Origin: a virus
Lineage: Duplodnaviria > Heunggongvirae > Uroviricota > Caudoviricetes
IMG/VR virus record: IMGVR_UViG_2531839579_000022
Length of the DNA stretch: 6,218 nucleotides
Direction: 5' to 3' (one strand)
Part shown: in pieces, positions 1-6,218 of the stretch
How the letters are laid out: the number at the start of each line of letters is the position of its first letter
Position numbering within the stretch: position 1 is the stretch's first letter
The notes under the pieces: generated by a model
What the model was told of the DNA's origin: nothing
Database searches by the model: none
Seen by the model: the letters and a program-made list of their open reading frames with translations, nothing else
Position numbers and translations under genes: made by a program

Positions 1-22
1 TAACTATTTGATAATTAATAAA

Positions 23-1303
23 TTAATTTTGCGCCACCTCGTTTTGGGGCATGGTTGGGGCAAACTCGCTTAGCTGTGTATTTAGCAGGGCTACCTGTGC
101 ATTATTGTTTTCAGACATCCATTTCCCGTATACCTGAAACACCATTTGCGCATCTGCATGTCCCATCTGGTTTGCTATGAATGCCGGGTTGGCACCGGCT
201 GTCAGCGACCAGCAGGCATAAGTATGTCTCGACTGATATGATTTGCGGTGGCGGAGGCCAGCGCGCTTTATCGCTGCGTCCCACATCTGCCTTATTGAGT
301 CAACGGTAAAATGGTCACCATAATTTTTTACTCTCGCTGACACTTCAGGTTGAAAAACAAAGGTGCATTTTTGTTTTTCTGTTCTGCCGAACTCTCTGAG
401 GTGAACGTCAATAATATGTTCTTTGCTCAGCCTCGTTAGTGTCATCTGACTCCTGAGAGCGTCGATTGCAGGCTTGATAAGGTGAATTACCCGATTGGTA
501 CCAGCCTGTGTTTTCGGTACCGTAAAACGATCTTTTGCTAAATTTCTCCTGATCATCATTGTTCCATTTTTCAGATCTATGTCCTCCCACCCAAGCGCAC
601 ACAGTTCACCAGGGCGAATGCCTGTATAAACAGAAACACACCATAAATTTTTGGCCTGCTGATTTCTGCAGGCGTCGATAAGACGGATAAATTCCTCCCG
701 TGAAAGAGGATCAGGAATGGTTCTTGATTCCTTTAATGGCGAGATCCCCTTAAACGGATTATCTGCCAGGTAACCGTTATCAACACCAAACTGGAACACG
801 GCGTAAAGATTTGTCATGTAATTATTTACGGTGACAGCCGATCTCCCCGGTTGCGTAACAATATAATTACTTTTGGGGATCTGGTATCCAGTAAGTAACT
901 CTTTACGTACCGCCAGCAATTTTTCTTTATTAATCGACGAGGCAAGATTTTTTTCACCGATTATGCTCAGAATATTTTTGATGACGGCACGGTACGTGTT
1001 GAGTGACGTTTTTGCGACTTCCGTTTCTTTCAGTGCCAGAAATTTTTCAGCCAGTTCCTTTATGGTTAAATCTTGCCGGGCCTCACCAAATTTTTCCAGA
1101 TTGTGTGAGGAGGGAAACTGTTTTGCATAGTCGAAAACGCCGGTTTTTATTGCATAACAAACAGAGGCGCGCAGCTCACCTGCAATGCGCCTGTTTTTTG
1201 TCGTGTCAGGAACCCCCAGATTTTCCCTGACTCTTACACCTTTATAAACAAACCAGATACGTAATTTCCCTCCATGGTTTTCCACGCCTGTCGGATATTT
1301 CAT
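23..1303 (-). CDS. int: Tyrosine recombinase / prophage integrase (Rac IntR / Qin IntQ-like family)
   Basis: Long minus-strand ORF (track 23..1318, 431 aa). The N-terminus (KYPTGVENHGGKLRIWFVYKGVRVRENLG) resembles the arm-binding domain of Rac/Qin-type integrases. The C-terminus carries a tyrosine-recombinase box II-like region (RHRKSYQSRHTYACWSLTAGANP...GHADAQMVFQVYGKW) with candidate catalytic His/Arg/Tyr. The first ATG (1318) has no Shine-Dalgarno; the ATG at 1303 (MKYPTGV) is preceded by GAGAGAAG, so that start is preferred. Last gene of the leftward operon, directly downstream of a small xis-like gene. Confidence 0.92.
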   Translation of the reverse strand: MKYPTGVENHGGKLRIWFVYKGVRVRENLGVPDTTKNRRIAGELRASVCYAIKTGVFDYAKQFPSSHNLEKFGEARQDLTIKELAEKFLALKETEVAKTSLNTYRAVIKNILSIIGEKNLASSINKEKLLAVRKELLTGYQIPKSNYIVTQPGRSAVTVNNYMTNLYAVFQFGVDNGYLADNPFKGISPLKESRTIPDPLSREEFIRLIDACRNQQAKNLWCVSVYTGIRPGELCALGWEDIDLKNGTMMIRRNLAKDRFTVPKTQAGTNRVIHLIKPAIDALRSQMTLTRLSKEHIIDVHLREFGRTEKQKCTFVFQPEVSARVKNYGDHFTVDSIRQMWDAAIKRAGLRHRKSYQSRHTYACWSLTAGANPAFIANQMGHADAQMVFQVYGKWMSENNNAQVALLNTQLSEFAPTMPQNEVAQN

Positions 1304-1337
1304 TTTAGCTTCTCTCATTGGTTAGTATTGTTTTTAG

Positions 1338-1589
1338 TCAAGTAAGATGACGTCTTGGTCTTGCTGATGCCTGACGTTCAATCCAGCGATCAATTTCTTC
1401 CAGGTTGTAAAAGCATGGGCTGTTATCCCATGGCATACCGTCATGGGCTACATGCTTATATTCCCTTCCTTCCATAAACGATTTTTCCCTGGCTTTTTTT
1501 AGTGTTCCCTTTTTTATTCCTTTCAGCGCAATTAGCTGTTCTTCGGATACCCATTTACCGGGAGAGACAATCATGATTACTTCGCTCAT
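1338..1589 (-). CDS. xis: Excisionase-like small DNA-binding protein (Xis / YdaQ-like)
   Basis: 83-aa ORF directly upstream of int on the same strand with a 19-nt gap, the classic xis-int arrangement. Basic C-terminus. The sequence (GKWVSEEQLIALKGIKKGTLKKAREKSFMEGREY...) is recalled as similar to the DUF1233/YdaQ excisionase-like family of Rac-type prophages; this is from memory, not a search. Contains an A7 homopolymer in coding (plus 1494-1500). Confidence 0.65.
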   Translation of the reverse strand: MSEVIMIVSPGKWVSEEQLIALKGIKKGTLKKAREKSFMEGREYKHVAHDGMPWDNSPCFYNLEEIDRWIERQASARPRRHLT

Positions 1590-1615
1590 CGCTTTTATCT
1601 CTTACTTCAGATGAG

Positions 1616-1647
1616 CGCCGGTTGCAGAATACCAGTCACAACCGGCG
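1616..1647 (-). promoter_or_regulatory. GC-rich hairpin in the exonuclease-xis intergenic region
   Basis: 9-bp perfect stem CGCCGGTTG (1616-1624) paired with CAACCGGCG (1639-1647), 14-nt loop, no adjacent U-tract on either strand. Sits between the exonuclease stop (1659) and the xis start (1589). Confidence 0.3.
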
Positions 1648-1658
1648 ATGGTTGAACA

Positions 1659-2447
1659 TTAAAAATCAGCCTGACTCGGGATCAGTTTTTGTATCGTAGC
1701 TGTAACGTATTTTGCCTGGTGACGGGCGTCATCCAGTGCATTGTGGCGCACGCCTTCGAATGGAATAACGGTTCTGGCATCAAAGTCGATTGTTTTTCCC
1801 AGCTCAACGATTGTGCGTACATCGCGATCGTTGTGGTAGCGCCACGGGCAGGGGATGTCCAGACGTTCGTATGAGGTGCGCAAAATTGCGTTATCGAAAG
1901 TCGCACCATTACCCCATACCTGAACGAATTTTTCATCTGAGTATTCGTTGATGAACTCCCGAAACTGCGAAAGGGCATCCTTCAGTTTTACCTGGTCTGT
2001 TAAAATGGCAGCTCTGGCTTCACTGGACTGCTTCAGCCACCATTCGATGGTTCCACCGTCAGGAACAGCCCCTGTATTCATTGCGTCAGTCAGACTGATA
2101 ACGATATAAAATACTGGCCCGATTTCCCCTGTTTGTGGGTCGAAGAAAACCGCACCAATAACCACGATGGGCGCATTGGTGTTGGTTCCCATTGTTTCAA
2201 GGTCGATCATCAGGTGGTACCACACTCTGCTGGTGGATGTGATAACGTGATGACCGTTCACCGAAATTAAGGAATCTGCCGTCTCGCCAGTTTCACTATC
2301 GCTGGCGTGGTCCTGAGCGCTGCCAGCATTCTCCTTGTGTGGATGTTCAGCGCCTTCCATTTTCTCCGAATCGTCTTCCTGAACTTCAACCTGGTTCTTG
2401 TCATCGAATGTTTCCTGGTATGTTGCGTCGCCCATCACCGCCCACAT
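1659..2447 (-). CDS. DEDDh-family (DnaQ/RNase T-like) 3'-5' exonuclease with an acidic N-terminal extension
   Basis: ORF of 262 aa. Exo I motif in [11 protein letters not shown] (D-x-E after a beta-strand); Exo II-like [12 protein letters not shown]; Exo [16 protein letters not shown] (His plus Asp, DEDDh type). The start is uncertain. ATG 2447 overlaps the upstream ORF by 47 nt and has a poor SD. ATG 2360 (MEGAEHP...) has GGAG 3 nt upstream and no overlap. A start at Met80 (2210) is excluded because it would remove the beta-strand before D-x-E. Confidence 0.8.
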
Positions 2448-3378
2448 CAGGGCAGTTGCCGCCCCGTCTGCCGCAGGCGGTGCAGATCTTTTCCGGTTCC
2501 TGTTGCCACTGGTTCAGGTGTTTCGTTTCTGGCTCGTTTTGTAACGCATTTGGGCTGTTTTGTTCCGCTTTCTGGTAGTTCCGTTCCGATTCATGCTGGT
2601 TCTGGTTTACAGAATCGCGGGTCTGGATCCCCTTAACCCATTTCGGATCATTCGGGTCGCTAATCCCTGCAACAAATTCTCCGCGAGAGGCAGCAAGCAA
2701 CTTATCGGCGTCAGGCTGGCTGATATTGGCTGCCTGCATAATTTTGTTTACTTCGTCAGCGGTAACTTTTACCGGCCCTGGTTGTGCGGTCGTGTCAGAT
2801 GCACCAGTATTTTGTTGTGAACCTGAGTATGTACCGTTTTTGCGGGCGAAATATTCTTCTTTCGTGATTTCAGTAGCCCCGGCAGCCAGTGCCTTATCCA
2901 GACCAGAAAGTTTGTTTGCGCGACCGTATTTTTCGCCATCCTTGTCGGTGAAGAGGAAGTAGAACGGCCCCTCACGCTCTACAGATGGTTCGACTTCCAC
3001 TTTGCATTCGGTTTTTTCGTTGTCCGGAATTGCCGTTTCCACTGCATCAGTTTCTGGTACTGGCGACGAGAGAGTATCAGTTGCGATCTGATTTGTTCCT
3101 TCATCTTCAAACACGCCCTTTGTAGTCAGGTATTCAGTAATGTATTTGTTCAGTACCACAGGGTCTTTGTGAATGTCGATCGGACGCTCACGGACAAGGC
3201 CAAAAATAGTCTGGCGGTCGTAGCGAAGGGCATCAGGCTGTTTGCGATTGATGCGAGATACGCTTCCAGTCTTCGCGGTCGTTGTCGATAACTTCATTTT
3301 TTGCCCAGCGATGGATGCTGCCGTCAATGTTTCCGGCATCCACATCACCAGGCCAGAGAGCGTAGGCCAGTTCATCAT
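2401..3378 (-). CDS. Hypothetical prophage protein with Q/N/E-rich tail; likely the C-terminal segment of a larger frameshift-disrupted gene
   Basis: ORF of 325 aa in the track. The sequence from about residue 45 onward ([40 protein letters not shown]...) looks like genuine protein. The first ~44 residues ([38 protein letters not shown]) are low quality and overlap a better-looking reading frame (track ORF 3233..3493). See the frameshift finding. Function unknown. Confidence 0.5.
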
Positions 3379-4127
3379 CCAGTGTTTTCCATGTCTGCTT
3401 GTATTCGCGACGAATGGCGCAGTGACAGGGGGATTTTTCCTGTTGAGTTTTCAGTGTTCTGCCGGTTGACTCTGGCGTAGGCGAGATCAACAACAGACGT
3501 GTATTTCCCGGTTTCTTTGCGTTCGGCTTCGCGACGTTTTTTCCAGGTGCGTAATTCTGTCTGGATCTCAGGCCATTTTGCGCCCGGCTTACATTTATGT
3601 TTAACCCACCCGATGGCGAACAGCTTTAGTTCTGAATACATGACGTTAACTTCAGGCATTTTCATCAATGCTTCAACGATATGCCCGTCGAATGTTGCCA
3701 TGTCTTCCTGCAACAATTCCTGTGCGCTAATCACCATATCAACGGTGATGTTTTCACATGTACCGAACTTAACCAGGACCGCGTTCTGTACTTCAAGGGA
3801 CAGCTTGTCAAAATTGACGTTCATCGGATCGGATTCTGGTTCGACCGGAATAAAGGAAGCGGATTCCTCATCCCAGCGGTTTTCCTGCATATATTCAGCA
3901 TCCCAGGAATCGAGGGCAGGGCGGGGTATACCGGGTTTATCCTCGCAGACAAGAAATTTATAAGCGCAGTCCTGAGCAGCCGGATAATGTTCCAGGAATT
4001 GCCAGTGAAATTTTGCGCGGGCGCGACGTTCATCACCGGCTTCAATGGCAGTGGCTACAGCGACGGCACCTTCTTCCTTTATTGCCTGTTCGTCCGGAAT
4101 GGCGGCGCAAATAAAGACTTTACTCAT
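3375..4127 (-). CDS. Hypothetical prophage protein; likely the N-terminal segment of the same frameshift-disrupted gene (occupies the ydfE position of the Qin dicB operon)
   Basis: ORF of 250 aa. ATG at 4127 is preceded by GAGGT with an 8-nt spacer. Protein-like composition through about ...YARVNRQNTENSTGKI, then a junk-like tail ([18 protein letters not shown]) that starts at a G5/C5 homopolymer (plus 3428-3432). Directly downstream of the ydfD-like gene in the operon. Confidence 0.6.
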   Translation of the reverse strand: MSKVFICAAIPDEQAIKEEGAVAVATAIEAGDERRARAKFHWQFLEHYPAAQDCAYKFLVCEDKPGIPRPALDSWDAEYMQENRWDEESASFIPVEPESDPMNVNFDKLSLEVQNAVLVKFGTCENITVDMVISAQELLQEDMATFDGHIVEALMKMPEVNVMYSELKLFAIGWVKHKCKPGAKWPEIQTELRTWKKRREAERKETGKYTSVVDLAYARVNRQNTENSTGKIPLSLRHSSRIQADMENTG

Positions 4128-4206
4128 TTTGTTTTACCTCATTACAGATTTAAGGGTGAACAAATCCCTGCCATTGCTGGCATGTAAAAATGAAACTGGA
4201 TATTAA

Positions 4207-4410
4207 TTACGGCGCTGTTTTTAATCCTGCCGGGATTTCGTTATTATCCATGCGAATAACTTTCTCGACCGGATAACAGTTACCAGGAATTTTCTGTTCT
4301 GCTGCGGCAGCCATACATTCTTTCATTGAACCATATATACCAGTAACCACATCAACAGGTTCGCCAGTATTAAGAAAAACAGTCAGAGTGAGGGCAACAG
4401 CAGTATTCAT
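4207..4410 (-). CDS. ydfD: Small membrane protein, YdfD-like (Qin prophage lysis protein family)
   Basis: 67 aa from the ATG at 4410. That ATG overlaps the dicB stop as ATGA (stop 4407-4409, start 4408-4410). SD AAGGA sits 8 nt upstream. The N-terminal hydrophobic segment MNTAVALTLTVFL is consistent with a single transmembrane helix. Size and position directly after dicB match K-12 ydfD (63 aa). The track's longer 85-aa version starting at 4464 has no usable SD. Confidence 0.6.
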   Translation of the reverse strand: MNTAVALTLTVFLNTGEPVDVVTGIYGSMKECMAAAAEQKIPGNCYPVEKVIRMDNNEIPAGLKTAP

Positions 4411-4595
4411 TGCCAGTATCCTTTTTGCATCGGGCGTAAACGTGCCAGCATTGAAAGAATGCATATTTTATTTAATAGCTCCCGTTCGTGTTTTCTCTTG
4501 TTAATGGCATCTTCAGTAAATACAGGGTTACTGATAGTGACACCAATTTCAAAACAACCTTCAGACGTATTAACGTTTGGTAATAACGTTTCCAT
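4407..4595 (-). CDS. dicB: Cell division inhibitor DicB
   Basis: 62 aa from the ATG at 4595, preceded by GAGGA with a 7-nt spacer. The sequence METLLPNVNTSEGCFEIGVTISNPVFTEDAINKRK...LNKICI.SMLARLR matches my recollection of K-12 DicB (62 aa, MinC-dependent division inhibitor). The track ORF 4407..4691 extends upstream to a GTG but has no SD there. Lies about 180 nt downstream of the DicF-like terminator, as in Qin. Confidence 0.82.
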   Translation of the reverse strand: METLLPNVNTSEGCFEIGVTISNPVFTEDAINKRKHERELLNKICILSMLARLRPMQKGYWQ

Positions 4596-4612
4596 TATCG
4601 CGTCCTCAACAA

Positions 4613-4774
4613 TGAATTTTGTGATGCGGTGCCTGGTGCCTCCAGGTGACGTTAACCAGTTAATAATTAACGCCGGATACAGAGAACCCACCCATAAGAA
4701 CCAATACGGAAGTCAACTGGCCTTTTTAACTGTTCCGCGTGCGCTGAGCCGCATTCACCGCATCACAAAATTCA
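4613..4774. repeat. Perfect 19-bp inverted repeat (TGAATTTTGTGATGCGGTG / CACCGCATCACAAAATTCA) enclosing a 124-nt spacer
   Basis: Left arm 4613-4631 and right arm 4756-4774 are exact reverse complements; the bases immediately outside both arms do not pair. Located between the DicF-like terminator and the dicB SD. The spacer holds a CCTGG-N5-CCAGG hairpin and a 13-bp palindrome GTTAATAATTAAC (4659-4671). Confidence 0.85.
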
Positions 4775-4778
4775 CTTT

Positions 4779-4821
4779 AAAAGGGGCGGGTATCATGGGA
4801 AAAACAAAACGGATACCCGCC
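4779..4821 (-). terminator. Putative Rho-independent terminator (3' end of DicF-like RNA)
   Basis: 10-bp perfect GC-rich stem (plus 4785-4794 GGCGGGTATC paired with 4812-4821 GATACCCGCC) with a 17-nt loop. On the minus strand it is followed by CC-UUUU (plus 4779-4782). The U-tract is short and the loop long, so termination is probably partial. On the plus strand it is followed by A-rich sequence, so it is not a plus-strand terminator. Confidence 0.45.
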
Positions 4822-4835
4822 AAAAGGTAATCAAC
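4779..4835 (-). ncRNA. dicF: DicF-like small RNA (ftsZ-repressing sRNA family), diverged variant
   Basis: Minus-strand sequence ...UUGAUUACCUUUUGGCGGGUAUC-CGUUUUGUUUUUCCCAU-GAUACCCGCCCCUUUU. The 5' part (UUUGGCGG.UAUC.GUUUU) resembles my recollection of K-12 DicF (..CGUUUGGCGGUAUCAGUUUUAC..). Position is between the ydfC-like gene and dicB, as in the Qin dicB operon. Ends in a GC stem plus U-tract. The 5' end is not determinable from sequence, since in K-12 it is made by RNase E processing. Confidence 0.55.
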
Positions 4836-5161
4836 ATGGGTTGTTGCAGCGGGATTGTCACTCAGGCGTATGGTCAACCTGACAACCCGGTGGACATTTG
4901 CGAGGAACGGAGAACCCCCGCCATACTTACCGCCGCGCCATTTCGCGGAGTGCCACAACCGGAAGCGCACGGTCGACGAAAATTTAACGACAGGCTATCT
5001 ATGAACCAGCAACCTCGCCGTGCGCTTTCGCGTTATGCTCTGACTTTTCAGAGAAATATCCTTTCAGTAAACTGTCAGTGCCGGATGCTCACCCGTGTCC
5101 GGCGCACACACTCCACCTCACCCGTGGAGAACTCCTTAATTACCAACCCTCAGGAGGGTGA

Positions 5162-5395
5162 ATGTTAAAATCAACGCTTATTGCTAAATGCCTTTATCAA
5201 AATCGCATGGTAAGCAGCATTTCAATAGGCGAGTCTGCAGTTAAAAGTATTTTCGAAGAGTACTTTCCCGGGCATGATTTTAATAAATGGAATACCAAAT
5301 TACCGCCAGCAGTTTCAACGCGTATTCTGAAAGCAACTGAAAGAGCAAGTACAATTCGCGTTAACTATTTCATTAAAGATTTGTGGGATCTTTGA
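5162..5395 (+). CDS. Hypothetical small protein (77 aa); the only plus-strand gene candidate, convergent with the 135-aa ORF
   Basis: ATG at 5162 is preceded by a strong SD AGGAGG (5152-5157) with a 4-nt spacer. AT-rich coding region, in contrast to the GC-rich segment directly upstream. Not hydrophobic; no recognisable motif. Its 3' end overlaps the 3' end of the minus-strand 135-aa ORF by 23 nt (5373-5395). Real coding status is uncertain. Confidence 0.45.
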   Translation: MLKSTLIAKCLYQNRMVSSISIGESAVKSIFEEYFPGHDFNKWNTKLPPAVSTRILKATERASTIRVNYFIKDLWDL

Positions 5396-5780
5396 TATCC
5401 ACAGAGCCTAAAGTATGTGCATATGGATGTGCTATTGTGCGCCCTCGCAGATTTGCATCATTTTCTAAATTCACTGAACGAAACAGGGCATCAACAAGGC
5501 TCTGTACAATGCAAAGGCAATCGAAGACTGTCGCCGTTTCTGTTTTGATTGATGAAAGAACATGGCCATTCACGCAAACAGAAATTACCCGTTTATTAAC
5601 ATCGCTTTCCTGCTTTTGATTATCAGAACCATATAGCCCTGAAAAAGCATTGCGCACATTACGAACCATATTATCGATGGTTTCTTTTTTGGTGTATGCC
5701 GGGTCAATTTTCACCAGACTATCACCGAGTGTCGTTGCAGCAATTATCTGGATTTCTTTTGGTAAATCTTTAAATTCCAT
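5373..5780 (-). CDS. Hypothetical protein (135 aa), no counterpart recalled in the K-12 dicB operon
   Basis: ATG at 5780 is preceded by GAGG with a 6-nt spacer and lies 22 nt downstream of the stop of the 72-aa ORF, so it is operonic. Soluble-looking sequence with no transmembrane segment and no recognisable catalytic motif. Moderately AT-rich. Confidence 0.6.
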   Translation of the reverse strand: MEFKDLPKEIQIIAATTLGDSLVKIDPAYTKKETIDNMVRNVRNAFSGLYGSDNQKQESDVNKRVISVCVNGHVLSSIKTETATVFDCLCIVQSLVDALFRSVNLENDANLRGRTIAHPYAHTLGSVDIKDPTNL

Positions 5781-5802
5781 TATTAGCCTCGTTGGTTAAC
5801 CA

Positions 5803-6021
5803 TTAACGTGGGTATGTAATCATTCTGGCAATGCTTAATGCCGCTGCTTTTTCCAGATTGGTGATATCCTGCTCCAGAGCGGACAGATTTTCAGCCTGCT
5901 TAGCCCTGGCTTCATTGGCCCATTTCAGGTCCTGCGCAGCCTTAATTTTCTGGTGCATCCACTCATAAAGTTCATCATCGGTATAGTCTGGCGCGATGAT
6001 GACGGGTTCTCGTTTCTGCAT
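5803..6021 (-). CDS. Small hypothetical protein (72 aa), YdfC-like by size and position
   Basis: ATG at 6021 is preceded by GAGGAA with a 5-nt spacer. Predicted helical, coiled-coil-like sequence (KIKAAQDLKWANEARAKQAENLSALEQDITNLEKAAALSIARM). Same size as K-12 YdfC (72 aa) and in the same operon position; the sequence itself is not recalled, so no symbol is assigned. Confidence 0.55.
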   Translation of the reverse strand: MQKREPVIIAPDYTDDELYEWMHQKIKAAQDLKWANEARAKQAENLSALEQDITNLEKAAALSIARMITYPR

Positions 6022-6050
6022 ACTGATTCCTCGCGGTGCTGCTTCGCTTA

Positions 6051-6179
6051 TCAGCCGTTAGATTTTGCCGGGCTGGAAAGCGCCTGTATAAACTCACTGA
6101 AGCTGAGAGTTTCTTCGCCTTTGGCAAGGCCTTCGAAGTATTCTTCGTAAGCCTTTTCCATGATTGTGTCGAAATCCAT
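6051..6179 (-). CDS. Small hypothetical protein (42 aa), YdfB-like by size and position
   Basis: Not in the ORF track because it is short. Minus-strand ATG at 6179 is preceded by AGGTGAG with a 5-6-nt spacer; the protein is MDFDTIMEKAYEEYFEGLAKGEETLSFSEFIQALSSPAKSNG, ending at TGA 6051-6053. The frame stays open upstream to the window edge (VPVAGWKETQVSD), so a longer gene running out of the window cannot be excluded. Size equals K-12 YdfB (42 aa). Confidence 0.4.
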   Translation of the reverse strand: MDFDTIMEKAYEEYFEGLAKGEETLSFSEFIQALSSPAKSNG

Positions 6180-6218
6180 ATCACTCACCTGAGTTTCTTT
6201 CCAGCCAGCGACGGGCAC

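Follow-up and report, generated by a model that had tools for sequence, protein, structure and literature searches.

Related prophage genes

The closest described relative of the gene studied here encodes WP_000048591.1, an intact Qin-site prophage exonuclease of 826 aa found in the ETEC strains TW10722 and 602354. In TW10722 the intact copy spans 4881995-4884475. Its locus is arranged as rspB-int-xis-exo-ydfD-dicB, as it is in the window, by which is meant the whole 6,218-nt stretch of DNA that was analysed. The window is identical in DNA to this relative over positions 1-2441; missing bases aside, it has the same sequence at most sites to ~3830. It differs from the WP_000048591.1 gene by the lack of 12 bases, by scattered alleles of another copy and by a different right side from ~4600.

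The ydfE gene of the K-12 Qin prophage is orthologous to the window gene and lies in the orthologous position; the two share the N-terminal YdfE_N/YdfE_C domains. In K-12, ydfE really is truncated by IS2, whereas the breaks in the window are one-base losses found in no other complete genome. RecE (exodeoxyribonuclease VIII) of the Rac prophage is encoded at the same early-left operon position, and parts of the window gene match recE DNA at 84-88%. Unlike RecE, the window gene encodes a C-terminal nuclease of the DEDDh Rv2179c-like type (PF16473) rather than the RecE nuclease domain.

Errors in short-read assemblies that arise from collapsed repeats or chimeric contigs form a further point of comparison. 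As in such errors, the window holds a multi-copy, near-identical element at a contig end, with mixed alleles and with errors at inter-copy differences. It departs from the usual collapsed-repeat error in that bases appear to have been dropped, by a presumed assembler step, rather than miscalled. The frameshifts in the window gene are very probably a consensus artefact of a draft assembly in which reads from paralogous prophage copies were pooled; judged from sequence comparison, they would be error and not biology.

The gene and its missing bases

The whole gene, a Qin-type prophage 'exonuclease' of the ydfE family, occupies 1659..4127 on the minus strand, as delimited by end-to-end alignment with the intact genes of L001 (2359-4839), L087 (3159-5639) and L091-L093. 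The locus is the Qin prophage position adjoining rspB-rspA-ynfA-ynfB-speG; the adjacency to rspB bears out the Qin/ydfE affiliation that had been suggested for it.

In the window sequence the gene (4127->1659) is split into four pieces, with overlapping minus-strand ORFs at 3375-4127 (250 aa), 3233-3493 (86 aa), 2401-3378 (325 aa) and 1659-2447 (262 aa). The original prediction had described one gene in three pieces, at 2401-4127. The minus-strand frame changes that it placed at ~3431-3420 and ~3255-3247 are present, as are its ORFs of 250, 86 and 325 aa, and there is indeed a single gene; but this gene consists of four pieces and continues down to 1659, taking in the 262-aa ORF. Its length is 826 codons rather than the ~570 proposed for the ancestral ORF.

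Alignment to intact homologues shows that the window gene lacks 12 single bases, in five clusters that span 3431 to 2441: at ~3431, 3420, 3255, 3247, 2519, 2507 (two), ~2470 (three), 2448 and 2442. With these bases put back, the gene is an 826-codon ORF without internal stop. It measures 2,469 nt in the window and 2,481 nt in the nearest relative, to which it is 98.6% identical, with the 12 bases lacking. In a linear-gap alignment every loss is a single base and no extra substitutions are needed. The losses fall in at least nine places, and there are no insertions. Two indels of one base each had been predicted; instead, each of the two junctions then recognised comprises two one-base losses, 8-12 nt apart.

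The first piece keeps the authentic frame over 3432..4127 (minus strand; ORFs and alignment) and corresponds to intact residues 1-232, the YdfE_N/YdfE_C region; past 3431, the residues of ORF 3375-4127 are out of frame. In the alignment, deletion cluster 1 follows at 3418..3431 on the same strand, with loss of the A of ATCC-A-CCC and a C of TGCCGCC. Both sites vary among 78 homologues and also between copy A and sibling copy C, the two prophage copies described below. The first switch had been placed on the C5/G5 homopolymer at 3428-3432; it is no case of homopolymer slippage, and the run itself arises from the loss of the A, the homologues having ATCC-A-CCC. The second piece, traced by alignment and frame to 3256..3417 (minus strand), provides ~54 authentic codons within ORF 3233-3493. 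The ATGA at 3375-3378, which looks like a coupling of two genes, is coincidental as had been supposed, and intact genes read straight through it.

Deletion cluster 2 is aligned at 3246..3255 (minus strand), where two single G's are lost (CTC-G-GCATCAAT-G-CGC); at both sites L089 (copy C) has A where G is expected. The repeat-like look of 3245-3262, previously linked to the second junction, is a by-product of these two losses. The third piece is in the authentic frame over 2520..3245 (minus strand) within ORF 2401-3378 and represents the RecE-like middle region, as seen by alignment and with the NCBIfam RecE profile. The eight bases of deletion clusters 3-5, from ~2519 to 2442, are missing from the alignment at 2441..2519 (minus strand), and a CxxC-x9-CxxC motif (CTACGQSGGGNCPECG) is scrambled by their loss. 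The fourth piece, 1659..2440 (minus strand), encodes the C-terminal DEDDh 3'-5' exonuclease domain (PF16473, E=8e-69) and is 100% identical to closed genomes. The first and last pieces are in one frame (2469 nt = 823 x 3). After the 12 losses the last domain is still in frame; on the artefact reading this is a coincidence, with odds of 1 in 3.

Programmed ribosomal frameshifting or transcriptional slippage could in principle join such pieces, and the C5/G5 run at the first junction would suit it. This run is, however, made by the deletion itself, and at least nine separate shifts would be required, several of them 5-12 nt apart. All homologues have a single frame of 812-827 codons with no shift site. 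Programmed slippage had already been ranked as less likely in the original prediction; as homologues encode the protein in one frame, its probability is negligible.

The intact protein

In the bacterium itself the gene is most likely intact and encodes an exonuclease of 826 aa. This protein starts with a YdfE-type N-terminus and a RecE-like middle, which are followed by the CxxC...CxxC motif and, at the C-terminus, by the DEDDh 3'-5' exonuclease domain. The C-terminus matches PF16473 (Rv2179c-like DEDDh) with E-values of 8e-69 to ~1e-68 and 231-232 bits, against a Pfam gathering cutoff of 27. The DEDDh motifs MIDLET, ATFDNA and HNALDD are present in the translation; weak matches of this C-terminal domain to PDB entries 8kel and 8ken were also found.

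Residues 244-625 of the intact protein align with positions 267-602 of the NCBIfam RecE profile (NF007259). This match, confined to the middle region, reaches 275.6 bits where the cutoff is 1269; the protein does not qualify as a RecE equivalog. For the 250-aa product, precomputed matches to PF27430 (YdfE_N) and PF27432 (YdfE_C) are available; the local Pfam copy, which probably predates those models, gave none. An Rfam scan of the window returned nothing at gathering score, and DicF is absent.

Homologues in closed genomes

The region is widespread. In a megablast search with positions 2301-4250 as query, it was present in 4,790 of 5,426 complete E. coli genomes, usually under one annotated 'exonuclease' gene; the same holds in phages such as mEp460. 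It occurs at a median of 2 and a maximum of 10 places per E. coli genome, and strain 602354 has two copies that are identical across 2.3 kb.

Three homologues that were fetched have one ORF each, of 823-826 codons, and intact homologues of that length align, each as one gene, with all pieces of the window gene, far beyond chance. Intact ORFs of 812-827 aa are found in 79 of 80 IMG/VR homologues, and a protein identical to the intact one is known from 144 contigs. In closed genomes L091-L093, whose prophage at the rspB site is arranged in a similar way, the gene is likewise intact, at 826 aa. Since full-length, single-frame homologues span all junctions, the pieces do go back to a single ancestral ORF that small indels have interrupted, as the original prediction held. 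Two independent genes with these boundaries had been named there as the finding that would speak against a common origin; the homologues are single genes across the junctions.

Over positions 1-2441, the window shows no differences from closed genomes TW10722 and 602354, in which the gene is intact (826 aa, WP_000048591.1). All 12 losses lie in the 990 nt directly beyond this identical 2,441-nt flank. The junctions were searched for with a query of 259 nt taken from four window segments and trimmed so that every 28-mer covers at least one deletion; none of these 28-mers was matched in the set of 5,426 complete E. coli genomes, where the region occurs in more than 10,000 copies. In IMG/VR, three junction patterns spanning all five clusters likewise had no matches. 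A shorter pattern with the losses at 2448 and 2442 alone matched only L089 and L090 in IMG/VR, both of which are sibling drafts from the same pipeline.

One-base deletions often build up in cryptic prophage genes, and the K-12 orthologue ydfE is a true pseudogene, with IS2 interrupting it near the equivalent of window position 3363. A decaying pseudogene, in which the Qin-site prophage truly gained many one-base deletions in its exonuclease gene, was the favoured reading of the original prediction. The distribution of changes argues against it: 12 deletions, no insertions and about four substitutions are packed into 990 nt beside 2,441 unchanged nt, and the junctions occur in none of the 5,426 closed genomes. 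Together with the disagreement among same-patient assemblies described in the next section, this makes true decay of the gene unlikely.

Source assembly and sibling colonies

The window corresponds to the terminal 6.2 kb of draft contig AQBU01000168.1 (GCA_000358575.2) from the ETEC colony E. coli p0305293.11; the contig stops 2.1 kb past the gene. The p0305293 series consists of several colonies from one Dhaka patient in an ETEC study (PMC4462620; PMC4309559), sequenced as HiSeq 100-bp paired reads and assembled with Celera Assembler (PMC4462620). Isolates were clonal in 10 of 12 patients, and the two exceptions named are other patients (PMC4462620); on this basis the isolates of patient P0305293 are presumably clonal.

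Homopolymer errors of the 454 type were considered and rejected: the lost bases are mostly outside homopolymers and the data are Illumina.

Sibling assemblies were compared using one protein, P0040, and the IMG/VR contigs L089 and L090; the 258-aa internal product matched nothing but an unrelated metagenome contig in ENA. P0040 of p0305293.5 (502 aa) is, save for the initiator Met, an exact suffix of the intact protein; it reads through eight of the 12 missing bases, the stretch 2441..2519 being intact. Of the 12 losses, the contigs of p0305293.15 and p0305293.12 (L089 and L090, respectively) share just those at 2448 and 2442. These two losses are common to three sibling assemblies and absent from p0305293.5.

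The lesions are thus missing from, or different in, independent assemblies of what is, going by PMC4462620, presumably the same clone. A real clonal mutation would be shared among colonies, as the losses at 2448 and 2442 are among three of them, and these two losses could be read as support for a pseudogene. That colonies of the same patient differ in the lesions they carry speaks against it. The lesions are absent from all closed genomes and differ among same-patient colonies, which points to an assembly artefact. Sequencing or assembly errors had been listed as an option in the original prediction; this is the one that agrees with the absence of the lesions elsewhere and with the discordant sibling assemblies.

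Missing bases and allele differences between prophage copies

Copy A is the prophage at the rspB (Qin) site, as in the closed relatives. L089, from p0305293.15, has another integrase and another exonuclease domain type; it is therefore another prophage, copy C. L089 may itself be a partly blended consensus.

The missing bases coincide with sites that vary between copies. For ten of the 12, the alignment allows a position that varies within a set of 78 distinct homologues; the two invariant sites are the G at 3247 and one near 2470. In a test run, 12 of 14 gap positions (two of the 14 being an alignment artefact near the 3' end) were on polymorphic sites, a count reached in none of 300 random trials, in which on average ~40% of the deletions, treated in the same manner, fell on such sites. 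Copies A and C differ at six of the 12 lost positions, and at two more the base is likewise absent from L089. At the remaining four (one of the two at ~2507 and the three at ~2470), A and L089 agree, although three of these four sites are polymorphic elsewhere; to account for these losses, which L089 does not explain, one has to invoke a third copy or a misaligned layout.

Substitutions follow the same pattern. Seven are found in 2500-3830; all seven are copy-C alleles and all are isolated single sites (2572, 3086, 3155, 3187, 3672, 3705 and 3726). Some of these flips have A alleles on both sides at distances of 1-10 nt, as in A 3701/C 3705/A 3713 and A 3723/C 3726/A 3727. Neither the placing of deletions on inter-paralogue SNP sites nor single-site allele flips 1-10 nt apart would be expected of a decaying pseudogene. 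Allele switches every few bases fit a column-by-column consensus of mixed reads; recombination is not a credible source for them.

Two simpler assignments were tried and rejected. No single homologue examined as a donor copy explained all anomalies, the best candidates, L008 and L089, each accounting for 15 of 19. The deletions are also not differences between copies A and B of strain 602354, as these are identical across the whole affected stretch.

A biological origin at the same sites can be envisaged, in which a heteroduplex formed between divergent co-resident copies and faulty mismatch processing deleted some bases and patch-converted others. Deletions and allele flips at A-vs-C difference sites are compatible with this, and gene conversion between prophages is suggested by the 2.3-kb identity of two copies within one related closed genome. 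We know of no mechanism, however, that removes single bases at mismatches at such density. The deletion junction is in no closed genome, though thousands hold at least two copies; sibling colonies disagree; the data type and the assembler already account for the pattern; and the process has no independent support. It is a highly improbable source of the frameshifts. Were it true, it would represent a mutational route that deletes bases at mismatched sites and could inactivate a prophage gene in one step.

Proposed origin of the frameshifts

A consensus artefact could have arisen as follows. The p0305293 clone carries at least two lambdoid prophages whose exonuclease genes, of 2.5 kb, are near-identical; one, copy A, occupies the rspB (Qin) site, and the other, copy C, has a different integrase. 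Celera Assembler would have put 100-bp Illumina reads of both copies into one layout. Where the copies differ, the per-column consensus would mostly have followed copy A, sometimes followed copy C and elsewhere called no base at all. As an outcome, 12 single bases would be gone and four false ORFs created. The exact assembler step that dropped the bases is one that we infer.

Consequences for deposited sequences

The biological weight of these results is small; the gene, for a prophage exonuclease, is common, has been annotated before and occurs in intact form in thousands of E. coli genomes. They do call for caution with public drafts of the ETEC series, which hold false frameshifts in multi-copy prophage genes. 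Pieces made by such frameshifts have been deposited as separate proteins (ENG45341-3, ENG53845/6 and ENG45479). The annotation of the pieces as separate proteins in GenBank could be seen as favouring a pseudogene; proteins ENG45341-3 are fragments created by the assembly error. Pseudogene counts, pan-genome gene clusters and inferences of prophage decay drawn from such drafts will be inflated.

The diagnosis can be made without reads from two signs that occur together: single-base losses exactly at inter-paralogue SNP sites, and isolated single-site allele flips.

Alternation of alleles along the window

Beyond single sites, the window alternates between the two copies. It has the A allele at all 157 informative sites in 1660-2440, and mostly the A allele with the isolated C flips in 2441-3830. 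The C allele follows in 3839-4065, the A allele in 4101-4398, the C allele in 4417-4478 and the A allele in 4490-4572. The right-hand part, 4601..5650, is identical to copy C of p0305293.15 at 571 of 571 informative sites (compared with L089) and unlike copy A of the closed relatives. The contig can thus be recognised as a blend, or chimera, derived from two prophages.

Large-scale mosaicism alone was rejected as a proof of chimerism, as a window-like right-half order, including a 634-nt segment, is present at rspB in closed genomes L091-L093. These three genomes share the gene order of the right half, and their sequences differ from that of the window.

Prophage alleles and gene content

In the right two-thirds of the window (2441-6218), alleles switch back and forth between two prophages of the same clone, as seen by comparison with the rspB-site prophage of strain 602354 (L087; type A) and with the contig of the second prophage in sibling colony p0305293.15 (L089; type C). 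From 2441 to approximately 3830 the window is type A; C, A, C and A blocks follow. Positions 4601-5650 are identical to L089. Since alleles of the two prophages alternate and this stretch matches the other prophage, the gene order int-xis-exo-ydfD-dicB, as written, may not exist on any single DNA molecule.

The closed ETEC genome of 602354 also carries two prophages, at rspB (L087) and at potC (L001), with integrases unlike each other. Their exonuclease genes are 100% identical over approximately 2.3 kb (equivalent to window positions 1697-4005), while the flanks are unlike; such a pattern suggests that the co-resident prophages have recently undergone gene conversion or exchanged modules.

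A 634-nt segment (5149-5782) is missing from the rspB-site prophages of both TW10722 and 602354. Two overlapping ORFs lie in it, one of 135 aa on the minus strand (5373-5780) and one of 77 aa on the plus strand (5162-5395). The segment is found in other prophages, where the annotation is that of a hypothetical protein, with a frameshift in one record; its product has no Pfam family on record.

Exonuclease gene

The sibling assemblies p0305293.15 and p0305293.12 break the exonuclease gene into 578-aa and 255-aa products (L089, 2155-3891 and 1422-2201; p0305293.12 contig L090, 627-2363), deposited as ENG53846.1/ENG53845.1 and ENG45479.1. This split is false; it stems from two one-base losses (CCTGA-TGTGG-GCGG) that these assemblies share with the window. 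Further accessions from the same project (ENG31998.1, ENH52106.1 and EMW68520.1, the last from strain 2749250) list a 258-aa fragment whose sequence is that of the window itself.

Intact homologues contain a CxxC-x9-CxxC motif (CTACGQSGGGNCPECG) at residues ~547-562, which bridges the RecE-like middle region and the DEDDh exonuclease domain; the window counterpart lies at 2442-2500 (minus strand). Neither Pfam nor NCBIfam reports a match to the motif, which is likely to be a zinc ribbon.

The dicB region

In K-12 Qin, dicF is located between dicB and ydfC; in contrast, Rfam gives no DicF match anywhere from dicB to ydfC in the window. A sub-threshold Rfam match to the STnc100 sRNA (33.5 bits, where the gathering score is 47; E=5e-5) overlaps the dicB start region at 4618-4772 (minus strand).

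The mechanical ORF for ydfD (4207-4464, 85 aa) and the next one (4407-4691, 94 aa), both on the minus strand, have 58 nt in common. The genes as called are shorter (67-aa DUF1482 and 62-aa DicB, respectively), and their overlap is just 4 nt, the arrangement also seen in other Qin-type prophages.

Follow-up and report, generated by a model that had tools for sequence, protein, structure and literature searches.

The window, by which we mean the whole 6,218-nucleotide stretch of DNA analysed here, lies at the end of the draft contig AQBU01000168.1 of E. coli p0305293.11 (GCA_000358575) and carries, on its minus strand, an integrase gene, an excisionase gene and the fragments of a large prophage exonuclease gene. 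The integration site adjoins rspB, which is also where Qin sits in K-12 (flanking genes in loci L001, L007 and L013), and the order of genes common to homologous prophages is dicB, DUF1482/ydfD, exonuclease, xis, int and rspB. The ORF at 1659–2447 that the initial annotation had singled out is ATG-initiated, 262 aa long and on the minus strand; the annotation placed it directly upstream of xis and int, which agrees with the positions of the two genes found directly downstream of it. Judged by its position, the exonuclease gene seems to belong to the leftward early operon. The interval from the repressor gene to int lacks recT, bet and erf, both in the window and in eight further loci (L001, L002, L003, L005, L006, L010, L011 and L014). 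An Rfam search of the locus returned neither DicF nor any other family above threshold, and exoD of K-12 DLP12, considered as a homologue, was rejected for lack of similarity. The features of the locus are as follows.

23–1318, minus strand: tyrosine integrase (Pfam PF12167, PF00589)
1338–1589, minus strand: excisionase of the DUF1233 family, the downstream neighbour (Pfam PF06806, E = 1.6e-31)
1659–4127, minus strand: whole prophage exonuclease gene, 826 aa if intact (PHROG 2082 order; intact CDS in homologues)
1698–2216, minus strand: predicted DEDDh 3'-5' exonuclease domain, Rv2179c-like/DexA-like (Pfam; DexA alignment; Foldseek)
1728–1730, minus strand: predicted catalytic codon D240
1743–1745, minus strand: predicted catalytic codon H235
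1893–1895, minus strand: predicted catalytic codon D185
2196–2198, minus strand: predicted catalytic codon E84
2202–2204, minus strand: predicted catalytic codon D82
2223–2435, minus strand: acidic interdomain linker, probably disordered (RecE 528–591 alignment; low pLDDT)
2441–2520, minus strand: frameshift cluster 3, about eight bases deleted (homologue alignments; intact in proteins P0129, P0285 and P0286)
2521–3245, minus strand: RecE-like central region, approximately residues 293–535, in the frame of ORF 2401–3378 (BLASTP to K-12 RecE)
3246–3255, minus strand: frameshift cluster 2, two 1-nt deletions (homologue alignments)
3256–3417, minus strand: third-frame segment (ORF 3233–3493), approximately residues 234–292 (BLASTP)
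3418–3433, minus strand: frameshift cluster 1, two 1-nt deletions (alignments to L001, L003, L010 and L011)
3434–4127, minus strand: N-terminal module YdfE_N/YdfE_C, approximately residues 1–232, in the frame of ORF 3375–4127 (Pfam PF27430, PF27432)

Gene model and reading-frame breaks

The ORFs at 3375–4127, 2401–3378 and 1659–2447 match PHROG 2082 (823 aa) in order, covering its positions 1–233, 292–566 and 567–823, respectively, and the short ORF at 3233–3493 is 95% identical to residues 234–292 of protein P0282 by BLASTP. As a single intact CDS of 823–826 aa, the span 1659–4127 recurs in phages, in two sibling isolates and in the E. coli genomes nearest to the window, including loci L001, L003, L010 and L011 and phages mEp460_ev081 and Tritos, and phage Evi gives a near-full-length match; the gene occurs in viable phages. 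At the N-terminal end, the module shares 90% identity with ydfE, a pseudogene of K-12 Qin, and at the other end the C-terminal 260 aa are 99.6–100% identical to intact homologues such as WP_000048591.1; the DEDDh domain agrees at every position (100%) with that of the sibling proteins P0285 and P0286. The window thus carries the same gene as the E. coli lambdoid prophage exonuclease (WP_000048591.1, 826 aa; PHROG 2082; K-12 remnant ydfE), differing from genes of that type in being split by about twelve 1-nt deletions and in containing a patch of SNPs from another prophage copy (3250–4500). Across the intact homologues, the modules are read in one frame with dN/dS values of 0.13–0.34 (0.13–0.17 for the N-terminal module and 0.17 for the DEDDh domain), against 0.67–0.76 for the linker, a pattern of purifying selection on the modules and more relaxed selection on the linker. 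Taken together, the alignments make it likely that 1659–2447 is the C-terminal third of a single gene (the final 260 of its 826 codons) belonging to a Qin-like lambdoid prophage of E. coli p0305293.11, and that consensus errors broke its frame.

The approximately twelve single-base deletions fall into three clusters and split the 826-aa gene into four reading-frame segments. Cluster 3 (2441–2520) garbles a zinc-ribbon-like CxxC...CxxC motif (CTACGQSGGGNCPECG when intact) and creates a false start at 2447; the same sequence is read through unbroken in sibling p0305293.5 (protein P0129) and is also intact in P0285 and P0286. Both deleted columns of cluster 1 vary among prophage copies, and overall 7 of the 12 deleted columns are sites that differ between prophage copies, compared with a background of 5% (binomial P = 5e-7). 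The median number of copies of the gene region per E. coli genome is two. In siblings p0305293.14 and p0305293.8 the locus likewise runs rspB-int-xis-exo-dicB, and its exonuclease gene is unbroken at 826 aa; an intact sibling locus spans 5667–18147 of APZZ01000106.1. Relative to these siblings, the window shows no mismatches at 1–2250 and 0–1 at 4750–6218, with 89–92 mismatches and 12 deleted bases inside 2250–4750. An exact-pattern scan of genome contigs gave no match to the frameshifted sequence. Because the deletions sit where prophage copies differ, the frame breaks in p0305293.11 are most likely assembly errors, as most likely is the patch of SNPs from another prophage copy; such errors would have arisen when the consensus combined reads that came from different prophage copies of the gene. 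When the 258-aa variant was looked up, the only contig recovered was an unrelated metagenomic one whose sequence starts within the gene.

It is improbable that the frameshifts are real and mark a decaying pseudogene of a cryptic prophage, with a 258–262-aa C-terminal piece perhaps expressed from an internal ATG. Decayed copies are indeed known elsewhere, K-12 Qin ydfE being an IS2-truncated remnant; the frameshifted fragments P0193, P0267 and P0209 come from complete genomes, and the annotation of several genomes includes short ORFs of 177–183 aa whose first codons are those of the catalytic motif. However, sibling isolates with identical flanks carry the intact gene, and twelve independent 1-nt deletions in a sequence otherwise almost unchanged from its closest allele are unlike pseudogene decay. 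The coincidence of the deletions with copy-variable sites and the presence of the SNP patch from another copy in the same region likewise argue for errors of assembly. A stand-alone gene that has a start of its own and encodes a DnaQ-like exonuclease extended at the N-terminus by an acidic, disordered stretch is scarcely credible despite the ATG-started 262-aa ORF and the 258-aa protein (ENG45341.1) that the source record annotates for this C-terminal piece, since the reading frame of the supposed extension runs on from upstream codons in every intact homologue, including the sibling isolates at the same locus, the extension is homologous to an internal linker of RecE, and the upstream overlap is a frameshift cluster. 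The initial annotation had left the start open between 2447, with a 47-nt overlap, and 2360, and had taken the upstream fragments for a separate large gene; with cluster 3 at 2441–2520 there is no real start codon at either position, and the upstream fragments belong to the same 826-aa gene. ORF fragments of repeated prophage genes in draft assemblies should accordingly be compared with intact homologues before 'extensions' and 'overlaps' are read from them.

Exonuclease domain and acidic linker

Residues 78–250 of the ORF match the Rv2179c-like Pfam family PF16473 with E = 8.2e-69 and a score of 231 bits, far above the cutoff of 27, over profile positions 2–175 of 177; the same residues also match PF00929 (RNase_T, E = 4e-6). 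Residues D82, E84, D185, H235 and D240 align with D7, E9, D119, H186 and D191 of T4 DexA, respectively, so that the D and E of ExoI, the D of ExoII and the H-x4-D of ExoIII are all present. These residues are invariant in alignments A1 (which includes T4 DexA) and A3, except that E84 is found in at least 90% of A3. An AF2 model of the domain, of moderate confidence (pLDDT 72, pTM 0.72), gave DexA (8KEL) as its top Foldseek match (E = 1.4e-10, TM 0.75), followed by RNase T (TM ~0.70), with Orn and Cap18 ranked lower. DexA is also the best sequence match among solved structures (E = 2.6e-9), and weak similarity to the oligoribonuclease family NF003765 was seen (E = 6e-4). Its sequence and its modelled RNase H-like fold identify the domain as one of the DEDDh 3'-5' exonucleases, with predicted activity. 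This was the assignment made in the initial annotation, and the profile search and structural comparison that had been suggested for checking it both uphold it.

The 52-residue stretch immediately upstream of the domain is acidic, with 17 D/E against 3 K/R (17 against 4 over the linker at 2223–2435), and was modelled as disordered, with block-mean pLDDT values of 22–28 in a low-confidence full-length model. It aligns closely with residues 528–591 of Rac RecE, within a BLASTP alignment to RecE 278–591, and by this homology it is an interdomain linker, probably a disordered one. The acidity and the modelled disorder proposed for this region in the initial annotation are thus retained, whereas its description as an N-terminal extension gives way to that of an internal linker.

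RecE-like centre and modular architecture

In the intact protein, residues 262–625 are homologous to Rac RecE 278–591 (BLASTP E = 2e-60, 39% identity), with the best agreement across the linker. The RecE equivalog NF007259 matches only residues 244–625, at 275.6 bits, below its cutoff of 1269. No match to PF12684, the C-terminal PD-(D/E)XK domain of RecE, was found in the intact protein, PF16473 lying in its place, and the Exonuc_VIII N-terminal domain PF06630 is absent from it, with YdfE_N and YdfE_C there instead. The central region holds the most conserved motif of the family, as judged from the family consensus, and its zinc-ribbon-like CxxC...CxxC motif gives a weak match to Pfam DZR (E = 0.07). 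A PDB profile search with the family alignment recovered only the RecE C-terminal domain 3H4R; neither the N-terminal nor the central part found a match. The AF2 model of the whole protein, built on a usable alignment that was shallow (all sequences at least 65% identical), was too poor for a fold search, with a pLDDT of 41. By these alignments, the intact protein consists of a YdfE-type N-terminus, a RecE-like centre with the zinc-ribbon-like motif, an acidic flexible linker and a DEDDh C-terminus.

Rac RecE (exonuclease VIII, 866 aa) is among the closest known counterparts. The two proteins share the homologous centre and acidic linker, and both are large proteins of the early left operon encoded close to xis and int. 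They differ in that Rac RecE has a PF06630 N-terminus and a 5'-3' PD-(D/E)XK C-terminus (PF12684, PDB 3H4R) and is followed by recT, whereas the window locus is without an annealing-protein gene. By sequence comparison, the DEDDh domain stands where RecE has its C-terminal 5'-3' PD-(D/E)XK domain. The initial annotation had remarked that the gene occupies the slot of a 5'-3' nuclease, and this turns out to apply more literally than was meant, the DEDDh domain replacing the RecE nuclease on a shared scaffold.

The RecE-like central region is found in only 93 representative clusters among 1.84 billion proteins. Among these 93 family representatives, each N-terminal type is seen with each C-terminal type, giving all four pairings, and the E. 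coli protein P0202 has the same centre and the same acidic linker joined to a RecE-type PD-(D/E)XK nuclease. It is possible, though we hold the idea as doubtful, that RecE is a member of a small modular family, mainly of E. coli and its close relatives, in which two N-terminal types (Exonuc_VIII and YdfE) are combined with a common centre and a nuclease of either polarity is swapped at the linker, the DEDDh version having no annealing gene and maybe not serving recombination. Nucleases of opposite polarity on the same RecE-like scaffold would provide a handle on the role of the N-terminal two-thirds of RecE. DnaQ-like 3'-5' nuclease genes near int in lambdoid Rec modules have been reported (Zheng et al., Genome Res 2025, PMC12315714), and the accessible portion of that paper describes neither a RecE-like scaffold nor nuclease-domain swapping.

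Predicted activity and nearest characterised nucleases

Our leading proposal for the activity, a tentative one drawn by analogy, is that the DEDDh protein is an Mg2+-dependent 3'-5' exonuclease acting on DNA 3' ends. T4 DexA and E. coli EcD, the nearest characterised homologues, are DNases (PMC12153337). The RecE-like centre would direct the protein to whatever substrate or partner RecE has, a step suggested by the shared architecture, and during lytic growth the protein would trim or destroy 3' tails and linear DNA. As the locus has no strand-annealing partner, 3' tails would be trimmed or destroyed rather than prepared for annealing. Should the centre guide the protein to a particular target of host or phage origin, the DEDDh form may process DNA ends independently of RecT, counteract recombination or attack competing phages; in each of these cases it would be no recombination exonuclease.

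Prophages often bear exclusion genes, and a defence nuclease akin to HREX/EcD, encoded by the prophage and selectively degrading the modified (5hmC) DNA of superinfecting T-even phages, is an alternative that we consider unlikely. The domain resembles T4 DexA (exonuclease A; PDB 8KEL/8KEN), with ~29% identity and the five catalytic residues aligned, the equivalent of DexA D169 is conserved, and EcD, which belongs to the same DexA-like family, protects E. coli and breaks down the DNA of T4 (PMC12153337). Against this, the equivalent of DexA W152 is H or Y and not W, and the tetramer Asp D90 is kept here and invariant in A1 but is Ala in EcD; both points are tentative because the alignment is only 29% identical, and gaps lie near the W152 position. 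The loops of DexA are absent here, and DexA and EcD ('HREX') are small stand-alone proteins, whereas the domain described here is the C-terminus of an 826-aa protein. EcD also differs at its termini, with a MIDTET... start and a ...TIPETYD end, and identity of the window's gene with EcD (NAR 2025 paper) was rejected, since the EcD primers imply different termini. In addition, a lambda-type leftward early operon, in which position would place this gene, is repressed in lysogens, and in PADLOC the one match was to a generic, Cas-associated DEDDh entry (ORF, E = 4.5e-6; full protein, E = 3.5e-5).

There is less still to be said for an exonuclease that acts on RNA, as Rv2179c does, or for an enzyme of anti-defence that degrades short signalling oligonucleotides, either of which would be surprising here. 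The weak NF003765 similarity and the presence of Orn and Cap18 among the lower fold matches are in keeping with such a substrate, Orn and RNase T being enzymes that act on short substrates. However, the top match in both sequence and fold, DexA, is a DNase, the scaffold on which the domain sits is that of RecE, a DNA-end-processing enzyme, and neither a specific signature nor a gene context for signalling molecules was found. A counterpoint to a DNA substrate is that PF16473 is named after Rv2179c, the 3' exoribonuclease of Mycobacterium tuberculosis and founder of the family, which the domain matches nearly end to end. Rv2179c is a stand-alone bacterial exoribonuclease; it was not among the PDB sequence-search matches at E <= 0.01, and its substrate preference cannot be transferred to the DEDDh domain.

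For the window alone, the analysis yields little beyond a correctly guessed domain in a mis-assembled copy of a common gene. The initial annotation had presented a DnaQ-like nuclease as unusual content for this lambdoid slot, a view at odds with the DnaQ-type genes near int described by Zheng et al. and with the prevalence of the gene region, which matches 4755 of 5426 complete E. coli genomes. The gene is an ordinary, very common and already annotated prophage exonuclease gene, its function being predicted from sequence. This gene family, very widespread yet unstudied, raises the question of why a 3'-5' exonuclease that lacks an annealing partner is retained by so many lambdoid phages. The PGAP label for the gene is exonuclease; intact homologues also bear the name '3'-5' exoribonuclease domain-containing protein', and in older annotation the gene is often called 'exonuclease VIII'.

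The nuclease domain and its reading frame

Read on the minus strand, the window represents the left arm of a lambdoid prophage whose gene order and integration next to rspB are as in Qin, a cryptic prophage of E. coli K-12.

Genes of the left arm
23–1318, minus strand: integrase
1338–1589, minus strand: excisionase
1659–2447, minus strand: 262-aa ORF
2401–3378, minus strand: ORF matching PHROG 2082 positions 292–566
3375–4127, minus strand: ORF matching PHROG 2082 positions 1–233
4207–4464, minus strand: DUF1482/YdfD-like gene
4407–4691, minus strand: dicB
5803–6021, minus strand: ydfC

Residues 78–250 of the 262-aa ORF match Pfam PF16473, the Rv2179c-like 3'-5' exoribonuclease family (E = 8.2e-69, 231 bits against a cutoff of 27), and, more weakly, PF00929 (RNase_T). 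The only solved structures reached by sequence search were 8KEL and 8KEN (E = 2.6e-9), which are of phage T4 DexA, a 3'-5' DNA exonuclease (PMC12153337). Alignment of the domain family with DexA placed the catalytic residues D7, E9, D119, H186 and D191 of DexA opposite D82, E84, D185, H235 and D240 of the ORF. The AF2 model of the domain (pLDDT 72, pTM 0.72) likewise had DexA as its best Foldseek match (E = 1.4e-10, TM 0.75), with RNase T, a Cas2-fused DnaQ domain, ERI nucleases, Orn and Cap18 at lower ranks. Profile match, aligned D/E/D/D/H residues and fold thus confirm the DEDDh 3'-5' exonuclease domain proposed in the initial annotation; the domain family is found in 1249 phage records.

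The domain is real, but the gene model assigned to it is not. PHROG 2082 ("exonuclease", 823 aa) is matched in order by the three ORFs, the 262-aa ORF covering positions 567–823, and a fourth fragment, ORF 3233–3493, carries residues 234–292. The entire span forms a single intact 826-aa CDS in the complete E. coli genomes closest to the window, where it is annotated as 'exonuclease', '3'-5' exonuclease' or '3'-5' exoribonuclease domain-containing protein'. Phages mEp460_ev081 and Tritos have an intact 823-aa gene with the order dicB-ydfD-exo-xis-int kept, and phage Evi has a near-full-length match. Compared with its closest allele (E. coli locus L003), from which positions 1–3750 show almost no substitutions, the window lacks about 12 bases in three clusters.

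Deletion clusters, from alignment to L003
3418–3433, minus strand: cluster 1
3246–3255, minus strand: cluster 2
2441–2520, minus strand: cluster 3

These deletions shift reading through three frames, and the original frame is regained at about 2446; the start codon previously placed at 2447, with its 47-nt overlap, is the point at which the frame returns, and the gene model is an artefact.

Origin of the frame breaks

An exact protein match placed the window at the end of a draft contig of E. coli p0305293.11 (AQBU01000168.1; assembly GCA_000358575.2), of which it makes up the final 6.2 kb. The same locus, with the gene intact at 826 aa (P0285 and P0286), is present in sibling isolates p0305293.14 and p0305293.8. 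Their assemblies (L010 and L011) show 0 mismatches to the window at 1–2250 and 0–1 at 4750–6218, against 89–92 at 2250–4750 (58 within 3250–3750), plus the deleted bases. The ~90 substitutions relative to these clonal siblings are restricted to the exonuclease and DUF1482 genes, and the patch resembles another prophage copy, as would result from mixing in reads of a second copy. Seven of the 12 deleted columns fall where two intact alleles differ (background 5%, binomial P = 5e-7), and a third sibling, p0305293.5, reads without interruption across cluster 3 (P0129). The gene region occurs in a median of two and a maximum of nine copies per E. coli genome; database entries for the gene are mostly 'partial' proteins at contig ends, which marks it as a repeat poorly handled by short-read assemblers. 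Judged from these sequence comparisons, the breaks most probably arose through faulty assembly. A real pseudogene confined to p0305293.11 is very improbable, even though genuinely decayed copies are known: K-12 ydfE, which shares 90% identity with the N-terminal ORF of the window, is an IS2-truncated N-terminal remnant of the same gene. The sequence at 2250–4750 is unfit for fine analysis.

The RecE scaffold and its terminal domains

When the intact protein was compared with K-12 Rac RecE by BLASTP, residues 262–625 aligned with RecE 278–591 (39% identity, E = 2e-60), with the best agreement in an acidic segment aligned to RecE 528–591. A zinc-ribbon-like motif, CxxC...CxxC, precedes this segment (17 D/E against 3 K/R in 52 residues); in the window the motif is scrambled by cluster 3. 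The segment was modelled as disordered (block-mean pLDDT 22–28, in a full-length model of low confidence overall), and its dN/dS of about 0.7 reflects relaxed constraint relative to the other modules, which are under purifying selection (0.13–0.34). The RecE alignment, position, acidity, modelled disorder and relaxed constraint together identify an interdomain linker common to RecE; what had been taken for an N-terminal extension is acidic and predicted to be disordered as described, but internal.

Architectures from N to C terminus
RecE: PF06630 (residues 2–178), central region, PD-(D/E)XK nuclease PF12684 (615–850)
Present protein: YdfE_N/YdfE_C (PF27430/PF27432), same central region, DEDDh domain (642–814)

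Against the RecE equivalog model the present protein scores 276 bits and falls short of the 1269-bit cutoff. In the E. coli protein P0202, an 85%-identical central region is joined via the same linker to a RecE-type PD-(D/E)XK domain. Searching 1.84 billion representative proteins with the central region returned only 93 clusters. A domain census of long family members, which also includes forms without a recognisable C-terminal domain, contained all four terminal combinations.

Terminal combinations in the census
YdfE_N with DEDDh: P0402, P0405, P0425
RecE_N with DEDDh: P0414, P0427
RecE_N with PD-(D/E)XK: RecE, P0471, P0467, P0494
YdfE_N with PD-(D/E)XK: P0437, P0458, P0466

The initial reading, a 3'-5' nuclease in place of a 5'-3' recombination nuclease, is literally true as a domain swap on the RecE scaffold. 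Synonymous divergence between L003 and mEp460 was 0.09 in the centre and 1.06 in the DEDDh domain, a roughly ten-fold spread along the gene that is consistent with frequent recombination between modules. In the comparison of 1659–4127 with loci L003, L005 and L006, this spread indicates mosaic recombination, with breakpoints near the acidic linker.

The most conserved stretch of the whole RecE/YdfE-scaffold family, Rac RecE included, is a motif at ~2640–2700 (minus strand; residues ~478–498 of the intact protein); it has no Pfam or PDB homologue and may serve as an interaction site within the part of RecE that is still uncharacterised.

The gene region was matched in 4755 of 5426 complete E. 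coli genomes. PGAP names the gene exonuclease; the older name, exodeoxyribonuclease VIII, is wrong for the catalytic domain. Zheng et al. (Genome Res 2025; PMC12315714) describe DnaQ-like 3'-5' nucleases in lambdoid Rec modules, as well as sporadic DnaQ-type genes of unknown role very near int, outside the canonical Rec module. The finding is thus already known in kind, and its initial interpretation holds in part. A modular RecE scaffold carrying nuclease domains of opposite polarity, of which the literature searched gave no description, would add modestly and testably.

Putative role and neighbouring features

The nearest characterised relatives, T4 DexA and its E. coli homologue EcD, act on DNA (PMC12153337). 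We tentatively propose a Mg2+-dependent 3'-5' DNA exonuclease that would be expressed from the early left operon and would trim or degrade linear DNA at its 3' ends; its RecE-like centre would provide a putative targeting function shared with RecE. A defence role of the HREX type is possible but not favoured: EcD degrades 5hmC T4 DNA (PMC12153337), but it is a different protein, the equivalent of DexA W152 tentatively reads H or Y here and that of D90, an Asp lost in EcD, is kept, and the gene position suggests an operon repressed in lysogens of lambda-type phages. Neither recT, bet nor erf lies between repressor and int in any DEDDh-version locus examined (the window, L001, L002, L003, two siblings, mEp460_ev081, Tritos and vB_EcoS-689R5), whereas Rac has recE-recT. 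The 3' tails used by annealing proteins and RecA are what a 3'-5' exonuclease removes, which makes an initiator of Red/RecET-type recombination unlikely. Nothing specific points to RNA or signalling oligonucleotides as the substrate; PADLOC returned just a generic Cas-associated DEDDh match.

DLP12 exoD, a K-12 pseudogene (locus L012, 2099–2362) in the equivalent position next to xisD-intD, is not homologous to the window exonuclease; the slot adjacent to xis-int thus holds unrelated nuclease remnants in different prophages. The DUF1482/YdfD-like ORF (85 aa) and dicB (94 aa) overlap by 58 nt in the mechanical ORF list (4207–4691, minus strand), whereas in related genomes their products are shorter (67 and 62 aa) and the overlap is only 4 nt; K-12 ydfD is annotated as a lysis protein. 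A 634-nt accessory segment (5149–5782), shared with L001 and the sibling assemblies and missing from the otherwise close L003, contains a 135-aa ORF of unknown function (5373–5780, minus strand; PHROG 1363), overlapped by an antisense 77-aa ORF (5162–5395, plus strand).

At the position of the dicF sRNA between ydfC and dicB (4770–4840, minus strand), resemblance to K-12 dicF is limited to the terminator (CCGCCCCTTTTAAAGTGAATT); the body differs. Rfam gave no DicF match even at E <= 1 and a sub-threshold STnc100 match at 4618–4772 (minus strand; 33.5 bits against a gathering score of 47). From 4750 onward the sibling assemblies match the window with one mismatch at most, so the divergence is probably real, and the position may encode a DicF-like sRNA that has diverged and whose target-pairing sequence is different.

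Follow-up and report, generated by a model that had tools for sequence, protein, structure and literature searches.

A long stem closing an STnc100/PasD-like RNA domain upstream of dicB and its probable processing by RNase III

Two distant arms located between a terminator-like hairpin and the cell-division inhibitor gene dicB pair into a long helix, which is conserved as RNA pairing and is part of a larger, covarying and pseudoknotted RNA fold. The arms form the closing stem (P1) of the STnc100/PasD family of small RNAs, enlarged by an extension of about 12 bp. The sequence analysed, referred to below as the window, is the whole 6,218-nt stretch of a Caudoviricetes virus (IMG/VR record IMGVR_UViG_2531839579_000022), and the features discussed are collected in Table 1.

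The explanation that we favour, and that we consider probable as a whole, is that read-through transcription of the dicB operon on the minus strand yields an RNA in which the arms pair, giving a 21-bp helix that closes a 124-nt pseudoknotted domain, and that RNase III cuts near the middle of this helix. The closed domain would be a relative of STnc100/PasD placed between the slot of an sRNA that ends in a terminator (occupied by DicF in K-12 and by KilS in Rac) and the dicB ribosome-binding site, and the addition of about 12 bp to an ordinary closing stem of 6-9 bp would bring the stem to the two helical turns of an RNase III substrate. Cleavage would have three consequences: the upstream RNA would acquire an alternative 3' end (that of the 72-nt DicF in K-12), the folded domain would be cut out as an RNA of about 145 nt that retains a short stem, and the dicB mRNA would keep a leader of about 25 nt in which the Shine-Dalgarno sequence (SD) is freed from its pairing with the CCUU of the terminator.

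Host cell division is blocked by the prophage products DicB and DicF, and the control of their output is still being worked out; at the stem, a single transcript would be divided between an sRNA and the mRNA of a toxin. There is support for the RNase III reading, but it is largely known, as later papers trace the cut in the K-12 homologue to a report of 1990, and for this reason the window is mainly one more copy. What the present analysis adds is that the layout of sRNA, folded leader and toxic gene recurs in Qin-like, Rac-like and Stx-phage early operons, that the dicB leader is related to the STnc100/PasD RNA family, and that the long stem is a context-specific extension of the closing stem of this family. 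Taken together, these additions provide a testable design in which RNase III would couple sRNA maturation to the translation of DicB or KilR. In the papers that we consulted, we found no account of the STnc100/PasD kinship of the dicF-dicB and kilS-kilR leaders, nor of the leader pseudoknot or the recurring module of sRNA, leader and toxic gene; the idea, suggested by our folding models, that the extension may turn the stem into a site for RNase III that at the same time masks the SD was likewise absent from them.

Table 1. Features of the dicB leader region, in window coordinates
Feature	Position	Strand	Description and basis
Terminator-like hairpin	4779..4821	minus	Occupies the DicF slot of K-12; minimum-free-energy fold, alignment with K-12 DicF
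P1 5' strand	4756..4776	minus	Arm 1 (4774-4756) plus A4776 and G4775; fold, homology
P2 hairpin	4737..4752	minus	GCGGC-UCAGC-GC(A)CGC; 5 bp, one bulged A, UNNGC loop
P3 pseudoknot 5' strand	4726..4732	minus	CAGUUAA, pairs with the P4 loop (4657-4663)
Variable insert	4675..4725	minus	Sequence and length differ among copies (alignment A2)
P4 hairpin	4648..4674	minus	GGCGUUAAUU (4674-4665), loop AUUAACU (4664-4658), GGUUAACGUC (4657-4648)
P5 hairpin	4632..4646	minus	CCUGG-AGGCA-CCAGG; abuts arm 2 directly
P1 3' strand	4611..4631	minus	Arm 2 (4631-4613) plus U4612 and U4611; fold, homology
dicB Shine-Dalgarno	4603..4607	minus	GAGGA; predicted pairing with CCUU of the terminator tail (4784-4781) in uncut RNA
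dicB	4407..4595	minus	62 codons plus stop; cell-division inhibitor; Pfam PF05358, 128.6 bits; RefSeq annotation of near-identical genomes

Pairing of the arms

The initial annotation described a perfect 19-bp inverted repeat with a gap of 124 nt, and a repeat search of the window recovered exactly this: arms of 19 nt each at 4613-4631 and 4756-4774, 100% complementary and separated by 124 nt. In our own scan, this pair was the longest perfect inverted repeat of the whole window at loop lengths of up to 300 nt, whereas the longest inverted repeat in each of 300 dinucleotide-preserving shuffles measured 9-14 nt, and the analytic chance expectation for a repeat of at least 19 nt is ~7e-6. The transcribed strand is the minus strand, on which the order is terminator-like hairpin, arm 1, 124-nt core, arm 2, SD and dicB. 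The U run of the terminator is followed by a 4-nt spacer (AAAG) and arm 1 (4774-4756), and arm 2 (4631-4613) is followed by a 5-nt spacer (UUGUU), GAGGA (4607-4603) and the dicB ATG at 4595. The accompanying proposal of a long-range RNA duplex in the size class of RNase III substrates is borne out by the minimum-free-energy fold of a 261-nt minus-strand RNA (z = -5.3), in which the helix grows to 21 bp (4756-4776 with 4611-4631), made up of 19 Watson-Crick pairs, one G.U and one A-U. Substrates of E. coli RNase III need two helical turns, and the 21-bp helix provides continuous double-stranded RNA of about that extent (roughly at least 20 bp).

Related copies were gathered from viral and genome contigs with the conserved core, and not the arms, as the search pattern; the scan of genome contigs with the exact core gave 13 loci, and viral contigs supplied most of the diversity. 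In the resulting alignment of 58 distinct sequences of the long-stem subgroup (A2), the 21 pairs were paired in 96.7% of cases, compared with 34-56% when the partner was slid by 1-3 columns. Two pairs carry compensatory double changes (U-A to C-G and A-U to G-C), a count that was reached in 37 of 500 shuffles, and many one-sided changes yield G.U. Because the MAFFT alignment put the bulge gap in the wrong place in 5 rows of A2, inflating the number of unpaired cells, we recounted the pairs in a bulge-aware manner over 20 arm haplotypes (127 instances), which gave 377 Watson-Crick pairs, 36 G.U and 7 mismatches. The check called for at the outset, whether the arms co-vary in related copies, thus came out in favour of kept complementarity: over the 20 haplotypes, the 21-bp helix is 98.3% paired when read as minus-strand RNA, against 89.8% for the opposite strand or DNA. 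An A.C mismatch at pair 16 occurs in about 8 copies, and a perfect helix is therefore not required.

Overall, these observations support selection for pairing at the RNA level, and they favour RNA over DNA operators because the G.U wobbles and compensatory changes preserve pairing. The sequence comparison is supportive of this conclusion without being overwhelming, the subgroup being shallow; covariation in the outer 12 bp is limited because the subgroup sequences are closely related.

The fold enclosed by the arms

The sole meaningful Rfam match in the window is to STnc100 (RF02076; 4772-4618, minus strand; 33.5 bits, E = 1.5e-4), at a score that lies below the gathering score of 47 bits, and the enclosing helix of the STnc100 model coincides with the inner part of the arms. 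Against the same model, the K-12 copies in Qin and Rac score 34.4 and 28 bits, respectively, and the short-type copies found by the core pattern score 72-132 bits, identifying them as bona fide STnc100 genes. The window element contains the core motifs and helices of RF02076 (P1, P2, P4 and P5) and has in common with the STnc100/PasD RNAs of lambdoid and Stx prophages, in addition to these helices, GGUGAAU, UCACCNGGAGGCACNNGGCACC and the P3 pseudoknot. It differs from them in scoring below the gathering threshold, in a P1 of 21 bp where theirs has 6-9 bp, in the sequence class of P2, and in having an ORF directly 3'. While RF02076 describes a stand-alone sRNA with its own intrinsic terminator, the window element has no terminator after arm 2 like the GCCCCUCUCCGGAGGGGC of short-type copies; the dicB SD lies 5 nt downstream instead. 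The preprint on Pas/STnc100 makes no mention of dicB, DicF, kilR or RNase III.

The features of the family were derived from 130 unique sequences; RNAalifold applied to the family alignment returned P1, P2 and P5 only, and P4 and the P3 pseudoknot were obtained by anchored search. P1 is anchored by GGUG...CACC and covaries (GCAUGGUG/CACCAUGC, GUGGUG/CACCAC, ACUACGGUG/CACCGUAGU, AUUGCGGUG/CACCGCAAU and others). It comprises 6-9 bp in the 74 unique short-type members, with pairing at background level from pair 9 outwards, and the inner ~9 nt of arm 1 correspond to this family stem, while its outer ~12 nt form the extension, a feature of the long-stem subgroup alone. P2 covaries in three classes (CCCCC/GG-GGG, GCGGC/GC-CGC and CUUUC/GA-AGG) in which 5 bp, the bulged base and the UNNGC loop are kept. 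The P4 hairpin is conserved across the family, and its loop plus G4657 serves as the 3' strand of P3. For P3, a mean of 6.2 contiguous bp was observed, compared with 4.1 when loops were swapped between members, and its covarying pairs include GACUGG/CCAGUC, UGCUGGU/AUCAGCG, ACACCGG/CUGGUGU and GUCUAG/CUAGGC (family loci L005-L228). The P5 stem covaries as well (U-A, G-C and G.U) within the family form CCNGG-AGGCA-CCNGG, the loop AGGCA being invariant in the window, P7 and STnc100 copies.

The extracts aligned in A2, which consist of the element and fixed flanks, are 155-181 nt long. Their length differences reside in the variable insert and are not multiples of 3, and the insert and interior are therefore not coding. 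A 94-codon ORF (GTG at 4691; 4407-4691, minus strand) does run in frame through the element into dicB. A coding role for this extension was rejected, as the length of the element varies among copies and the frame is broken. This frame-breaking variation is consistent with translation of DicB from an internal in-phase start, as stated in the title of Cam et al. 1988 (cited in PMC5069750).

Of 5426 complete E. coli genomes, 4727 contain matches to the 600 nt surrounding dicB, mostly with 80-90% identity and at 11,565 places in all, and the matched loci always underlie dicB and the DUF1482/ydfD gene. The long 21-bp form was found only directly upstream of ORFs, which encode DicB, KilR, a Rha/Ash regulator or a 94-aa protein of no known family, with the start codon 32-44 nt after CACC, or 17-29 nt past the 3' arm of 19/20 nt. 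The KilR loci with the long form belong to Rac-like and Stx phages, and their helix consists of 10 bp, a bulged A and another 10 bp. Lambdoid prophages may have placed the P1-P5 domain before toxic early genes (dicB, kilR and genes of the Rha family); elsewhere the domain is, as judged from sequence, the stand-alone STnc100/PasD RNA beside phage tRNA clusters.

Tandem STnc100 arrays are situated directly 3' of phage tRNA genes, with four copies in ~1.1 kb at one locus (L012 2265-3380) and a further array at another (L005 8044-8560), and the copy in phage P7 (L003 1705-2616) follows tRNA-Asn and tRNA-Thr and precedes terB. E. coli-like dicB leaders, 85-88% identical, were also encountered under unexpected labels (hits H54 and H62; loci L133 and L135). 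One lies near one end of a 254-kb record labelled Aeromonas phage AP1, and others occur in records labelled Actinobacillus phage, Veillonella MAG and Nanosynbacter MAG. These records look like chimeric assemblies or contamination and not true hosts.

Processing of the transcript and rival readings

Upstream of arm 1, the hairpin that the initial annotation called a DicF-like terminator has the position of DicF and a motif in common with it (TTGGCGG.TATC.GTTTT), but not membership of the DicF family. K-12 DicF, Rac KilS and the hairpins of Stx phages can all be aligned with it; 9 nt of the DicF body are missing, and the loop differs from that of DicF. The DicF covariance model (RF00039) gave no match, either on the window at E<=1 or, with the limit raised to E<=10, on the 161 nt of 4740-4900, with K-12 DicF scoring 76.7 bits as a positive control, and a near-identical RefSeq genome carries no ncRNA annotation at this hairpin. 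The 10-bp stem (4821-4785), in which GGCGGGUAUC (4821-4812) pairs with GAUACCCGCC (4794-4785), is followed by CC and then UUUU (4782-4779). A consensus terminator scan missed it because its 17-nt loop exceeds the 8-nt limit of the scan. From its sequence, this hairpin region (4779-4850, minus strand) may be a divergent sRNA of the DicF slot with other targets or just a terminator.

In K-12, a 72-nt DicF is reported to be made by RNase III (Faubladier, Cam and Bouche 1990, as cited in PMC9438474 and PMC5069750), and the same two papers describe it as coexisting with a terminated form of 53 nt, which is 19 nt shorter. In MG1655 coordinates, dicF is annotated at 1649382-1649434 and the homologue of arm 1 is located at 1649444-1649462, and a 72-nt RNA counted from the annotated dicF 5' end has its last nucleotide at 1649453, at nucleotide 10 of MG1655 arm 1. 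Because this placement is built on the figure of 72 nt and on the annotated 5' end, it is possibly several nt off, still within the arm; if the real 53-nt end takes in part of the U run, the cut shifts a few nt inward and again stays within the arm. The coordinates thus point closely to this helix as the published K-12 RNase III site. A screen comparing RNA-seq of rnc and wild-type strains lists a site marked as known at 1649470 ("dicF-dicB"), at 26 reads versus 0, which is the noise floor of that table; the position falls within the element, 8 nt past the 3' end of arm 1. The earlier claim that RNase III takes part in K-12 DicF maturation agrees with the reported 72-nt 3' end in arm 1; the RNase III cut best documented in recent work (Ragunathan 2023) is another site, upstream of DicF, where it makes the 5' end of a 190-nt species.

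An RNase III-dependent 3' end inside arm 1 would extend by homology from this K-12 literature to the window, where the cut would fall near 4765/4764 (minus strand), give or take a few nt, and the partner cut, assuming a 2-nt 3' overhang, near 4621/4620 (minus strand). The K-12 cut position coincides with the boundary between the family-length stem and the extension, and cleavage at this border would release the enclosed RNA with a stem of ordinary length. We infer that the core would be set free as a separate RNA and that dicB translation or stability may be affected. The separation of the sRNA from the dicB mRNA through a duplex of RNase III size, as envisaged at the outset, is supported by the comparative pairing together with the K-12 literature.

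The consequences for translation were assessed with the ViennaRNA partition function. The predicted pairing between the SD and CCUU comprises 4 bp, which stack on the long helix with a small internal loop in between. In the full-length RNA, the probability that SD GAGG is unpaired is at most 0.03 for the window and at most 0.14 for K-12, while three of the four SD nucleotides reach 0.99 in an RNA that starts at the predicted arm-2 cut; masking and unmasking are predicted for both of these dicB-type sequences. At kil-type loci, the predicted helix continues through the U run and masks the SD in part only. The dicB AUG is predicted to lie in a small AU-rich hairpin, GAUAAUG...CGUUAUU (4574-4600, minus strand), in both uncut and cut RNA, and its probability of being unpaired is at most 0.01 in the window. 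The model suggests that cleavage by RNase III may activate dicB translation by freeing the SD. A further step, in which the domain is a third product of the operon or its folded or occupied state gates the stem, the cut and the SD, is a speculative one to which we assign a low probability; if true, it would amount to a conditional gate on division-inhibitor synthesis. No sigma-70-like promoter was found in 4380-5200, and we rejected an internal promoter for dicB accordingly; Ragunathan 2023 did not find an internal promoter in K-12.

The most serious rival to the processing explanation is that the stem is purely architectural, serving an STnc100-like domain with a function of its own in binding protein or RNA, so that the RNase III cut would be incidental turnover. 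A closing stem is present in all family members, the core is highly conserved with invariant single-stranded motifs, and neither a long stem nor a downstream ORF is needed by bona fide STnc100 copies. However, because a stem of 6-9 bp suffices for the fold elsewhere, the extra 12 bp need explaining: the full 21 bp occur only where an ORF follows at once, the extension is paired across the 20 haplotypes, and RNase III does cut there in K-12, as recounted in PMC9438474 and PMC5069750. On balance, we view a purely architectural stem as a serious but unlikely reading. It is also conceivable that the helix acts on transcription, through read-through into dicB or access of Rho, rather than on processing. 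Arm 1 starts 4 nt past the U run, the CCUU of the terminator is predicted to take part in the outer extension, and kilR in Rac is silenced by Rho, all of which could be counted in favour of such a role. An effect on the terminator decision is nevertheless unlikely because arm 2 is transcribed ~145 nt later, and no structure in competition with the terminator stem appears in the folds; we consider a role in transcription very improbable.

Two other readings treat the arms as DNA. A perfect inverted repeat is symmetric, so that the window sequence alone cannot separate DNA from RNA, and the arms had alternatively been proposed to be paired operators for a looping regulator; a cruciform or a recombination site would be further options of this kind. 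The evidence from related copies speaks against all of these: in DNA, or when read from the opposite strand, the 36 G.U pairs would turn into C.A mismatches, compensatory changes keep complementarity and not sequence, and the stem sequence varies freely in the wider family while the interior is conserved. Moreover, the arms are part of a covarying, pseudoknotted RNA fold that an RNA enzyme, RNase III, is reported to cut in K-12, and we attach next to no weight to DNA sites. Equally hard to credit is a miniature transposable element of 162 bp in which the 19-bp arms would be the terminal inverted repeats, even though the core occurs in contexts as varied as dicB, kilR, P7 terB, the region downstream of stx2 and tandem arrays. 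Every copy points in the sense direction of its operon and immediately precedes an ORF or a terminator. The supposed "terminal repeats" covary and show the lowest conservation, around a nearly invariant interior, which is the opposite of a transposon end. When the unit was assessed for membership of the MITEs, no target-site duplication was found (the flanks read ...CAACAA and CTTTAA...), the arms proved variable and the interior conserved, and this assignment was rejected.

Comparison with known systems

The K-12 Qin dicF-dicB region is homologous to the window, ~87% identical over 600 nt, and has an identical order of elements from the hairpin and U run to dicB. Its arms are identical to those of the window except for a C to U change on each strand, by which two adjacent G-C pairs become G.U; as a result, the 19 bp that are fully Watson-Crick in the window include two tandem G.U in K-12 Qin. 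The variable insert of the window is 14 nt longer than that of K-12 Qin, and the upstream hairpin is not DicF by Rfam, unlike the DicF of K-12 Qin.

In Rac, the KilS-element-kilR region shows the same three-part layout as Qin and the window, with the core before a division-inhibitor gene. KilS is an annotated sRNA and a weak relative of DicF (39.1 bits) with a terminator end, after which come the element and kilR, and the Rac helix consists of 10 bp, a bulged A and 10 bp with one G.U. The MG1655 Rac copy (L230 81-255, minus strand) carries changes in the otherwise invariant core (GCGGAAC to GUGGCAC, GGCACC to GACACC, UCCGGCGUUAAUU to GCCGACUGUAAUU and UUAACGUC to UUGCAGUC), and some of its changes in P4 compensate. 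From its sequence, this copy looks to be either decaying within a cryptic prophage or a variant in its own right. The rnc RNA-seq screen also lists a site assigned to kilR-sieB at 1418510 (L230 position 361), which is located 8 nt upstream of the annotated KilS 5' end. We dropped this site as support for cleavage of the Rac helix, as it lies upstream of KilS and outside the helix. The Qin and Rac modules may nonetheless share both RNase III processing sites, because the site at 1418510 upstream of KilS parallels the RNase III cut upstream of DicF.

The stems that flank 16S and 23S rRNA and the RNase III sites of the T7 early region and the lambda N leader are arrangements in which distant flanks form a helix of about two turns and an RNase III cut excises the enclosed RNA. 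Cutting such stems separates neighbouring cistrons, and downstream translation can change. These systems are unrelated in sequence to the unit in the window, which is much smaller; what they appear to have in common with it, by analogy, is the pairing of distant flanks into a helix of about two turns around an enclosed RNA.

What the first reader, a model, noticed from the sequence alone, without database searches (positions are those of the whole stretch)
4836..5802. Roughly 1 kb accessory segment inside the dicB operon with two convergent unknown ORFs
The flanks follow the Qin dicB-operon order (ydfB-like 42 aa, ydfC-like 72 aa ... DicF, dicB, ydfD). Between the ydfC-like gene and the DicF-like RNA there is about 1 kb that I do not recall in the K-12 operon. 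It holds a 135-aa ORF with its own SD continuing the leftward operon, a 77-aa ORF on the opposite strand with a strong AGGAGG SD, and a GC-rich structured non-coding block. The two ORFs are AT-richer than the flanks and have no recognisable motifs. A small cargo cassette at a fixed point in a conserved prophage operon is the typical signature of a moron, for example a defence, anti-defence, toxin-antitoxin or superinfection-exclusion module. Any specific function is speculation.
Basis: partly seen in the sequence, partly recalled or inferred. Interest (0 to 1): 0.65.

Follow-up and report, generated by a model that had tools for sequence, protein, structure and literature searches.

The report
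Swappable convergent gene pair in prophage
A 634-base insert in a prophage early operon carries two real, overlapping, oppositely oriented genes of unknown function; the same pair is conserved in prophages of many gut-bacterial genera, and its site holds many alternative matched pairs, which suggests, but does not prove, a lysogen-versus-lytic antagonist pair.

Summary
Both ORFs exist as described: 77 aa on the + strand (5162-5395) and 135 aa on the - strand (5373-5780). They are real genes.

The accessory part is only 5151-5784 (634 bp). The GC-rich block 4836-5150 is not accessory. It is 89.5% identical to K-12 Qin and is the known long untranslated region around dicF.

The insert occurs in 646 of 5426 complete E. 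coli genomes, in phage Evi and in O157 PPompW prophages.

The 135-aa protein has two parts. Its N-terminal domain of about 52 aa is joined to at least 20 different C-termini. Its C-terminal "P" domain of about 75 aa stands alone in Serratia, Dickeya, Yersinia, Proteus and Klebsiella prophages. There it always converges on a 77-aa homologue with the same 23-nt 3' overlap (149 of 156 loci, some duplicated).

The site is a cassette hotspot. At least seven other matched pairs (variable - strand C-terminus, small + strand gene) share the same leaders.

No family, fold, defence or RNA library gives a function.

My best guess (about 35%) is that the + gene is a lysogen-expressed exclusion factor and the - strand domain is its early-expressed antidote. 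This is untested.

The parts
5151..5784 (.). True accessory indel relative to K-12 Qin (634 bp). It carries the + gene with its SD and the whole - gene.
   Evidence: Alignment with K-12. Junction comparison of occupied and empty sites. Found in 646 of 5426 complete E. coli genomes, in phage Evi at 99.1% and in PPompW prophages.
5162..5395 (+). Q77: 77-aa protein MLKSTLIAKCL...KWNT...FIKDLWDL, predicted as a compact five-helix bundle.
5152..5157 (+). AGGAGG Shine-Dalgarno of Q77. It can pair within a small hairpin, ACCCU-CAGG-AGGGU (5146-5159).
   Evidence: Sequence. The string CAGGAGGGTGAA-ATG precedes four different + genes (77, 91, 92 and 63/66 aa) in other prophages. Hairpin seen in the fold.
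5373..5780 (-). 135-aa early-operon protein: N-domain, disordered linker, then P domain.
   Evidence: ORF. phrog_1363. Homologues. AF2 pLDDT 71.7 with helices 8-23 and 32-50, low confidence 49-62, a beta-hairpin 65-79 and helices 85-111.
5625..5780 (-). N-domain (residues 1-52, MEFKDLP...NVRNAFSGLY), a shared N-terminal module.
   Evidence: Residues 1-66 alone hit phrog_9419, 2151, 6937 and 33007. The domain is joined to C-termini giving proteins of 109, 121, 124, 129, 133, 135, 179, 201 and 208-212 aa. At least 20 different C-termini appear among 50%-identity representatives.
5376..5597 (-). P domain (residues ~62-135; motifs VNG, AVAADY-like, LE.EAN.SG+T).
   Evidence: A stand-alone 75-80 aa protein in other genera. 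Also fused to a YdfC-like N-terminus (L012), a ClpX-type zinc finger PF06689 (P0108, P0148), or another cassette module (P0191).
5373..5395 (.). 23-nt 3' overlap of the two genes, containing the inverted repeat AAAGAT (5375-5380) / ATCTTT (5388-5393).
   Evidence: Coordinates. The same 23-nt overlap (26 nt in 3 loci) occurs in 149 of 156 Q77 loci across genera.
5787..5790 (-). GAGG Shine-Dalgarno of the 135-aa ORF. It lies in the flank shared with empty sites.
   Evidence: Sequence and junction alignment.
5080..5150 (+). Proximal leader shared by the + genes of window-type cassettes. Hairpins: GCCGGA...TCCGGC (5080-5103) and CTCCAC...GTGGAG (5111-5129).
   Evidence: Identical in front of four different + genes. 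Partly homologous (CTCCACCTCA, GGAG..CTC, ACCAA) to the leader of Q77 in other genera. No convincing -10 here.
5045..5073 (+). Weak candidate promoter TTTTCA-17-TAAACT (8 of 12 matches).
   Evidence: Read by eye. It falls below the threshold of the scan. This is inference only.
4836..5150 (-). GC-rich structured block. It is core dicB-operon untranslated region, not accessory.
   Evidence: 89.5% identity to K-12. At least 80% covered in 3510 of 5426 genomes. [quoted passage not shown] Invariant stems, two hypervariable loops, a few compensatory changes and G-U pairs on the - strand. The strand is not resolved: -78.1 against -77.1 kcal/mol. No Rfam family.
4965..5025 (-). Long conserved hairpin inside the block (GCGCACGGTCGA ... 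TCGCCGTGCGC) with a hypervariable loop.
   Evidence: RNAalifold pairs at columns 114-198, with compensatory changes at 129:184 and 132:181.
4776..4835 (-). DicF-position remnant: a 10-bp terminator hairpin (4785-4794 / 4812-4821) plus CCUUUU. The seed region is missing.
   Evidence: Alignment with K-12 DicF. No Rfam DicF hit in the window against 76.7 bits in K-12. Terminator-like site.
5803..6021 (-). ydfC (72 aa), the upstream flank of the insert.
   Evidence: Annotated ydfC in relatives. phrog_1744.

Best explanation
Positions 5151-5784 are one allele of a polymorphic two-gene cassette in the immediate-early leftward (pL-like, DicA-repressed) operon of Qin-like lambdoid prophages.

Proposed mechanism:
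- The + strand gene (Q77) is transcribed against the repressed operon from its own leader, so it is made in the lysogen.
- There it acts as a small soluble binding protein that blocks some step of lambdoid lytic growth, that is, exclusion or abortive interference against incoming relatives.
- The - strand protein is made as soon as the operon is derepressed or a phage of this type infects. Its C-terminal P domain binds and neutralises Q77, giving the phage self-immunity or escape.
- Convergent transcription across the 23-nt overlap additionally shuts Q77 off.
- Exchanging matched pairs between shared flanks creates specificity groups.

Shown: gene reality, indel boundaries, the conserved pairing and overlap, the polymorphism, the shared leaders and the operon position.

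Inferred: expression timing, protein-protein binding, and the exclusion and escape roles.
For: - Both genes are real. Q77 keeps its 77-aa length and has pN far below pS across genera. The P domain gives E-values of 1e-20 to 1e-35 across at least 10 genera.
- The pairing is conserved. 149 of 156 Q77 loci have a convergent P ORF overlapping by 23-26 nt. The exceptions are broken Q77 copies, a contig end and one distant non-phage homologue.
- The position is consistent. P is the first gene 200-320 nt downstream of a CI-type repressor in Serratia, Dickeya and Yersinia, and lies after ydfABC in E. coli. It is therefore immediate-early, while Q77 points the opposite way.
- The + genes have their own conserved upstream element. 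One leader type carries TGnTATCTT 31 nt before the ATG. It is shared by Q77 in other genera and by an unrelated 66-aa + gene in E. coli B. Leader identity is 0.62, against 0.51 at third codon positions. A second leader type is shared by four different + genes.
- The site is polymorphic. At least seven other matched pairs occur there: 109/91, 133/92, 201/63-66, 212/73, 121/66, 124/+ORF and others.
- There is an asymmetry typical of antidotes. P occurs internally without Q77, in the 201-aa type and in P0191, and is fused to several N-terminal modules. Intact Q77 without P was not seen in a phage context.
- Neither protein has conserved catalytic-looking residues or a known fold, which fits binding proteins.
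Against: - I have no expression data. The window-type leader has no convincing -10; the best candidate matches 8 of 12 positions, and the scan found none there.
- No terminator was found for Q77.
- There is no test of Q77-P binding.
- Physical overlap of the 3' ends alone could keep the two genes linked.
- Complete genomes exist with a frameshifted or IS-disrupted P and an intact Q77. This shows Q77 is harmless to the host, and it means those prophages tolerate loss of the proposed antidote.
- PADLOC, Pfam, NCBIfam, the PDB and BFVD give no support for any defence or exclusion role.
Confidence: 0.35

Rival explanations
1. The two genes are independent accessory genes. The - strand ORFs are modular early proteins (host takeover or anti-defence domains strung behind a common N-domain). 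The + strand ORFs are separate lysogen-expressed morons. They co-vary only because their 3' ends overlap and they lie between the same recombination-prone conserved flanks.
For: Overlap makes separation by recombination rare. Modules are clearly shuffled: P with N-dom, YdfC-like, zinc finger or the KLKH module. P occurs without Q77 in the 201-aa type. No charge complementarity or other sign of binding was found.
Against: The Q77-P pair and its exact 23-nt overlap persist across genera where synonymous sites are saturated. Recombination exactly at the overlap has happened, at the 201-type junction SVD|AKNN. So linkage is not purely mechanical. Every cassette type keeps the same convergent, overlapping or abutting design.
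Confidence: 0.25
2. The polarity is reversed, as in pore-forming colicin operons. The variable C-terminal domain of the - strand protein is a toxic or host-directed effector made on induction or infection. The + strand gene is its constitutively expressed immunity protein, protecting lysogens from leaky expression or from superinfecting phages of the same type.
For: The architecture matches established knowledge of pore-forming colicin operons: an SOS-inducible gene, a small opposite-strand gene with its own promoter, then downstream lethal functions (here dicF, dicB and ydfD). A conserved N-terminus with a polymorphic C-terminus and an adjacent small cognate gene is the polymorphic-toxin pattern.
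Against: Internal P modules exist without Q77, in the 201-aa type and P0191. These would be unprotected effectors. P has no toxin-family hit. There are no secretion or membrane features.
Confidence: 0.15
3. The main function is regulatory at the RNA level, in the manner of an 'excludon' or lambda oop. Transcription of the + gene collides with, and is antisense to, leaky leftward transcripts. This insulates dicF, dicB and ydfD in the lysogen. The proteins are secondary.
For: All cassette types have a convergent overlapping design. An inverted repeat lies in the overlap (5375-5393). Toxic genes lie downstream (PMC5069750).
Against: Strong purifying selection acts on the Q77 protein sequence, and its fold is confidently predicted. 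K-12 and L005 lack the cassette yet keep the operon.
Confidence: 0.1
4. The pair is a classic type II toxin-antitoxin (addiction) module.
For: Two small, tightly linked, mobile genes of about 75 aa each.
Against: The genes converge instead of forming an operon. One partner sits in a repressed operon, so the two cannot be co-expressed in a lysogen. Intact Q77 with disrupted P exists (CP027472, CP034803), and so does intact P with disrupted Q77 (L018, L024, L049). There are no TA-family or PADLOC hits.
Confidence: 0.05

Closest known systems
Morons / accessory hotspots of temperate phages (HK97-type morons; P2/P4 hotspots, PMC9122126)
   Same: A variable cargo sits at a fixed point between genes that are adjacent in relatives. 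Its base composition differs from the flanks. Many alternative alleles occupy the same site.
   Different: The cargo is always a convergent, 3'-overlapping pair. One member is an in-frame C-terminal extension of a conserved operon gene. No known defence gene is present. No own terminator was found.
Pore-forming colicin operons (colicin gene, opposite-strand immunity gene, lysis gene)
   Same: An inducible gene with a variable C-terminal domain is followed by a small opposite-strand gene with its own upstream element, and then by lethal or lysis functions read through it.
   Different: There is no sequence or fold similarity. Q77 is soluble, not a membrane immunity protein. The setting is a phage early operon rather than a plasmid. 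The polarity of toxin and antidote is not established.
Prophage exclusion with cognate self-immunity (P22/lambda SieB-Esc; BstA-aba, PMC8585504)
   Same: The proposed logic is the same: a lysogen-expressed factor that aborts lytic growth of relatives, plus a phage-borne element that spares the phage itself. The location is also next to the immunity region.
   Different: Esc is an internal product of sieB and aba is a DNA element. Here the proposed antidote is a separate protein domain on the other strand. There is no homology to SieB or BstA.
K-12 Qin dicB operon (ydfABC-dicF-dicB-ydfD)
   Same: The flanks, gene order and the 315-nt structured untranslated block are shared at about 90% identity.
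   Different: K-12 lacks the 634-bp cassette. The window lacks a canonical DicF.

Membership tests
Moron (Hendrix/Juhala definition) | Inserted between genes that are adjacent in related phages | tested here: met
   K-12 Qin and L005 have the empty junction AACCTT|AGCTTTGTTG.
Moron (Hendrix/Juhala definition) | Base composition differs from the flanks | tested here: met
   GC is 0.375-0.42 in the insert against 0.48-0.55 in the flanks.
Moron (Hendrix/Juhala definition) | Own promoter and terminator, expressed from the prophage | tested here: inconclusive
   A conserved extended -10-like TGnTATCTT occurs in the other leader type. The window-type leader has no convincing promoter and no terminator. 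No expression data are available.
Type II toxin-antitoxin | Co-directional, co-expressed bicistronic operon | tested here: not met
   The genes converge and overlap by 23 nt, and one lies in the repressed early operon.
Type II toxin-antitoxin | The toxin cannot persist without its antitoxin | tested here: not met
   Each gene is found intact beside a disrupted partner in sequenced genomes.
Type II toxin-antitoxin | Homology to a known toxin or antitoxin family | tested here: not met
   Pfam, NCBIfam and PADLOC gave no hit.
Known anti-phage defence systems (PADLOC-DB v2) | Profile match to a component of a known or candidate system | tested here: not met
   No family matched either protein at E<=1.
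Colicin-immunity type organisation | An inducible gene followed by an opposite-strand small gene, then downstream lethal genes | tested here: met
   Gene order ydfC, 135-aa (-), 77-aa (+), dicF position, dicB, ydfD-like.
Colicin-immunity type organisation | Sequence or fold homology to colicin domains or immunity proteins; specific binding or protection | tested here: not met
   For homology: no PDB sequence or fold match. Binding and protection cannot be tested with these tools.
DicF RNA (RF00039), claimed for the flank | Match to the covariance model at the gathering score (48 bits) | tested here: not met
   No hit at E<=1 in the window. The positive control K-12 scores 76.7 bits.
PHROG families phrog_10348 (77 aa) and phrog_1363 (135 aa) | Full-length profile match | tested here: met
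   E-values 1.1e-47 and 3.7e-47. Both families are of unknown function.
Cognate interacting pair (the proposed model) | Direct, type-specific binding of the + protein to the - strand C-terminal domain | not testable with these tools

The most novel reading that the evidence does not exclude
Qin-like and related lambdoid prophages carry a previously undescribed class of polymorphic specificity modules. Each is a lysogen-expressed small protein plus a cognate neutralising domain appended to an immediate-early protein. The two are encoded as convergent, overlapping genes and exchanged as cassettes between shared leaders. This would be a phage-phage exclusion and escape system organised like colicin-immunity loci. 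It would define incompatibility groups among prophages present in most E. coli genomes.
Probability: 0.3. Interest if true: 0.8.

Novelty: new variant of a known kind. Interest (0 to 1): 0.55.

Why it matters
dicB-type early operons sit in most E. coli genomes: the adjoining structured block is found in 3510 of 5426 complete genomes. They are studied for DicF and DicB, yet the variable pair next to ydfC has never been described, and all its proteins are 'hypothetical'.

If the pairs are cognate antagonists, they would add a new and very compact class of phage-phage competition or self-immunity modules. They would also explain a recombination hotspot in pathogen prophages (O157 PPompW, Stx-phage carriers).

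They would give a simple experimental handle: two genes of about 75 aa and many natural alleles for specificity swaps.

If the genes are unrelated morons, the finding is ordinary.

Tried and rejected
- **Protein family searches found nothing.** Pfam, NCBIfam and PADLOC on both proteins, and Pfam on every member of both alignments, gave no hit. PHROGs gave only families of unknown function, also for seven other cassette proteins.
- **Rfam gave no family for the insert or the GC block**.
- **The GC block is not homologous to the intergenic regions of Serratia, Dickeya or Yersinia** by blastn. Only the last ~60 nt of the leader look related, by eye.
- **The 110-aa + strand ORF 4836-5168 was rejected as a gene.** Its frame is not kept in K-12, and the variable loops carry indels that are not multiples of three.
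- **A classic toxin-antitoxin pair was rejected** because each gene occurs intact beside a disrupted partner.
- **A P-loop reading of 'SGKT' in P was rejected.** The window has GRT, and the upstream residues do not fit Walker A.
- **The strand of the GC-block structure could not be decided** (-78.1 against -77.1 kcal/mol).
- **Literature searches found nothing on these genes**, whether by accession, PPompW, hotspot or self-immunity terms.
- **The name 'dGTP triphosphohydrolase'** given to Q77 by one source could not be substantiated.
- **The species-representative genome scan gave only 4 loci**.

Full report
**What is in the window.** The window is the left arm of a Qin-like lambdoid prophage, read on the - strand.
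- Integrase 23-1318 and excisionase 1338-1589.
- A ydfE-type exonuclease, split here into three ORFs (1659-4127).
- A ydfD-like DUF1482 gene 4207-4410 and dicB 4407-4595.
- An untranslated stretch, then the segment in question.
- ydfC 5803-6021 and a ydfB-like ORF 6051-6179.

The 135-aa ORF is at 5373-5780 (-), with a GAGG SD 22 nt after the ydfC stop. The 77-aa ORF is at 5162-5395 (+), behind AGGAGG at 5152-5157. They converge and overlap by 23 nt. The ORFs are AT-richer (GC 0.375-0.42) than the block on their left (0.54-0.55). That block folds better than shuffled sequence on either strand (z -2.8 and -3.4).

**What is and is not accessory.**
- Alignment with K-12 Qin (strain ER2683) shows a clean indel at 5151-5784, which is 634 bp.
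- Empty sites (K-12, OkiPb01690) read ...TTAATTAC(T/C)AACCTT|AGCTT(T/C)GTTG.... Occupied sites read ...TTAATTACCAACCCT|CAGGAGGGTGAA-ATG ... CATTATT|AGCCTCGTTGG.
- The GC-rich block 4836-5150 is therefore not part of the insert. It is 89.5% identical to K-12.
- The block is at least 80% covered in 3510 of 5426 complete E. coli genomes. It corresponds to the 'long untranslated region containing dicF' described for K-12 (PMC5069750).
- The insert itself is in 646 of 5426 complete genomes. It is also in the sequenced phage Evi (99.1%), in O157 PPompW prophages and in one plasmid record.

**The GC block.**
- Fourteen variants (80-100% identical) show invariant stems, two hypervariable loops, a few compensatory changes and several G-U pairs when read on the - strand.
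- The clearest element is the long hairpin 4965-5025.
- Consensus folding energies barely differ between strands (-78.1 against -77.1 kcal/mol), so the strand is not settled.
- No Rfam family matches.
- The 110-aa + strand ORF over the block is not conserved in frame, so I reject it as a gene.

**Both ORFs are real genes.**
- *The 77-aa protein (here Q77).* It has homologues of exactly 77 aa at 55-72% identity in Klebsiella, Serratia, Dickeya, Yersinia, Xenorhabdus, Morganella, Proteus and Photorhabdus.
  - Between genera, synonymous sites are saturated (pS 0.55-0.87) while pN is 0.13-0.30.
  - AlphaFold gives a five-helix bundle at pLDDT 96.8.
- *The 135-aa protein.* It is modular.
  - It has a helical-hairpin N-domain (residues ~1-52), a low-confidence linker (49-62) and a C-terminal domain P (~62-135; a beta-hairpin plus helices).
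  - P is a stand-alone 75-80 aa protein in other genera.

**The pair is a conserved unit.**
- In Serratia, Dickeya and Yersinia prophages, Q77 is always convergent with a P gene and overlaps it by the same 23 nt.
- P there lies 200-320 nt downstream of a CI-type repressor gene. That makes it the first gene of the early-left operon.
- Over all loci fetched (IMG/VR, genomes, assemblies; some contigs are counted twice), 149 of 156 Q77 ORFs have this partner.
- The seven exceptions are truncated or frameshifted Q77 copies, a contig end, and a 43%-identical homologue in a non-phage context in Psychrosphaera.
- P without Q77 occurs in a 201-aa form. There P is followed by a further C-terminal domain that overlaps, again by 23 nt, a different + gene of 63-66 aa.

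**The site is a cassette hotspot.**
- Other E. coli prophages carry other - ORFs at the same place. These share the N-domain and then diverge at about codon 52-55. Each converges on its own small + gene.
- The pairs seen were 109/91 aa, 133/92 aa, 201/63-66 aa, 212/73 aa, 121/66 aa (E. coli B; n=28) and 124 aa with a + ORF.
- The variable segment starts exactly at the ATG of the + gene. The string CAGGAGGGTGAA precedes four unrelated + genes.
- A second leader type (TTGTGTGCCTG...CCAC.TCAGGC..GGTGGTATCTTGG.AGTTCTCACACAACCAAGAAGG) precedes Q77 in other genera and the unrelated 66-aa gene in E. coli B.
  - Its TGnTATCTT, 31 nt before the ATG, looks like an extended -10 element.
  - The leader is more conserved (0.62) than third codon positions (0.51).
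- The window-type leader lacks that element. I could find only a weak candidate promoter, TTTTCA-17-TAAACT at 5045-5073, and the scan found none.
- An exhaustive HMMER search of 1.84 billion representatives returned only 113 clusters for N-domain plus P.
  - The N-domain was joined to at least 20 different C-termini.
  - P was fused to YdfC-like, ClpX-zinc-finger and other cassette modules.

**What it is not.**
- No Pfam, NCBIfam, PADLOC, PDB-sequence, PDB-fold or BFVD match gives a function.
- A classic toxin-antitoxin pair is unlikely for three reasons.
  - The genes converge.
  - One lies in a repressed operon.
  - Each occurs intact next to a disrupted partner in sequenced genomes.

**Most likely mechanism (inference, about 35%).** The + gene is expressed in the lysogen against the silent early operon. 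It acts as a small binding protein that interferes with lytic growth of related phages. The cognate C-terminal domain of the immediate-early - protein neutralises it on induction or infection, and convergent transcription shuts it off.

The arguments for this polarity are:
- the separate conserved leaders of the + genes;
- the immediate-early position of the - genes;
- the many matched alleles;
- the asymmetry that - modules are stacked and occur as 'orphans' (201-aa type, P0191), whereas intact Q77 without P was not seen in phages. Orphans are tolerated for antidotes and not for effectors.

The rivals are:
- independent morons held together by overlap (about 25%);
- the reverse, colicin-like polarity (about 15%);
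- a mainly antisense or insulating role (about 10%);
- a toxin-antitoxin pair (about 5%).

Nothing here tests expression or binding. Complex prediction, strand-specific transcript mapping and plaque or induction assays with P and Q77 mutants would decide.

**Verdict.** The finding is real but mis-sized. It is a conserved, convergent, overlapping pair that is one allele of a widespread polymorphic hotspot. Function remains unknown. Interest is moderate now and would be high if the cognate-antagonist model holds.

Noticed in passing
window 4776-4835 (-): The DicF position holds only a remnant: a 10-bp terminator hairpin plus CCUUUU. The 5' seed UUUCUGGUGACG is missing. Rfam DicF gives no hit here, against 76.7 bits in K-12, 72.5 in E. 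coli B and 43.5 in an O157 copy. This prophage probably makes no functional DicF.
   Followed up: partly
window 1659-4127 (-): The ydfE-type exonuclease is split into three ORFs in two frame changes (1659-2447, 2401-3378, 3375-4127). Relatives annotate a single 2472-nt gene. The window is only 94-96% identical to the best complete genomes, with many small gaps, so this is either a pseudogene or sequence errors.
   Followed up: partly
window 4836-5150; alignment A7 columns 135-180 and 232-262: The conserved untranslated block has strictly invariant stems and single-stranded stretches interrupted by two hypervariable loops. It is in about 65% of complete E. coli genomes and in no Rfam family. 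Its role, whether processing of the dicF precursor or a leader or insulator for the + genes, is unknown.
   Followed up: partly
window 4618-4772 (-): A sub-threshold STnc100 match (33.5 bits against a gathering score of 47) lies between the DicF position and dicB. It recurs at similar scores in every dicB operon examined, so it is probably a diverged relative forming the dicB 5' UTR.
   Followed up: partly
L003 (CFSAN029787) 627-1475 and 1239-1424: In this prophage a Rha-family gene, a C4 antisense RNA (71 bits) and isrK (64 bits) are inserted between dicB and the DicF position. This looks like a second variable site in the same operon.
   Followed up: no
L005 (OkiPb01690) 2035-2490 (+): A 151-aa + strand ORF with two CxxC pairs (phrog_1244) replaces most of the GC block, while the site next to ydfC is empty.
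   Followed up: no
L012 (Yersinia frederiksenii) 4497-4624 (-): A 128-nt tRNA-model hit (38.5 bits, full model length with a large insertion) lies in the structured intergenic region of the early-left operon.
   Followed up: no
window 5375-5393: The 3' overlap of the two genes contains the inverted repeat AAAGAT / ATCTTT with a 7-nt spacer. Both proteins therefore end K-D-x-x-x-L-stop. The repeat is less perfect in other genera.
   Followed up: partly
window 5162-5395 (protein cluster): One public source names the exact 77-aa protein 'dGTP triphosphohydrolase'. Nothing in sequence or fold supports this, so it is probably an annotation error. A link to dGTPase or its inhibition was not tested.
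   Followed up: no
L181 (CP034803) 1724-2937: An IS3-family element is inserted in the P-domain part of the 135-aa gene, with the 77-aa gene left intact beside it.
   Followed up: partly

Follow-up and report, generated by a model that had tools for sequence, protein, structure and literature searches.

The window, that is, the whole 6,218-nt stretch of viral DNA analyzed here (IMG/VR record IMGVR_UViG_2531839579_000022), contains in this order ydfC, a GC-rich block (positions 4836–5161), a DicF-type small RNA (sRNA), dicB, and a DUF1482 gene. The block directly precedes the sRNA on the same strand, within a repressor-controlled ydfABC–dicF–dicB operon. The prophage is decaying, its exonuclease gene being broken. 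The G+C content of the block is 55.2%, compared with 46.4% for the whole window and 38–45% for the flanks, which ranks it in the top 0.2% of 326-nt windows and agrees with the initial annotation, where it had been described as more GC-rich than its neighbors. By alignment, the block is homologous to the ydfC–dicF spacer of Escherichia coli K-12, a comparison that the initial annotation had suggested and that proved decisive. The earlier view that it contains no credible ORF also holds: among close relatives, one segment (the hairpin P3b, see below) ranges from 25 to 31 nt by steps that are not multiples of three, and its stems covary. The block is a real, non-coding, GC-rich element whose functional strand is the minus strand, the strand of DicF. 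It comprises three parts: a distal stretch (5038–5161), a duplex that we named P0 (4954–5037), and a structured domain (4843–4959).

The local motifs reported in the initial annotation are all present in the block, one of them at slightly different coordinates. The first hairpin pairs CCGCG (4933–4937) with CGCGG (4944–4948) across a 6-nt loop, and not 4934–4948 with a 5-nt loop. The arms of the two others are GCCGGA/TCCGGC (5080–5085/5098–5103) and CTCCAC/GTGGAG (5111–5116/5124–5129), and the 10-nt direct repeat CTCACCCGTG is found at 5088–5097 and 5117–5126. The block contains 10 perfect 5-bp hairpins versus 4.1 ± 2.5 in dinucleotide shuffles (P = 0.03) and three 6-bp hairpins versus 1.1 (P = 0.12); a 10-mer direct repeat is expected in 2.9% of shuffles. 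Local motifs of this single sequence therefore exceed chance only mildly. The strong signal lies in the comparison of homologs, which separates the three hairpins: the one at 4933–4948 belongs to a conserved, covarying domain, whereas the two others and the direct repeat lie outside it and do not covary. This comparison also brought out a closing helix, a variable hairpin, a pseudoknot, and a candidate RNase III duplex, which were missing from the earlier list.

The distal untranslated stretch (5038–5161, minus strand), defined by the confirmed motifs and by alignment with the K-12 Qin prophage, is limited to Qin-type prophages and missing from the cdtI and phage P1 versions. Its K-12 counterpart starts directly after the ydfC stop codon. 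It harbors the direct repeat and simple hairpins at 5146–5159, 5111–5129, 5080–5103, and 5038–5053. Among 32 distinct Qin-type sequences, the last is the sole distal hairpin with a compensatory change (CUCUGA/UCAGAG vs. CCCUGA/UCAGGG); those at 5080–5103 and 5111–5129 are conserved, with variation confined to loops or mismatches. One homolog carries a 29-nt deletion between the two copies of the direct repeat. A 10-codon small ORF following an AAGGAG motif in this stretch was discarded, as its GUG start is not conserved.

Fold and covariation of the core domain

Read as minus-strand RNA, positions 4843–4959 form a four-helix pseudoknotted domain of 117 nt, delineated by a covariance model (R1) and by covariation. 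The closing helix P1 (4952–4959 with 4843–4850) encloses three arms, P2, P3/P3b, and P4. P2 is the hairpin at 4933–4948, P3 pairs 4929–4931 with 4889–4891, P3b is a variable hairpin at 4900–4920, and P4 is a hairpin at 4851–4888. A 6-bp pseudoknot between 4921–4926 (GUAUGG) and 4868–4873 (CCAUAC) links the P3 internal loop to the P4 loop. The window copy scores 137.8 bits against R1 (E = 3e-41).

Across 80 distinct sequences, pairing is retained in 97.5% of cells. Eleven pairs show compensatory changes on both sides, compared with 4.7 in shuffles (0 of 500 reach this number) and at most 5 in slid controls, and these changes are spread over five helices and the pseudoknot. One pair of the pseudoknot is UA in 73 sequences, UG in 4, and CG in 3, thus appearing as U-A, U·G, or C-G across lineages. 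The P3b hairpin occurs with at least 10 stems of different sequence, and its loop retains a UCC/CUCC motif despite the freely changing stem. The loops of the domain are near-invariant and its pseudoknot is kept all the way from E. coli to prophages of Erwinia and to phage P1. The folding energy of the single core sequence is no better than that of shuffles (z = −0.2 to −0.6) and is uninformative.

Read as minus-strand RNA, the aligned homologs contain 109 G·U pairs versus 19 A·C. Since G·U far exceeds A·C, the RNA is the minus strand. Together with the homology to the K-12 spacer, this agrees with the initial proposal that the block, on its minus strand, represents the 5′ precursor region of DicF.

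Several other pairings were considered and rejected. A second pseudoknot, in which UCCUU of the P3b loop would pair with the GAGGA that follows, was discarded because this pairing is missing in the window, in the phage P1 version, and in other variants. Pairing of the domain with the sRNA seed was dropped, the domain being constant and the cargo different. The same applies to pairing of the GGCGG of the domain with the 3′ arm of the terminator, which differs in phage P1.

The domain matches no known RNA family. A search of Rfam 15 with the domain of the window, K-12, phage P1, and cdtI returned nothing at E ≤ 1, and a search with the block alone (401 nt) at E ≤ 10 gave only chance-level matches (E ≥ 3). 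ARAGORN detected no tRNA or tmRNA in the window.

Distribution of the domain and its sRNA cargo

The domain was found in 4266 of 5426 complete E. coli genomes, about four in five, with up to eight copies per genome. It is absent from Rfam and unannotated throughout among the matches listed in these genomes, a gap in current annotation. It was also identified in Citrobacter, Trabulsiella, and Erwinia prophages and in phage P1. In cdtI-type and Stx2c phages and in the Citrobacter, Trabulsiella, and Erwinia prophages, its location is the PL leader that immediately follows a cI-like repressor gene, within 300–900 nt of untranslated sequence. No N-like ORF was found after PL in the loci inspected for these five types. 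In phage P1, the domain is located just after the C1-controlled Pban promoter and before a terminator, tRNA genes, and ban. Each locus has a single copy, and the PR side of cdtI has none. The operons holding the domain continue past the terminator into other genes (dicB, exonuclease, xis, and int; ban in phage P1). The phage P1 sequence (AF234172/AF234173) carries a 102-bp “dicF-like region” that overlaps the 3′ half of the domain and the terminator. This annotation is a similarity note only, and the similarity lies mainly in the domain, not in DicF proper.

DicF was among the first bacterial small RNAs to be described; it blocks cell division and feeds into the control of virulence in EHEC. 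In the window, the domain is followed by an A/U-rich single-stranded linker of 17 nt (4826–4842, minus strand), placed by alignment with K-12, and by a DicF-type sRNA with its intrinsic terminator (4779–4825, minus strand), recognized from an inverted repeat, a terminator scan, and alignment with K-12 dicF. The sequence of the linker differs from that of its K-12 counterpart, whose end coincides with the 5′ end that RNase E generates for the 53-nt DicF. The K-12 domain occupies MG1655 positions 1649251–1649365; the latter is the last base of the 3′ strand of helix P1, and dicF begins 16 nt after this strand, at 1649382. The terminator stem of the window pairs 4812–4821 with 4785–4794 and is followed by a U tract. 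The cargo shares with K-12 dicF a constant frame, UUUGGCGG...CCGCCCUUUU, that encloses a variable interior. The Rfam DicF family (RF00039) did not match the window even at E ≤ 10, whereas K-12 dicF scores 76.7 bits. Judged by its sequence, the window cargo is a different variant of DicF.

The interior of the cargo is hypervariable and once contains a tRNA-like gene. This “tRNA-OTHER” gene, predicted by PGAP in strain A34, occupies the cargo slot downstream of the domain. ARAGORN does not call it, and the idea of a tRNA-like domain was abandoned. In phage P1, the terminator stem differs (GCCCA/UGGGC) and the domain is unchanged. Conservation of the domain far exceeds that of the cargo. A terminator-like hairpin with a U tract is found 35–117 nt past helix P1 in all 95 distinct downstream contexts (136 copies). 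Reciprocally, the domain accompanies all 127 independently fetched copies of K-12-type DicF that were sampled. The domain is obligatorily coupled to an sRNA-plus-terminator cassette. As it travels between lambdoid prophages and phage P1 with exchangeable sRNA cargo, it would constitute a portable “sRNA launcher” that could serve engineering.

The P0 duplex and DicF maturation

P0 (4954–5037, minus strand) was identified as an inverted repeat and in minimum free energy (MFE) folds. It is a long imperfect duplex of ~20 bp, whose 5′ strand runs from 5037 to 5018 and 3′ strand from 4972 to 4954 around a 45-nt loop. The latter strand and the 5′ strand of helix P1 have the bases GUUGUG in common. 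MFE folds of the 140 nt upstream contain P0, with z = −2.5 for the window. In five sequence-divergent lambdoid types, different compensating sequences form a duplex that keeps the register over GUUGUG (ΔG of −25 to −36 kcal/mol, z of −2 to −5). P0 is missing from phage P1-type copies, which begin ~40 nt after Pban. A boxA-like motif (GUGCKCUY) just 5′ of helix P1 initially evoked a lambda-type nut site; it corresponds to the 3′ strand of P0, and with no N-like ORF after PL in the inspected loci this candidate was rejected.

Hairpins cut by RNase III are known from the early region of T7, the lambda sib and N leader regions, and rRNA precursors. P0 shares with them an imperfect duplex of ~20 bp in a phage early transcript, at which cleavage would separate an upstream mRNA from a downstream RNA. 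Unlike in these hairpins, its 3′ strand also serves as a strand of a helix of the downstream domain, P1. A 190-nt DicF species of the K-12 dicBF operon was reportedly described by Faubladier and coworkers in 1990. This species, which comes from the same locus as the block by homology, is dependent on RNase III, accumulates upon RNase E inactivation, and is converted by RNase E to the 53-nt form (Ragunathan et al. 2023, PMC10448788). The 53-nt DicF is RNase E-dependent (PMC10448788, PMC5069750). The 190-nt form is stable and DicF accumulates in stationary phase (PMC10448788). The main ydfA-containing transcript of K-12 stops at the dicF terminator, a read-through form appearing only when RNase E is inactivated, and RNase III seems to stabilize the upstream ydfA mRNA (PMC10448788).

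Counting 190 nt back from the 3′ end of K-12 dicF leads to MG1655 position 1649245, within the 3′ strand of P0 and 6 nt before helix P1; as it is placed by the reported length and not by a mapped nucleotide, this site is uncertain by ~10 nt. P0 is thus a candidate RNase III site. The duplex of the window is homologous to K-12 P0 and stands where such a cut is expected, ~137 nt upstream of the DicF 5′ end; cleavage is known for K-12 alone. By its length, the 190-nt species probably corresponds to the domain, the linker, and DicF. Of the three possibilities raised by the initial annotation, a structured RNA and a processing substrate both find support, in the covarying domain and in this correspondence. 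In the K-12 study, the 190-nt DicF was treated as a processing intermediate; its sequence was printed, whereas its structure, pseudoknot, conservation, and occurrence outside Qin-like prophages were not described (PMC10448788). The words “hairpin” and “stem” are missing from the supplement of that article, and a full-text literature search with the domain sequence and with P1, ban, and dicF retrieved no description of the domain.

The reading that we favor, with about an even chance of being right, is that the block is the untranslated 5′ part of a DicF-type sRNA precursor and acts as a pro-domain for ordered maturation by RNase III and then RNase E. The precursor would be transcribed on the minus strand from the repressor-controlled early-left promoter of the prophage. 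P0 would form first in the nascent transcript and hold the 5′ strand of helix P1. RNase III would then cut P0, giving a 5′-monophosphate “pro-sRNA” in which the domain is joined through the linker to the sRNA, the 190-nt species in K-12. As the 3′ strand of P0 doubles as a strand of helix P1, cleavage is predicted to trigger a refolding from P0 to P1. Closure of P1 would bring the new 5′ end beside the linker, where RNase E would cut, releasing the mature sRNA and leaving the domain free. In this model, the domain may guide or gate RNase E. If so, the amount of active DicF would hinge on a structured RNA in which no mutants have been made.

The second half of this scheme has parallels. sRNAs such as CpxQ, SdhX, and SroC, cut by RNase E from 3′ UTRs, share the intrinsic terminator of the mRNA and have their 5′ end in an A/U-rich single-stranded stretch (PMC9438474). 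DicF likewise combines an mRNA terminator with an RNase E-generated 5′ end, as in these sRNAs and in the release of sRNAs and tRNAs from polycistronic transcripts. CpxQ, SdhX, and SroC are not known to require a conserved structured domain beside the cleavage site, whereas here such a domain is obligatory (127/127) and moves between phages with exchangeable cargo.

Three points sit uneasily with a scaffold for maturation. The near-invariant loops and the widely conserved pseudoknot are not obviously needed for processing; their constancy across E. coli, Erwinia prophages, and phage P1 points to a partner that binds the domain specifically. Copies of the phage P1 type lack P0. To our knowledge, RNase E needs no such structure for other 3′-UTR-derived sRNAs. 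Tentatively, the domain might represent a new class of phage RNA device, recognized by a conserved host machine such as RNase E, RNA polymerase, or an RNA chaperone, which would license the release of an interchangeable sRNA or tRNA-like cargo from early phage transcripts or modify the polymerase. RNase III cleavage would switch it on by freeing the strand of the closing helix. We regard this generalization as possible rather than probable.

Alternative roles for the domain

The domain might itself be the product, for example as a decoy or binder of a host protein or as a regulator whose active part would be the pyrimidine-rich, anti-Shine–Dalgarno-like loop of P3b. The DicF-type hairpin would originally have been its terminator and only later a variable sRNA. 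The phage P1 unit is indeed gene-like, with a repressor-controlled promoter, a ~40-nt leader, the domain, a terminator, and almost no sRNA body. In K-12, the processing sites are close to the domain on both sides, so that it would be excised precisely, and the 190-nt species is stable in stationary phase (PMC10448788). The UCC/CUCC motif kept in the P3b loop while the stem varies and a conservation far above that of the cargo point in the same direction. However, a free domain of ~130 nt has yet to be reported, the blots in print having been probed for DicF, no target or partner is known, and the P3b loop is too inconstant in sequence to define a single target. We consider such an autonomous RNA rather unlikely.

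Alternatively, the domain could act in cis as an antiterminator, as do the put RNAs of phage HK022: by binding RNA polymerase, the nascent domain would allow read-through of the sRNA terminator and escape from Rho on the long untranslated leader, toward the early genes. The put RNAs suppress pausing and termination through the zinc-binding domain of the β′ subunit. The two systems are similar in being structured RNAs encoded in cis in early operons of N-less lambdoid phages, downstream of a repressor-controlled promoter and upstream of terminators. The constant position of the domain 35–117 nt before an intrinsic terminator with operon genes beyond, its location in PL leaders of 300–900 nt after a cI-like gene where no N-like gene was found, and the phage P1 copy between Pban and a terminator, tRNA genes, and ban would all fit this function, as would the invariant unpaired nucleotides, which suit a conserved host partner, for example RNA polymerase. 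The domain bears on how N-less phages and the phage P1 ban operon pass the strong terminator after it. A resemblance to put noted by eye (a CGAA.GGCGCG hairpin and UAA..AUG) failed in the covariance-model search: with filters off, R1 retrieved neither putL (L007, about 2813–2740, minus strand) nor putR (about 3955–4025) from the HK022 immunity region at E ≤ 10. The HK022 region has no match in Rfam, indicating that Rfam lacks a put family. In sequence and structure, the domain is not detectably related to HK022 put RNA. The architectures also differ, put consisting of two stems in ~70 nt and the domain of four helices and a pseudoknot in ~117 nt. HK022 carries a put copy in each early operon (PL and PR), whereas the domain is present once per locus and, in cdtI, not on the PR side. 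In addition, P0 would sequester the 5′ strand of helix P1 during transcription. Finally, since the main ydfA-containing transcript of K-12 goes no further than the dicF terminator (PMC10448788), termination there is efficient. Antitermination is in our view unlikely.

We are more doubtful still of a sensor RNA, in which an aptamer-like fold would set termination at the sRNA terminator or access of RNase E to the linker according to a ligand or condition. Covarying stems, invariant junctions and loops, a peripheral hairpin of variable length, and a pseudoknot followed by a terminator give the domain the usual look of a riboswitch, and DicF was reported to accumulate in stationary phase (PMC10448788). 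Against this, by inspection we found no alternative pairing partner for the 5′ arm of the terminator, whose stem is changed in phage P1 while the domain is the same. No Rfam riboswitch matches, and nothing in a phage early operon points to a metabolite.

It is very improbable that the block is a plus-strand non-coding RNA or the leader or promoter of the 77-aa ORF (5162–5395), a leader being the plus-strand role initially proposed. This ORF has a good Shine–Dalgarno sequence immediately after the block, and the plus strand of the block folds slightly better (z = −3.9 vs. −2.2 for the minus strand). However, K-12 and most homologs lack the ORF yet keep the block, a promoter scan of the block detected no promoter-like site, and on the plus strand many G·U pairs become A·C mismatches, lowering pairing from 95.7% to 88.5%.

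A block without function, whether decayed coding sequence, foreign-DNA remnant, or chance hairpins, could draw on the modest hairpin density of the single sequence and on the decay of the prophage with its broken exonuclease gene, but is scarcely credible given the compensatory changes in five helices and the pseudoknot, the length changes that are not multiples of three, the coupling to DicF in 127 of 127 copies, and the conservation of the domain across genera and in phage P1; the foreign-DNA remnant, the third possibility of the initial annotation, is refuted by the covariation of the domain.

Conserved fold and strand of the RNA domain

The non-coding block at 4836-5161 has a G+C content of 55.2%, compared with 46.4% for the whole window, which places it in the top 0.2% among windows of the same size. 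Every motif named in the initial annotation was found in it; its first hairpin is present, with corrected coordinates (CCGCG at 4933-4937, CGCGG at 4944-4948, loop of 6 nt). Ten 5-bp hairpin stems occur in the block versus 4.1 expected from dinucleotide shuffles (P = 0.03), and the 10-mer direct repeat has a chance probability of 2.9% in such shuffles. The folding energy of a 391-nt region beats shuffles on both strands (z = -2.2 on the minus strand and -3.9 on the plus strand), and that of the 130-nt core alone is no better than shuffles. As the hairpin excess is modest and the core folds like shuffled sequence, the single-sequence evidence for structure is only suggestive.

Homologues were compared in two alignments, A2 (32 non-redundant copies) and A3, in which a covariance model was used to fit 80 distinct copies. 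They define a pseudoknotted domain of 117 nt on the minus strand (4843-4959). Its closing helix, P1, pairs GUUGUGGC (4952-4959) with GCUGCAAC (4843-4850). P2 is the hairpin CCGCG-AAAUGG-CGCGG (4933-4948), P3 pairs GGU (4929-4931) with ACC (4889-4891) and bears the hypervariable hairpin P3b (4900-4920), and P4 is a long hairpin (4851-4888). In the pseudoknot, GUAUGG of the P3 internal loop (4921-4926) pairs with CCAUAC of the P4 loop (4868-4873). Paired cells amount to 97.5% on A3. The structured RNA suspected in the initial annotation is borne out by covariation: on A3, both sides change in 11 of 39 pairs, against 4.7 in shuffles (0/500), and at most five pairs do so when partners are slid by 1-3 columns. 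A MAFFT alignment, independent of structure fitting, agrees with A3. These compensatory changes among 80 distinct sequences exclude a reading of the region as junk. P3b shows at least 10 different stem sequences around a pyrimidine-rich loop with a UCC/CUCC motif, and its segment varies from 25 to 31 nt in length among copies, which rules out coding. One pseudoknot pair is U-A in 73 copies, U·G in four and C-G in three, the last being the P1 lineage; covariation of the pseudoknot is limited and stems from few events, yet is coherent.

G·U cells (109) far outnumber A·C cells (19), which indicates that the RNA is read from the window minus strand, like DicF. Together with the comparison of K-12 and other homologues, this excludes the proposal that the block is a plus-strand leader. 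The covariance model of the domain (R1) gives the window copy 137.8 bits and finds precisely one copy per locus in 100 loci scanned.

The distal stretch, 5038-5161, is restricted to Qin-type prophages. Among 32 distinct sequences, a single compensatory change is seen in its hairpin at 5038-5053; the two hairpins noticed initially at 5080-5103 and 5111-5129 are conserved, with variation confined to loops or mismatches. We saw no evidence in these sequences that this stretch is more than a 3' untranslated one. One copy carries a 29-nt deletion between the 10-nt direct repeats.

Distribution and genomic context

The window corresponds to the left arm of a lambdoid prophage resembling Qin/Rac. On its minus strand follow a ydfC-like gene, a 135-aa ORF, the block, a DicF-type sRNA, dicB, a DUF1482 gene, an exonuclease gene, xis, and int. 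As the initial annotation had advised comparing, the block is homologous to the Qin ydfC-dicF spacer of K-12 (87-88% identity), and no annotation lies in the corresponding MG1655 interval 1649041-1649382. Relative to K-12, the 77-aa and 135-aa ORFs form an insertion that separates ydfC from the block. These ORFs, 5162-5395 (+) and 5373-5780 (-), converge with a 23-nt overlap, and neither has a Pfam family match; the early minus-strand transcript must run antisense across the 77-aa ORF. Strain 120899 carries a 100% identical copy of window 4700-5400 adjoining potC and potD, outside which identity drops to about 94% (94.1% with 29 gaps over 1616-6218). No counterpart of the int/xis part (1-1615) exists in that strain. 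The exonuclease gene (1659-4127, minus strand) is broken: it now consists of three ORFs (250, 325, and 262 aa) that overlap, and compared with the 823-aa CDS, which is intact in strain 120899, it has 13 in-frame stops. The window thus looks like a decaying mosaic prophage.

The core (4839-4965) is present in 4266 of 5426 complete E. coli genomes, at 8581 places and in up to eight copies per genome, and no annotated feature covers it among the matches listed. The most widely shared piece is shorter (about 4839-4960) and is seen in cdtI and Stx2c phages and in phages P1/P7, whose record labels it "dicF-like region"; it occurs in 499 plasmid records, mostly of about P1 size (~90-120 kb). A scan of one genome per species matched the domain in E. 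albertii, E. ruysiae, Citrobacter, Trabulsiella, and Erwinia tracheiphila.

The gene immediately preceding the domain, and oriented like it, encodes a cI-like repressor in cdtI and Stx2c phages, in the Citrobacter, Trabulsiella, and Erwinia loci, and in two more. In all of these a leader of 300-900 nt without sizeable ORF separates repressor gene and domain, no N-like gene was found, and a PL-like promoter is visible after the repressor gene in cdtI and the Stx2c phage. In phage P1, the domain begins ~40 nt past the C1-controlled Pban and is followed by a strong terminator, tRNA genes, and ban. In Qin-type prophages it lies downstream of ydfABC and, in the window, also of the inserted ORF pair. 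Beside a putative antirepressor gene of phage cdtI, positions 4892-5080 (+) of locus L005 match Rfam isrK (60 bits) and C4 antisense RNA (68 bits); here a lambdoid phage carries an immI-like module of the P1 type.

Exchangeable sRNA cargo and the P0 duplex

A terminator-like hairpin with a U tract is found 35-117 nt past helix P1 (median 68) in every one of 95 distinct downstream contexts, which represent 136 copies. In lambdoid types, the frame of this hairpin, UUUGGCGG...CCGCCCUUUUU, is constant and its interior hypervariable, which suggests a diversifying cargo. Conversely, a pattern for DicF alone retrieved 127 K-12-type copies, and all of them have the domain upstream; a strict domain motif matches 125 and the remaining two are one base off. 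The DicF-type sRNA of the window (4779-4825, minus strand) belongs to these variants and has no match to the Rfam DicF model even at E <= 10, whereas K-12 dicF scores 76.7 bits. In E. coli A34 (NZ_CP028741.1), the cargo slot holds a tRNA-like gene (3087-3164 of locus L002, minus strand). This 78-nt feature ends in CCA and lies past the domain, ahead of what is left of a DicF-type terminator; it is annotated "tRNA-OTHER" by PGAP and is not called by ARAGORN.

The K-12 DicF species and their enzyme dependence were established by others: the 5' end of a 190-nt species requires RNase III and that of a 53-nt species RNase E, the former builds up when RNase E is inactivated, and both accumulate in stationary phase (Ragunathan et al. 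2023, PMC10448788, confirming Faubladier et al. 1990). The supplement prints the 190-nt sequence with the cut marked in colour, and mentions no hairpin or stem (PMC10448788). In MG1655, a length of 190 nt counted from the annotated 3' end of dicF reaches back to position 1649245, which precedes the 5' strand of helix P1 (1649251-1649258) by 6 nt; the 3' strand of that helix ends at 1649365, and dicF begins at 1649382. We therefore infer that the 190-nt species comprises domain, linker, and DicF, as placed by length with an uncertainty of ~10 nt.

By length, RNase III is predicted to cut the 3' strand of P0, an imperfect duplex of ~20 bp on the minus strand (5037->5018 with 4972->4954). Five lambdoid types that diverge in sequence share P0 in the same register, with strand sequences that compensate (CAUAACGCGAAAGCGCACGG pairs CCGUGCGCUUCCGGUUGUG; CACAACGAUGAGAGCAUUG pairs CAGUGCUCUCUUCGUUGUG), loops of 25-128 nt, energies of -25 to -36 kcal/mol, and z from -2 to -5; P1-type copies lack it. 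Its 3' strand includes GUUGUG, the 5' strand of helix P1, and the two helices are therefore predicted to be mutually exclusive. A boxA-like motif, GUGCKCUY, was rejected as a nut element, being explained by this 3' strand. The P0 5' strand (5016-5032, CGCGAAAGCGCACGGCG) and the P2 region (4931-4947, CGCGAAAUGGCGCGGCG) are 82% identical direct repeats and may reflect a partial duplication. A small CGC-GAAA-GCG tetraloop hairpin could form as an alternative to P0. Three loci (L134, L148, and L153) have suffered a deletion between two CGCGAAA direct repeats, one in the P0 5' strand and one in P2; as it removes the P0 3' strand and the P1 5' strand, these are probably dead copies.

Proposed stepwise maturation and alternative roles

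It was known before that the region is part of the DicF precursor and that there is a 190-nt intermediate. The best-supported account of the domain is a stepwise maturation cassette. P0 would fold first and be cleaved by RNase III; the released 5' strand would close P1, leaving a new 5'-monophosphate end beside the linker, where RNase E would cleave and release the sRNA. The fold, its strand, the cargo coupling, and the P0/P1 overlap are established by the comparisons above; the refolding from P0 to P1 and any guiding of RNase E by the domain are inferred. The chief weakness of this account is that the near-invariant loops and pseudoknot, from E. coli to Erwinia and phage P1, look like the binding site of a specific partner, which a simple scaffold would not need. 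The domain may instead be an autonomous RNA from whose terminator DicF perhaps grew, as suggested by its gene-like arrangement in phage P1 and by how precisely it is excised in K-12. A sensor RNA is possible, with no expression platform visible. An antiterminator like put of HK022 would match the genomic context well, but is weakened by the lack of similarity to put in the R1 search, the single copy per locus, and the efficient termination at the K-12 dicF terminator (PMC10448788).

In the Rfam scan proposed initially, the domain matches no family (Rfam 15). Its pseudoknotted fold, its spread to phage P1 and other genera, its obligatory exchangeable cargo, and the P0/P1 overlap are undescribed in Rfam 15 and the searchable literature; Faubladier et al. 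(1990) and the P1 genome paper may contain a drawn structure. We class the domain with processed sRNA precursors or phage early-leader RNA elements.

The spacer between terminator and dicB (4618-4772, minus strand) weakly matches Rfam STnc100 (33.5 bits, E = 1.5e-4, gathering score 47), as does that of K-12 (34.4 bits) and, partially, phage P1. In cdtI-type loci (L005 at ~2340-2445 (-), also L188 and others), a long inverted repeat, ACAAAACAGAGAAGAGCA ... UGUUCUUCUCUGUUUUGU, directly past the sRNA terminator could provide a second RNase III site on read-through transcripts.
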